A stretch of DNA of 32,000 nucleotides from Nitrosospira multiformis ATCC 25196 (GTDB taxonomy: Bacteria; Pseudomonadota; Gammaproteobacteria; Burkholderiales; Nitrosomonadaceae). The notes below the pieces were generated by a model. That model saw only the letters and a list, made by a program, of their open reading frames with translations. It had not been told where the DNA came from and did not search any database. Below, piece by piece: positions 1 through 32,000 of the stretch. Each line of letters starts with the position of its first letter. Positions within the stretch are counted from its first letter, which is position 1. Made by a program: the position numbers and the translations under genes. The DNA is taken from NCBI RefSeq assembly GCF_000196355.1, contig NC_007614.1, forward strand, positions 60,001-92,000, given 5' to 3'.

Positions 1-13
1 TCTATCCCTTCGC

Positions 14-454
14 CTAGCCCAAAGCCTGGGATCGCGTCCAGCGCACGATATCCTGTGTTGTCATTGCGCCCGCCTGGCGCGCAAGTTCCCGGCCGTCCTT
101 GAACAGGATGAGTGTCGGAATACTGCGAATGCGATACTGCGCGCCGACTGTTTGTTCCACATCGGTATTCACCTTCGCGAGGCGAACATGGGGCTCAAGC
201 AGAGCCGCCGCTTCTTTGAAGGCTGGCGCCATCATTTTGCAGGGTCCGCACCACGGTGCCCAGAAATCGACCAGCACTGGAACATCGTTTTTATTAATGT
301 AGCGTGCGAAGGTTGAACCGGTTAATTCCAATGGCTGGCCGGCGAATATCGGCTGATGGCATTGTCCGCAGTTGGGCTGCTCGCCGAGGCGCGCAGTGGG
401 GACACGGTTAATCGAGTGACAATGAGGGCAGACGAGATGCAGGGAATCACTCAT
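14..454 (-). CDS. trxC: thioredoxin 2 (zinc-finger thioredoxin)
   Basis: 146-aa ORF. An N-terminal double CxxC zinc finger (CPHC...CGQC) is followed by the WCGPC thioredoxin active site, which is the Trx2 architecture. Confidence 0.9.
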   Translation of the reverse strand: MSDSLHLVCPHCHSINRVPTARLGEQPNCGQCHQPIFAGQPLELTGSTFARYINKNDVPVLVDFWAPWCGPCKMMAPAFKEAAALLEPHVRLAKVNTDVEQTVGAQYRIRSIPTLILFKDGRELARQAGAMTTQDIVRWTRSQALG

Positions 455-698
455 AAGAATTTACACATATCATCCAATAATTCCAATAATAGCCGGTAAA
501 CCGGGTACTTCCGTTTTCAATCCAGGACGATGACTATTTGCGGCGGGGAGTCACGCGGTAGCGGCAAAAAACATGACCAATGTTATTTATACATTCAACT
601 ACCGATTTTCCTGCGGCTATTCGATATTGCACCTGAACTAGAACTATACAGCCCAGGTGCTCATGGATACTAGCTTTAAGATACTCAATCTTTGCTAT

Positions 699-720
699 GG
701 GTACACACGGGGGTACACAC
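699..720 (+). repeat. tandem GGGTACACAC x2 (699-708, 711-720); candidate recombinase/Xis arm-type sites at the island left end
   Basis: Exact 10-mer duplicated with a 2-bp spacer. The same GGTACAC/GTACCC core recurs four times, in the same orientation, next to the integrase gene at 10936-11035. Confidence 0.4.
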
Positions 721-898
721 CTTATCCAGTTCACTACGAATTAGCCACCAGATTTGCCCTTTTCAATATAAAGCAAATAACGTCGAAAGACGAGTTTCCG
801 GAGGAACAAATAGGGCACACCTACACCCATCAAGAATATGAGTGTAGTAGCCCCCAATTGAACCGGACACAGATGCACTGATGATAGGAGATAGGCAT

Positions 899-1306
899 AT
901 GCCTGGTGCTATGCATAGTGCTTCAGGTTTGGATCGTATTGAAATCGTCACCGGGATCGAGCGCCGCAGGCGCTGGAGCCTGGGTGAGAAATTAAAAGCT
1001 GTTGAGGAATCCCGCTTGCCGGGCATGAGTGTCTCGTATGTGGCGCGAAAATATGGTATTGCTCCGAGCTTGTTATTTCGCTGGAGGAAGCTCATGACTG
1101 AAGGAGGCAAGGAAGCTGTTCGTAGCGATGATGCGGTAGTGTCTGCGGCCGAGGTGAAAGAGTTGAAGAAGCGGATCCGGGAGTTGGAGCGGGTTCTGGG
1201 CAAGAAAACCCTGGAGAACGAGATTCTCACGGAAGCGGTGAAGCTTGCGCATGAAAAAAAACTGATCTCGCGCATGCCCTTGCTGCCACCGGACGATTTG
1301 CCATGA
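899..1306 (+). CDS. IS3-family transposase OrfA (HTH)
   Basis: The motif RRRRWSLGEKLKAVEES...PGMSVSYVARKYGIAPSLLFRWRK resembles IS2 OrfA. GGAG at 887-890 precedes the ATG at 899; the ORF track begins at 881. Confidence 0.85.
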   Translation: MPGAMHSASGLDRIEIVTGIERRRRWSLGEKLKAVEESRLPGMSVSYVARKYGIAPSLLFRWRKLMTEGGKEAVRSDDAVVSAAEVKELKKRIRELERVLGKKTLENEILTEAVKLAHEKKLISRMPLLPPDDLP

Positions 1307-2151
1307 AGGCCATTGCAGACACCATGGGTGTGGCGCGCTCCCGTCTTGTGGAACGGATGAAGCCGCAGGAAAAGTCTTTTCGTTGCCGCTACAACAAGGC
1401 TGATGATGCCTGGCTGTTGCCCTTGATCCGCGAAATTGTGGATTGCCGCGCGACCTACGGATACAGAAGGATTTGCGCTCTCCTTAACCGCAAACTGGAG
1501 AGAATGGGCAAGCCTGCTGTCAATCACAAGCGGGTCTATCGCATCATGCGCCAGAATGGCCTGCTGCTGGCCCGATATACGGGCAAACAGCGCGTGCTGT
1601 CTCATGAAGGCAAGGTCATTACCTTGCGTTCCAATTTGCGCTGGTGTTCGGATGGTTTTGAGATTCCCTGCTGGAATGGGCAAGTAGTGCGTGTTGCCTT
1701 CGCCCTGGATTGCTGTGATCGTGAAGTCATCAGCCATGTTGCCACCACTGGCGGCATTACTGGGGAAATGGTGCGCGATCTGATGACTGAATCCGTTGAG
1801 CGGCGCTTCGGCACCGTTGACCTGCTCCCACACAGGGTGGAGTGGCTCAGCGACAATGGCAGCTGTTACACCGCCAGCGAGACAACTGCTTTTGCAAAGG
1901 ATATGGGCTTCATCAGCTGTTTTACTCCCGTCAGAAGTCCCGAATCCAACGGTATGGCCGAGGCCTTCGTCAAAACCTTCAAGCGGGATTACGTCTATGT
2001 CCATGATCGTCCCGACGCAAAAACCGTAATGGCGCAGCTTGACCAATGGTTCGAGGATTACAATGAATTCCATCCTCACAAGGGGCTGAAGATGAAGTCG
2101 CCAAGACAATTCATCCGCAGCCAGTTACTAACCGCATCCTGTCCGGTTTAA
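1303..2151 (+). CDS. IS3-family transposase OrfB (rve DDE domain), probably made as an OrfAB fusion by -1 frameshift
   Basis: Integrase-core motifs are present (WLSDNGSCYTA, SPESNGMAEAF). The A8 slippery run at 1254-1261 lies in the orfA frame, and the -1 frame opens immediately after the TGA at 1252-1254. Confidence 0.88.
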   Translation: MKAIADTMGVARSRLVERMKPQEKSFRCRYNKADDAWLLPLIREIVDCRATYGYRRICALLNRKLERMGKPAVNHKRVYRIMRQNGLLLARYTGKQRVLSHEGKVITLRSNLRWCSDGFEIPCWNGQVVRVAFALDCCDREVISHVATTGGITGEMVRDLMTESVERRFGTVDLLPHRVEWLSDNGSCYTASETTAFAKDMGFISCFTPVRSPESNGMAEAFVKTFKRDYVYVHDRPDAKTVMAQLDQWFEDYNEFHPHKGLKMKSPRQFIRSQLLTASCPV

Positions 2152-2550
2152 TAGGGGCAACTCCAATGAGGGCAAACATTACATACACCTGAGAAGATAA
2201 AAAAGCGGTTGAGACAGCGTTATCTGAGCCAACAAGTTGGCCAAAGAATCCCATCACTATAAAACTTAGGCCAACGATAGAATCCACCTTAGTTGCGACC
2301 ACCTTTTTAAGGTCGTCCTCCTTGTAAAACGCGTCGGCTTCCGAATACTCTTGTTCCCCCTGTGAAGCAAACCCCCAAACAAGGATCAATGCACCGAGAA
2401 GATCATATAGCAACGCCACACGAGCAAGGGTAAACCAATCAAGCGATAACATTTAATTCTCCTTAGTTAAATAGGCCAAAAGGCTACCTCCTAGTATGCA
2501 AATATCATTATGACATGTCAATGCGAACTAGAAATTTTTTTGTGAACTAC

Positions 2551-2578
2551 CTGCACTTTTGCAGACGTCTGCACTTTT
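2551..2578. promoter_or_regulatory. operator-like element: palindrome TGCAGACGTCTGCA (2560-2573) nested in a direct repeat CTGCACTTTT (2551-2560, 2569-2578)
   Basis: A perfect 14-bp palindrome lies about 40 bp upstream of a candidate minus-strand promoter for the membrane-protein gene (TTGACA at 2521-2516, 17-nt spacer, CATACT at 2498-2493). Confidence 0.4.
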
Positions 2579-2585
2579 CCCTGGA

Positions 2586-2621
2586 CAAACAAAAACCCCC
2601 TCATTTTTTAAGATGAGGGGG
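2586..2621 (-). terminator. rho-independent terminator after orf201
   Basis: The minus-strand stem is CCCCCTCAT / ATGAGGGGG (2596-2604 / 2613-2621) with an 8-nt loop, followed by TTTTTGTTTG. Confidence 0.75.
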
Positions 2622-2654
2622 TTACTTATACCTGGTGCGTTTAAGCTGCTTTAG

Positions 2655-3260
2655 TTAAAAAGGTGGATACACTCCTGTATCCCCCTTTCGAGCTGGTTTT
2701 TGCGATTGTACAGCGGTGTGCACCACTCCAGCATCAGTTAGCCCGGTCTCGATCTGGTCAATTTGTGCTTGGAGACTGGTATTTTCGGCCATAAGATTAT
2801 TTATTTCTGTCATCCGTTTTGGCATCGCAGGTCCAACAATGGTCGGGTATTCCATTTCTTGTACCGCTTTCCGCAGGCCTGCCTTTAGCTGGTCGCCCAG
2901 CATCCAAAATAATGCTACTTCGAGGTCATATACAGTAGCTTCATGATGGTCGTGTTCGCATGCTGTCAGGATTTTAAGCCCCCCCACTTTCCCTCTGTCT
3001 CCGACATAGTTGCAACCCGCGTCTTTGCCGTGGCAAGGATTTTTAGTGACAAGCTTCACCGCTTCTGCCAACTTTTGCGGATAGCGGTCTGCAATCCGAT
3101 CCATACGGGCAGCAAGCAGATCCGCCAGTTCTTCGCGAGGCGGAGGGAGGTTTTTGAGTTCCTCGATCCGGAGCTTATTCTTCCCTATTGTTGCCCGCAT
3201 CTTTTGGCACTCGTTACGAGCGTCTTCCAAAGTGCTTTTTACTTTTAACCAATCAAACAT
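2655..3260 (-). CDS. hypothetical protein with heptad-like (coiled-coil-looking) N- and C-terminal segments
   Basis: 201-aa ORF with an AAAGGAA SD, 42 nt downstream of the S49 gene. No family recognised. Confidence 0.6.
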   Translation of the reverse strand: MFDWLKVKSTLEDARNECQKMRATIGKNKLRIEELKNLPPPREELADLLAARMDRIADRYPQKLAEAVKLVTKNPCHGKDAGCNYVGDRGKVGGLKILTACEHDHHEATVYDLEVALFWMLGDQLKAGLRKAVQEMEYPTIVGPAMPKRMTEINNLMAENTSLQAQIDQIETGLTDAGVVHTAVQSQKPARKGDTGVYPPF

Positions 3261-3302
3261 TATCGATATTCCTTTGTCTTTTCAGGTTTGTTTACCCACC
3301 GC

Positions 3303-4268
3303 TTACACGCGACGTAATATCTTGACGCTGCCTGCCGCAGCTGCGCGCGTGTAGGCCGTGAAGCCCTCGAGTGTCACGAATTCCTCACGAATCTGCGGAT
3401 CATTGCGCCACTGGGCAGCGCAGGATTCTTCCAGGGACATAGATATTTGCTCCTCCTTTTTCGTTGCCCTGGCTGCGCTGGGCATTGCGCCAGACGAAAC
3501 CAGGGTACTTTCAAACGTGCCAATGGCGTCAGCCAGTCCCGCCCTTACTGCCTCAACGCCAACCAATACCCCGCCTTGCCCGAAGTCGGAGTTGACCTTC
3601 ATTTCATTAACTCCGCGATACCGTGCAACCTTCGCGGTAAATACACTGGCAAGACTGTCGATTTCTTTCTGCAGGACCTGGAGCCCCTCAGGGGTCGCCG
3701 GATCAGGTCTTTTCTTGGGTGCATTGGAAGAAACGATCTGATGAAAAATGACTCCCTGCATTTGCTGGCGCGCCTTGTCATCAATGGCTGTGCCAACCAC
3801 CCCGATGCTGCCTACCAGAGCTGTATCGGAAATTGTGATGTGACTGGTAGCGGCTGCCAGCCAGTAAGCAGCGGAAGCTCCCATTCCGGAAACAAAAGAC
3901 TCTATTGGCTTGATGGATCGAGCCGAGAATATTTGGTCCGCCAGCGGAGATACTCCGGATACCACGCCTCCAGGCGAATCAATGTTCAATACGATCTTGT
4001 TAACGGACGAGTCAGCCAAGGCAGCGCTCAGGTCCTGCTGGATGGTTTCCACATCTGTGCCGCCAAAGAGCAGACTGAGGAAGCTTGCGCGTGGCGTGAT
4101 AGGGCCAGTGATATCGATAACTGCCACGCCGTCCTGCGAAACACTTTTGCGTTGGGATGCCGGAAACTTGAGGCCTGGACCGGCAGCGTGTGCGTTTCGG
4201 ATCAGGCTTTCAAAAGTTTCCTTGTGCAATGCCCAGGGGCGGCCAAAGAGTTCAGTATGAAGACTCAT
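3303..4268 (-). CDS. S49-family serine peptidase (SppA / phage prohead protease gpC-like) with a scaffold-like C-terminal tail
   Basis: The sequence NKIVLNIDSPGG...SGMGASAAYWLAAA is typical of the S49/ClpP-fold family. The C-terminal roughly 80 aa is non-protease. The ATGA start/stop overlaps orf291. Confidence 0.75.
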   Translation of the reverse strand: MSLHTELFGRPWALHKETFESLIRNAHAAGPGLKFPASQRKSVSQDGVAVIDITGPITPRASFLSLLFGGTDVETIQQDLSAALADSSVNKIVLNIDSPGGVVSGVSPLADQIFSARSIKPIESFVSGMGASAAYWLAAATSHITISDTALVGSIGVVGTAIDDKARQQMQGVIFHQIVSSNAPKKRPDPATPEGLQVLQKEIDSLASVFTAKVARYRGVNEMKVNSDFGQGGVLVGVEAVRAGLADAIGTFESTLVSSGAMPSAARATKKEEQISMSLEESCAAQWRNDPQIREEFVTLEGFTAYTRAAAAGSVKILRRV

Positions 4269-5140
4269 AAGCTTTTCGCATCCGTAGACATATGCAATCC
4301 GGCTGATCTAAGCGCGTTTTCGATCTGCTCCTGGCTGAGCACGTCAGTAATCAAAGGCGGCAGTTCACCTTTTTCATCATCGCAATCCATGGCTTGGCGA
4401 AGGATGCGGCCATGATAGTCACTAAGATCATGATCATGTCTTGCCTGGAGCTCTTCTGAGCTGCCCCAAGCGTGAAGTGTGAGAACAGCTAGTTTTCCCA
4501 AAATATCCATGTACGATTTTCCTATATGAGTTGAGGGATTGATCGCAGTAGTCGATCGAGGTTGATCGTACGTATCGGCATGGAGGTGCAACAAGATGGA
4601 AGAGGTGCATGAAGCTGCGGCATGTTCCTGCACTATCTTCCTCAGCTGTCGCCAGTCACGAGGCACCATGCCCCCACCGAACTTGAAGGCAAAGAACAAT
4701 GCACGCCGAAAAGGAGTCATATCTTCCGGCGGAAGCGTGCGCTCCTCCAGCTGAGGCCAGAAGACCTCCTGGAAGATGTCAATTTGCTTGCTCAATTCAA
4801 GCCGGCGCTTGTGATCGGTAGGTTCATCAATCAATTCAAACGCACGCACGAGCCAGGTATTCCGTGCTTCGAATCTATCAACAGTTCGCCAATTACGTTG
4901 AGCCGCTGAAGGCGCAAGATTCATCACTTCATCGAGCGTGCGCTTCCCATTCACGTATTCACGGAATTTGGCTCTAACCCACAGAAGAGTTTCCGCAGGA
5001 ACCAATTCGCTATCAGGTGCGGTAAGCGCACGGATGTGTTCCTCTATATCGGGTGGAAGTCCACACTGTCTACCTGGTGGGGTTTCACCTCCCGTTGCCA
5101 GTTGCCTCCAATGATTTGCTTCGATGTGTGACGCACTCAT
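4265..5140 (-). CDS. hypothetical protein (291 aa), translationally coupled to the S49 peptidase
   Basis: Long ORF with a 4-bp overlap with the downstream gene. No family recognised. Confidence 0.6.
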   Translation of the reverse strand: MSASHIEANHWRQLATGGETPPGRQCGLPPDIEEHIRALTAPDSELVPAETLLWVRAKFREYVNGKRTLDEVMNLAPSAAQRNWRTVDRFEARNTWLVRAFELIDEPTDHKRRLELSKQIDIFQEVFWPQLEERTLPPEDMTPFRRALFFAFKFGGGMVPRDWRQLRKIVQEHAAASCTSSILLHLHADTYDQPRSTTAINPSTHIGKSYMDILGKLAVLTLHAWGSSEELQARHDHDLSDYHGRILRQAMDCDDEKGELPPLITDVLSQEQIENALRSAGLHMSTDAKSL

Positions 5141-5157
5141 TGGTAAATCTCTCCAAT

Positions 5158-5198
5158 GACCACCCTATTGACCACATAGACCACTCCGAACCGACCAC
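5158..5198. repeat. four GACCAC hexamers (5158, 5170, 5179, 5193) in the 5' region of orf291
   Basis: Four same-orientation copies lie within 41 bp, starting 18 bp upstream of the orf291 start codon. This is a candidate regulator-binding array. Confidence 0.35.
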
Positions 5199-5330
5199 CC
5201 CATGAGTTCAAAGTCACTAGCGCTTTTTTGGGGTCGTTCGTGCCGCATCTAAAAAACCTCCTGGAAGGACCCGTGAATTCTGGCTGGCAACCCCGTCCAG
5301 TTCTGCCCATCCCACACATATACATACCTA

Positions 5331-5534
5331 GGGTGAAATAAGTGAAATAAGTGAAGAAAGGCGTGGTTATTGGGTTTGAGCCAGATTGGTAAAAGTGAAA
5401 TAAGTGAAAAAAGGGTGATTTATATATAAAGTGATTTATATTATTTATAGTTATTTCACCTTTTTTCACCCTTTTTTCACCGTTAATATTCCTTTGAATA
5501 CCGCATGAATAGGCTTTCTTCACTTATTTCACCC
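5331..5534. repeat. iteron-flanked putative origin of replication
   Basis: Five GTGAARWAA 9-mers lie on the plus strand (5333, 5342, 5351, 5395, 5404) and five inverted copies follow (5451, 5461, 5472, 5515, 5524). They flank an AT-rich core that contains 2x GTGATTTATAT (5415, 5431). The outermost iteron overlaps the helicase stop codon. Confidence 0.7.
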
Positions 5535-6923
5535 TTTCTTATAAGCGTAATATCTCAATGCCGGTCTCCCGCCTGAGGCGCTATCCTTGCGTTCCTCCGC
5601 CAGTGGAGGCGCAAGGTTGAGCAACACCTCAAGCGCATGCTTCACCTGCTTGATATGCTTGCGGTTCCAGTGATCCTGCAAGGCTGTGAGGGTGATGCCA
5701 GGATTGGAAGTGATTAAGGACAGCACCTCGGCAACGAAAGGATCAATGCCGCCTTCATCATCCTGACAGTTGAAGATGTAGGTGACGCTAGCGTGCCAGT
5801 ACTCCACCCAGGCAATCGCCGCCCAAAGATCGCATGGCTCGATCTCAAGTCTTCCATCCATTGCAGCAAAGATCATGGCGAGCATTCGCGCATACATCTC
5901 AGATCGCGCCAGCAGGCTCCCTCCTTTGCCGTCCCTGTCCCGGGTAAGGCGTGGGTACTGCTCTATCCACAACTCGCGTGCAGCATCGCTCAGACGAACT
6001 TCCCGGGTGTTGTTCCCGTGGAGGTCACCTCCTGTTGCTGCCATTACTGCATCAGCTACGCGCGCCGCCAGCAGGCTCAGTGTTTCTTCAGGTGTGGGCT
6101 CAGGCAGAGGCACCAGCTTAGGGCGATACACGTACAGCATCATGAATCGATTCAGCAGCCCGTTTGCCACCTCGTTATCCGTCGATTTTTCGCGCAGCTC
6201 ATGGCTGGTGATGTGGCCCAGGATAACGACATGAGGCCGCGTGGCCTTGGTCTGATTGGTCTTGGTAAGCGGCTCCATATCCCGGCCATCGAAGAGATTG
6301 CGTATGGTTGCCGACAGTGTGTTGTTGTCGCGGCGCAGCTGCGAGAGCGTGTTGTCCATTTCGCTTTCAATCACCAGCAGGCGCTTATCCGCCACGCCAG
6401 CATCGGCCCCTTTGCCGTTGTCGTCAGCCTCGCGCGGGTCCCGTATCGCCCATGCCACCCCTTCACCAGTGGAAAGACCGCCAGCGTGAATCCGCAGGCG
6501 GTCATTGTTTCCTTGTCGTTTTCTAAGGATTTCATCTGCGCGGCGGAATATCTCACGTACCGTGGTTTCCGCCGTGCCCTTTCTGGCCTTGCCGCTCTTT
6601 CCAACAATGATCTGGAAGGCGCGGCAGTGAATCGAAGCATCTCCGATCTTCTGGAAAATGGAGCGGCCAGTCATCGCACAGAAGAAGGCCAGGACGTTCG
6701 ACGCCACGGCCACCGGATGCGCTTCGCTGTTGGAGCATGCTGCTTCGACGAACTTATGAACAAGAGGGGGGAAACCATCCTCATGCATGCGCGGCGGCGC
6801 CAAGGGAGTGTGAGTTTCAACCAGTTGTGGCCCCGGCAGCTTGCTCGCGCTCGCCTTCGCTGCCACCTTATCGAGGGCAACAGCGCCGCGCTCAATGCTT
6901 TGGGTATCGTCACGAATCGCCAT
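5529..6923 (-). CDS. DUF3987 (YfjI-like) putative replicative helicase / replication initiator
   Basis: 464 aa with a P-loop-like GKSGKARKGTA. The N-terminal FPPLVHKFVEAA region is typical of DUF3987 proteins found next to primases in integrative elements. Confidence 0.65.
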   Translation of the reverse strand: MAIRDDTQSIERGAVALDKVAAKASASKLPGPQLVETHTPLAPPRMHEDGFPPLVHKFVEAACSNSEAHPVAVASNVLAFFCAMTGRSIFQKIGDASIHCRAFQIIVGKSGKARKGTAETTVREIFRRADEILRKRQGNNDRLRIHAGGLSTGEGVAWAIRDPREADDNGKGADAGVADKRLLVIESEMDNTLSQLRRDNNTLSATIRNLFDGRDMEPLTKTNQTKATRPHVVILGHITSHELREKSTDNEVANGLLNRFMMLYVYRPKLVPLPEPTPEETLSLLAARVADAVMAATGGDLHGNNTREVRLSDAARELWIEQYPRLTRDRDGKGGSLLARSEMYARMLAMIFAAMDGRLEIEPCDLWAAIAWVEYWHASVTYIFNCQDDEGGIDPFVAEVLSLITSNPGITLTALQDHWNRKHIKQVKHALEVLLNLAPPLAEERKDSASGGRPALRYYAYKKG

Positions 6924-7335
6924 TGCACACCTCGGTCGCCCTTTGCAATCGTGAAGCAGCCACCAGGAGGCGCTTTCTGTCTTCCTCTGAAAGCTCCACG
7001 CCTTTGGCTACATTCAGTGCCGCTATCGATACCAGGAGTGCTTCGAATGCCAGACAGCGCAAAATGTCGCTTGCATAAAATGGTTTCCGCTCTTTCTGGC
7101 CGCTGTAACCTTCCTGACGCTCTGGAAACAAATCTTCGAGGGAGAGTCCTACTGCCGCGAGAACATTGGAGGTTTCGCATCCCGCGAAGTCATGCAGGAG
7201 CACGCGCCCATCGTCCAGTTCTCTAATCGCGAGAGAGGGCCGTTTATCCCGATGAGCTGGGCAGCGTGCTATCCAGCGACCTCTCCCGGTTTGTTTCACT
7301 CCGTCCAGGCGGTTCAAAAGGGTAGAGGCGCTCAT
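6910..7335 (-). CDS. primase-type zinc-binding domain protein (no catalytic domain recognisable)
   Basis: The WIARCPAHRDKRPSLAIRELDDGRVLLHDFAGC motif (CPxH...H..xxGC) matches the N-terminus of phage and plasmid primases. The protein is only 141 aa. It overlaps both neighbouring genes. Confidence 0.55.
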   Translation of the reverse strand: MSASTLLNRLDGVKQTGRGRWIARCPAHRDKRPSLAIRELDDGRVLLHDFAGCETSNVLAAVGLSLEDLFPERQEGYSGQKERKPFYASDILRCLAFEALLVSIAALNVAKGVELSEEDRKRLLVAASRLQRATEVCNGDS

Positions 7336-7607
7336 GAGCCACCTGCCTTCTGCTGCTCAGCGTCATGCTCATCCAGCAGCGCGCTAGCCTTTTCGATTTG
7401 CTTTATCAGGTTTTGAAGCGTGTAGATAAAACCATATGCCTCCGGGGCGGATAACTCGAGCCTGCTCTCGAGCTCTGCTCTATTGGAGAGCGCTCCGCTC
7501 AGGAACTCAGCCACGTAGGTGGCCTCGCAGAGCATGTCCTGTGCTTCAATGAGTTTGTTGGTGGTAGACGCTTGAAGCGCTACTACTTGTGCGTTTTGCC
7601 TAGCCAT
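7332..7607 (-). CDS. hypothetical protein (91 aa)
   Basis: ORF overlapping both neighbours (operon coupling). No family recognised. Confidence 0.5.
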   Translation of the reverse strand: MARQNAQVVALQASTTNKLIEAQDMLCEATYVAEFLSGALSNRAELESRLELSAPEAYGFIYTLQNLIKQIEKASALLDEHDAEQQKAGGS

Positions 7608-8031
7608 GTTGCACCTCCTTTGAGGTCAACGTAGGAGCACTTTCAGAATCCCTGTCATAGGGCGTAGCTCCAGCTCGAAGTGCACGAAGTCCCACAATGG
7701 CAACGGCAGCCAGGGCTTTTGAGAACCCGCATTCAATCCCCCATCCGGTTGATTTCCAACCGACGTCATTAAAAACGTACTCCAGGGCTAAGCAGGCCTC
7801 GTATTCGTCAACTTCGGCGAGCGCGACAATTTCTGCGAAATATTGCAACCCGATATCAACACCCTCGTGCCAGTACCCTTCTGGATCGTGGGGGACACGC
7901 CAAATGCGCAGAAGATCGTGTTCATCCGGGGCCGCGAAAGAAAGGTCGCTGCGGGACCGGATTGATTTGGCAGGGAGAGGTTGAACAGCTTTGAGATGTG
8001 GCGCGGACGCACCCTTGAATGCCTTAGGCAT
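7600..8031 (-). CDS. hypothetical protein (143 aa); first gene of the replication operon
   Basis: I trimmed the ORF from the track start at 8271 to the ATG at 8031, which is preceded by AAGGAG (8044-8039). The upstream 80 codons span a terminator and hairpins. Confidence 0.55.
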   Translation of the reverse strand: MPKAFKGASAPHLKAVQPLPAKSIRSRSDLSFAAPDEHDLLRIWRVPHDPEGYWHEGVDIGLQYFAEIVALAEVDEYEACLALEYVFNDVGWKSTGWGIECGFSKALAAVAIVGLRALRAGATPYDRDSESAPTLTSKEVQHG

Positions 8032-8038
8032 AGCAAGA

Positions 8039-8127
8039 CTCCTTTGTAAGCGGTTGATGTTCTCCGCTTCCCCGACGCCAATCGGGTGGGCGGAATCGTG
8101 CGAGTTGGCGTACCGGACAAAGGAACC
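8039..8127 (-). promoter_or_regulatory. structured 5' leader with SD-proximal motif copy (D) and antisense copy (M)
   Basis: Read in the RNA sense, M is GGUUCCUUUGUCCGGUACGCCAACUCG (8127-8101). D is a hairpin CCCGA-UUGGCG-UCGGG (8086-8071), then a hairpin at 8069-8048, then ACAAAGGAG (8047-8039), which contains the SD. Confidence 0.5.
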
Positions 8128-8190
8128 GGCGAGCCCGAAGGCTCCCCACACGACCCGCCCGTAAAAAGGGCTTGCCGTACAACGGACGTA

Positions 8191-8216
8191 AAATAAAAAA
8201 ACCGCCAAGAGGCGGT
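8191..8216 (-). terminator. rho-independent terminator (conditional?)
   Basis: The minus-strand stem is ACCGCC-UCUU-GGCGGU (8216-8201), followed by U8 (8200-8193). An upstream AGGCGG (8227-8222) can pair with the same CCGCCU instead. Confidence 0.7.
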
Positions 8217-8269
8217 TGTGTCCGCCTTTGTACCGAGACGCCAATCTCGACCACTGAATTTGCAGTGGC
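8191..8269 (-). ncRNA. candidate ~78-nt terminated leader transcript / small RNA
   Basis: It lies between a sigma70-like promoter and an intrinsic terminator. It contains hairpins CCACUG-CAAAUU-CAGUGG (8268-8251) and CGAGA-UUGGCG-UCUCG (8249-8234), followed by ACAAAGG. Confidence 0.4.
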
Positions 8270-8275
8270 AAGCAA

Positions 8276-8305
8276 AGGATAAGCCCGAGCGAATGCGAAT
8301 GTCAA
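8276..8305 (-). promoter_or_regulatory. sigma70-like promoter of the leader/replication operon
   Basis: On the minus strand there is TTGACA (8305-8300), an 18-nt spacer, and TATCCT (8281-8276). Confidence 0.45.
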
Positions 8306-8318
8306 GGGCTGGCAGGGG

Positions 8319-8552
8319 CTAATCACCATTGCCAGCACCTTTCAAGATGCGACGTTCTTCAGCCCGCTCATCCAAATGAGCCAACAAGGCTATTCCGACA
8401 ACAAGTACGGGATGCTTTTTGATTATTTCCTCTGGTGATTCCCGTAGGCCAAGCTCGCCAGCTATGACCTGTGCTGCCTCCCAAAGCTGGTTGCTGGCAT
8501 ACTCAAGACCATCAGCCCGCAGCTTGTTGTAATCGATCTCAGGGCCGCTCAT
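8319..8552 (-). CDS. hypothetical protein (77 aa)
   Basis: ORF with an ATGA overlap with alpA. No family recognised. Confidence 0.5.
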   Translation of the reverse strand: MSGPEIDYNKLRADGLEYASNQLWEAAQVIAGELGLRESPEEIIKKHPVLVVGIALLAHLDERAEERRILKGAGNGD

Positions 8553-8803
8553 TGTGCTGTCCCTTGCAGCGAAGCCAGTACTTTTCTGAGTTTGCCAACG
8601 TTCCAGAATGTCATCCTGCCCAGCTTGGTGGGCTGCGGGAGAGTGCCGTCATTCACGCGCCGCCAGACCGTGGCATCGGAGCAGTTGAGAAGCCCCTTTA
8701 AAACTGGCTGGCGAACGTTGGCAGAATCGGGGAGTGAATCGAAGTGCTTGAGGGCATCAGGAATAACGTCTTCCTGCTTTACCCTTTTGCTCTGTTGAGG
8801 CAT
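8549..8803 (-). CDS. alpA: AlpA-family transcriptional regulator / excisionase-type HTH
   Basis: 84 aa. The segment LLNCSDATVWRRVNDGTLPQPTKLGRMTFWNVGKL matches the AlpA/MerR-type phage regulator pattern. Confidence 0.8.
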   Translation of the reverse strand: MPQQSKRVKQEDVIPDALKHFDSLPDSANVRQPVLKGLLNCSDATVWRRVNDGTLPQPTKLGRMTFWNVGKLRKVLASLQGTAQ

Positions 8804-8809
8804 GGTAGG

Positions 8810-8845
8810 TTTCTCCTTGATATGTTCTGAATGAACAAGGAGAAA
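8810..8845 (-). promoter_or_regulatory. SD-sequestering hairpin in the alpA 5' UTR
   Basis: A perfect 10-bp inverted repeat TTTCTCCTTG / CAAGGAGAAA (8810-8819 / 8836-8845) has a 16-nt loop. In the mRNA the 3' arm carries the AAGGAG SD, 9 nt from the ATG. Confidence 0.5.
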
Positions 8846-8915
8846 TCTACCGGCTTGGGATAGAGCTTTGTCCGATCGGTTTAATTTAAAGCCGATTCGG
8901 TTTTGATACGAGGAC

Positions 8916-9539
8916 TTATGCGCCTTTGAAGGGAATTCTTGTTGCTGCTTCTCTCAGGTATGCGAGTACCGTTTCCTCACTGATTTTAATGCCAACTATT
9001 TCAAGATCCCGCTTGATCACCCCGGGTACGGCACTCTTCTTTGCTTCGGGATCGTACTTATACTTTTTTACTGCTATCCCAAGCACTATTTTTAACAAGC
9101 TCGTTCTCGCACTGTCTGGAAGATTATCTTGCTGGCCTGTATCGTTTACCGTAAATATTGACAAAAGCTTGCGTTCTTCCTCCGAAATGCATTCCACATA
9201 GCTTTTTATGAAATGAGGTAAATCAGCTTCCAGAACGGCAAGTCTTTCTTTCATCGATTCCCGTAATCCTTCCTCTTCAGTATGTTGAATTTTCCAAGCA
9301 GCAAACCCACATAATCCTAACTTCCACAGCACACTTGCAGCCCTGCGCTGCCTGGTGGTCATGTTTATGTGCTCGGGTTCAGAGGACAGGTTCAATTTCT
9401 TGCCAATCTTGCAGTCAATTTCGCTGATGGTCACTTTATTGGTGTTGTATAAATTTGGCGGTATAAAATCAGCCAGATCTCGTCGCGCCATTTCTCGCAC
9501 TTCCAACATATCCCAACTTTTCTTATCCCAGCTGCTCAT
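8916..9539 (-). CDS. hypothetical protein (207 aa), AT-rich cargo or regulator
   Basis: Long ORF between int and alpA. It looks AT-richer than its neighbours by eye. No family recognised. Confidence 0.55.
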   Translation of the reverse strand: MSSWDKKSWDMLEVREMARRDLADFIPPNLYNTNKVTISEIDCKIGKKLNLSSEPEHINMTTRQRRAASVLWKLGLCGFAAWKIQHTEEEGLRESMKERLAVLEADLPHFIKSYVECISEEERKLLSIFTVNDTGQQDNLPDSARTSLLKIVLGIAVKKYKYDPEAKKSAVPGVIKRDLEIVGIKISEETVLAYLREAATRIPFKGA

Positions 9540-9639
9540 TTCCCACTTCCTTCCAAGCGTATCCCTTCAAATTGGTTGCCACCCCAGGCGGTGAAGGTTT
9601 CCGTTTTTCTCCTGGCCTGGATAGGGGTGGCTTAACAGT

Positions 9640-10902
9640 TTATTGTTTTGTTGCTACGGCACGCCTGATCGGCACAACCTTATCAGCCTCGCCCCGCTCG
9701 ATCTGGAGCAACAGTCCCGCCCAGGCCTCCAGTGCCGCCTTGCGTTCTTCAAAGTAGTCGTGCCGGTTATAGATGCCCTCGATCCCCTTGATCTTGTGAT
9801 TCAGGCAACGCTCGGCAATGTGAGGGGCAACGCCCAGGGCTTCGAAATGCGTACGCGCAGTACGGCGTAGATCATGGATAGTGAAGGGTTCCAGGCCGTG
9901 CTTGATCTTTGCCAGAGCCACGCTCAGCGTGCTTTCCGCAATATGTGGAATCATCCGATCCTGCATCTTGCGAGCCGGCAACACCCACTTGCTAACACCC
10001 GCCAGGCGCTGCAACTCGCGCAGCCACTCTACTGCAATCGGAGGCAAGGGTATGTCAATGGCAGATTCGGTTTTCGTGCGTTCGGCAGGCAGATACCAGA
10101 CAGCTTTATCCAGGTCGAACTCAGACCACCTGGCGCCGATCAGCTCACCCTTTCGCACCGCAAGCAGTAATAGCAGTTTGATGCTCAAGCCGTTCTCCAC
10201 ACTGAAACCAGGTGCTTGCCGCATTGCTTCAAAGAGCGTGACCAGCTCCTCGCTGGTCAACCAGCGCGTCCGGCTTTTCTCCTTGCCGCCAGCGTCACCT
10301 GGATCAAATGCAGCCGCGGGATTGTATTCGATGATGTGGCGCTTGATAGCATAGTTGAACATGCGCTTAAGCCAGCGCAGTGTATCGTTCGCTATGGAAG
10401 GCGCACCCCGTTTCATTACAGCCTTGAGCACATCATCAATATGCCTGGGCTTTACATCCTCAACCTTCAAGCTGCCAATCGCGGGCTTGATGTCTTTCTC
10501 GATCCTGGATCGTACGATGTTTGGGTGCTTCCATCGCCCTGCAATCATCCTTTCAAAATATTCGTCGGCCAGCTGCGCCACGGTGTACGCATTCTTCTCC
10601 GCTTCTATCCTGGCAATGGCTTCGCCCTTGCGCTGCTGTTTTTCTCCGGCCACGTCGTAGCCCAAAGCAACGCGAGCGGACAGCTTCTTGGCTTCATCCC
10701 TGGCATCCGCCAGGGATAGCGTACCGTAACTGCCAATATTCATAACGCGGCGCTTGCCACAAAAACGGTATCTGAAACGCCAGATAGGAATGGCATAACC
10801 TTCACGAAAACTCAGATATAGGCCACCACCTACAGCACGGCCTTCAAACCGTTCGCCCGCCTTGATCCAGTTGCGGATCTCCATGTCTGTTAGCTTAGCC
10901 AT
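9640..10902 (-). CDS. int: tyrosine-type site-specific integrase (P4/CP4-57 type, DUF4102 N-terminus)
   Basis: 420 aa. The N-terminal LTDMEIRNWIKAGERF...GGLYLSF is typical of the family, and the C-terminal catalytic pattern HDLRRTART...LNH...GIYNRHDY is present. Confidence 0.92.
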   Translation of the reverse strand: MAKLTDMEIRNWIKAGERFEGRAVGGGLYLSFREGYAIPIWRFRYRFCGKRRVMNIGSYGTLSLADARDEAKKLSARVALGYDVAGEKQQRKGEAIARIEAEKNAYTVAQLADEYFERMIAGRWKHPNIVRSRIEKDIKPAIGSLKVEDVKPRHIDDVLKAVMKRGAPSIANDTLRWLKRMFNYAIKRHIIEYNPAAAFDPGDAGGKEKSRTRWLTSEELVTLFEAMRQAPGFSVENGLSIKLLLLLAVRKGELIGARWSEFDLDKAVWYLPAERTKTESAIDIPLPPIAVEWLRELQRLAGVSKWVLPARKMQDRMIPHIAESTLSVALAKIKHGLEPFTIHDLRRTARTHFEALGVAPHIAERCLNHKIKGIEGIYNRHDYFEERKAALEAWAGLLLQIERGEADKVVPIRRAVATKQ

Positions 10903-10935
10903 CTCTACTCACTGTTCAGGATTTAAGTTTTTTTA

Positions 10936-11035
10936 GGGGTACCCGGCATATCACGTAAACCCGCCTGTATCGGGCTTCTCGCTGGGTACACGTAAAAACC
11001 TGATAATTTCAGCGTATGTACCCTTATATGTACCC
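10936..11035 (+). repeat. four KGTACMC motifs (10938 GGTACCC, 10985 GGTACAC, 11017 TGTACCC, 11029 TGTACCC); candidate arm-type sites at the int-proximal end
   Basis: All are in the same orientation as the two left-end copies. CACGTAAA is also repeated (10952, 10989). Confidence 0.4.
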
Positions 11036-11078
11036 GGAAATATTGCGCTTTCCGGAAATGAATTGCAATGAACTGAAA

Positions 11079-11105
11079 TGAAAAAAGCCGCATGAATAGC
11101 GGCTT
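11079..11105 (-). terminator. rho-independent terminator of yicC
   Basis: The minus-strand stem AAGCCGC-UAUUCAU-GCGGCUU (11105-11085) is followed by UUUUUC. Confidence 0.7.
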
Positions 11106-11154
11106 TGAGGAAGTTATGAGGAAAATTTGAGACTGCCTGAGTCTCTGTGAAATA

Positions 11155-12048
11155 TCACTCAATGTTTTGCACCTGTTCCCGCATTTGCTCGATCAAAACC
11201 TTGAGTTCCACCGAAATTTTCGACACTTCCGCATCCACCGATTTCGCGCCGATGGTATTGGCTTCCCGGTTGAGTTCCTGCATCAAAAAATCCAGTCGCT
11301 TGCCGATCGCTCCGCCTTTCTCCAGAACGCGCTCCACTTCATCGAAGTGTGCCTGAAGGCGCGACAGTTCCTCATCCACATCGATCTTGCTGGCGAACAA
11401 TGTCAATTCCTGGCGGATGCGCTCGTCGTCGCAATTTATCATGGCTTCACGCAGTCTAGCCTTGAGCTTTTCCTGAAATGTCGCCAGCAAGGCAGGAATG
11501 GATGGACTGACTTCGGATGCGAGCCGGCGCATATTGCCCAGGCGGTCCAGCAAAATAGCTTTAAGTTTTGCACCTTCGCGCCCACGGGCAGCGGCCAGTT
11601 CGTCCACTGCCGCATGCATCAAGTCCATGCATGGCCCGAAAAAGTTCTCGGCGGAGGAGGATTCCGTCGCCAATATTCCGGGCCAACGAAGGACATCTGC
11701 CACCGCCAGGCCCCGAGCCTCGGGCAATACCGCCCTGACGGTACGGTCCAGTTCCAGCAGTTTTTGCAACAAATCCGCATTAATATGCTGCAAATCTTCC
11801 GCAGGTGTAATCCGGGAAAAACTGACGCGGCATTCGATTTTTCCACGCTTGAGGCGGGTGGTCAGAAATTCGCGCATTGCGGTTTCCAGCATGCGGAATT
11901 CGTCGGGAAGGCGAAACTGGATATCGAGATAACGGCTGTTGACCGAGCGAAGCTCGAGATTCAACGATCCTTGCGGGAGTTCCTTCGCGACTACGGCATA
12001 GCCGGTCATGCTGTAGATCTTGGCTAACTTGTCCACTCGATCATCCAC
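11155..12048 (-). CDS. yicC: YicC/YloC-family stress-induced protein (endoribonuclease)
   Basis: It has the SMTGYA N-terminus and the C-terminal LIEQMREQVQNIE typical of YicC. The start is uncertain (GTG at 12048 or ATG at 12009). Confidence 0.88.
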   Translation of the reverse strand: MDDRVDKLAKIYSMTGYAVVAKELPQGSLNLELRSVNSRYLDIQFRLPDEFRMLETAMREFLTTRLKRGKIECRVSFSRITPAEDLQHINADLLQKLLELDRTVRAVLPEARGLAVADVLRWPGILATESSSAENFFGPCMDLMHAAVDELAAARGREGAKLKAILLDRLGNMRRLASEVSPSIPALLATFQEKLKARLREAMINCDDERIRQELTLFASKIDVDEELSRLQAHFDEVERVLEKGGAIGKRLDFLMQELNREANTIGAKSVDAEVSKISVELKVLIEQMREQVQNIE

Positions 12049-12219
12049 TCGAAGGTCCTTGATGCGTTAAAATTGTGGGCCCAGGCATTATCGCATATCG
12101 TTGCTGCATATAAAGGAAACGAGTTGGTGTTTCCGTGCAGTGGAAAAGCGGTATGCATCGTTCGTCTTATCCGGTGATATATCACCGATCAGTTAATAGT
12201 GAAGGATATAGTACAACTT

Positions 12220-12936
12220 ATGCGTCCCAGTAAACGCCGCCCGGATCAACTTCGCTCCGTTCAGATTACCCGGCATTACACCCGCCACGCGGAAGGTTCA
12301 GTGCTGATCGAATGTGGGGATACCCGCATAATCTGTACTGCGAGCGTGGATGAGAAAGTACCCCTTTTTCTACGGGGCAAGGGACAGGGTTGGCTCACGG
12401 CAGAATACGGGATGTTGCCGCGTTCCACTAATGAACGTATGCAGCGCGAAGCCGCCAAAGGCAAACAGTCCGGCAGGACGATGGAAATTCAGCGGCTGAT
12501 CGGGCGCGCTTTGCGTTCGGTAATGGATTTGACAAAGCTGGGCGAGCGAACCATTCAGGTGGATTGCGATGTGATCCAGGCTGATGGAGGTACTCGCACG
12601 GCGAGCATCACGGGTGCATTTGTAGCAGTGCATGATGCGATAGGAACGCTGCTGCGCAAGCAGGCGATAGAGGCCACGCCGATCACCGGGCACGTTGCCG
12701 CGGTTTCAGTGGGCGTCTACGAAGGCGTGCCGATGCTGGACCTCGATTATCTGGAAGATTCGCGCTGCGATACAGACATGAACATCGTCATGACGGACGA
12801 CCTTGGTCTGGTGGAAATGCAGGGGACGGCCGAAGGCATGCCTTTCAGCCGGAACGATTTGGATATGATGCTGGACCTGGCGCAACAGGGAATACGGGAA
12901 CTGATCGCAGCTCAGAAAAACGCATTGAACAGATAA
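12220..12936 (+). CDS. rph: ribonuclease PH
   Basis: [35 protein letters not shown]... is the canonical RNase PH N-terminus. I trimmed the start from the track position at 12199. Confidence 0.93.
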
Positions 12937-12944
12937 AGCCGGAT

Positions 12945-13538
12945 ATGCAAAAATTGGTCATTGCCAGCAATAATGCCGGCAAACTGCGAGAAATTCGCCT
13001 CTTGCTGGAACCTCTGGGAATCGAGGTGCTGCCCCAGTCGGCTTTCGATTTTCCCGAAGCTGAGGAACCTCATTGCACTTTCGTTGAGAATGCGCTTGCC
13101 AAGGCACGCCATGCCAGCAAAAATACCGGGTTGCCGGCACTCGCCGATGATTCCGGCATTTGTGTCAATATCCTTGGCGGAAAGCCCGGTATCTTATCTG
13201 CGCGTTATGCGGGAGAACCGAAATCGGATGAACGCAACAACCAGAGGCTGGTCGAGGCGCTGCAAAACCAGAGTGATCGCCGGGCGTACTATTACTGCGT
13301 CATAGCGCTGCTACGGCATCCCGAAGATCCGCGACCCATTATTGCCGACGGAAGCTGGCATGGAGAAATTTTGCTGAATCCCCGTGGGAATGGCGGCTTC
13401 GGTTACGATCCCTATTTTTTTCTGGCAAACCTCGACAAAACAGCCGCAGAACTGCCGATGGAGCAAAAAAACCGGATCAGCCACCGGGGAAAAGCACTCG
13501 CCCAACTCGTCGAGAGGATCAGGCAGGAACAACCCTGA
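12945..13538 (+). CDS. rdgB: dITP/XTP pyrophosphatase (RdgB/HAM1)
   Basis: It carries the motifs VIASNNAGKLREI and ...FGYDPYF, and it follows rph as in many proteobacteria. Confidence 0.92.
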   Translation: MQKLVIASNNAGKLREIRLLLEPLGIEVLPQSAFDFPEAEEPHCTFVENALAKARHASKNTGLPALADDSGICVNILGGKPGILSARYAGEPKSDERNNQRLVEALQNQSDRRAYYYCVIALLRHPEDPRPIIADGSWHGEILLNPRGNGGFGYDPYFFLANLDKTAAELPMEQKNRISHRGKALAQLVERIRQEQP

Positions 13539-13642
13539 TTTGACCGCTTGCTACCGCCTACTCAGCGTTCCGAGCAGAAGAGAAAGACAATTCCAATCAT
13601 TGCTGAAACAATGGTTCCTTTTGCTTGTCTCTTCAATTCATC

Positions 13643-14869
13643 ATGACAGCAATTATTTCTCCCGCAGCGATTCTCGGTTCCCAGACCCTCCAGCTGAAGT
13701 CTCTGCCCCCGCTGAGCCTTTACATTCACATTCCCTGGTGCATGAAAAAATGCCCCTATTGCGATTTCAACTCGTATGAAGTTCGAGACCGGAGTGGCGG
13801 CATGCCGGAGGCCGAGTATGTAGCCGCCCTCATCCGCGACCTGGAAGCTTCACTGCCCCAGATATGGGGGCGCAAGGTCATCAGTATTTTTTTCGGGGGT
13901 GGAACGCCGAGCCTGTTCAGTCCTCATTCCATCGATGGAATTCTTGCTGCCGTCAGGGCCTTGCTGCCGCTTGAGCACTTGGCTGAAATAACGCTGGAGG
14001 CCAATCCCGGAACGTTCGAGGCACAAAGATTTGCGGATTTCCAGGCTGCCGGCATCAATCGCCTCTCCATCGGCATTCAGAGTTTCAACGCCCGTCACCT
14101 TGCATCACTGGGCCGCATACATGACGGCAAGGACGCTCGTCGTGCGATCGAAATCGCGCAAAAGAACTTCGACAACATCAATCTCGACCTGATGTATGGG
14201 CTGCCGAACCAGACGCTGGAAGAAGCGCGGGAGGATATCGAGACAGCGATTGCTCATGGCGTGCAGCATATTTCCGCCTATCATCTGGCGCTGGAACCCA
14301 ATACATTGTTTCATCGTTATCCACCCTCCCTGCCCGATGATGAGCTGACGGCGGACATGCAGGCAATGATCGAACAAACGCTCGCGCGGGAAGGTTATGC
14401 AAATTATGAAACATCGGCCTTTGCCCGACCTGGCCGGGAATCCCGTCACAACATGAACTACTGGCTGTTTGGAGATTATCTGGGGATCGGGGCCGGAGCG
14501 CACAGCAAAATAAGCTTTCGGGACAGGATAGTGCGCCAGATGCGGTACAGGCAGCCGAAGGAGTATCTGATCAAATCGGTCCCTGAAATGGCATCTGAGC
14601 CCCCTGTCATGGAGCAGCACGAAGTAGGACGGAATGATCGCGCGTTTGAATTCGTGATGAACGCACTACGCCTGACCGACGGGTTTGCACCGCAAATGTT
14701 CATTGAACGCACAGGACTGGCTCTCACTCACATCCAGCGCCAGCTCGACGAGGCGGAACGGCGGCAGTTGATAACGCGGGATTTTCAGCGTATTGCGCCT
14801 ACTTTCGCAGGCAGGCGTTTTTTGAACGATTTGCTGCAGATTTTCCTTCCCGGGCAAAGCCGCGTATAA
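13643..14869 (+). CDS. hemW: radical SAM heme chaperone HemW (HemN-like)
   Basis: It has LYIHIPWCMKKCPYCDF (the CxxxCxxC radical-SAM motif). The start is uncertain (TTG at 13625 in the track). Confidence 0.88.
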   Translation: MTAIISPAAILGSQTLQLKSLPPLSLYIHIPWCMKKCPYCDFNSYEVRDRSGGMPEAEYVAALIRDLEASLPQIWGRKVISIFFGGGTPSLFSPHSIDGILAAVRALLPLEHLAEITLEANPGTFEAQRFADFQAAGINRLSIGIQSFNARHLASLGRIHDGKDARRAIEIAQKNFDNINLDLMYGLPNQTLEEAREDIETAIAHGVQHISAYHLALEPNTLFHRYPPSLPDDELTADMQAMIEQTLAREGYANYETSAFARPGRESRHNMNYWLFGDYLGIGAGAHSKISFRDRIVRQMRYRQPKEYLIKSVPEMASEPPVMEQHEVGRNDRAFEFVMNALRLTDGFAPQMFIERTGLALTHIQRQLDEAERRQLITRDFQRIAPTFAGRRFLNDLLQIFLPGQSRV

Positions 14870-14875
14870 ACCTCT

Positions 14876-15565
14876 TCAGGCGCCCTGTTTTTTCCGGAAT
14901 ATCACATCCCAGACCTCGTGTCCGAGCCGCAGACCCCGCTGCTCGAACTTTGTGAGGGGACGATATTCCGGCCGTGGCGCATAACCAACTGCGGTATTGC
15001 TCAAGTGCGGCTCGCCGCTCAATACTTCCAGTATTTGCTCCGCATAATCCTCCCAGTCGGTCGCCACATGGATATAGCCGCCGGGTTTCAGGCGGCTGCA
15101 AAGCAGGTCAACGAATTCGGCTTGTATCAGCCGGCGCTTGTGATGGCGTGCCTTGGGCCACGGGTCGGGAAAGAAAACGTGCACCCCGTCGAGGCACTCA
15201 GGGGGCAAAGCGTGTTGCAGGACATCAACCGCATCGTGCTGGATGACGCGTATATTCGTAAGCTCGAGTTCTTCCACTTGCTTGAGCAGGCTGCCCATGC
15301 CGGGCGTATGGACTTCAGCGGCAAGATAATCGTTTTGCGGATGCGCTTGGGCGATCAGCGCCGTGGTTTCGCCCATGCCGAAGCCGATTTCCAGGAATTT
15401 GGGCGCACTTCTGCTGAAGATAATGGCCAGGTCAAGCAGTTTCCCGGAATAAGGGATGCCGTATTTCGGCATCAATGTTTCATGGGCACGCCGCTGCGCG
15501 TTTGAAAGGCGTCCCTGGCGAAGAACGAAGCTGCGGATGGGACGATGGGGAGAATGTTCAACCAT
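14876..15565 (-). CDS. trmB: tRNA (guanine46-N7)-methyltransferase
   Basis: LEIGFGMGE...FFPDPWPK motifs. Confidence 0.9.
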
Positions 15566-15616
15566 TTGATATGCCTGGAAAGGACAGGTGGGGGAATACG
15601 AAATCTTTCCCGGTCC

Positions 15617-16411
15617 TTATTTCCCCGACATGTTGCCGATAACTCCCTCCACCGGGGAGCTGGGACTTGCACTGTACAGCTTTTTCGGCATCCGGCCAGC
15701 GAGATACGCTTCGCGCCCCGCTTCAACCGCTTTTTTCATCGCTGATGCCATCAGCACCGGATTTTGCGCGGCAGCAATGGCCGTGTTCATGAGCACGCCG
15801 TCACACCCCAGTTCCATTGCAATCGCCGCATCCGATGCCGTACCCACACCAGCATCCACAATGACCGGGACTTTGGCATTTTCGATGATGATCTGCAGGT
15901 TCCATGGATTGAGGATACCCATGCCCGAACCGATCAGGGATGCCAGCGGCATGATCGCGACGCAGCCGATCTCTTCCAGCTGCCTGGCGGCAATAGGGTC
16001 ATCCGAGGTATAGACCATGACCTGGAAACCCTCCTTGATCAGAATCTCGGCTGCCTTGAGGGTTTCAACGATGTTGGGATAGAGTGTTTTCGGATCACCC
16101 AGGACCTCCAGCTTCACCAGGGTATGACCGTCCAGCAATTCGCGCGCAAGGCGCAAGGTTCTTACTGCATCCTCCACCGTATAGCATCCGGCTGTATTGG
16201 GTAACAGCGTATATTCCGATGGCGGCAGCACATCCAGCAGACTGGGCTCTTCCGGGTTCTGGCCGAGATTCGTTCTGCGGATAGCCACGGTAATGATTTC
16301 TGCGCCGCTGGCGTCCACGGCGGTGCGGGTCTCGTCAAAATCCCTATATTTTCCGGTACCCACCAGGAGGCGTGAGGAATAAGCTTTACCTGCGATGACA
16401 AGTTTGTCCAT
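15617..16411 (-). CDS. thiG: thiazole synthase
   Basis: LVGTGKY...TVAIRR...LPNTAGC motifs. Confidence 0.93.
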
Positions 16412-16414
16412 GGG

Positions 16415-16657
16415 CTACCCTCCACCTACGGCAACGACAATTTCAAGCTTGTCGCCGCTTGCAAGCATCGGCTGATCGAACTGGCTGCGCGGTACGATTT
16501 CACCGTTGCGCTCGACCGCGATCCGCTTGCCCTGCAACCCCATGTGCTCCAGTAATTGCCTGATATTTAACCTTGCGTCATTCGTTGTCCCTGAATCGGT
16601 TCCCGAATCTGGAGAAGGGACAAGTTGGGATTGGCCATTGACTATAAGTTGTATCAT
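16415..16657 (-). CDS. thiS: sulfur-carrier protein ThiS
   Basis: 80 aa starting MIQLIVNGQ and ending VAVGGG. It sits directly upstream of thiG. The track ORF extends spuriously to 16942. Confidence 0.85.
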   Translation of the reverse strand: MIQLIVNGQSQLVPSPDSGTDSGTTNDARLNIRQLLEHMGLQGKRIAVERNGEIVPRSQFDQPMLASGDKLEIVVAVGGG

Positions 16658-17079
16658 TTTCCAAAGAGTCGCTTGGCAAAAATGCCGTCTCAGCTTTTGA
16701 CAATATGCGTATTTTATAATTTGAATTATACGGTCCAGCCACCTCCTAGTCGACTCCTGCGCAACCCGATGTTTCATCAGCTGTGCAAGAACTGGTCGGA
16801 AGAATGGGAAGGCCCGAGGAGATTGCTGCGACGGTTGTGCGGTTGTGCCCGGATGTATAGCGACGGTCAAAGCCAGAAATCCTGGGGCGAAGCTGCAAGG
16901 CACTGTTGTGCCCCTGAGGATGCTGACCGCTGTCGGACACAATCATAAGTAAAAAATTATGATAACAATCAAAACCTGTGACTTTTATTTATAGTAATAC
17001 TGGGTACAATGTTCCTATGGATGGCCGCCTCAGGATGGAGCGGCTTTCACTTCACCCATTTCATTGGAGCCTGCCTATC

Positions 17080-17475
17080 ATGGAAAAAGAAATAAGGAAG
17101 TTTTTAACATCCCTATCCATGCTGGGTCTGCTTGCCTCCTGCGCCGAGACCAGTACGCTTGAAGCAAGGAATGATAATGCGAGCATGGCCGGGCAAATTA
17201 TCAGAACTTCCATCGACCACGACGAGCTTGCCAGGCGGTATGAAAGCCGGGCCAGGAAACTGTTGGAAATAGCAGCGGAACACGAGAAACGGCTCCAGTA
17301 TCACGAGGACAAAAGCCCTTCCTACGGGAGGCACGGGCAGGATTTCCAGTCTCACGCCATTCTAGTGCAAAAATACAAACGGGCGGCAGAGAAAGCCACC
17401 CAAGCTGCCTTTCACCATAGGATGGCATCGCAACCGGCAAAACGCGATTATATTGCTTCGATAGCGTTACATTGA
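17080..17475 (+). CDS. putative lipoprotein
   Basis: A signal peptide with a lipobox (LGLLASC) follows MEKEIRKF. GGAG lies 10 nt upstream of the ATG at 17080. Confidence 0.6.
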   Translation: MEKEIRKFLTSLSMLGLLASCAETSTLEARNDNASMAGQIIRTSIDHDELARRYESRARKLLEIAAEHEKRLQYHEDKSPSYGRHGQDFQSHAILVQKYKRAAEKATQAAFHHRMASQPAKRDYIASIALH

Positions 17476-17707
17476 GCTGGATTGCCCCAGGAGCTCGGCA
17501 GTGAATCCCCGCCGACTGGAGTATTGCCGGATCTCGAGCCCCTAAAGCTAGGCGTGGAGGGGGTGCAAGGCCCCATGATCGCCTCCGCGGAATTGATGGG
17601 ATTGTATCAGAAGCAGTAAGGGCCCAAATGGCGGATTGACGGCAGTCCTTTCGCTCTACGGCCCACCCCCGCGTCTCTTTTGCTACCAGCCCCAATGCAT
17701 CCGCAGG

Positions 17708-18220
17708 CTATTCGTTCCACCCTCCCCAAAACAAGGAGGGAGGGGATTGATCGAGCCAGGAAACAGGATAGTGCGAGAGTCCCGGGTAGAGACGACTCCA
17801 AACAGCTGCCACGACAGCCAGGCTAAATACCCCAATGAAAACCGGCTCCCAAAGCCCAGTCAGACTGGAGTGAGCGTGAATCATGATCATCGGATTGGCC
17901 CCGGCTGGAGGGTGTACTGTCCTGGTGAGGAGCATATACCACAAGGCCAATACCTGAGCGAGGGCATAGACCCATAGCGAATCGCCGCAGAGCTGATAGC
18001 AGACAATACCAATGAGAGCGCCCCCAAGGTGACCGCCAAAGAGTGCCCGGGGCTGTGCTGCCGGCGCGCGGGTAAGGCCAAATAAAAATACGGCAGAACC
18101 GCCTAGCGAAGCAAGAAAGAACGGCGAGGCAGGCGGCGAGGCAAGGAACAAGGCCACTGCGACACCCGCTGCAGCGCCAAGCCCGCACCACAATAGACGA
18201 GCTATAGCTGAACGTTGCAC
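17708..18220 (-). CDS. HPP-family membrane protein
   Basis: Polytopic hydrophobic protein with the TRTVHPPAGANP (HPP) motif. Confidence 0.8.
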   Translation of the reverse strand: MQRSAIARLLWCGLGAAAGVAVALFLASPPASPFFLASLGGSAVFLFGLTRAPAAQPRALFGGHLGGALIGIVCYQLCGDSLWVYALAQVLALWYMLLTRTVHPPAGANPMIMIHAHSSLTGLWEPVFIGVFSLAVVAAVWSRLYPGLSHYPVSWLDQSPPSLFWGGWNE

Positions 18221-18513
18221 TGTTTATGTCCGCTCAAAAGCAAATTCCCCCAATCCTCCTGAGGATTATCCTAATATAAAAGATCAGGGAAATTAAGAAA
18301 ACTGATCGGCTTGTTCGGCCCAGATACTCGGGCTCCTGAGAACCTATCCTCTATTTTCGGGAAAAATGGCTGTCCTGATCCTTTGGTCAACACGTGTACT
18401 GCTTTTCCAGCGGTTGGCCCTGATGGTCCGTTTGTCACCGTACGGACTTTTCATAGTAACAGGATCATGATTTCGCTTGCTTTTTGCTTATCCACTTTAA
18501 AGGAGGCTCCGCG

Positions 18514-18903
18514 ATGACCCATACTACCGATCCCAAAATGCAATCATGCATCGATGCCTGTAATCGATGCCATCAAACGTGCCTGCACGAAGCGATGACC
18601 CACTGTCTGGAGTCGGGCGGCAAACACGTTTCTCCGGACCATATGAGGCTTATGTGGAACTGTGCCGAGATCTGTCAGACCTCGGCCAATTTCATGCTGA
18701 GCAACTCCACTTTAAGCAGCCAGCTCTGCGGAGTCTGCGCTGAAGCCTGCGAAGCCTGTGCCAGGAGTTGCGAACAGGTAGGTGACATGGAAGAGTGCGC
18801 CAGAATCTGCCGTGAGTGTGCCGAGAGCTGCCGCCAGATGGCTGGCTCCTATGCTAACCAGGGCACCGGGGCGCAGCAGCGTGTTCCCGCAGATGATTTG
18901 TAG
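18514..18903 (+). CDS. cysteine-rich four-helix-bundle copper-binding protein (DUF326)
   Basis: 129 aa with 16 Cys by my count, in repeated CxxxC/CxxC spacing (CIDACNRC, CAEAC, CARIC, CAESC). A strong AAGGAGG SD precedes the start. Confidence 0.75.
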   Translation: MTHTTDPKMQSCIDACNRCHQTCLHEAMTHCLESGGKHVSPDHMRLMWNCAEICQTSANFMLSNSTLSSQLCGVCAEACEACARSCEQVGDMEECARICRECAESCRQMAGSYANQGTGAQQRVPADDL

Positions 18904-19068
18904 CAAGCCCGATTTCTTCTTTCCTCGGAGGATGCTCCTCTTTAGCGCAGAACTCTGCGTCATCTGTTGCGACTGATCATGACGTAAGGATCGCCAGTGC
19001 TGATCCACTGGCGATATCCCTGTACATTAATCTTGATGTACGGAAAGGGGGCGCATTCTGATTCCGGT

Positions 19069-19404
19069 TTATCCCACAGGTACCAAATCCCCGAAACCGA
19101 CTGTGGTGTAGGAGATAGATGAATAATAAAAATAATCGAAAATGTCCCCGGTTGTGATACCTGCGATTCGGCCAAACCCCATCTCATGCTCCACAAACAT
19201 GTAGGCAACGGCAAAAACCCACACCTCGAGAAAATGGGCGATCAATAGCCCCATCATTACCAGCAATACGCCAATGCGTTTATGTACATGCGCTCCCAAC
19301 GTGCGGCCAAGAAAACGCAGTGCTTCATAATGGAGCATTACACAGATCGCTACGATCATTCCGGATATGCCCAGAATCACGAGGTGGGCAGCATGTTCAT
19401 TCAT
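19069..19404 (-). pseudogene. potassium-channel-like ORF ending 5 aa after the selectivity filter (probable 3' truncation)
   Basis: Two TM helices and a pore helix are followed by TTVGFGDLVPVG*. No inner-helix-like sequence appears in any downstream frame. Confidence 0.5.
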
Positions 19405-19525
19405 GGGTCACTCGTATGCCTGAATTTTTCATTATCCATGAAGGGGGCATTGGACAAAGAGAAATTGAAGTAGGCACATGAGACCGGTAACAGCTTGAAT
19501 GCCTTTTACTCTTTAAGACTTATTT

Positions 19526-20437
19526 ATGAAAAAACAGGAACAGGAGAACGTTGCGCCACGACCGATCTCAAGAAGCGATGTTGCCGCGTATTTCGGGAAG
19601 CCGGAATCCGGCTTTCGTGACCGTCTCTTCGTAATTATCTTCGAAGCCGAGACCCGGGCTGGACGAAGGTTCGATTTTTCGCTCATCGCCGCCATTCTGC
19701 TAAGCGTGGTCGTGGTGATGCTCGATAGCGTTTCCGGGATTAACTACCGGTATGGGGGAATCCTGAATGCTCTGGAGTGGTTTTTCACTGTTGCGTTTAC
19801 GATCGAATACATCGCCCGGCTGTGGTGCGTAAAACATCCTCTGCGATATGCCAGGAGTTTTTTTGGGATAGTGGATCTTCTTGCAATCCTTCCAACATAT
19901 GCTGCTTTTTTCATACCGGAACTGCATGCGTTAGTCGATCTTCGCCTACTGCGGTTGCTGCGAATGTTTCGCCTTCTGAAGCTTACCGCGTACGTGGAGG
20001 AGTATTCGGTGTTGGGCAGCGCAATCATGGCCAGCAGGCGCAAGATCCTGATTTTCCTGTCTGTGGTAGCGATCGTGGTGATTTTGAATGGCACCCTGCT
20101 GTATGTAATAGAAGGAGGTCCGCATTCTCCGTTCAGCAGTATTCCCACATCGGTCTATTTCGCCATTACAGCGGTCACAACCGTCGGGTTTGGCGATATT
20201 ACCCCTCAAACTGATCTGGGGCGCGCCATTACGTCAGTCACCATGCTGGTCGGGTGGAGTATCCTTGCTGTTCCAACCGGAATTATCACTTCTGAAATGA
20301 CCGCTCAACGGTTCGCGATGAAAAGACCGCCAAACACCCGGACCTGCCCTGTCTGCCTGACAACAGGCCTGGAAGAGAACGCAAGGTTTTGCCGCAATTG
20401 TGGAGCGAAACTTCCCTTGTTCGCTCGCGATCAATAG
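19526..20437 (+). CDS. voltage-gated-type ion transport protein (K+ channel) with a C-terminal zinc ribbon
   Basis: It has an S4-like LRLLRLLRMFRLLKL, a TTVGFGD filter, and a C-terminal CPVC...CRNC. Confidence 0.85.
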   Translation: MKKQEQENVAPRPISRSDVAAYFGKPESGFRDRLFVIIFEAETRAGRRFDFSLIAAILLSVVVVMLDSVSGINYRYGGILNALEWFFTVAFTIEYIARLWCVKHPLRYARSFFGIVDLLAILPTYAAFFIPELHALVDLRLLRLLRMFRLLKLTAYVEEYSVLGSAIMASRRKILIFLSVVAIVVILNGTLLYVIEGGPHSPFSSIPTSVYFAITAVTTVGFGDITPQTDLGRAITSVTMLVGWSILAVPTGIITSEMTAQRFAMKRPPNTRTCPVCLTTGLEENARFCRNCGAKLPLFARDQ

Positions 20438-20695
20438 AGGGTTAGCGCGCCAGCGATGGTAGTCAGAGGGGGTTCAGCCATGATGAAGCGGCTTGACTTC
20501 TTACGTAGGTGTGCTTTCTGTACTCGAACGTTGACCGGATAAACGGCATGATGGGTGACTGTGCTGTATGTGAAGAGGATGCAAAAGACTAACGCGAGGC
20601 CGTCAAGGCAGCCAACGGGCAGGAGCCGGTGTGTCCCAATGAAGAACCTGGTTTCGAATAAGGAGCCGCCACTGCCATTTATGGCTTAGTTTCCG

Positions 20696-20701
20696 TATAA
20701 T
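20696..20701 (+). promoter_or_regulatory. candidate -10 box (TATAAT) for the tRNA-Gly gene
   Basis: A perfect TATAAT lies 14 bp upstream of the mature tRNA 5' end. The -35 element is weak. Confidence 0.35.
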
Positions 20702-20714
20702 CCGCACCTATGCG

Positions 20715-20788
20715 GCGGGTGTAGCTCAATGGCAGAGCAGAAGCTTCCCAAGCTTACGACGAGGGTTCGATTCCCTTCACCCGCTCCA
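20715..20788 (+). tRNA. tRNA-Gly (anticodon CCC)
   Basis: 74 nt with acceptor stem GCGGGTG/CACCCGC, D arm GCTC/GAGC, anticodon loop TTCCCAA, T arm GAGGG-TTCGATT-CCCTT and an encoded CCA. It is close to E. coli glyU as I recall it. Position 27:43 is a G-A mismatch. Confidence 0.92.
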
Positions 20789-20801
20789 TTTCTTCCCGCC
20801 T

Positions 20802-22322
20802 ATGAACCGCTACCCCCACTGTACCAGATGGGCCTTCTTCCTCTTTGCCGGGTTAACGATTCTGCTGCTGGGCGGCATCATTTATATTTTTGTCATTTTT
20901 GATCCCAATGCATACAAACCGGAGATCATCCGCCTCGTGAAAGAGAAAAAGGAGCGGATGCTCAGGCTCGATGGTCCCATTACGCTTGTGTTCTTTCCCA
21001 GTCCTGGCTTGAAACTCAGCGGGCTTTTCCTTAGTGAACATAACAGGGACGAAGAATTCGCGACCATAGAGAAGGTTCACGTTTCTCTCGAAATCCTGCC
21101 ATTGCTTCGAAAGGAGCTGGTGCTGAATGAAATCAGCATTACGGGGCTGAAGGCCAATCTGATCCGTTTTTCCGATGGCAGCACCAACATCGATGATCTG
21201 ATCAGGAGCGAGGAACAACGGGAACGCTTCCGATTCGATATAGGGCGGGTGCATATGGAAAAAACTCTGCTCGCCTTCCGCGACGAAGGCAGCGATACGC
21301 ATTTCGTATTCAGGAACATTGGACTGGAAGCTGACCGGGCGGACGAACGAGCAGATTCGGAGGAGGATGCAATTCGCAGCAAAGTGGAATTGGCGTTTAA
21401 CATAGCGCTTCCTGAACATGCTGAAGTCGATATAGCAACCCGTGTACGTTTTCACCTGACTTTGAACGCAGAAAGACAGTATTTCGCACTCAACGGGATG
21501 AATCTCGCTGCCGAGGCGCAGCTTCCGGGTACAGGCCGATTGCTCATCCAGTCGCGCGGAAATTTTTCTGCCAGCTTTTTGGAGGAAGGAGGGGAATTGG
21601 GTGCCGATGAATTCACCTTCGATGTCGGAATAAGGAACGTTGACAGCAGTTTTAATATTGGGGTGAATGCCGTCCATCTGGGCTTGAAGGGACAGAAAGT
21701 GATCGCGGATAAGGTTTTGGGAGTGGCACAAATTAACAGGTCCCATAGTCTGACCCGCGGAAAGTTTTCTCTTTCGTCGATACAGGGTACCCTGGCGGAG
21801 TTCCGGAGTGAGGTGTTCTCGGCCGATCTGGAATCAGAAAGCGAAGGCCGGATTATAAAGGCCCATTTTTCCTCGCCACTTGGCGGCAATATCCAGGCGC
21901 CTTGGCTGGGGCTGCCAGAATTGAAAGCAGAAATCGAGGCGAAGGGTGCAAGCCTTCCCGCGAATGGCATTCAAGGAAGCCTCTTCGGCAGCGCCTCCCT
22001 GGACGGCTCGGCCGGCAAGGCGTGGACAAAGCTGAACGGCACCTTGGCAGACAGCAATATCACGGTGATATTTTCGGCAAGTGGCTTCATTCCGCCCCGC
22101 CTCGCTTTTGAAGCGGATATCGATGAGCTGAACCTGGACCGTTTTTCGGCGCGACAGCAAGATGGGCAGCAGCGACAAAAAGCCGGCCACCCGGAGCGCT
22201 CATTCGAATTAAACGTGCTGGATGATCTGGAGGGCTTGAACCTGGAAGGGTCGGTTCGCGTAGGCGTATTGAAGGCGGGTGACTTCACGGCATCAAGGGT
22301 CAGAGTGCACATACGGCCCTGA
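20802..22322 (+). CDS. AsmA-family outer-membrane assembly protein
   Basis: An N-terminal TM anchor is followed by FDPNAYKPEI..., which is typical of the AsmA N-terminus. It lies upstream of mutY. Confidence 0.75.
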   Translation: MNRYPHCTRWAFFLFAGLTILLLGGIIYIFVIFDPNAYKPEIIRLVKEKKERMLRLDGPITLVFFPSPGLKLSGLFLSEHNRDEEFATIEKVHVSLEILPLLRKELVLNEISITGLKANLIRFSDGSTNIDDLIRSEEQRERFRFDIGRVHMEKTLLAFRDEGSDTHFVFRNIGLEADRADERADSEEDAIRSKVELAFNIALPEHAEVDIATRVRFHLTLNAERQYFALNGMNLAAEAQLPGTGRLLIQSRGNFSASFLEEGGELGADEFTFDVGIRNVDSSFNIGVNAVHLGLKGQKVIADKVLGVAQINRSHSLTRGKFSLSSIQGTLAEFRSEVFSADLESESEGRIIKAHFSSPLGGNIQAPWLGLPELKAEIEAKGASLPANGIQGSLFGSASLDGSAGKAWTKLNGTLADSNITVIFSASGFIPPRLAFEADIDELNLDRFSARQQDGQQRQKAGHPERSFELNVLDDLEGLNLEGSVRVGVLKAGDFTASRVRVHIRP

Positions 22323-23473
22323 TGAGCGCGGGAGGAGATATTTCGGATTCTATTGCGAATTCTTTCGCCACCAGACTCATCCGCTGGCAGCGCGAGCATG
22401 GCCGACACCATCTGCCTTGGCAGAACACGCGTGACGCCTATTCCATCTGGCTCTCGGAAATCATGCTGCAGCAAACGCAGGTGGGGACAGTTATTCCCTA
22501 TTACCGGCGATTTCTGCAATGCTTCCCCGACATACAAAGCCTTGCCTCTGCACCGCTGGATGAGGTAATGGTACAGTGGAGCGGGTTGGGTTACTACTCG
22601 CGTGCGAGGAATCTGCATAAAGCGGCGCAGCGGATTGTGGGAGAGCATGGCGGGATTTTTCCCGAGGAGGTTGCCATCATTCGTCAGCTTCCGGGAATCG
22701 GCCGCTCCACCGCTGCGGCAATTGCGGTGTTTGCATTCGGAAAGCGAGCCGCGATCCTCGACGGCAATGTAAAACGCATTCTTTCGCGTTGCTTCGGAAT
22801 CGAGGGTTACCCGGGTGAAAAGCAGGTGGAAGCGCAGCTATGGCAAAAAGCGGAAGCATTGCTGCCAAAGGGAGATGAGAGCCCGATTGAACGCGATATC
22901 GAGGGCTATACCCAGGCGCTGATGGACCTGGGTGCGACTATCTGCATCCGCGCTCGTCCCATGTGCGGCTCATGCCCGCTTCGGCTGGAGTGTGTTGCAT
23001 TCAGGGATAACCGCGCCGGCAGCCTGCCCACCCCTCGGCCGAGGAAGATATTGCCGGAAAGGGAAGCGGTGCTGCTGCTGGCGGTGGCACAGGGCAAAAT
23101 CCTCTTGGAAAAACGGCCGAGCACGGGGATCTGGGGCGCCCTATGGAGCTTGCCGGAGATGGGGATGAATGAGAATGTGATTGAATACTGCCTGCGTTTC
23201 GGGATAAATGTGCGGCCGATGTCACAGATGGAAGCGCTCACTCACACCTTTACCCACTTCAGATTGCGGATTTATCCGCTCATCCTGCAGGTCATTTCCC
23301 GCCCGCCGGATCATTTGACACCGGAGGTCTTATCGCAGCCCCGGCGTCCCTGTGTATGGAGGATGCCGGAGGATGCGCTGAAAGCTGCCATTCCCTCCCC
23401 CGTGAGGAAAGTGCTTCTACAATATGCATCTCAGACAGAGCCGCTTGAAATTCCGGCTATGACAGATAACTGA
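22322..23473 (+). CDS. mutY: A/G-specific adenine DNA glycosylase
   Basis: It has LPWQ...YSIWLSEIMLQQTQV, a 4-Cys cluster (C..C..C..C) and a NUDIX-like C-terminus. Confidence 0.93.
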   Translation: MSAGGDISDSIANSFATRLIRWQREHGRHHLPWQNTRDAYSIWLSEIMLQQTQVGTVIPYYRRFLQCFPDIQSLASAPLDEVMVQWSGLGYYSRARNLHKAAQRIVGEHGGIFPEEVAIIRQLPGIGRSTAAAIAVFAFGKRAAILDGNVKRILSRCFGIEGYPGEKQVEAQLWQKAEALLPKGDESPIERDIEGYTQALMDLGATICIRARPMCGSCPLRLECVAFRDNRAGSLPTPRPRKILPEREAVLLLAVAQGKILLEKRPSTGIWGALWSLPEMGMNENVIEYCLRFGINVRPMSQMEALTHTFTHFRLRIYPLILQVISRPPDHLTPEVLSQPRRPCVWRMPEDALKAAIPSPVRKVLLQYASQTEPLEIPAMTDN

Positions 23474-23493
23474 CCGGGTATATATTCGAAAGA

Positions 23494-24150
23494 GTGATGA
23501 ATAACTGGAAGGACTGGAGAAGGCACCAGCGCGCGGAACTGATGGCGGCCAGGGAATGCATAGGCGAAGCCGACCATCTTCGCTGGAGCGCTGCCATCAC
23601 CGAGCTGCTGAAACAAGGCTTTCTCGCGCTACGGACACGTACTGTGGGGTTTTGCTGGCCTCATCGAGGCGAATATGATCCCCGTCCGCTCATGTTTTTT
23701 TTCCAGACCAGGGGCGCCACGCTTGCACTCCCCGAGGTAGTGAATAAACATGAGCCCCTCCGTTTCCGCAAGTGGTGGCAGGAAGCCCCCATGAAAATCG
23801 GCGCCTATGATATTCCGGTACCAGACAATACCGATCTGGTAACAGTGGATGCCCTGATCATCCCCATGATCGGTTTCGACAAATTTGGCTTTCGCCTGGG
23901 GTACGGCAGCGGTTATTTCGATCGTACGCTAGCCGTCATGAAGCCCCGTCCGCTCGCTATCGGTGTTGCGTTCGAAATTCTTCGCCTGGAAAGTTTGCAC
24001 CCTCACGCACATGATATTCCCATGGATTTCGTTGTCACCGAGGCGGGAATTTATCATGCAACCCGCACGGGATTGAAACCCGTTTCTGCTGGCCAATGCC
24101 CCGATATTCTTACCGCGAGGGCAGGAGAAATCAAGGAGACCCAAGGATAG
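23494..24150 (+). CDS. 5-formyltetrahydrofolate cyclo-ligase
   Basis: It carries the GFDKFGFRLGYGSGYFDRTL motif. The start is either the GTG at 23494 or the ATG at 23497. Confidence 0.85.
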   Translation: MMNNWKDWRRHQRAELMAARECIGEADHLRWSAAITELLKQGFLALRTRTVGFCWPHRGEYDPRPLMFFFQTRGATLALPEVVNKHEPLRFRKWWQEAPMKIGAYDIPVPDNTDLVTVDALIIPMIGFDKFGFRLGYGSGYFDRTLAVMKPRPLAIGVAFEILRLESLHPHAHDIPMDFVVTEAGIYHATRTGLKPVSAGQCPDILTARAGEIKETQG

Positions 24151-24181
24151 TTCATCGGCACGAAAATTCGCCGAGTCGAAT

Positions 24182-24817
24182 TCAATCCACCGTACTTTCT
24201 TCGCCCCAGCGCGGCATGAGCGTATGAGCGACTCCCACATGATCGAGGATACGCGCCACTACAAAATCCACCATGCCGTGGATGTCCCGCGGGTGGTGAT
24301 AGAAGCCGGGATTGGGCGGCAGGATTATTGCGCCGCTACGCGCCAGCTTCAGCATATTTTCGAGGTGAATGGCGGAAAAGGGAGTCTCCCGGGGTACGAG
24401 GATGAGCTTCCGGTTTTCCTTCAGCATTACGTCCGCTGAACGTTCGATCAGCTTTTGACTCATTCCTGCGGCAATTGCAGCAAGCGTACCCATGGTGCAG
24501 GGGCAAACCACCATTGCGTCAGCCGGGTTGGAGCCGGAGGCAACCGGAGCCAACCAATCCTCCCGTCCGAACACGCGTAACTGGCCCTGTTCAGTACTGA
24601 AACGCCGGCGCAACAGCTCCTCCGCTTCCCTGGCACGGGAAGGCAATACCAGCTCCATTTCCTGATGAGCTACGATCTGCGCTGCCTGGGAATACATCAG
24701 GTAGACGCGAGTGCCGGCTGCGAGCAACAGTTCCAGCAAACGCATGCCATAGGGCATGCCGGATGCCCCGGTAAAAGCAAGCGTGACAGTTTTTGATGTA
24801 CTGGCGCGGGAATTCAA
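24182..24817 (-). CDS. ubiX: flavin prenyltransferase UbiX
   Basis: LAFTGASG...VVCPCTMGTLAAIA...LVPRETP motifs. Confidence 0.9.
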   Translation of the reverse strand: MNSRASTSKTVTLAFTGASGMPYGMRLLELLLAAGTRVYLMYSQAAQIVAHQEMELVLPSRAREAEELLRRRFSTEQGQLRVFGREDWLAPVASGSNPADAMVVCPCTMGTLAAIAAGMSQKLIERSADVMLKENRKLILVPRETPFSAIHLENMLKLARSGAIILPPNPGFYHHPRDIHGMVDFVVARILDHVGVAHTLMPRWGEESTVD

Positions 24818-24904
24818 TGTCTGGAAATAGATAAGGAATCGGCGCCGACCGGGAATGCCCTGTTCGCCGAAAGGGTTGCAATGTTACAGGGGGAGAATGG
24901 CTTT

Positions 24905-25744
24905 TTATGCATTCAATTCCCGATGCCGTACCAGAACCTGGTTGTTTTCCGTAAAATAACGTGCCAACCGCTCCACGAAATAAACGGAACGATGCCGTCC
25001 TCCAGTGCAGCCGATCGCTACCGTGAGGTAATTGCGGTTATCGCGGATGAAACAGGGCAACCAGTCATCGACGAATCGGCGGATATCCTCGAACATGCGA
25101 TTCACGCTGCTGTTTGCGTCCATGTATTCGATCACGGCGCCATCCTTTCCCGTCAAAGGTCGCAGAAGGGCCTCATAGTGGGGATTGGGAAGGCAGCGAA
25201 CATCGAACACCATATCGGAATCCAGCGGGATGCCGTGCTTGAAGCCAAAAGATTGGAACAGCAGCGTCAGGCGACCGGGTTCCAGCCCGATGAAATCCCT
25301 TATCCAGGCTCGCAGCGAGCTCGCGCTCAAGTCACTGGTATCGATGCGGTTCGCCAGATCATGAATTTCACGCAACATCTCGCGTTCCATCTCTATGCAT
25401 TCCGGCAGGGTGGATTGATTGTCACTGAGTGGGTGACGGCGGCGAGTTTCGGAAAAACGCTTCAACAGCGTATCCGTTTTGGTGTCGAGAAACAACAGAT
25501 GGATATCCATTTTCTGCCGCCTCAAGTCGGCCAACCGTTGTGGCAAGAGATGCAAGGTTTCGCGGCTTCTGGCGTCAATGCTGACGGCGACGCGCTCATG
25601 GCCGGATTGCTTCAAATAAACCGTCACCTCCAGCAGCAGGTTGGCCGGAAGGTTGTCAACGCAATAGTAGCCGTTATCTTCCAGAACGGTAAGCGCGATG
25701 CTCTTGCCGGAGCCTGACAGGCCGCTGATGACGATCACCTGCAT
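24905..25744 (-). CDS. rapZ: RNase adapter protein RapZ
   Basis: It has the [19 protein letters not shown]-terminus and C-terminal [12 protein letters not shown]. Confidence 0.92.
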
Positions 25745-25830
25745 AGATTCAAATCGTACCGGATGAGAATATCCGTGAGCAGAAAGGCAGGGAGGGACGA
25801 GAAGGTTTTAACTCTGTTTTCGCCCACGTG

Positions 25831-26817
25831 TTATGTTTGCCCGTTCTCGAGTTCCTGTTGATGGCGCGCGAAAAATTCCTGACCGCTGTCTATGCCGCGT
25901 AACTGCAAAACATAGTTTCGTACCGCCGCTTCTACCAGGACAGCGAGGTTTCGGCCGGCGGCAACCGGAATGATGACTTTCCGGATGTTGACATCCAGGA
26001 TATTCTCAGTGACATCATTGATCGGCAGCCGTTCCATTGCATTGAGATCAGCGCTGTTGGGTTTCTGCAAGTGAACGATGAGTTTCATGTTTTTTTTGCG
26101 CCGTACCGCCGCTTCGCCAAAAATCGTTCGAATATTCAGCATTCCCAGTCCCCGCACTTCGAGAAAATCGCGCAGCATGGGTGGGCAGCGCCCTTCGAGC
26201 GTTTCCGGTGCAATGCGATAGAGCTCCACCACATCATCCGCCACCAATCCATGTCCGCGGCTCACCAGTTCCAGCGCCAATTCGCTCTTGCCGACACTGC
26301 TCTCGCCGGTAATCATTACGCCGAGCCCAAGAACGTCGAGCAATACGCCATGCCTGCTGCAGGAAGGAGCAAGGACCCGTCCGAGATAGGGGCGTAATAT
26401 CCAGAGGATCTCGAGACTGGAGTAGGGTGTACAGAAGAGAGGGGTACGCGTGGAATCCGCCAGGGACTTTATGGAATCCGGAACACATGCGCCCGCCGTA
26501 ACAATGATGCATAGCATATCGCTTTCGGCAAGCCTGCGCATATGTTGTTCGAGGGAAGCAGGATCGAGCGCGTTGAGATATTCGGCCTCGGTTTCGCTCA
26601 ATACCTGAATCCAGTTGGGATGGATGAAATTGAGGTGTCCGATCATCCCCTGCGTCGAACGCGCGATCGCTTCATTATCGAGACTTCTGTCGCCTCCATC
26701 CCGCCCTGCTTCCCAGGTGAGACCCAGTTTCTGGCGTTTTTCCTCGAAAAGCTGTCTGGCGTCGATTCCGACCATCTGGTTGAATGCCTCCTGATTATCA
26801 GGATTGGGAAAAATCAT
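25831..26817 (-). CDS. hprK: HPr kinase/phosphorylase
   Basis: It has the GESSVGKSELALELV P-loop and LEVRGLG motifs. Confidence 0.9.
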   Translation of the reverse strand: MIFPNPDNQEAFNQMVGIDARQLFEEKRQKLGLTWEAGRDGGDRSLDNEAIARSTQGMIGHLNFIHPNWIQVLSETEAEYLNALDPASLEQHMRRLAESDMLCIIVTAGACVPDSIKSLADSTRTPLFCTPYSSLEILWILRPYLGRVLAPSCSRHGVLLDVLGLGVMITGESSVGKSELALELVSRGHGLVADDVVELYRIAPETLEGRCPPMLRDFLEVRGLGMLNIRTIFGEAAVRRKKNMKLIVHLQKPNSADLNAMERLPINDVTENILDVNIRKVIIPVAAGRNLAVLVEAAVRNYVLQLRGIDSGQEFFARHQQELENGQT

Positions 26818-26951
26818 GAGCTTCTTCCCGGGAGTGCCGAAACAAATTCACGGTTTCGGAGCGAGAAGCGGTGCTGAGCCCGTATTGGTGCAGAGCCCTT
26901 TATCGTTGCTCCACCTGATCTTTGGTTCAAATTGCCCTGATCCGGAATTTC

Positions 26952-27254
26952 TTAAACGGTATCCGTGCGTTGGCTTTCATTTTTCTCCTTGCGGCGGACC
27001 AGCTGGCGCTCGAGTTTATCAACGAGATCATCTATGGAAGCGTACATGTCCGTGCTGTCCGCCTCGACAAAAATATCGTTGCCAGGGACTCGCGCCAGCG
27101 CCTCCGCCTTGTGCTCCAACTTTTCCACGGAAAGGGTCACAGTGATATCCACAATCTGGTCGAAACGTTGAGTGATGCGGCTCAATTTGGAAACAACATA
27201 CTCGCGCAATGGAGGGGTGATTTCGACCTGCCGACCTGTGACATGGATGTTCAT
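26952..27254 (-). CDS. hpf: ribosome hibernation promoting factor (sigma54 modulation protein)
   Basis: It begins MNIHVTGRQVEITPPLREYV and lies downstream of rpoN. Confidence 0.9.
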   Translation of the reverse strand: MNIHVTGRQVEITPPLREYVVSKLSRITQRFDQIVDITVTLSVEKLEHKAEALARVPGNDIFVEADSTDMYASIDDLVDKLERQLVRRKEKNESQRTDTV

Positions 27255-27280
27255 TTGTGGCTCCTATGAAATGACTGTGG

Positions 27281-28747
27281 TTAAAACGATTTCCGAAGAT
27301 TGACGGAAGGAATTTGCAAGGACTCCCGATATTTTGCTACGGTACGGCGAGCAACCATGATACCCTGCTGCCCCAGGACCTCCGAGATCTGACTGTCGCT
27401 GAGCGGCTTCCTCGAGTTTTCCTCACTGATCATTTGCTTGATCAGCGCGCGAATGGCAGTGGCGGAGCAAGCGCCACCACTATCCGTTGATACGTGGCTC
27501 CCAAAAAAATACTTCAATTCGAAAATGCCGCGCGGCGTGCGCATGAATTTCTGCGTGGTAACCCGCGAAATGGTGGACTCGTGCAGATTCAGCACGTCGG
27601 CGATTTCCCGCAGTATCATCGGACGCATCGCAACTGCTCCATGCTCGAAAAACTGCTGCTGGCGTTCCACAATGGCTGCCGATGCCTTGAGGATGGTGTT
27701 GAAACGCTGTTGTACGTTCTTTACCAGCCATTTTGCTTCCTGCAATTGGCTGATCAGCCGACGGGTAGAGTCGTCATTGCATCCTTTCAGGATCTCCGCA
27801 TAGAGCCGGTTGATCCTGAGACGCGGCATGGCTTCCGGATTAAGGCTGGCTACCCAGGAACCGCCGACTTTGGTCACGATGACGTCGGGCACGATGTAGC
27901 AGGCGACTGTGGAGCTGAAGGCCGTGGCCGGTCTCGGATTCAGTCGCGTTATCATCTGCTGGACAGAGCGAAGACAGTCGTCGTTGCAGTGCAGCACCCG
28001 CTTGATGGCGCCAAAGTCCCGGGATGCCAGACTTTCAAGATGGTTGTTCACCAGCGCCAATGCCTGCTCCAGATAGGGCGTATCGGGTGGGAGCGCCTGC
28101 AGTTGCATGACGAGGCATTCTCTCAAGTTGCGCGCACCGATGCCGGGGGGATCCAAGTGCTGCAAATGTTCGAGGGCAATGTGCAGGTCGTCGATATCTA
28201 TTGACAGCTCGGCGGGCAACAGATCGACCAATTCTTCCAGGTCCTGGACAAGATAGCCATCATCATCCAGGCTGTCGATCAGTAATCCGGTGATCTTTCT
28301 ATCCCGCTGGGAGATCTGGCTCAGGCTGAGTTGCGAGTTGAGGTGGGCACGGAGATTCGGAGGTTCCACCGCTTGCTGTGGAATATCACGTTCGTCCTCA
28401 TCGTCCCGGTAGGGCCGAAAAACGCTGTCATCCGGCGGCCACTCCCGCTCGTCAAGCGGTTGCTTCACATCGGTTTCTGCTTCGACGGAGAGAATAGGGA
28501 GGCTTTCCTCGGCAACCTCCAGCTCGTTTGGCAACGGTGCGGCCAACTCCTCCGGTATGAGGCTATGATAATCGGTACTGTCGTTGCCGAGGCTGTCATC
28601 AAGTTCCAGAAGGGGATTCTCCTGTACGATGCGCTCTATTTCCTGGTTCAACTCTATCGTGGAGAGTTGCAATAACCGGATGGACTGCTGCAATTGCGGC
28701 GTAAGCGCCAGATGTTGCGACAGCTTGACTTGAAGAGTTGGTTTCAT
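27281..28747 (-). CDS. rpoN: RNA polymerase sigma-54 factor
   Basis: It has an N-terminal glutamine-rich region and the C-terminal RpoN box ARRTVAKYR. Confidence 0.95.
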   Translation of the reverse strand: MKPTLQVKLSQHLALTPQLQQSIRLLQLSTIELNQEIERIVQENPLLELDDSLGNDSTDYHSLIPEELAAPLPNELEVAEESLPILSVEAETDVKQPLDEREWPPDDSVFRPYRDDEDERDIPQQAVEPPNLRAHLNSQLSLSQISQRDRKITGLLIDSLDDDGYLVQDLEELVDLLPAELSIDIDDLHIALEHLQHLDPPGIGARNLRECLVMQLQALPPDTPYLEQALALVNNHLESLASRDFGAIKRVLHCNDDCLRSVQQMITRLNPRPATAFSSTVACYIVPDVIVTKVGGSWVASLNPEAMPRLRINRLYAEILKGCNDDSTRRLISQLQEAKWLVKNVQQRFNTILKASAAIVERQQQFFEHGAVAMRPMILREIADVLNLHESTISRVTTQKFMRTPRGIFELKYFFGSHVSTDSGGACSATAIRALIKQMISEENSRKPLSDSQISEVLGQQGIMVARRTVAKYRESLQIPSVNLRKSF

Positions 28748-28797
28748 ATTGGAAAAACAACGATAAAGCCGATTTCAGGTAAGGCGAAGCTTTATTT

Positions 28798-29604
28798 TCA
28801 AAGGCGGAAATGTTCTCCCAGATAGACTTTTCTCACGTTTTCATTATAAATGATTTCGTCTGGACTGCCGCTCGCCAGCACCCTGCCGTCGCTTATGATA
28901 AAGGCATGGTCACAGATTCCTAATGTTTCCCGTACATTATGGTCGGTGATCAGCACACCGATGCCCCGCTCCTTCAGAAAGCGGATAATTTTCTGGATGT
29001 CCAGCACGGCAATGGGATCCACTCCGGCAAACGGCTCGTCCAGCAAGATGAAATGGGGTCCTGTCGCCAGCGCACGGGCAATTTCGACGCGCCGACGTTC
29101 CCCGCCCGATAAACTGATGGCCGGACTGTTGCGTATATGACTGATATGCAGATCATGCAGTAAATTGTCGAGATGCTGCTGCATCTCGTCAGCCCCATGG
29201 TTTTTCAATTCCAGTACAGCGCGAATATTGTCGGCTACCGAGAGTCGCCTGAAAATCGAAGCTTCCTGTGGCAGATAACTCAAACCAAGGCGCGCGCGCT
29301 CATGCATGGGCATCTGGCTGAGGTCAAGCTCATCGAGGACGATGCTGCCCCCATCCAGCGGGACAAGGCCCACCATCATGTAAAAACAGGTGGTCTTGCC
29401 TGCGCCATTGGGACCCAGCAAGCCGACAACCTCTCCGCTTTTAACCGAAAGAGAAACATCATGCACCACCGTGCGCGACTTGTAGCTTTTTTTCAGATTT
29501 TCCGCCCTGAATTCACTTCTCTTTCCTGAGGAAACCAGGGGAGCTTCGGGGGCTTGGGAAGCATGATCGGCATGGCCGCGGGCTGAAGAGAGGGGAAGTT
29601 CCAT
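28798..29604 (-). CDS. lptB: LPS export ABC transporter ATP-binding protein
   Basis: It has Walker [10 protein letters not shown] and the signature LSGGERRR, and it sits in lptCAB-rpoN synteny. Confidence 0.93.
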
Positions 29605-29616
29605 AATGATGTTCGT

Positions 29617-30189
29617 TTATGAATTGTCTGCCTCGGGTTTGGGCTCCTTCTTTTTGGGCTGTATCACCGCTCGCACCCTGCCCTCCGAATGGGTTTGGGT
29701 GCTCGTTCCACCCTCGCCATTTACCTGGAAGAATTCGTTGACTGCGTCATAGGAAATATAATCCCCATGAACTTCATCCTTTCCGCGCCTCAACCTTGCT
29801 TTCTTGAAAAGCTGAACCTTGTCGGCCTTGCCATCGTATTCCATACGCTCGCTCCAGCCCTCCACGTATTCATCCTTGCCATCGCGCTTCTGGCGAAAAC
29901 TGGCAAGATTGCCGAATGCAGTGGCATATTGAAAACCGTTGGCGTCTTCCTTCACTGTCATCTTATCCGCGCGAATAATCAGTGTTCCCTGTGTCAGTAC
30001 GACATTGCCGATAAAGGTAGCCAGCTTGTTGGCATCCTGCACGGTGGCACGGTCGGCCTCCAGATGCACAGGCTTCTCGCTGTCGGCCCGCTCGGCCCGA
30101 ACCGGTGCGCTGAAGAGCATTACAGCGAGAAAAGCGACAGATAGGGGTTTCATGGGAGCAGTAAAAGAGAACCTAGCGTTTCTTGTCAT
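29617..30189 (-). CDS. lptA: LPS transport periplasmic protein LptA
   Basis: OstA-like sequence with a signal peptide (MKPLSVAFLAVMLFSAPVRA). The alternative start is at 30153. Confidence 0.85.
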   Translation of the reverse strand: MTRNARFSFTAPMKPLSVAFLAVMLFSAPVRAERADSEKPVHLEADRATVQDANKLATFIGNVVLTQGTLIIRADKMTVKEDANGFQYATAFGNLASFRQKRDGKDEYVEGWSERMEYDGKADKVQLFKKARLRRGKDEVHGDYISYDAVNEFFQVNGEGGTSTQTHSEGRVRAVIQPKKKEPKPEADNS

Positions 30190-30745
30190 GCACGACCTTT
30201 ACCTGCGACAACAATTCCGTGTGGCCCGTACGATTGTTCATTTCCATTCCAATCGCTCTGATAGTGGCGTTTGTTTCAGTTATCTCCACGGGCTTGTCCG
30301 TTCGCGCAATGTCCTGGTCCGGAATGAGATGCAGCAGACTGGTTGTCAAGATTGTTTCACCGCGGCCTTTACCCGCGTTTCGGACGATCACCACATTGCC
30401 ACTCAAATAAATGTCTTCGCCCTCGGCAGACATCTTCGCATTATCCGCCTGCAGTTGTACTGAAGGTTTACCGGGTTCGATAGTAATTAAGCGGGGTTGT
30501 TCCAGCTCAGCCGAATCATCGTCGGGATAATGCACCATTTTTTTTCCGAGAAGCATTTTGTATCCCGCGTCGTTCTCATCCGTGCGAATGGCAGAAAAAT
30601 CTTCCACAACATAGTCAGGCGCCCGTACCGATATGCTCTCCGGCGCAAGCAAAGGTGTGGGCCCGTCCTGATTCAGCAGGGTTAGCAATGATGCAAACAG
30701 GGCTACTATAACGAAAAGGAATCCGAAGCGAAGGTGACCCATCAT
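30173..30745 (-). CDS. lptC: LPS export system protein LptC
   Basis: It has a single N-terminal TM anchor and the expected position between kdsC and lptA. Confidence 0.85.
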   Translation of the reverse strand: MMGHLRFGFLFVIVALFASLLTLLNQDGPTPLLAPESISVRAPDYVVEDFSAIRTDENDAGYKMLLGKKMVHYPDDDSAELEQPRLITIEPGKPSVQLQADNAKMSAEGEDIYLSGNVVIVRNAGKGRGETILTTSLLHLIPDQDIARTDKPVEITETNATIRAIGMEMNNRTGHTELLSQVKVVHDKKR

Positions 30746-31266
30746 GTGAGATAAGTCGCAAGATGCGCGTCCAGCGTGTCCTGCGCCTGCATTATCATTT
30801 CGCAGATCTCGCGCGCCGCCCCTCGCCCTCCTTCCAGACGGGTGATATAGTGCGCGTGCTTTTTCACGAGGGCAGGGGCGGCAGGTACAGAGATGGCAAG
30901 ACCGCAGCGCAGCAGGATCGGCAGATCGATCAGATCATCTCCCACGTATGCACAGGCGGAGGCATCCAGGTGCTGGTCCTCAAGCAAGGCCTCGAATGCG
31001 GGAAGCTTGTTTTTTGCGCCTTGATAGACGAGGGTAACGCCCCAGTCCTTTGCCTTCAAATCCACACAGCGGGACTGACGGCCAGTGATAAGCGCCACCT
31101 TGACTCCCGTGGCCTTGAGCATTTTCAGGCCATGGCCATCCTGGCTGTTGAACGCTTTGATTTCCTCACCTCCGTCCGTGAGATAGAGGCTCCCGTCCGT
31201 GAGCACGCCATCCACATCGAAGATAACCATCGTGATCTTTCTTGCCTTTTCGTATATGTGTTGCAT
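30742..31266 (-). CDS. kdsC: 3-deoxy-D-manno-octulosonate 8-phosphate phosphatase
   Basis: It has HAD motifs (FDVDGVLTDG, GDDLIDL) and a 4-bp overlap with lptC. Confidence 0.9.
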   Translation of the reverse strand: MQHIYEKARKITMVIFDVDGVLTDGSLYLTDGGEEIKAFNSQDGHGLKMLKATGVKVALITGRQSRCVDLKAKDWGVTLVYQGAKNKLPAFEALLEDQHLDASACAYVGDDLIDLPILLRCGLAISVPAAPALVKKHAHYITRLEGGRGAAREICEMIMQAQDTLDAHLATYLT

Positions 31267-31487
31267 TTTGCTATGGGTTGAAACAGTCGGATCGAATGAA
31301 CTTGTAAAAACTCTGGAGCACCCTGCATGCGTATGAATGCCGAAACTCGGTGAGAAGTAGGAGATGAATACCGCAGCTACCCGCTGTGTCGTTGTGAGGT
31401 TGCCGCGTCAGCCCGAGCGGGCACTGATGGACGGAAGCAAGGTGTTTCCGATCTAAGGAAGTAAAACTATCCGATGAAAAGCCGTGA

Positions 31488-32000
31488 TCAGTTTCTTGGC
31501 AATGGGAACACCACTGACTCTACCACTCCTCTCAGCTCTTCCACCACCACTTCCCTTTCCGCTTGCTCTGACACGATTTGTCTGAGTCGCGAGATGACTT
31601 CCTGTACAAGCACTTCCGGCGCCGATGCCCCCGCGGTAATACCGATCCGCATTTTGCCTTTCAGCCAGGCTTCCTGCAATTGTTCCGCCCGGTCCAGCAT
31701 GTACGCGTCCACGCCGGCATTTCTCGCGACTTCACACAGACGGTTGGAGTTGGAGCTATTGGGCGAGCCCACCACAATCACGAGATCGCACTGCTTGACC
31801 ATCGTTTTTACCGCATCCTGCCGGTTCTGGGTGGCGTAACAGATATCATCCTTTTTGGGACCGAGGATATTGGGGAAACGGCCTTTCAGGGCCTGGATCA
31901 CCCGATTGGCATCATCCACGGACAAGGTGGTCTGGGTCACGTAAGCCAGGTGAGCCGGATCCTGCACCTGCAGTTTCTCGACATCCTCTTCTGTTTCCAC
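31488..32000 (-). CDS. ispH: 4-hydroxy-3-methylbut-2-enyl diphosphate reductase (C-terminal part; 5' end outside the window)
   Basis: The motifs YVTQTTLS...ICYATQNRQ...[13 protein letters not shown] are typical of IspH/LytB. The ORF runs off the window edge. Confidence 0.9.

Follow-up and report, generated by a model that had tools for sequence, protein, structure and literature searches.

Nitrosospira multiformis is a soil ammonia oxidiser, and in strain ATCC 25196 the genes trxC and yicC are separated by a block of genes whose nature is addressed here in a stretch of 32,000 nucleotides of DNA (the window). The original prediction had placed this block at 626-11078 and read it as a PICI/P4-like phage satellite. 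It was found to be a mobile island of about 10.5 kb in the 3′ end of yicC (window about 636-11175), with a native length of about 9.2 kb once an IS3-family insertion is discounted, and it is probably an integrated phage satellite of the Gram-negative PICI/P4 design. All genes named in the prediction are present on the minus strand where they had been placed, and all five proposed gene overlaps (4265-4268, 6910-6923, 7332-7335, 7600-7607 and 8549-8552) are real. The island is bounded by the following features:

14-454: trxC, flanking gene
617-635, minus strand: attR, the displaced original yicC 3′ end (CAGGTGCA-ATATCGAATAG); the core CAGGTGCA shared by both ends lies at 628-635 (L004 alignment)
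699-718, plus strand: two GGGTACAC boxes that are candidate arm-type sites for the integrase on the trxC side
10984-11035, unstranded: three GGGTACAY boxes, of which two are inverted and one is direct; candidate arm-type sites for the integrase on the yicC side
11084-11106, minus strand: terminator hairpin for yicC, brought by the island and inside it by att mapping
11155-11175, minus strand: attL, the core CAGGTGCA at 11175-11168 and then the island-supplied synonymous yicC 3′ end AAACATTGAGTGA (L004 alignment)
11155-12048: yicC, flanking gene

An empty trxC-yicC junction in a related genome, proposed earlier as a check, exists in strain L004, where trxC lies 162 bp beyond yicC and the flanks are 99.4-99.8% identical; the island is therefore not conserved core content but a strain-specific integrated element of ATCC 25196. 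Alignment with this strain sets the island limits at the att cores 628-635 and 11168-11175, so that the island as predicted stands, its yicC-side end having been set about 95 bp short of the true end at 11175. The integrase targets the final ~23 nt of yicC. A synonymous new 3′ end brought by the island restores the reading frame and still encodes ...EQVQNIE*; the YicC protein is identical in the filled and the empty strain. All five matches to GGGTACAY in the window adjoin the two att ends (0.59 expected). Compared with attB of L004, attR has a 2-nt gap, and given this gap and the resident insertion sequence the present copy may move less readily than ancestral ones.

The integration genes occupy the yicC-side end of the island:

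9640-10902, minus strand: int, P4-type tyrosine integrase, reading inward (Pfam, PHROG and P4 Int alignment)
9564-9631, minus strand: int-alpA RNA motif (RF02996, 55.6 bits, gathering 35.8, E 1.4e-9)
8916-9539, minus strand: orf207, no assigned function
8549-8803, minus strand: putative AlpA/Vis-like HTH protein (excisionase/regulator)
8319-8552, minus strand: orf77, translationally coupled to the alpA-like gene by an ATGA overlap

The integrase call was borne out by the Pfam domains Arm-DNA-bind_3, Phage_int_M and Phage_integrase and by phrog_1 (3e-70), and the protein aligns over its full length with P4 Int (27% identity, E 2e-25). The gene called alpA is present, and its family assignment is tentative (phrog_9834, a PHROG excisionase, 8e-5; Pfam HTH_17, 0.036); the genes at the same position in the related islands L010 and L014 have weak Phage_AlpA matches. 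The int-alpA RNA motif also occurs in L010, L014, L017 and L083, the position of orf207 is taken by RovC-type regulators in L010 and L014, and orf77 is 84-86% conserved in L012 and L014.

Between the integration genes and the early operon, the proposed promoter and leader are present and could be refined with Rfam models (63 and 70 bits):

8195-8305, minus strand: promoter-like site (8305-8276) and isrK/seqA-like leader (8269-8195)
8082-8166, minus strand: C4/CI-type antisense immunity RNA (RF01695, 70 bits, gathering 45, E 2.4e-12, full model)
8041-8082, minus strand: downstream target boxes ATTGGCGTC (8082-8074) and TACAAAGG (8048-8041), the seqC / a2b2 equivalent
7600-8031, minus strand: orf143, first gene of the early operon, which is predicted to be held off by RNA repression; its Shine-Dalgarno sequence is an antisense target

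The leader matches RF01394 with 63.4 bits (gathering 50) and RF03163 with 43.6 bits, which is below the gathering value of 46.7, and contains upstream target boxes (ATTGGCGTC at 8245-8237, TACAAAGG at 8232-8225) and a terminator hairpin (8217-8200). Two antisense segments of the C4/CI RNA, CCTTTGT (8123-8117) and ACGCCAA (8111-8105), are exactly complementary to this box pair and to the second pair downstream, whose TACAAAGG box overlaps the AAGGAG Shine-Dalgarno sequence of orf143. Matches of the segments to both box pairs recur in four relatives (L012, L014, L017 and L083) as well as in the window and P4; the sequences of the boxes vary, and the changes are fully compensatory. As a positive control, the P4 CI RNA gave 74.9 bits with the same RF01695 model, and P4 yields the same pair of C4 and isrK RNAs as the island. 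The C4 (70 bits), isrK (63 bits) and int-alpA (56 bits) RNAs all lie on the island strand. By its Rfam matches and base complementarity, this region is a P4-type RNA immunity cassette ahead of the early operon. By analogy with P4 and P1, the processed RNA would silence the genes for replication and derepression through premature termination and a block of translation. C4-type RNAs are known from true phages (P1/P7) too, so the cassette is not specific to satellites.

The early operon, in the order orf143, orf91, zinc-ribbon gene and helicase gene, leads into a predicted origin:

7332-7607, minus strand: orf91, possible helper-derepression (P4 epsilon-like) protein, as a lead only
6910-7335, minus strand: 141-aa zinc-ribbon protein, primase-type zinc finger only
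5529-6923, minus strand: DUF3987 P-loop replicative helicase-like protein (Rep)
5333-5532, unstranded: predicted replication origin, 5 + 5 inverted iterons GTGAAAWAAG with an AT-rich centre at 5414-5449

The helicase call agrees with Pfam (DUF3987, 7e-14) and with matches to PHROG primase/helicase families. In the protein described as a primase zinc ribbon, the zinc ribbon is real (N-terminus of phrog_6088 'DNA primase', 1e-16, residues 4-80; Zn_ribbon_DnaG, 0.029) and the primase catalytic domain is absent; the protein is 67-94% conserved in all sister islands. The iteron origin was likewise recovered just downstream of the helicase gene, with ten copies of GTGAAAWAAG in 5333-5532 and 16 in the whole window, where 3.8 are expected. 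A listed 128-aa reading frame (5137-5523) overlaps the origin and was rejected as spurious. In sister islands an AAA_25 helicase can stand in place of the DUF3987 helicase: L012 has the same helicase type followed by the same iterons, L014 an AAA_25 helicase with different iterons, and among the relatives helicase and origin are thus exchanged together as one module. For orf91, which has a dN/dS of 0.60, Pfam PF25738 'Derepression' gave a full-length match at E 0.16 (3 of 15 family members match) and hhalign against P4 epsilon a probability of 9.7% over 78 columns, so that the link to epsilon is not significant by either method.

Beyond the origin follows the late cassette:

5163-5203, minus strand: four GGTGGTC repeats in a conserved non-coding block, at -58, -44, -35 and -23 from the orf291 start
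4265-5140, minus strand: orf291, predicted all-helical, N domain 1-194 and C domain 211-281
3303-4268, minus strand: S49 prohead (head-maturation) protease, shortened form
2655-3260, minus strand: orf201, conserved protein of helical or coiled-coil type that may serve the protease as a scaffold-like partner
2594-2623, minus strand: terminator-like hairpin after orf201, 11-bp stem with 6 GC pairs, then a T run

The S49 protease-like call holds (Peptidase_S49, 6e-21) and can be narrowed to a phage prohead protease: the protein matches phrog_53 (3e-69), shares 44% identity with a phage 'capsid assembly protease C', and has its closest non-island relatives in TerL-portal-protease-decoration-capsid modules. 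A cellular SppA identity was rejected on the phrog_53 match and these phage-module relatives. The catalytic dyad is intact (Ser132 and Lys186, conserved in 68 homologues). Its alignment with a 437-aa prophage protease covers residues 8-263 and 373-434 of the latter. The island protein thus misses about 110 residues in its interior and retains the C-terminal tail common to phage gpC-type proteases, which makes most sense if it enters procapsids. Sequence, profile and structure searches detected no homologue of known function or fold for orf291 or orf201. For orf291, no Pfam, PHROG or PDB match was obtained and the AF2 model is unusable (pLDDT 49.7); a word index gave 15 homologues, a profile search 406 cluster representatives, mostly of 140-200 aa and matching residues ~35-175, and the N and C domains are separate reading frames in L017. 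The AF2 model of orf201 (four long helices, pLDDT 68.7) had no fold match, and its 22 homologues are all Nitrosospira-type sequences; an HMM of orf201 also matches, in the remote islands L079 and L080, ~190-aa proteins beside proteases, and in L082, which has no protease, a ~176-aa reading frame. The late genes are conserved, and their substitution rates (dN/dS 0.15-0.29; orf291 0.17-0.27, orf201 0.26-0.29) show purifying selection. The GGTGGTC block, kept in L014 and L010 and with more copies in L012, is a candidate late-operator or packaging site, and the hairpin at 2594-2623 is the predicted end of the late operon.

This compact set of genes recurs, its reading frames intact, in five or more diverged variants. 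Integrases and insertion sites differ among these relatives, the zinc-ribbon protein, orf291, the protease and orf201 are constant, and the cargo after orf201 varies, with HipBA and DUF3644 among it. The last conserved gene of L012 is orf201, about 350 bp before a tRNA gene. In more remote relatives, genes resembling orf291 and orf201 are accompanied by a protease of S49 or ClpP type, and tape-measure-like proteins (TMP_2) occur in some relatives.

A satellite is defined by helper-dependent induction and packaging. The PICI/P4-like reading gains support from the immunity cassette, the int-alpA RNA, the P4-type integrase, the helicase-origin swapping, the four-zone layout and the prohead protease; the P4/PICI layout with an antisense-RNA switch, a borrowed head protease and two unknown partner genes probably represents a phage-satellite variant, which would depend on a helper. 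Gram-negative PICIs are built of four zones (Integration, immunity, Replication and Late) and share with the island this layout, C4/isrK immunity RNAs and captured late genes, which in PICIs include Clp proteases (PMC10111431). Serine proteases are carried by virion-packaged marine elements (PMC9618062). The late module is undescribed, and by formal marker sets the island does not qualify as a P4-like element, a PICI (types A/B) or a cf-PICI. Neither a small terminase nor a cos or pac site could be recognised in it, nor any known capsid-remodelling gene. No helper phage was identified, the nearest phage or prophage proteases being only ~45-50% identical; prophage induction in ATCC 25196 is reported by Choi 2010, as cited in PMC9502458. 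By analogy with P4 and P1, a helper phage or stress signal would override the RNA repression, the AlpA/Vis-like protein and Int would excise the element, and the helicase with its zinc-ribbon partner would fire the ten-iteron origin. The shortened protease would be taken into procapsids built of a lambda-like helper coat protein, and together with orf291 and with orf201 as a scaffold-like protein would divert or rescale capsid assembly and packaging to the advantage of the 9-10-kb element, a function in line with the morphogenesis-interference module proposed originally.

Int, the Xis-like protein, helicase and origin would also suffice for excision and episomal replication, and an unpackaged, plasmid-like island with a protease cassette serving anti-phage interference, abortive infection or a cellular role would account for the missing terS, cos or pac site and for a variable cargo (HipBA, DUF3644) as in defence or cargo islands. 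Moreover, 0 of 78 IMG/VR contigs with related proteases carry the orf291/orf201 pair, and the pair is likewise lacking from the IMG/VR contigs retrieved with the orf291/orf201 patterns, so that encapsidation is not supported by IMG/VR. This explanation is nevertheless considered unlikely, since the gpC-type tail of the protease is best explained by procapsid entry, layout and RNA immunity match known satellites, and Pfam, PHROG and defence searches (PADLOC included) found in the island neither a defence family nor a relaxase or oriT-associated gene that could provide a different means of transfer.

A decaying prophage, reduced by deletions to its integrase end, a few early genes and one head gene, would agree with the phage-derived protease, the inserted IS and a C4-type RNA as in P1-like phages. 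It is regarded as very improbable, because the gene set recurs in diverged variants with intact, constrained reading frames, modules are cleanly exchanged among relatives, the conserved genes of L012 stop at orf201, intact att sites and arm boxes are matched by a clean empty site, and int reading inward beside alpA is the arrangement of satellites and not of prophages (PMC10111431). Hardly any weight is given to a very small autonomous temperate virus with a capsid of unrecognised orf291 and/or orf201 matured by its own protease, to which the operon of a protease with two conserved unknown proteins, the S49 or ClpP proteases possibly at the same place in relatives and the TMP_2 proteins could point. 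Both proteins are predicted to be all-helical, unlike HK97-fold or jelly-roll capsid proteins, and, as originally noted, no terminase, portal, capsid, tail or lysis family matched in the island. Known tailed-phage genomes are also far larger than 9 kb.

The insertion sequence in the last island gene does not belong to the native gene set:

741-838, minus strand: small membrane-protein gene (cargo), 3′ part, cut off by the IS
839-2166, plus strand: IS3-family insertion sequence with orfA (881-1306) and orfB (1303-2151), ends good to about +/-3 bp
2167-2452, minus strand: small membrane-protein gene, 5′ part, gene start 2452

The IS matches HTH_Tnp_1, rve, HTH_21 and rve_3 (Pfam), has imperfect terminal inverted repeats at its ends and is a secondary insertion that landed later. 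The membrane-protein gene predicted as last gene exists and is interrupted by this IS, which had been missed; the 113-aa 'membrane protein' was rejected as a native gene, being a truncated hybrid made by the IS. In silico removal of the IS gives one ~127-aa reading frame ending at 741 with a continuous hydrophobic helix, and a homologue (49.6% identity over 119 aa) directly follows orf201 in L014. Draft assemblies of the same strain break at the IS.

The island is a recent, site-specific insertion between yicC and trxC. The original prediction had called for an empty trxC-yicC junction in a related genome, and such a site was found by exact-protein look-up in a second N. multiformis genome (GCA_900107715.1, L004), which encodes an identical YicC protein and in which yicC is followed by trxC 162 bp later. 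The flanks of L004 were 99.4% (over 4.8 kb) and 99.8% identical to those of the window. Alignment of the empty site with both island ends yielded the following features:

14-454: trxC, flanking gene (family scan)
11155-12048: yicC, flanking gene (family scan)
628-635 and 11168-11175: shared att core CAGGTGCA (empty-site comparison)
attB, empty site of L004: ...GAACAGGTGCAGAATATCGAATAG/CCGCAGG (alignment with both island ends)
yicC-side junction: ...GAACAGGTGCAAAACATTGAGTGA... (alignment with the empty site)
trxC-side junction: ...TTCAGGTGCA-ATATCGAATAGCCGCAGG (alignment with the empty site)
11106-11084: terminator hairpin supplied by the island for yicC

Due to the positions of the att core, the island spans ~636-11175 instead of the initially proposed 626-11078, corresponding to 10.5 kb with and ~9.2 kb without an insertion sequence (IS). 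No long direct repeat was found at the island ends, the att core being visible only through the empty-site comparison. The insertion point lies in the last codons of yicC, for which the island brings a synonymous replacement, and EQVQNIE followed by the stop codon is encoded in both versions. Five GGGTACAY boxes are present in the 32-kb window (699, 711, 10984, 11016 and 11028; 0.59 expected), all adjoining the island ends, and these are probably arm-type integrase sites; the att and arm apparatus is intact. Excision is predicted to create the attP junction ...GGGCTGTATAGTTCTAGTTCAGGTGCAAAACATTGAGTGATATTTCACAGAGAC... and to restore attB as ...GAACAGGTGCAATATCGAATAGCCGCAGG.... The attR (617-635) lacks 2 nt (GA) in comparison to the attB of L004 (5872-5894), so that precise excision would leave the last few yicC codons frameshifted; this gap may reflect a polymorphism between strains or have arisen after integration.

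The gene list of the original prediction was confirmed, with every island gene on the minus strand and all five start/stop overlaps as described, and its guess of an environmental betaproteobacterium as host agrees with N. multiformis ATCC 25196. Family scans upheld the assignments of the tyrosine integrase (Arm-DNA-bind_3, Phage_int_M and Phage_integrase domains), the DUF3987 helicase, the S49 protease and the primase-type Zn-ribbon protein, a 141-aa protein whose first 80 residues resemble the N-terminal zinc ribbon of phage primases (phrog_6088, 1e-16). The call of alpA fared less well: the 84-aa protein matched a PHROG excisionase family (phrog_9834, 8e-5) and Pfam HTH_17 (0.036), both weakly, and left Phage_AlpA unmatched. 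As had been claimed from the sequence alone, no terminase, portal, capsid, tail, lysis or relaxase family was matched by any island protein in PHROG, Pfam and NCBIfam scans, and a PADLOC scan likewise returned no defence family. The latter result led to the rejection of a defence-system reading of the island.

At least five variants of the island are known:

N. multiformis ATCC 25196 (the window)
N. briensis Nsp8 (L010/L018)
uncultured Nitrosospira (L012/L019)
SCN 54-20 bioreactor contig (L014)
N. multiformis metagenome-assembled genome, MAG (L017)

A close metagenomic relative (L083) was found in addition. The Zn-ribbon gene, orf291, the S49 protease gene and orf201 were kept in all variants, while the variant integrases share 25-30% identity with that of the window. 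Genes for tRNAs were located near the ends of the elements, in L010 and L014 upstream of int (at 170-240 bp) and in L012 and L017 downstream of orf201 (at 190-350 bp).

The region originally described as promoter and leader does contain a promoter-like site and a leader, and beyond this it constitutes a P4-type RNA immunity switch. Scanning the island with Rfam gave four matches, all on the island strand, and further elements were assigned around them in gene orientation:

8166-8082, minus strand: C4 antisense RNA (RF01695), 70 bits (gathering 45), E 2e-12, full model
8269-8195, minus strand: isrK (RF01394), 63.4 bits (gathering 50)
8282-8230, minus strand: c4-a1b1 target motif, 43.6 bits, slightly below the gathering threshold of 46.7
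9631-9564, minus strand: int-alpA RNA, 56 bits (gathering 35.8)
8305-8276, minus strand: promoter-like site TTGACA-18-TATCCT
8245-8237 and 8232-8225, minus strand: leader boxes ATTGGCGTC and TACAAAGG
8217-8200, minus strand: leader terminator hairpin
8123-8117 and 8111-8105, minus strand: antisense segments CCTTTGT and ACGCCAA of the C4 RNA
8082-8074 and 8048-8041, minus strand: downstream box pair, same as the leader boxes

The isrK leader followed by C4 lies upstream of the early operon in the same strand and order as in P4, and in satellite P4, used as control, the scan likewise recovered isrK followed by C4, at the seqA leader and the CI RNA, respectively. The Rfam C4 and isrK models have been equated with P4 CI and seqA (PMC10111431; PMC4825925). 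Two segments of the C4 RNA are exactly complementary (7 nt) to the box pairs both upstream and downstream of the RNA, and the box at 8048-8041 covers the AAGGAG Shine-Dalgarno sequence of orf143 (ATG at 8031), so that the antisense-RNA cassette is positioned to shut off the early operon. The complementarity to both box pairs holds in the window, in four sister islands and in P4, with box changes being matched by changes of the RNA segments.

Box pairs of the RNA immunity cassettes
Window: ACAAAGG / TTGGCGT
L083 and L017: GAAAAGG / TTGGCGT
L014: GCAAAGG / TTAGCAG
L012: ACCAAGG / TTCGAAG
P4: TTCACAGG / GTGAGAA

Such three-way compensation argues strongly, on comparative grounds, for a working RNA switch, and it suggests that immunity specificity varies among the islands. 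In frame with orf143, a 223-aa ORF starting with TTG (7600-8271) spans the C4 RNA together with a portion of the leader, which recalls the location of CI within the eta/kil reading frame of P4. In most variants the int-alpA RNA motif (9564-9631 in the window, also in L010, L014, L017 and L083) sits between int and the next gene.

In the replication module, ten GTGAAAWAAG iterons were identified in 5333-5532, five in each orientation around an AT-rich centre (16 copies in the whole window, 3.8 expected). Their array starts in the final codons of the helicase gene (gene end at 5529) and continues downstream. A 128-aa ORF listed over this region was discarded as spurious. L012 carries a helicase of the same type (87% identical) with the same iterons, whereas L014 and L010 have an AAA_25 helicase instead, followed directly in L014 by different iterons (GCTAAGNTGCTCA); the iteron origin is therefore coupled to its helicase and both are exchanged as a unit, as in PICIs. 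A primase catalytic domain is absent from the island replication proteins, and a role in recruiting or assisting priming is possible for the conserved Zn-ribbon protein. Regarding the small early ORFs, orf143 did not match P4 ORF151. For orf91, a match to PF25738 ("Derepression") over the full length was obtained at E 0.16, and 3 of 15 orf91 relatives matched the same family; the comparison with P4 epsilon gave an hhalign probability of 9.7% and no BLASTP match. With a dN/dS of 0.60, orf91 evolves fast. It may be an epsilon-like derepressor, these similarities being not significant.

The late operon, comprising orf291, the S49 protease gene and orf201, is conserved, and its protease is apparently active. 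The S49 protein is placed in the phage prohead protease lineage by its matches to phrog_53 (3e-69) and Pfam S49 (6e-21) and by its best phage match, a "capsid assembly protease C" of 44% identity; NCBIfam SppA models remained below cut-off. A weak match to the portal family phrog_21 (E 0.0094) was overlapped by the far stronger protease match. The closest non-island relatives (45% and 43% identity) are 412-437 aa in length and are encoded within TerL-portal-protease-decoration-capsid modules. The island protein of 321 aa aligns to residues 8-263 and 373-434 of a 437-aa prophage protease and thus lacks ~110 internal residues, with the C-terminal tail (AQWR..EF..F.AY..A..G.V..LRR) kept. Since Ser132 is found in 99% and Lys186 in 94% of 68 homologues, the protease is probably active. 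In the 399-aa L014 protease (10870-12069) the C-terminal tail region is present twice (56% identity over 80 aa), which suggests that this region is evolutionarily plastic.

The low dN/dS of 0.15-0.29 for orf291, the S49 gene, orf201 and the Zn-ribbon gene in three variants indicates that orf291 and orf201 are real genes. The orf291 product is predicted to be all-helical, albeit from a poor model (pLDDT 49.7), and orf201 consists of four long helices (pLDDT 68.7). The orf201 model gave no significant fold match in PDB and BFVD, only generic coiled coils, and profiles of orf291, orf201 and the broad orf291-like family gave no match to PDB sequences, Pfam or PHROGs. In L017, orf291 is split into ORFs of 192 aa (9135-9713) and 81 aa (9759-10004), which, together with 192-aa versions in several datasets, indicates that orf291 is a fusion of two units. 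Four GGTGG(T/C)C-type repeats form a non-coding block upstream of orf291 (5163-5203), which is conserved with four or more repeats in L014 (~9940-9980), L010 and L012 (~4455-4530) and persists in variants with an exchanged helicase/origin module; it is a candidate late operator or packaging site.

It may be guessed that orf291 is a small terminase, which would be compatible with its length, its helical character, its location and the repeats directly before the gene; sequence support for this is absent, and no terminase family was found among the PHROG, Pfam and NCBIfam matches of any island protein. Analogy of orf201 or orf291 to Psu, Sid or Delta found no support; hhalign probabilities were 0.2-11.6% over short stretches only and no PHROG match was obtained. 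Very small, unannotated Ralstonia "phage" records that encode a related S49 protease were also considered as the same kind of element and rejected because no other island protein matches L016 (ON170017.1), the one record compared. In this and other 11-18-kb "Ralstonia phage YO..." records the S49 gene lies among large ORFs (525, 419 and 336 aa); judged as head-module content by ORF sizes alone, these records might be cf-PICI-like elements or prophage fragments.

In comparison to satellite P4, the island shares an Arm-DNA-bind_3 integrase (BLASTP, 27% identity over ~400 aa, full length, E 2e-25), a weakly supported Vis/AlpA-like gene coupled in translation to the following ORF, an isrK/seqA-like leader followed by a C4/CI RNA with box pairs on both sides and the second downstream box over the first RBS, small ORFs, possibly one epsilon-like, preceding the replication gene, replication repeats directly downstream of that gene (crr in P4) and a size of ~9-11 kb. 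It differs from P4 in having no Psu, Delta or Sid homologues, and its replication protein is non-homologous to alpha (no BLASTP similarity) and without primase domain, the DUF3987 helicase and the separate Zn-ribbon protein standing in place of alpha as a functional analogue. Moreover, the island genes are co-directional with int beside alpA, whereas int and alpha are located at opposite ends of the P4 prophage; the late cassette consists of a prohead protease and two unknown proteins; the island resides in a nitrifying betaproteobacterium, whereas P4 and P4-like elements belong to Enterobacterales; and the window copy is inserted at the 3′-end of a protein gene. P4-like elements have been defined by seven components of which at most two may be missing (PMC8628076), and the island falls outside this definition because it lacks homologues of Psu, Delta, Sid and alpha.

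Gram-negative PICIs are organized in four zones, namely Integration (int inward, AlpA/HTH_17), Bro/immunity, Replication and Late (Mageeney et al. 2023, PMC10111431), and they carry C4/isrK RNAs and captured late genes, some with a CLP_protease gene (PMC10111431). The island has the same zone order as, e.g., EcCICFT073, with a prohead protease in the late zone, and like PICIs, whose median size is 9.5 kb (PMC10085698), it exchanges int and rep-ori as modules. In contrast to PICIs, the island yielded no match to a Bro-domain protein, a small terminase, Rpp/Ppi or a capsid-morphogenesis gene of known type. From the set of five PICI core components of SatelliteFinder (PMC10085698), the integrase and the replication proteins are clear and the regulator (alpA/merR/stl) is weakly supported; no capsid-morphogenesis family was matched by orf291 or orf201, only the protease being phage-like. 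Among the functions that PICIs must not encode (tail, holin, portal, head-tail connector/adaptor), none was found except for the weak phrog_21 match under the protease. By the description in PMC10085698, the island would at best be a PICI "Type C" (int, regulator and pri-rep), a type which the SatelliteFinder paper does not count as PICI (PMC10085698). An own prohead protease in an int-alpA-rep element is also found in cf-PICIs, but these encode capsid, portal, head-tail adaptor/connector, TerS and TerL, none of which is present in the island; without a capsid or portal gene it is not a cf-PICI.

With lambda gpC the island protease shares the S49 fold, the Ser/Lys dyad and the N- and C-terminal regions of the 412-437-aa lambda-like proteases, but it is only 321 aa long with the ~110 internal residues fewer and has no flanking portal or coat genes. 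In lambda, the prohead protease gpC is encoded with the nested scaffold Nu3, and by analogy the missing internal segment may be the scaffold region. Marine VEIMEs, which were compared by description, are small integrase-bearing elements without capsid genes found in virus particles, some with "periplasmic serine proteases"; in the account considered, serine proteases belong to module 2 (Eppley et al. 2022, PMC9618062), which provides a precedent. According to the same description, VEIMEs differ from the island in being smaller, in residing in marine Alphaproteobacteria and in being packaged as concatemers, and RNA immunity is not reported for them in the part of PMC9618062 considered here. We file the island as an element that works like a PICI/P4-type satellite outside every formally defined family.

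By analogy with P4, the C4/CI RNA would keep the element quiescent. In phage P1, c4 occludes a ribosome-binding site, and that of orf143 would also be occluded by the island RNA. In P4, pairing of CI with seqA and seqC causes premature termination (PMC4825925). A helper phage or stress would relieve the block, Int and the AlpA-like protein would excise the element, and the element would then replicate. The shortened protease could enter helper procapsids via its kept tail and, together with a scaffold-like orf201 and orf291, bias capsid assembly and packaging so that the 9-10-kb element is favoured. Both the dependence on a helper and this role of the late cassette are hypothetical. Prophage induction in ATCC 25196 has been reported (Choi 2010, as cited in PMC9502458), which makes a resident helper plausible; the search for a helper via close protease relatives gave best matches of ~45-50% identity, none from Nitrosospira.

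In order to find wider relatives, the orf291 profile was compared with 1.8 billion cluster representatives (50% identity), of which 406 matched, mostly proteins of 140-200 aa that match residues ~35-175 of orf291. This family of 406 representatives corresponds to no Pfam or PHROG family. The four orf291-like contexts inspected, on which the wider family rests, were all small integrase and helicase islands, and in three of the four the orf201 profile matched a ~190-aa downstream protein. The orf291-like/orf201-like pair flanks an S49 protease in L079 and a ClpP-type protease in L080 and L081, and occurs without protease in L082. Apart from the sister islands, the pair was absent from 61 genome loci and 78 IMG/VR contigs with related proteases, which indicates that it marks these islands and not phages. 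Neither the orf291 nor the orf201 alignment gave a match in IMG/VR, and an orf201 metagenome scan gave three close relatives only. Downstream of the orf201-like gene, L079 (12623-14578) and L082 (7423-9231) encode TMP_2 (tape-measure-like) proteins of 600-650 aa, which are unexpected in ~10-kb elements without other tail genes.

On a tentative reading, which we consider somewhat less probable than its failure, an orf291-like protein, an interchangeable S49/ClpP prohead protease and an orf201-like helical protein would constitute a new capsid-hijacking module defining a widespread, undescribed satellite family of environmental bacteria. If so, the satellite would use its own shortened protease and a scaffold-like protein to resize or monopolise helper capsids, and in Nitrosospira this late module would be combined with a P4-type RNA switch that comes in several immunity specificities. 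Detailed knowledge of satellites stems mainly from Enterobacterales, Vibrio, Pasteurellaceae and Firmicutes, and to our knowledge almost nothing is known of the phage biology of ammonia-oxidising Betaproteobacteria. The island would be a documented satellite case in this group, which is central to the nitrogen cycle and wastewater treatment, and it appears to place P4-style CI-RNA immunity with variant-specific boxes far outside enterics, joined to a PICI-like gene order. Elements with such a conserved protease-centred late cassette would be missed by current satellite finders, and the two protein profiles together with the RNA models offer a handle for finding many more of them in soil and water metagenomes. 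As ATCC 25196 is cultivable and its prophages are reportedly inducible, the satellite prediction is directly testable.

The region after orf201 looks like an accessory-gene hotspot. In L012, orf201 is the last conserved gene, ~350 bp before the tRNA gene, and other variants carry varied cargo (DUF3644, DUF488, HipBA), namely DUF488 and a HipA/HipB toxin-antitoxin in L014 (13533-17309) and DUF3644 in L010 (13650-14633), versus a small membrane protein in the window. The latter gene, the last of the island, is split by an IS3-family element at ~839-2166, which had escaped the original prediction and whose ends are approximate. The element is located on the plus strand with HTH_Tnp_1 and rve ORFs (orfA and orfB, overlapping as is usual) and with imperfect inverted repeats at its ends. 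It is present in one copy within the window, and draft assemblies of ATCC 25196 break at it, which suggests several genomic copies. Removal of the element joins 2452-2167 to 838-741, and the rejoined product is a membrane protein of ~127 aa with an unbroken hydrophobic helix, a homologue of which is encoded at the same position in a sister island.

Follow-up and report, generated by a model that had tools for sequence, protein, structure and literature searches.

Analysis of the window, by which we mean the whole 32 kb stretch of Nitrosospira multiformis ATCC 25196 DNA examined here, revealed at positions 5331-5534 an array of short inverted repeats that, on computational support, is most probably the vegetative replication origin of an integrated satellite-type island of ~10 kb. 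The preliminary description of this DNA had proposed a SaPI/PICI-style origin, and that reading is supported at the sequence level, where every element of the published description is present. Comparative data lend it independent support, namely an architecture shared among relatives, iterons that are specific to lineages, and a co-change of the iterons with a residue at the predicted recognition helix of the neighbouring helicase.

The motif GTGAARWAA matches ten times in the whole 32 kb window, and 10/10 matches fall inside 5333-5532, five on each strand. The number expected by chance is 1.07 per window, and in dinucleotide-preserving shuffles of the 32 kb window (n = 100) the maximum was 4, with ≥10 matches in 0/100. 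On the plus strand, a distal outer triplet (5333-5359), consisting of GTGAAATAA at 5333 and 5342 and GTGAAGAAA at 5351 with 9-bp spacing, is followed by a distal inner pair (5395-5412) with GTGAAATAA at 5395 and GTGAAAAAA at 5404. On the minus strand, a proximal inner triplet (5451-5480) comprises copies at 5451-5459, 5461-5469 and 5472-5480, with start-to-start distances of 10 and 11 bp, and a proximal outer pair (5515-5532) comprises copies at 5515-5523 and 5524-5532, which read GTGAAGAAA and GTGAAATAA on the gene strand. Re-reading of the sequence confirmed every iteron coordinate that had been given before. The canonical sites are arranged as 2+3 and 3+2 in arms of opposite orientation; two central GTGATTTATAT variants bring the GTGA-core elements to 12 in total, and the iterons of one origin are heterogeneous at positions 5-7. 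No second iteron cluster exists in the 32 kb window, because a search allowing one mismatch yielded only isolated single sites scattered elsewhere. The array abuts the DUF3987 helicase gene so closely that the gene terminates within it: the TGA stop codon (5529-5531, minus strand) belongs to the last GTGA core (iteron 5524-5532), in agreement with the overlap originally described.

Between the arms lies an AT-rich centre (5413-5450), the presumed unwinding element, in which the two reported copies of GTGATTTATAT were found at 5415-5425 and 5431-5441 as GTGA elements with a different tail. The lowest GC content of the 32 kb window is 0.167, over 60 bp from 5390, and the least stable 40-bp duplex of the window is located at 5417 (dG -37.4 kcal/mol; window mean -58.3, next lowest -43.4). 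The proximal 34-bp spacer (5481-5514) carries CATGCGG on the gene strand (5501-5507), which is kept in many relatives, and the distal 35-bp spacer (5360-5394), which reads ...CAAACCCAATAACCACGCC on the gene strand, has likewise been kept in related lineages and forms a weak mirror image of the proximal one. The outer inverted repeat, previously put at roughly 21 bp, was recovered as 19 nt at 100% (5342-5360 pairing with 5514-5532) and, when extended, as 22 nt at 91% (5330-5351 pairing with 5514-5535). Folding of the array as a single strand is far better than that of shuffled sequences (z = -7.5), as expected of a dyad-symmetric region, and a search of the origin region against Rfam returned sub-threshold chance matches only. 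No DnaA box with ≤2 mismatches was found in 5300-5540; the best candidate in the distal spacer, ATAACCACG, matches at only 6/9 positions and was rejected.

The gene ending in the array (5529-6923, minus strand) encodes a 464-aa initiator-helicase of the DUF3987/YfjI family (Pfam DUF3987, E 7e-14), a family with ~600 homologues at E ≤ 1e-10, and the protein is 100% identical to the 'putative DNA primase/helicase' of Nitrosospira multiformis ATCC 25196. The ORF shows no truncation and retains every family-invariant residue, and both the Walker-type, P-loop-like GKSGKARKGT and the acidic LLVIESE are invariant in an alignment of 23 homologues. AgaPH, another member of DUF3987, unwinds DNA and possesses Walker A and B motifs as well as a small C-terminal domain (PMC11724360). 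Modelling predicts the Nitrosospira helicase to be an AAA+ protein resembling MCM, with a winged helix at its C-terminus: the AF2 model (pLDDT 71) has its best PDB fold matches in MCM2-7 and archaeal MCM (E 5e-6), and the C-terminal winged-helix region (aa ~393-464, encoded by 5532-5747 on the minus strand) is predicted by DSSP of the model to contain helices 395-406, 412-418 and 424-436 and a beta hairpin of strands 442-447 and 455-460. Helix 424-436 is the predicted recognition helix, with R421-K422-H423 directly before it. A profile of the 23 homologues matched no chain in the copy of the PDB searched at E ≤ 1 except for one spurious hit, so kinship with SaPI Rep is claimed at the level of fold and architecture only, there being no detectable sequence similarity to solved structures.

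We propose a mechanism in which the winged-helix domain of the island's DUF3987 helicase would read the 9-bp GTGA-core iterons, and the two oppositely oriented arms would place a helicase assembly to the left and to the right of the AT-rich centre. As in the case of SaPI Rep, which is reported to open its origin without ATP, the centre would then melt and the helicase would load itself without DnaA, and replication would proceed from the AT-rich centre after induction and excision of the island. Judging from the site count only, one hexamer may occupy each arm, with one site for each winged helix.

The array is part of a locus situated between the host genes trxC (14-454) and yicC (11155-12048), in which an integrase, an int-alpA RNA, an 84-aa ORF, isrK and C4 motifs, a 141-aa protein, the helicase, the array and morphogenesis genes succeed one another along the minus strand. 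The tyrosine integrase (9640-10902, minus strand) contains the Pfam domains Arm-DNA-bind_3, Phage_int_M and Phage_integrase. Between its gene and a 207-aa ORF (8916-9539) lies the int-alpA RNA motif (9564-9631, minus strand; Rfam RF02996, 55.6 bits), which was also found in the relatives L003 and L016. The 84-aa ORF (8549-8803) is AlpA/excisionase-like, with a match to an excisionase/regulator PHROG (E 8e-5) and a weak one to HTH_17 (E 0.036). The head of the replication operon carries the isrK motif (8195-8269) and the C4 antisense RNA motif (8082-8166), both on the minus strand and both above the Rfam gathering score (63.4 and 70 bits, respectively). The 141-aa protein (6910-7335, minus strand), whose stop codon overlaps the helicase start, has a primase-type zinc-ribbon N-terminus; it matches phrog_6088 (DNA primase) with E 1e-16 over aa 4-80, bears the UniRef name 'DNA primase' and shows a weak CHC2 Zn-ribbon match (E 0.03). 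Searches for the catalytic domain of a primase, Toprim or otherwise, found none on the island, and the 223-aa and 141-aa ORFs were rejected as candidates for a Toprim primase, neither being similar to a relative's Toprim protein; in the relatives, Toprim is found in a protein of 272-277 aa or in a fusion.

On its other side, the array lies inside a 390-bp gap before the next operon and is followed by genes for a 291-aa protein without assigned function, an S49 head-maturation protease (phrog_53, E 3e-69) and a 201-aa protein. Capsid, portal, head-tail adaptor/connector and terminase genes were not detected in the window, nor were ParA/ParB, TerS or homologues of psu, sid and delta. An IS3-family element is inserted in the distal part of the island (881-2151). 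Repeats of GGGTAC(A/C)C occur at both island ends (699-718 and 10937-11035; 7 found vs 0.58 expected) and look like integrase arm-type sites, and comparison of the int-proximal end with the left 3.3 kb yielded no exact repeat of ≥11 bp that might represent an att core. From the gene content together with the end repeats, we conclude that the locus is probably an integrative, satellite-type mobile island of ~10 kb with its own predicted replicon. A conserved element and a GACCAC cluster lie farther downstream of the array; the idea of a structured RNA in the conserved element was dropped because RNAalifold gave 6 pairs with no compensatory change.

The array is widely shared by relatives of the helicase. 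The comparison comprised 63 related loci taken from genomes, metagenomes and viral contigs, with the stop codon of the helicase gene as the reference for the orientation of each, an array being scored when at least six copies of an 8-mer (≤1 mismatch) lay in two opposed arms within ~330 bp at that stop, and 42 regions drawn from inside the same helicase genes served as controls. A two-armed array was found at the helicase stop in 34 of the 51 distinct relatives (40-93% protein identity) and in 0/42 controls. Several loci that failed the 8-mer criterion have degenerate copies, with opposed arms still visible by counting the 4-nt core; L063 is an exception in being devoid of a distal arm, and no array was found anywhere in the 3.7 kb contig of L057. 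In the common layout, 2-3 iterons at the stop codon are followed by a spacer of ~32-44 bp, 3 iterons and an AT-rich stretch, and then in the distal half by 2-3 inverted iterons, a spacer and 3 inverted iterons. This layout is kept from 93% down to ~40% helicase identity, and distant relatives display a clean arrangement of 3+3 sites, AT-rich DNA and 3+3 sites. The spacers are conserved as well, as exemplified by CATGCGG in the proximal one, and since the two spacers are mirror images of each other in several lineages, the whole ~200 bp can be described as an imperfect palindrome.

The closest relatives, L001 and L003, keep both the layout of the window and its type of 141-aa protein. HK97-type capsid or protease-capsid genes, none of which was detected in the window, lie just downstream of the origin in relatives, and the genes downstream of the array differ even between helicase lineages that are 93% identical. 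Outside this set, a megablast search with the island as query found no match among 5,426 E. coli genomes, and the searches of 50,697 phage records and 72,556 plasmids gave one match each (at ~25% and 24% identity, respectively) and no close relative. E. coli K-12 YfjI (CP4-57), the namesake of the family, was set aside as uninformative because it has no detectable BLASTP similarity to the helicase and no repeats downstream of its gene.

The iteron sequence itself changes from lineage to lineage. The cores observed among the relatives are GTGA (the window and most close relatives, in the form GTGAxxxAA), GCGA, ACGA, ACGC, ACGG and G(G/T)AACTTAG. The origins of the window and L003, whose helicases are 93% identical, differ by 16 substitutions, 7 of which are located at iteron position 5 and are all A to G; this position makes up 10 of the 204 origin sites (binomial P = 5e-6), and the excess indicates that the iteron copies have therefore changed in concert. 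Across the relatives, iteron base 1 follows helicase residue 422, which is located in the R-K-H turn capping the predicted recognition helix: Lys occurs with G (17 loci) and Asn with A (7 loci), without exception in 24/24 full-length loci. A scan of 459 helicase alignment columns identified residue 422 as the only perfect predictor of iteron base 1, the next-best columns being of high entropy and several of them also located in the C-terminal domain (CTD). Lysine with guanine and asparagine with adenine are the usual side-chain/base preferences.

Further contigs were fetched after the rule for residue 422 had been stated, and for three of them the outcome was predicted in advance. As predicted, L056/P0049 combines Asn at 422 with ACGA iterons, L058/P0111 combines Asn with ACGC, and L059/P0059, the Pseudazoarcus pumilus chromosome, combines Lys with G(T/C)GA. 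L061/P0092 (Asn at 422, ACGA), which was fetched for its unclassified motif with no advance prediction, also agrees with the rule, and P0086 was left out of the scoring because its contig carries no array. In a neighbour-joining tree constructed from helicase residues 40-385 only, residue 422 and iteron base 1 both change at least six times and at the same tips, a count that overstates independence because the CTD codons and the iterons lie <200 bp apart and would be moved together by recombination, with or without an interaction between them. What looks like repeated co-switching may thus reflect the exchange of whole modules and not separate mutations; in both cases, CTD and iterons together behave like a single unit of specificity, which can be separated from the ATPase body. 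A further rule connecting His423 or Arg with iteron position 5 was rejected: the window has His423 with GTGAA and L001 and L003 have Arg with GTGAG, but other Arg423 lineages use GTGAA.

The array can be compared with several known systems. In SaPI origins, 6-12 iterons in two opposed sets surround an AT-rich centre directly 3' of rep (PMC9371898; PMC6092414, Fig. 2), and the origins of SaPIbov1, SaPI1 and SaPI5 with Rep/Pri-Rep are those of Ubeda 2007 and 2012 as summarised in PMC9371898. SaPI Rep, for which structures have been published, is an AAA+ self-loading helicase whose C-terminal winged helix recognises the iterons, and its proposed mechanism consists of iteron binding, opening of the AT-rich DNA and self-loading without DnaA (PMC9371898). 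The Nitrosospira array shares the position directly 3' of the helicase-initiator, starting inside the helicase stop codon as it does in the relatives, and the number and arrangement of iterons, with 5+5 copies and 2 central variants in opposed sets flanking AT-rich DNA. It also shares the type of initiator, a helicase of the MCM-like AAA+ clade with a C-terminal winged helix, which here is seen in the predicted model only, the lack of a DnaA box, and a specificity that differs between islands. It departs from the SaPI origins in having 9-bp units with a 4-bp core instead of iterons of 5-6 nt, in the conserved ~35-bp spacer that separates the outer from the inner cluster in each arm, and in the overlap of the first iteron with the helicase stop codon; moreover, the helicase belongs to DUF3987, and the host is a betaproteobacterial ammonia oxidiser.

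The rep-ori segment of EcCICFT073, a PICI of E. coli, drives plasmid replication (PMC6092414), and the Nitrosospira island has in common with it the gene order int, alpA, pri/rep and ori, with alpA and the primase part putative here, followed by morphogenesis or interference genes. Relative to Gram-negative PICIs, the primase part is reduced to the zinc-ribbon protein, and at the DNA level the island resembles none of the complete E. coli genomes. The layout agrees with that published for the rep-ori of SaPIs and of E. coli PICIs, which would make the array a further example of a known origin type. The left module of cf-PICIs (int, regulator, primase-replicase) is common to PICIs (PMC10085698). 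A likeness to cf-PICIs is also seen in the capsid genes after the origin of the relatives and in the head maturation protease of the window, but the S49 protease is the only member of the defining cf-PICI set detected in the window, which places the island outside that class because capsid, portal, adaptor/connector and terminase were not detected there.

The alpha protein of satellite P4, described by Ziegelin and Lanka and by Yeo et al. in 2002, reportedly joins a helicase to a winged-helix domain at the C-terminus, which recognises the origin by binding short repeated octamers. The Nitrosospira island resembles P4 in the predicted domain plan of its initiator and in being an integrase-bearing satellite with a C4/CI-type RNA before the replication operon (here C4 plus isrK). 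In P4, however, the TGTTCACC repeats are distributed over two sites apart from each other, ori and crr, whereas the window has a single iteron cluster, the P4 helicase belongs to a different family and is fused to a primase whereas that of Nitrosospira is DUF3987, and of the P4-like satellite gene set neither psu nor sid nor delta had a match in the window. Iteron plasmid origins (RepA/Pi/TrfA) contain direct repeats of 17-22 bp and DnaA boxes and depend on a non-helicase Rep that needs DnaB/DnaC loading. Short initiator-binding repeats next to an AT-rich unwinding element are common to these plasmids and the array; in contrast to them, the Nitrosospira units are 9 bp long and form inverted arms, no DnaA box with ≤2 mismatches is present, and the initiator is itself a helicase, which sets the array apart from RepA-type iteron plasmids.

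For SaPIs and E. coli PICIs, it is already an established principle that iterons flank an AT-rich site behind rep, and the present finding extends it. What is added to the known type is the split arms with conserved spacers, the breadth of the family and the residue-422 rule, additions that are useful but unsurprising to a specialist. Satellite-type islands with their own replicon have hardly been described in nitrifiers. With ~50 origins of one architecture and at least six iteron cores, two of which are separated by a one-residue predictor, the family constitutes a natural initiator/origin series that is useful for studying origin recognition by self-loading MCM-like helicases and for building orthogonal replicons. 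The 12 GTGA-core sites in the window and the 3+3 sites on either side of the AT-rich DNA in distant relatives would match 12 winged-helix domains. A broader model, which we put forward tentatively and regard as possible but rather doubtful, is that a bacterial MCM-like self-loading helicase docks as a double hexamer, with the array as its template, that the N-cap residue 422 (Lys reading G, Asn reading A) sets origin specificity, and that repeated flips of this residue create mutually orthogonal replicon groups among co-resident satellites. If true, nature would here employ a simple recognition code, and the head-to-head loading of MCM-type helicases would have a model in bacteria.

Decay of the island may be a more serious qualification of the origin assignment than any of the other alternatives. 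The array would then be a relic, an origin by descent whose replication has been lost in this strain, which we judge unlikely but well worth bearing in mind: the IS3-family element sits inside the island, a primase catalytic domain of the Toprim or another type was not detected where relatives have the Toprim protein or fusion, no capsid gene was detected, unlike in the relatives, and no att core repeat of ≥11 bp was found. Against this, the helicase ORF is intact in length and in its family-invariant residues, the 10 iterons fit a tight consensus and the outer 19-nt repeat is completely complementary, L001 and L003 keep the same layout including the type of 141-aa protein, and the putative integrase arm-type sites are present at both ends. 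It is improbable that the array is instead a transcriptional operator for the downstream morphogenesis operon, bound by the helicase as an autorepressor or by another island protein, with no replication start. Plasmid iteron-binding initiators often autoregulate, and the array does lie in the 390-bp gap before the next operon and contains one weak sigma-70-like match, but promoter-like matches are at the level of chance (1 found vs 0.9 expected) and the array is at the 3' end of the helicase gene, away from its promoter. Furthermore, it encloses the least stable DNA of the window, and proven satellite origins have the layout seen here, with two arms around an AT-rich centre (PMC9371898, PMC6092414). 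The array may also combine the role of an origin with a regulatory one.

We consider it very improbable that the array serves packaging (pac/cos) or partition, with a small terminase or a centromere-binding protein as its ligand. Arrays of repeats typically occur at cosB, pac and parS sites, and this one is located upstream of a head-morphogenesis module with the S49 head maturation protease; yet the iterons track the helicase CTD residue and not the downstream genes, which differ even between the 93%-identical helicase lineages, no ParA/ParB or TerS was detected in the window, and the conserved element and GACCAC cluster farther downstream are better candidates for such a site. Finally, we give hardly any credence to the 128-aa ORF at 5137-5523 (minus strand) as a real gene of which the repeats are a by-product, and the earlier suspicion that it is an artefact is borne out. 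In L001 and L003, indels of 9 bp and 3 bp leave its frame open, but this openness in the closest relatives is due to the 9-bp periodicity of the repeats, as one of the three frames is necessarily stop-free through 9-bp-spaced GTGAAATAA and the reverse units are without stops. The ORF has no family match, is absent from a collection of 15 billion proteins and has no place in the GenBank annotation, where the entries ABB73367 and ABB73369 are consecutive and the numbering leaves no gene between the helicase and the 291-aa gene, and a frame spanning the origin is open in only 16/50 relatives whereas the repeat architecture is kept. Its product is derived from the repeats and rich in Phe and Tyr, and with this spurious ORF removed, a non-coding element is annotated in its place in the reference genome of a model ammonia oxidiser.

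The minus-strand region downstream of the predicted replication origin (5331-5534) spans 2655-5140 and encodes a 291-aa protein (Nmul_A0058, for which RefSeq gives a shorter version of 246 aa) that matched no family, an S49-type head-maturation protease at 3303-4268, and a coiled-coil-like protein of 201 aa. We compared this gene set with those of related loci, each oriented on its helicase stop codon. In relatives whose helicases are 60-70% identical to the one adjoining the origin, it is replaced by HK97-type capsid or ClpP-capsid fusion genes, and even L003, a related locus with a 93% identical helicase, carries a different downstream set. The modules are therefore swapped at the origin or close to it.

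About 60 bp past the origin's distal end lies a GGGTCCT(T/C)CC motif at 5263-5272, which reads GGAAGGACCC on the plus strand and GGGTCCTTCC on the gene strand and is kept in 14 relatives whose iterons differ considerably. In 8 of these 14 the motif is followed after 15-25 nt by CGGGTAATTCGAACC, of which L058 has a close variant, while a different class of relatives possesses GGGGGTCAAAA(C/G)TCAA in its place. Since RNAalifold revealed no covariation at the GGGTCCT(T/C)CC element, it looks like a site acting at the DNA level, possibly a promoter, a regulator site or a cos-like site.

An alternating purine-pyrimidine tract at 5313-5326, CACACATATACATA (TATGTATATGTGTG on the gene strand), lies immediately next to the last iteron, and a (GT)n-like tract occupies the equivalent position in many relatives (L001, L009, L010, L021, L047 and L056). 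In the related locus L044, an 18-bp unit, GGTCGACCAACACCTTGA, is repeated in nine tandem copies just past that locus's own origin, about 147-310 nt beyond the helicase stop. Four copies of GACCAC (GTGGTC on the gene strand) are packed into 41 bp at 5158-5198, upstream of the 291-aa gene. The hexamer is not enriched overall (13 found across the whole window versus 11.3 expected), yet it is tightly clustered here, and the corresponding place in L001 and L003 contains 5-7 copies of GTGG(T/C)C. A regulator or terminase may bind this cluster.

Within the origin itself, each arm is divided by a spacer of 34-35 bp (proximal, 5481-5514; distal, 5360-5394). These spacers are also conserved, with the motif CATGCGG in the proximal spacer and AAACCC...CCACGCC in the distal one, and in several lineages, among them the relatives L013, L014, L028 and L046, the two mirror each other. 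No DnaA box was detected in the spacers, the best candidate matching at 6/9 positions. Their role might be to bind a host factor or to offer the helicase a second contact surface.

At the head of the replication operon and near the integrase, three Rfam families within the island exceeded the gathering score, all on the minus strand: a C4 antisense RNA (8082-8166), isrK (8195-8269) and an int-alpA RNA motif (9564-9631). The same RNAs occur in the related loci L001, L003, L016 and L061. The first two are both overlapped by a mechanically listed 223-aa ORF with a TTG start (7600-8271), which matched no family and was not found in the protein collection searched; for these reasons, the 5′ part of this ORF is probably non-coding.

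Both ends of the island carry GGGTAC(A/C)C repeats, at 699-718 and 10937-11035. This octamer matches seven times in the window versus 0.58 expected, and five of the seven matches fall at the two ends; the repeats are likely arm-type binding sites of the integrase, marking the island boundaries at ~0.7 kb and ~11.1 kb. A search of the island ends for a core att repeat of at least 11 bp found none. The sole tRNA in the window, tRNA-Gly (CCC) at 20715-20788, is remote from the island, so that integration here was not at a tRNA gene.

A plus-strand IS3-family insertion sequence (881-2151), composed of an HTH_Tnp_1 ORF (881-1306) and an rve ORF (1303-2151), sits in the island's distal part and may have disrupted its morphogenesis module. 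On the other strand, an ORF of 448 aa (763-2109) is an antisense artefact. Two relatives carrying a Toprim-helicase fusion have, on either side of the replication module, defence-type genes: SIR2_2/DUF4020 and TIR_2 in L060 and a DEAD/ResIII helicase, AAA and Peptidase_S8 in L062, which suggests anti-phage cargo in some members of the family.

Follow-up and report, generated by a model that had tools for sequence, protein, structure and literature searches.

The Island and Its Replication Operon

The window, by which we mean the whole 32-kb stretch of DNA that was analysed, belongs to Nitrosospira multiformis ATCC 25196, whose hypothetical protein is 100% identical to the product of orf143. 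Between trxC (14-454) and yicC (11155-12048) lies an island of approximately 10.3 kb, in which the leader considered here is accompanied by a P4-type integrase, an int-alpA RNA, an AlpA-like gene, a set of replication genes and an S49 protease of the head-maturation type. The integrase contains the domains Arm-DNA-bind_3, Phage_int_M and Phage_integrase, and the AlpA-like open reading frame (ORF) is a weak match to phrog_9834 (8e-5). Downstream of the leader follow orf143, orf91, the primase-N-like orf141 and a gene for a DUF3987 protein, with overlapping stops and starts (Table 1), and an earlier description of the region as a replication-operon leader is therefore reasonable. The gene set of a P4-like element is present, namely a P4-type tyrosine integrase, an AlpA/Vis-like regulator and a primase-helicase, the last being split over two ORFs. 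No island ORF tested had a match to psu, sid or delta in Pfam, PHROGs or NCBIfam, and there is an S49 head-maturation protease instead; on present evidence we have therefore rejected filing the island as a P4-like satellite phage. Direct att repeats for the island were looked for and none were found.

The first gene of the operon has no family match in Pfam, PHROGs or NCBIfam and no similarity to Icd of phage P1, and nothing in the PDB matches its three-helix AlphaFold model (pLDDT 72). A search of genome contigs with orf143 returned a single relative, from Nitrosospira briensis L124, where orf143, the primase-N-like gene, orf291 and the protease recur in a related island. In that island there is no match to the C4 or isrK models that define the leader of N. 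multiformis (see below), from which it follows that the RNA module is exchangeable.

Organization of the Leader

On the minus strand, the leader separates orf77, whose stop is at 8319, from orf143, whose ATG is at 8031. An earlier note on this DNA, made from the sequence alone, had reported three copies of a bipartite motif in it, two in the sense orientation (U upstream and D downstream) flanking one antisense copy (M), and the coordinates and sequences given for all three are correct. M is indeed nearly the reverse complement of U, with 21 matched columns of 29 in an alignment. Throughout the 32-kb window, the bipartite arrangement TTGGCGT..ACAAAGG is found solely as U, D and the inverted M, and the distance between its half-sites is 6, 5 and 27 nt in U, M and D, respectively.

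Table 1. Features of the leader and of the operon that it precedes. Positions are those of the window; arms and loops of hairpins are separated by hyphens.
Feature	Position	Strand	Sequence or description
Copy U (upstream, sense)	8249-8222	minus	CGAGAUUGGCGUCUCGGUACAAAGGCGG; equals a1+b1
Copy M (middle, antisense)	8127-8101	minus	GGUUCCUUUGUCCGGUACGCCAACUCG; holds b'+a'
Copy D (downstream, sense)	8086-8071 + 8047-8039	minus	CCCGAUUGGCGUCGGG plus ACAAAGGAG; equals a2+b2
Sigma-70-like promoter	8276..8305	minus	TTGACA (8305-8300), 18 nt, TATCCT (8281-8276); 10/12 matches
5'-terminal hairpin	8250..8269	minus	GCCACUG-CAAAUU-CAGUGGU, conserved GCAAAUUC loop; the isrK and c4-a1b1 models begin with this helix
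a1 hairpin	8234..8249	minus	CGAGA-UUGGCG-UCUCG; a1 target UUGGCGU at 8244-8238; first half of U; equivalent to part a of P4 seqA
b1 target	8225..8231	minus	ACAAAGG; second half of U
Candidate antiterminator hairpin	8211..8226	minus	GGCGG-ACACAA-CCGCC
Intrinsic terminator	8195..8217	minus	AACCGCC-UCUU-GGCGGUU, then U run (CCGCC-UCUU-GGCGG-U7); -12.1 kcal/mol, z = -2.6
C4/CI-type antisense RNA (RF01695)	8082..8166	minus	b' CCUUUGU at 8123-8117 in the hairpin 2 loop; a' ACGCCAA at 8111-8105 in a single-stranded linker
a2 hairpin	8071..8086	minus	CCCGA-UUGGCG-UCGGG; a2 target UUGGCGU at 8081-8075; 5' arm shares nucleotides with the C4 ACC tail
Spacer hairpin between a2 and b2	8048..8069	minus	AAGCGG-AGAACAUCAA-CCGCUU; predicted by folding
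b2 target = Shine-Dalgarno sequence of orf143	8039..8047	minus	ACAAAGGAG; 9 nt ahead of the ATG at 8031
Controlled operon	5529..8031	minus	orf143, orf91, orf141, orf464; overlapping stops and starts
orf143	8031-7600	minus	first gene of the operon
orf91	7607-7332	minus	
orf141	7335-6910	minus	primase N-terminal-like; phrog_6088 DNA primase, 1.4e-16
orf464	6923-5529	minus	DUF3987; PF13148, 7e-14

Only one promoter-like site was recorded in the region 7500-9700, and the transcription start predicted from it (approximately 8269) falls at the foot of the 5'-terminal hairpin. Folding predicts that U and D each present UUGGCG in a hairpin, as had been proposed, and the second half of D is the Shine-Dalgarno sequence of orf143. 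The hairpin at 8069-8048, which the earlier note took to be an insertion splitting the halves of D, is instead the normal spacer between a2 and b2 and a conserved feature of the family described below: relatives have a gap of approximately 19-25 nt (mostly 24) at this site, with a small hairpin in most of the D sequences listed, and the corresponding gap in phage P1 is 22 nt.

M had been predicted to be capable of pairing with either U or D, and duplex energies compared with dinucleotide shuffles, a check named at that time, support both pairings. The U:M duplex has an energy of -31.4 kcal/mol, whereas the shuffles average -13.5 (sd 2.7; z = -6.5), and none of 1000 shuffles reaches it. The Shine-Dalgarno half of D pairs with M at -11.8 kcal/mol (z = -3.4; 5/1000 shuffles), while the hairpin half of D alone is weaker (z = -2.0); the whole of D yields only z = -1.6 against M because the spacer hairpin splits its halves. 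A further suggestion, nested co-folding of C4 with the U or D region by RNAcofold, was also followed and returned ddG values of -2.6 and -1.0 kcal/mol, which do not stand out from those of the shuffles. This calculation is uninformative, since the contacts are of the loop-loop type (kissing, pseudoknot) and lie beyond nested folding. Short motifs in a GC-rich intergenic region might resemble one another by chance, as half-sites measure just 7 nt and roughly four copies of any 7-mer are expected on the two strands of the window. This explanation is refuted by the shuffles for U:M, by the restriction of the bipartite arrangement to three places, by Rfam E-values of 7e-12 and 2e-11 and by an architecture shared by more than 70 loci, and we give it practically no weight.

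Membership in the c4/CI-IsrK Family

The window was scanned with Rfam at curated thresholds, to which a permissive scan was added. The C4 antisense RNA model (RF01695) matches 8166..8082, a segment that contains M, with 70.0 bits against a cut-off of 45 (E = 6.9e-12; model positions 1-87/87), and the isrK model (RF01394) matches 8269..8195, containing U and the terminator, with 63.4 bits (cut-off 50) over model positions 1-77/77. A match to c4-a1b1 (RF03163) at 8282..8230, from the permissive scan, scores 43.6 bits, just below the cut-off of 46.7, as does the site of P4 itself (44.1); the -10 region of the promoter lies under the 5' part of this match. The same models recognise phage P4 in the same order and on the same strand (C4 74.9, isrK 60.8, c4-a1b1 44.1 bits) and phage P1 in the same order (C4 68.8, isrK 35.1, c4-a1b1 51.0 bits).

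The structural hallmarks of both parts are also in place. In the C4 segment a long closing stem surrounds two hairpins, the second of which displays b' in its loop, and a' lies in the linker, which is unpaired. The a2 and b2 targets stand just downstream, b2 covering the ribosome-binding site of the first gene. Its minimum free energy fold (-44 kcal/mol, z = -3.8) matches the structure of the Rfam model, and its shape combines a stem resembling a tRNA acceptor with an ACC tail. The isrK segment consists of the 5' hairpin, the a1 hairpin and an intrinsic terminator that was also found by an independent scan; the isrK-type short RNA ends with this terminator, which is the counterpart of t1 in P4.

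The leader is accordingly an ordinary, already-catalogued member of the c4/CI-IsrK family and not an unrelated analogue, and we consider it very probable that the interval 8318-8032 (minus strand) constitutes, in full, an RNA immunity module of the c4/CI type, as found in immI of P1/P7 and in the satellite P4. The analogy to seqA, seqB and seqC of P4 that had been drawn for the layout (sense target, antisense, sense target over the Shine-Dalgarno sequence) is thus borne out, since the same Rfam models hit P4 and P1. The accompanying statement that the sequence is unrelated to that of P4 was wrong: the leader and the immunity regions of P4 and P1 are homologs built on a conserved scaffold, and only the specificity segments differ, these being UUGGCGU/ACGCCAA and ACAAAGG/CCUUUGU in the window and GUGAGAA/UUCUCAC and UUCACAGG/CCUGUGAA in P4. 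The c4/CI mechanism was established in P1 and P4 during the 1990s. Published work has recorded c4 and c4-a1b1 motifs for Proteobacteria and phages (PMC2864571), recognised IsrK as a structural homolog of the P4 seqA RNA and CI as pairing with both seqA and seqC (PMC4825925), and used the Rfam C4 and isrK models to pick up relatives of CI and seqA in satellites (PMC10111431). CI and C4 are, moreover, counted among the hairpin-like substrates of RNase P (PMC5499578).

Three-Way Covariation

The closest relatives in sequence are the antirepressor leaders of temperate phages of Pseudomonas aeruginosa and Bordetella avium (69-73% identity over approximately 200-230 nt), in which the specificity segments change in concert. 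The a1/a'/a2 set reads UUGGCGU/ACGCCAA in the window, UUGGCCU/AGGCCAA in the Pseudomonas phage and UUGCAGU/ACUGCAA in the Bordetella phage, and the b1,b2/b' set reads ACAAAGG/CCUUUGU, CUGAAGG/CCUUCAG and GCUAAGG/CCUUAGC, respectively. The same holds on a wider scale. From 120 viral contigs found by a pattern for the invariant C4 scaffold, together with the window, P4 and the two phage leaders above, 55 distinct (b',a') types were obtained. An exact 7-mer complement is present at the type's own a1, b1, a2 and b2 in 50, 47, 50 and 44 of the 55, respectively, and at all four sites in 39/55; when types are swapped, 3-6% have one at a given site, and all four complements occur in 2/2668 pairs. This control was scored by exact Watson-Crick 7-mers, a G-U-tolerant version being too permissive (17-67% background).

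The GC-rich clade to which the window belongs was gathered with a second pattern, and 20 close relatives were aligned with MAFFT. Pairing of a1 with a' is kept in 100% of cases, 5/7 pairs having changed on both sides, and pairing of a' with a2 in 97% (5/7 pairs compensatory). The values for b1:b' (88% paired; 4/6 pairs compensatory) and b':b2 (71%; 6/7 pairs) are underestimates, because MAFFT misplaces b1, b2 and the terminator loop. None of 500 shuffles reaches the observed a and b pairing, and slid controls are 25-45% paired. Covariation, which the earlier note had proposed to check, is thus established in leader relatives from viral contigs, where a' and b' change together with both of their targets. 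The intramolecular helices behave in the same way: the 5' hairpin, the a1 and a2 stems and the C4 stems, counted without the spacer hairpin, are 96.9% paired with 17 compensatory pairs. Individually, the 5' hairpin is 99% paired and changed on both sides at 4/6 pairs, the a1 stem is 98% paired with 3/5 pairs compensatory, and the C4 stems are 96-99% paired, hairpin 1 being compensatory at 5/5 pairs. The claim that the stems of U and D differ and yet stay paired therefore extends to the relatives, where both hairpins covary. The architecture as a whole is kept in more than 70 loci.

These data also bear on whether the three copies might be DNA operators, two direct and one inverted, that co-evolve with a sequence-specific protein. 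At the level of DNA the copies are the same bipartite site, and retention of their identity would mimic three-way covariation. Against this, half-site spacings of 6, 5 and 27 nt are ill-suited to one rigid protein site, G-U wobbles are tolerated at paired positions (UG in five cases at one b':b2 pair), and the half-sites lie within loops of RNA hairpins that covary and are picked up by curated covariance models. The genetics of P1 and P4 likewise attribute such sites to RNA, and we regard a protein-operator function as very improbable.

Energetics and Proposed Mechanism

From experiments in P1 and P4, we infer that the module is processed, acts in trans, represses and terminates here as it does in those phages. 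A constitutive promoter would give rise to a transcript from approximately 8269 that carries, in order, the 5' hairpin, a1, b1, the antiterminator/terminator, C4, a2, b2 and orf143. C4 would be cut from readthrough transcripts as a stable RNA of approximately 76 nt, probably with its 5' end generated by RNase P as in its homologs, and homology to P1 c4 places the predicted mature RNA at approximately 8160-8085. Acting in trans, a' would kiss the loop of the a2 hairpin while b' pairs with b2, which is to say the Shine-Dalgarno sequence, and translation of orf143 would be blocked. As the genes overlap stop to start, translational repression of orf143 would be expected to silence the downstream primase/helicase operon as well, through polarity. 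Published systems offer counterparts in icd-ant of P1 and kil/eta-alpha of P4. The energetics are favourable to such contacts. Within the C4 fold, opening costs amount to 0.01 kcal/mol for a' and 0.17 kcal/mol for b', those of the targets to 0.7-2.4 kcal/mol, and the net binding of C4 (accessibility plus hybridisation) is approximately -13 kcal/mol for U (a1+b1) and -15.6 kcal/mol for D (a2+b2).

C4 may also pair with a1 and b1 on nascent transcripts. The antiterminator arm GGCGG (8226-8222) starts with the last GG of b1, and its 3' partner, CCGCC (8215-8211), doubles as the 5' strand of the terminator stem. Terminator and antiterminator are almost equal in energy, with equilibrium probabilities of 0.56 for the terminator and 0.44 for the antiterminator, and blocking b1 raises the former from 0.56 to 0.9997. 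Nascent RNA would form the antiterminator first, and C4 bound to b1 would free CCGCC for the terminator because the last GG of b1 lies in the arm GGCGG. Termination ahead of C4 would in turn set the level of C4, a form of autoregulation. We tentatively propose, at somewhat short of an even chance, that the upstream interaction is an attenuator operated by an RNA in trans, in which C4 on b1 serves as a protein-free "anti-antiterminator" and the arm GGCGG copies the 3' arm of the terminator and covaries with it. In P4, the CI RNA and seqA reportedly enhance termination at t1, which is said to serve CI autoregulation. The arrangement recurs in all 20 members of the clade and in P1, with antiterminator variants such as GGCGC/GCGCC, GAGGC/GCCUC and AGCGG/CCGCU in relatives. 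Across the family the signal is modest (at least 4 pairs in 32/71 distinct segments; mean 3.9 vs 2.8 with shuffled flanks), and the antiterminator step is weaker beyond the clade of the window.

The pairing partners could also meet within a single transcript. In the predicted fold of the full-length leader (-115.6 kcal/mol, z = -6.0) U is paired with M in cis, which could compete with folding of C4. Taken to its limit, this would make the leader a purely cis-acting attenuator from which M is never released, with U:M or M:D pairing within one transcript picking between terminator, antiterminator and Shine-Dalgarno-masking folds, and the near-equal energies of antiterminator and terminator would suit such a device. 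The conserved C4 shape, with its acceptor-like stem and ACC tail, is nevertheless held by compensatory changes for which a cis-only model has no need, and RNase P processes the homologous RNAs of P1 and P4, which work in trans (PMC5499578, PMC4825925). We consider the cis-only alternative improbable.

The sign of the upstream interaction calls for caution, since the homologous short RNA of Salmonella, IsrK, activates its downstream gene (PMC4825925). By extension, the short U RNA (8269-8195) might be the main trans product and serve as a decoy or anti-antisense on C4 or on the readthrough transcript, turning translation of orf143 on. The match to the isrK model, at 63.4 bits above its cut-off, is in keeping with this possibility, as are the near-perfect mimicry of D by U and the fact that U:M is the strongest of the duplexes (-31.4 kcal/mol). 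In Salmonella Gifsy-1, moreover, short IsrK, an Hfq-binding RNA, trans-activates orf45-anrP and a processed C4-like RNA, STnc1160, lies downstream (PMC4825925). Such activation is compatible with repression by C4, to which it would add only a second layer on the same known system, and the equivalent element in P4 serves immunity (PMC3632133, PMC10111431). As the principal role of the upstream element in the window, activation appears unlikely to us, if by a smaller measure than the cis-only alternative.

Comparison with Known Systems

Among characterised relatives, immI of P1/P7 (c4; RF01695, RF03163) agrees with the leader in the order of its parts, in nearly equal spacings and in a fold whose second hairpin loop contains b' and whose linker contains a'. 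The GenBank annotation of P1 lists a1 (7 nt), b1 (8), c4 (77 nt), a2 (7), b2 (8) and icd, with gaps of 7, 22 and 10 nt where the window has 6, 27 and 9. P1 also has a GCGG..CCGC..GCGG-U-run after b1, and its b2 overlaps the ribosome-binding site of icd as that of the window overlaps the Shine-Dalgarno sequence of its first gene. The specificity sequences of the window are different, however, it controls orf143 and a primase/helicase operon rather than icd-ant, and it resides in an integrated island of approximately 10 kb in a betaproteobacterial nitrifier, whereas P1 is a plasmid prophage.

P4, whose alpha-operon leader has CI (seqB) preceded by seqA/t1 and followed by seqC, resembles the window in what is controlled, namely a replication operon, and in the P4-type integrase and alpA-like gene upstream. 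In both, no stop codon interrupts the frame of the first gene anywhere upstream within the leader; this open stretch, which in P4 is that of eta/kil, measures 152 codons there and 90 in the window. The window differs in being more compact (28 nt between terminator and C4, vs 107 nt in P4), in its stronger antiterminator (5-6 bp vs 4 bp), in its split primase and helicase and in a first gene unrelated to kil.

The IsrK locus of Salmonella Gifsy-1 (RF01394) offers a parallel for the upstream part of the leader (5' hairpin, a1 hairpin, b1 and terminator), which matches isrK from end to end, and there, too, a C4-like RNA (STnc1160) is found downstream on the readthrough transcript (PMC4825925). 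In Salmonella the short RNA activates translation of the antirepressor operon orf45-anrP (PMC4825925). The leaders of the Pseudomonas aeruginosa phages vB_Pae_CF23a and YMC11/07/P54 and of the Bordetella avium phage vB_BaM-IFTN4 belong to the same GC-rich clade and share the GGCGG-AC..-CCGCC antiterminator; unlike that of the window, they precede antirepressor genes of the Bro/Rha/Ant type in full phages, and their specificity differs, with compensation.

Significance of the Module

For specialists, the above amounts to routine annotation, as three curated Rfam families already cover the parts of the leader. Its modest interest lies in part in its setting: the module guards the replication operon of an integrase/AlpA/primase island of approximately 10 kb in N. 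multiformis, for which little has been recorded about phages. The sole angle that we regard as mildly new is the way in which a clean antiterminator/terminator pair, compact and strong, is coupled to b1, a design that would make this clade a clean model for intrinsic termination controlled by an antisense RNA. If the proposed attenuator is real, it would supply a simple structural rule, family-wide, for how CI/c4 promotes intrinsic termination and sets its own level, and would bring a satellite-like island from an ammonia oxidiser into the family. The new part would be the structural rule and its conservation only, CI-dependent termination at t1 of P4 having reportedly been published already. 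Finally, the specificity segments are modular, with at least 14 a' and at least 26 b' 7-mers occurring in many combinations, and this could help to predict cross-immunity among prophages and satellites.

Borders of the antisense RNA and the frame running through it

In the replication-operon leader, C4 (the antisense RNA carrying b' and a') lies between the upstream targets a1 and b1 and the downstream targets a2 and b2, the last being the Shine-Dalgarno (SD) sequence of orf143. On its 5' side lies the block CGUCCGUUGUACGGCA, whose GTCC...GGC core is conserved in nearly all of the 20 members of the GC-rich leader clade and which may represent a processing signal or an RNase P 5' leader. At the other border, the ACC tail closing the predicted mature C4 shares bases with the a2 hairpin's 5' arm, and excision of C4 from a transcript therefore destroys that molecule's own a2 hairpin. 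An equally tight c4/a2 junction is found in P1, where c4 ends 3 nt before a2.

The orf143 frame is itself open for 90 codons upstream, as far as a TGA (8304-8302) within the -35 box, and therefore spans a1, b1, C4, a2 and b2; the earliest in-frame start in the ORF scan listing is a TTG at 8271. The nested eta/kil genes of P4 are likewise open, over 152 codons as against 90 here, and the frame also stays open through a1 in half of the clade relatives (10 of 20). Such an extended frame could permit a translation-coupled bypass of immunity from an upstream alpA-orf77 transcript.

Features of the island and its surroundings, in window coordinates
Feature	Position	Strand	Remarks
Island, ~10.3 kb	about 680-11060		flanked by trxC and yicC
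GGGTACAC-like repeats	680-720; 10935-11045		close to both island ends
ACAAAGG, second b-target copy	3271-3277	-	10 nt upstream of orf201 ATG (3260)
a2 hairpin, 5' arm	8086-8082	-	
ACC tail of predicted mature C4	8087-8085	-	
CGUCCGUUGUACGGCA block	8173-8188	-	leader terminator on one side, C4 on the other
Open orf143 frame	8031-8304	-	
int-alpA RNA motif (RF02996)	9564-9631	-	55.6 bits (cut-off 35.8); integrase on one side, orf207 on the other
tRNA-Gly(CCC)	20715-20788	+	

Possible exchange of the immunity module and its specificities

A related island of Nitrosospira briensis (L124, NZ_FOVJ01000002.1) shares 69% identity with the window island in orf143, 75% in the primase-N-like protein and 64% in orf291, and has different small ORFs upstream of its orf143 homolog. 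The 6.3 kb examined there contained no C4 or isrK match, though the int-alpA RNA is present (L124:639-705), suggesting that the RNA module for immunity can be swapped as a cassette. The same int-alpA motif recurs at L154:8750-8818, on a viral contig with a C4 leader of its own.

Among viral contigs L004-L123, a' and b' assort almost freely, with 55 combinations drawn from 14 different 7-mers at a' and 26 at b'. Both segments of the window (a', ACGCCAA; b', CCUUUGU) are found in enterobacterial P4-type elements, each in other combinations. This pattern suggests recombination or convergence of immunity specificities.

Island content and ends

The island encodes int, an alpA-like gene, primase-N/DUF3987 genes and an S49 head-maturation protease (phrog_53, 3.4e-69); no homologs of psu, sid or delta were found among the island ORFs tested. 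The GGGTACAC-like repeats may be integrase arm sites; a search for an att direct repeat at the island found none. The tRNA-Gly(CCC) gene is not the island's attachment site; it lies ~10 kb from the integrase, and the housekeeping genes in between are yicC, rph, a Ham1-family gene, a HemN-like radical-SAM gene and a methyltransferase gene of the Methyltransf_4 family.

Directly after the protease gene comes orf201, with ACAAAGG before its ATG. No a-target lies near this second copy and, since chance alone would give about two copies on each strand of the window, it is probably an ordinary SD-like sequence.

Follow-up and report, generated by a model that had tools for sequence, protein, structure and literature searches.

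An IsrK/seqA-type leader with a predicted antisense-controlled attenuator on a P4-like element of Nitrosospira multiformis

In P4-type immunity, termination depends on an antisense RNA that is itself matured by RNase P/PNPase. Briani et al. 2000 reportedly found that efficient termination at the P4 terminator t1 requires the CI RNA as well as seqA, in vitro too, and t1 is said to serve CI autoregulation. In the pT181 and pIP501/pAMbeta1 systems, an antisense RNA bound to the nascent leader blocks a pre-emptor helix, which leads to a terminator upstream of the replication gene; in these systems, the antisense RNA comes from the strand opposite to the leader. IsrK and C4 are structural homologs of P4 seqA and CI RNA (PMC3632133), the isrK and C4 Rfam profiles detect seqA and CI relatives in satellites (PMC10111431), and the binding of CI to seqA controls early termination (PMC10111431, PMC4825925). 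The Salmonella isrK member builds up as a terminated sRNA while some transcripts pass the terminator, and it was suggested in the same work that the efficiency of the IsrK terminator may be modulated by a stable RNA encoded downstream (PMC4825925). In the heteroimmunity of P1 versus P7, a handful of bases in the loops determine specificity (PMC12197685).

The window examined here, that is, the whole stretch of DNA analysed, comprises 32,000 nt of Nitrosospira multiformis ATCC 25196 (positions 60,001 to 92,000 of NC_007614.1); all positions below are those of the window, and the RNA features lie on the minus strand. The whole-window Rfam scan returned two adjacent matches, both on the minus strand and both above threshold: isrK (RF01394; 63.4 bits, gathering score 50), with model positions 1-77 of 77 aligned to 8269-8195, and C4 antisense RNA (RF01695; 70 bits, gathering score 45), matched over its full length at 8166-8082. 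The c4-a1b1 model (RF03163) reached 43.6 bits on 8282-8230, just short of its cutoff of 46.7, and on P4 itself it also fell just under that cutoff (44.1 bits). Hrs13 was dismissed as an Rfam identity (15.5 bits versus 52, covering the terminator alone).

These RNAs sit in an island of about 10 kb, located between a thioredoxin-2-like (trxC-like) gene and yicC/rph/rdgB, in the order integrase (9640-10902), excisionase-like ORF (8549-8803), orf77, RNA unit, ORF143 (7600-8031, minus strand), ORF91, ORF141, and ORF464. ORF143 would be the first gene of the putatively controlled operon. ORF141 matched phrog_6088 (DNA primase) and ORF464 matched DUF3987 and primase PHROGs, whereas ORF143 and ORF91 gave no Pfam or PHROG match. 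A search for an attachment site as a direct repeat of at least 12 nt at the island ends found none. By its gene content, the island is an integrase-bearing, satellite-like element that carries a replication operon, as in P4-type systems. We consider it likely that the region forms the leader of an RNA immunity system of the P4 type, carried on an integrated P4-like element of about 10 kb. Such a system is already known in kind, as the P4 seqA-t1-CI-seqC arrangement and the IsrK/C4 family.

In P4 (NC_001609), seqA/t1 (8692-8615) matched isrK with 60.8 bits, CI RNA (8507-8420) matched C4 with 74.9 bits, and the terminator equivalent to t1 was placed at 8636-8615. P4 and the window share the order of an excisionase-like ORF, promoter, isrK, C4, ORFs, and primase/helicase, the duplication of the target on both sides of the antisense RNA, and an intrinsic terminator that separates the upstream target from the RNA gene; in the window, as in P4, the regulator RNA would be obtained from read-through alone. 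The target and loop sequences differ, which points to another immunity specificity, the first downstream ORFs of the window are unrelated to known families, and its host, judged by composition and neighboring genes, is not an enterobacterium. P4 is the sole relative with published termination experiments.

The Gifsy-1 unit (IsrK/STnc1160/orf45-anrP) resembles the window in its isrK family membership, in the C4-like stable RNA downstream, and in the complementarity of the short RNA to a downstream part; its short terminated RNA and read-through isoform have predicted counterparts in the window, but its demonstrated role is the trans-activation of orf45/antirepressor translation (PMC4825925). 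The window, in contrast, has replication genes downstream, with a target lying over a Shine-Dalgarno sequence, and an orf45-type coupled small ORF was not identified in it. The layout around C4 also resembles that of P1/P7 immI, where the transcript that carries the targets is itself the precursor of the C4-family RNA and two-part targets (a, b) occur twice, with a2 at the ribosome-binding site; by analogy, the window's C4 may be produced in the same manner. In immI an antirepressor lies downstream (icd-ant), whereas primase-like genes follow in the window, and the Rfam c4-a1b1 model has no terminator after a1/b1, whereas the window does. The known P4 seqA-CI-seqC and P1 c4 arrangement and the second complementary pair (b1/b') were absent from the sequence-only reading, an account of this locus made by a model from the letters and their open reading frames. 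With pT181 and pIP501/pAMbeta1, the window shares the logic of attenuation in families unrelated in sequence; its regulator gene lies on the leader strand, further downstream, and the RNA would act by short loop complementarity, and the consensus scan found no plus-strand promoter-like site at the window leader from which an RNA of the pT181/pIP501 type could start.

The leader promoter was placed by the consensus scan immediately after orf77, exactly where the sequence-only reading had put it: a -35 hexamer TTGACA (8305-8300) lies 13 nt past the orf77 stop codon TAG (8321-8319) and is followed, after an 18-nt spacer, by a -10 hexamer TATCCT (8281-8276), from which transcription was predicted to start near G8269. 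This is the equivalent of P4 PLE. The site scored 10/12 against the consensus and was the sole promoter-like site within 6500-10500, although a single match of this kind is non-significant alone, given that shuffled sequence yields a mean of 2.5 per 4 kb. The isrK model starts at exactly the position predicted from the -10 hexamer (8269). Among the matches listed, 22 of 39 non-redundant relatives had TTGAC at a constant spacing relative to hairpin 2 (-55 to -58), and this -35 was kept in relatives with unrelated upstream genes. The consensus scan found no promoter-like site between the terminator and the C4 RNA. C4 would therefore be made by read-through alone, and the terminator upstream of it must then be leaky or regulated.

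The putative IsrK/seqA-type leader RNA is 75 nt long (8269-8195) and consists of two hairpins, a linker containing the target a1, and an intrinsic terminator; it thus shows the two 5' hairpins and the Rho-independent terminator with U-run that define isrK. Hairpin 1 (8269-8250; GCCACUG/CAGUGGU, loop CAAAUU) is the first helix in both the isrK and the c4-a1b1 consensus, and its core CCACUG/CAGUGG (8268-8251) extends to 7 bp with the added G8269-U8250. Hairpin 2 (8249-8234; CGAGA/UCUCG) exposes in its loop the element b1, UUGGCG (8244-8239), and, among the matches listed, double changes occurred at 4 of its 5 pairs across relatives. Both helices, the first as its core, had been drawn at these positions from the letters alone, and together with the terminator they are the content of the isrK model. 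The terminator (8217-8195; AACCGCC-UCUU-GGCGGUU plus U7) is the equivalent of P4 t1, with a hairpin of -11.5 kcal/mol; its hairpin coordinates held, but the run of eight uridines originally reported is a U7 that begins at U8201 (8201-8195) and is followed by A and then UUU. Compared with chance, the fold of the 75-nt RNA had a z-score of -2.9 and that of the nascent 63-nt RNA, which ends before the terminator 3' arm, a z-score of -3.9.

The linker between hairpin 2 and the terminator is unpaired in the Rfam isrK consensus, and the competing hairpin that it is predicted to form in the window has no Rfam annotation. The elements of this competition had been listed by the sequence-only reading and were found at the minus-strand positions it gave, namely AGGCGG (8227-8222), CCGCCU (8215-8210), ACCGCC (8216-8211), and GGCGGU (8206-8201). 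The antiterminator hairpin AGGCGG-ACACAA-CCGCCU (8227-8210) has an energy of -9.7 kcal/mol, compared with -2.0 +/- 2.7 for shuffled linkers, and the 5' arm shares AGG with a1 (ACAAAGG, 8231-8225), an overlap that had also been pointed out. When the two alternatives of the 75-nt RNA were evaluated directly, the terminator fold was at -27.0 and the antiterminator fold at -26.1 kcal/mol; the MFE fold (-27.8 kcal/mol) contained the antiterminator and the centroid (-27.0) the terminator. The pair probabilities were predicted at P(terminator) = 0.565 versus P(antiterminator) = 0.435, so that the proposed mutually exclusive structures are, in the folding model, nearly isoenergetic. In the nascent 63-nt RNA the MFE fold is the antiterminator. 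When a1 was barred from pairing in silico, mimicking bound C4, P(terminator) rose from 0.565 to 1.0, in line with the proposal that an RNA pairing with this element would favor termination. Mutually exclusive helices of the kind used in countertranscript attenuation are thus predicted in the nascent leader, and they are conserved in relatives. All of these folds are equilibrium folds, in which RNases, Hfq, and the kinetics of transcription play no part. The competing hairpin of P4 is weak, at -3.9 kcal/mol with a 2-nt overlap, whereas in the window it is at -9.7 with a 5-nt overlap, and the free P(terminator) of P4 is already 0.97.

In its MFE fold, the 250-nt read-through RNA joins the segment GUCCGUU (8187-8181), just past the U-run, to GGCGGAC (8226-8220). 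This fold also brings b1-a1 together with a'-b' in cis, the terminator hairpin being left intact. The proposed switch would have three parts, the antiterminator 5' arm, the shared middle, and the terminator 3' arm, and its 5' segment would have a fourth partner past the U-run.

The C4/CI-type RNA (8166-8082) begins about 30 nt downstream of the leader and carries a' CCUUUGU (8123-8117) and b' CGCCAA (8110-8105). Three repeated elements had been labeled U, M, and D in the sequence-only reading, which envisaged an M-containing RNA that would pair with U; they correspond to the target a1, the C4 loop a', and the target a2 at the ribosome-binding site, and the C4 loop is indeed the complement of U. 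The targets lie on both sides of the RNA, as in P4, with a1 at 8231-8225 and a2 at 8047-8041 facing a' at 8123-8117. The a2 region, ACAAAGGAG (8047-8039), is the Shine-Dalgarno region of ORF143, whose ATG is at 8031-8029. A second triplet is formed by UUGGCG at b1 (8244-8239) and b2 (8081-8076), facing CGCCAA of b', and b2 is presented by a hairpin, CCCGA-UUGGCG-UCGGG (8086-8071). The window contains 4 copies of ACAAAGG, 3 of them inside this 190-nt stretch, and there are just two copies of the 10-mer GATTGGCGTC in it, at b1 and b2. Whole-RNA RNAduplex comparisons of C4 with the leader or the downstream target were dropped in favor of motif-level complementarity and covariation, because they ignore intramolecular structure; their energies scarcely beat those of shuffled targets. 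A candidate third C4 target, ACAAAGGAA, was observed at 3277-3269.

The set of relatives was built up in three rounds. A BLAST of phages gave 22 records, from phages of Pseudomonas aeruginosa and Bordetella avium. A C4-hairpin pattern with 17 specified bases was then scanned over viral and genome collections; it gave many chance matches in unrelated phyla, and the true relatives were picked by an nhmmer profile, which resulted in at least 55 unique units. Across relatives, all a copies (a1, a', and a2) and all b copies (b1, b', and b2) change in concert, a three-way covariation. The window combines ACAAAGG/CCUUUGU with UUGGCG/CGCCAA, the Pseudomonas phages CUGAAGG/CCUUCAG with UUGGCC/GGCCAA, and the Bordetella phages GCUAAGG/CCUUAGC with UUGCAG/CUGCAA. 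Judged from these sequences, such triplet covariation marks a determinant of immunity specificity, of the kind that distinguishes P1 from P7. The arrangement of a2 at a ribosome-binding site is also present in relatives, and in the close relatives found in Pseudomonas and Bordetella phages the unit precedes antirepressor genes.

A hairpin that starts from the GG of a1 and overlaps the terminator 5' arm was found in about 40 of 44 unique sequences among the matches listed, sequences that come from beta- and gammaproteobacteria and their phages. Nearly all relatives show an overlap of 3-6 nt between the 3' arm of this upstream hairpin and the terminator 5' arm, and the hairpin's helix occurs as AGGCGG/CCGCCU, AGGCGG/CCGCUU, GGCGGA/UCCGCC, GGCGC/GCGCC, GGCC/GGCC, and AGGCG/CGCCU. 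In linker shuffles (500 each), the median fraction at the observed energy was 0.05, the single tests being modest (0.00-0.28). In an alignment of 27 sequences (A2), the helix was 79.6% paired, compared with 35-44% when the partner columns were slid. Changes on both sides were seen in this alignment at two helix pairs, from GGCGG/CCGCC to GGCGC/GCGCC and to GGCC/GGCC; they are confined to two pairs because a1, through its AAGG, dictates the first two pairs of the antiterminator.

The masking of a1 was repeated on 31 relatives among the matches listed, each RNA being begun at hairpin 2. The median P(terminator) rose from 0.66 to 1.0, with a gain above 0.1 in 20 of the 31; in 11 of the 31, P(terminator) was already at least 0.9 at equilibrium. 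In 29 of the 31, the MFE fold of the nascent RNA had 3 nt or more of the terminator arm paired upstream. The long-range helix between GGCGGAC and the segment past the U-run was present with at least 5 bp and compensatory changes in 24 of 29 relatives among the matches listed, and part of the conservation of GGCGGAC may serve this helix, for example in precursor processing.

We propose that a sigma-70-type promoter (8305-8276) initiates near 8269 and that the nascent RNA would form the two hairpins first and then the AGGCGG/CCGCCU hairpin. This hairpin would sequester the terminator 5' arm, and a fraction of the polymerases would read through, which would be the sole route to the C4/CI-type RNA and the replication genes. 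Mature C4 RNA would then pair with a1 (ACAAAGG) and b1 (UUGGCG) of new leaders, the pairing with a1 invading the AGG of the antiterminator. The freed shared segment would allow the terminator to form, with a stop at 8195 and release of the 75-nt IsrK-like RNA. C4 would also pair with b2/a2 over the ORF143 ribosome-binding site and block the transcripts that escaped. The expected outcome is self-limiting C4 synthesis, repressed replication genes, and sequence-specific immunity. Family membership, architecture, complementarity with covariation, and the alternative folds are established at the level of sequence analysis; promoter use, termination with its dependence on C4, and RNA processing are what we infer from them. 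By analogy, the proposed mechanism matches what is reported for P4 t1. Given the weak competing hairpin of P4, C4/CI-dependent termination may work another way.

Three other readings were weighed against this attenuator. The possibility that the promoter is a matter of chance and that an ordinary terminator simply ends the excisionase-orf77 transcript appears highly improbable: the terminator does lie about 120 nt past the orf77 stop codon, and a simple promoter scan yields no excess over shuffled sequence, but the full-length isrK match begins exactly at the predicted start, the distance to the -35 is conserved in relatives despite their unrelated upstream genes, and the P4 PLE promoter is at the equivalent position. 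It is possible, though we think it rather doubtful, that the 75-nt RNA acts mainly as in Gifsy-1, as a trans-acting sRNA that activates downstream translation, a role that may coexist with the attenuator; its partner would be the C4-like part of the read-through transcripts, or free C4, for which it would be a decoy. The window RNA belongs to the isrK family and has a U-rich 3' end after the terminator hairpin, and such ends are typical of Hfq-binding sRNAs. In Salmonella, translation is turned on when the short IsrK pairs with the isrK-orf45-anrP read-through transcript, and the b1-a1/a'-b' cis pairing predicted for the 250-nt RNA of the window resembles the inactive "structure A" described there (PMC4825925). 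However, the genes downstream in the window are P4-like replication genes and not an orf45-antirepressor pair, a2 lies directly on a Shine-Dalgarno sequence, which fits repression by C4, and a purely trans role does not explain why the overlap between upstream hairpin and terminator arm is conserved.

That same overlap bears on the remaining reading, in which the upstream hairpin is structural rather than regulatory and the terminator is constitutively leaky, AGGCGG being kept for the long-range helix with GUCCGUU (for instance in C4-releasing processing) or for the presentation of a1. The long-range pairing covaries in most relatives (24/29) and is part of the MFE fold predicted for the read-through RNA, the competing hairpin of P4 is weak, and the equilibrium P(terminator) needs no masking to reach 0.9 in the 11 of 31 relatives mentioned above. 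We nevertheless regard this reading as unlikely, since the upstream hairpin covaries with both of its partners (GGCGG/CCGCC/GGCGG, GGCGC/GCGCC/GGCGC, and GGCC/GGCC), the 3-6 nt overlap is retained in nearly all relatives, and the nascent MFE fold of 29/31 ties up 3 nt or more of the terminator arm; moreover, the downstream partner is transcribed after the termination decision and cannot replace the kinetic effect of the upstream hairpin.

As far as sequence analysis goes, the antisense-controlled attenuator model is therefore well supported, and it adds a new member to a type of system already known. Of the two roles first suggested for the locus, that of a small RNA gained support from the full-length isrK match, which places the element in the IsrK/seqA family, and that of an attenuator from the balanced exclusive hairpins and their compensatory changes in relatives. 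The strongly developed, covarying antiterminator of this beta/gammaproteobacterial subfamily is a mechanistic detail without Rfam annotation, and the primary P4 papers may already contain a discussion of such a structure at t1. Units with the predicted switch were observed in beta- and gammaproteobacteria and in Pseudomonas and Bordetella phages. The chances seem to us about even that a large IsrK/seqA-C4 subfamily exists in which the first target is fused to a three-part switch and antisense pairing converts read-through to termination, with a third C4 target, in the window, at the ribosome-binding site of the ORF at 2655-3260.

No new kind of biology is opened by this result, but an unannotated stretch of 300 nt is now assigned to a specific, experimentally studied control system, and the assignment predicts which island genes are silenced and which specificity determinants, of 7 nt and 6 nt, are responsible. 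The three-way covarying hairpins offer a mutation-testable route by which a short antisense RNA could enforce nearby intrinsic termination. If the broader proposal is true, the third C4 target would extend control past the replication operon, and the three-part switch, barely visible in P4 itself, would explain in structural terms how termination comes to depend on an antisense RNA. The switch mechanism would then be applicable to many mobile elements beyond the enterobacteria, in which P4 and IsrK were studied.

In the read-through RNA, the segment GUCCGUU (8181-8187, minus strand), which lies a short way 3' of the U-run, can pair with GGCGGAC (8220-8226, minus strand), a segment overlapping the 5' arm of the antiterminator, and the predicted helix would enclose the terminator hairpin. 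An equivalent pairing of at least 5 bp was present in 24 of 29 relatives and was accompanied by compensatory changes, as in GGCCGAC/GUCGGUC and GCGCGCAG/UUGCGCGC. The GGCGGAC/GUCCGUU helix may shape the precursor for processing.

When the frame of ORF143, the first gene after the C4 RNA, was followed upstream, no stop codon was encountered across the entire isrK and C4 leader (window 7600-8301, minus strand); the nearest one is a TGA at 8304-8302 (minus strand), located within the -35 element. The mechanically called ORF (7600-8271, minus strand) begins with a TTG that coincides with the predicted start of transcription; no ribosome-binding site was evident for this extended frame. This arrangement is reminiscent of P4 eta, which extends across cI and is translated solely from a late promoter lying further upstream (PMC10111431).

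The motif CCTTTGC (8272-8278, minus strand), which covers the 3'-terminal bases of the -10 hexamer and extends just beyond them, is similar to the C4 loop. If transcription started further upstream, CCTTTGC would mask a1, a target of the C4 loop, in cis, and one folding analysis was distorted by this motif. Because the Pseudomonas phage relative has no equivalent of CCTTTGC, its likeness to the C4 loop is probably coincidental.

Elsewhere in the island, the C4 loop UUCCUUUGU showed perfect complementarity over 9 nt to ACAAAGGAA (3269-3277, minus strand), a longer match than those with a2 (8 nt), the target at the ORF143 Shine-Dalgarno region, and a1 (7 nt). This sequence occupies the Shine-Dalgarno position upstream of ORF 2655-3260 (minus strand), 8 nt ahead of its ATG at 3260, and may represent a third C4 target; no b-type site was found near it in the window. 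An S49/ClpP-like peptidase gene (PF01343, 75 bits) was located in the island at 3303-4268 (minus strand), and the ORFs following it gave no family matches. An int-alpA RNA motif (RF02996; 55.6 bits, cutoff 35.8) was detected at 9564-9631 (minus strand), between the integrase gene (9640-10902), which it follows immediately, and ORF 8916-9539, which it precedes.

At the borders of the island, GGGTACAC-type octamers are grouped at both ends (~690-720 and ~10935-11035), with exact copies at 699, 711, and 10984 and copies carrying one mismatch at 10937, 11016, and 11028. The window contains 24 matches to GGGTACAC with at most one mismatch, compared to 11.4 expected, and the octamers at the two ends are candidate integrase arm sites that would mark the island borders. 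Neither a direct repeat of at least 12 nt at the island ends nor a tRNA at the island junction was found. A tRNA-Gly gene (anticodon CCC; 20715-20788, plus strand) is situated amid chromosomal genes at a distance of 10 kb from the integrase and is not the attachment site of the island.

Among phages, the nearest relatives of the unit (L001-L004, from Pseudomonas and Bordetella phages) share about 70-73% identity with it and carry antirepressor genes directly downstream, which is the gene order of P1 immI; in most of the records, the match falls in unannotated intergenic DNA. Among the matches listed, L115, L100, L009, and L134 each contain a pair of IsrK-C4 units separated by a few kb on a single contig. 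In L115, a Burkholderiaceae MAG, the two units (388-626 and 4771-5003) have the a specificity ACAAAGG in common and differ in b (UUGGCG versus UUUGACAG), suggesting that the a and b target modules are independently exchangeable.
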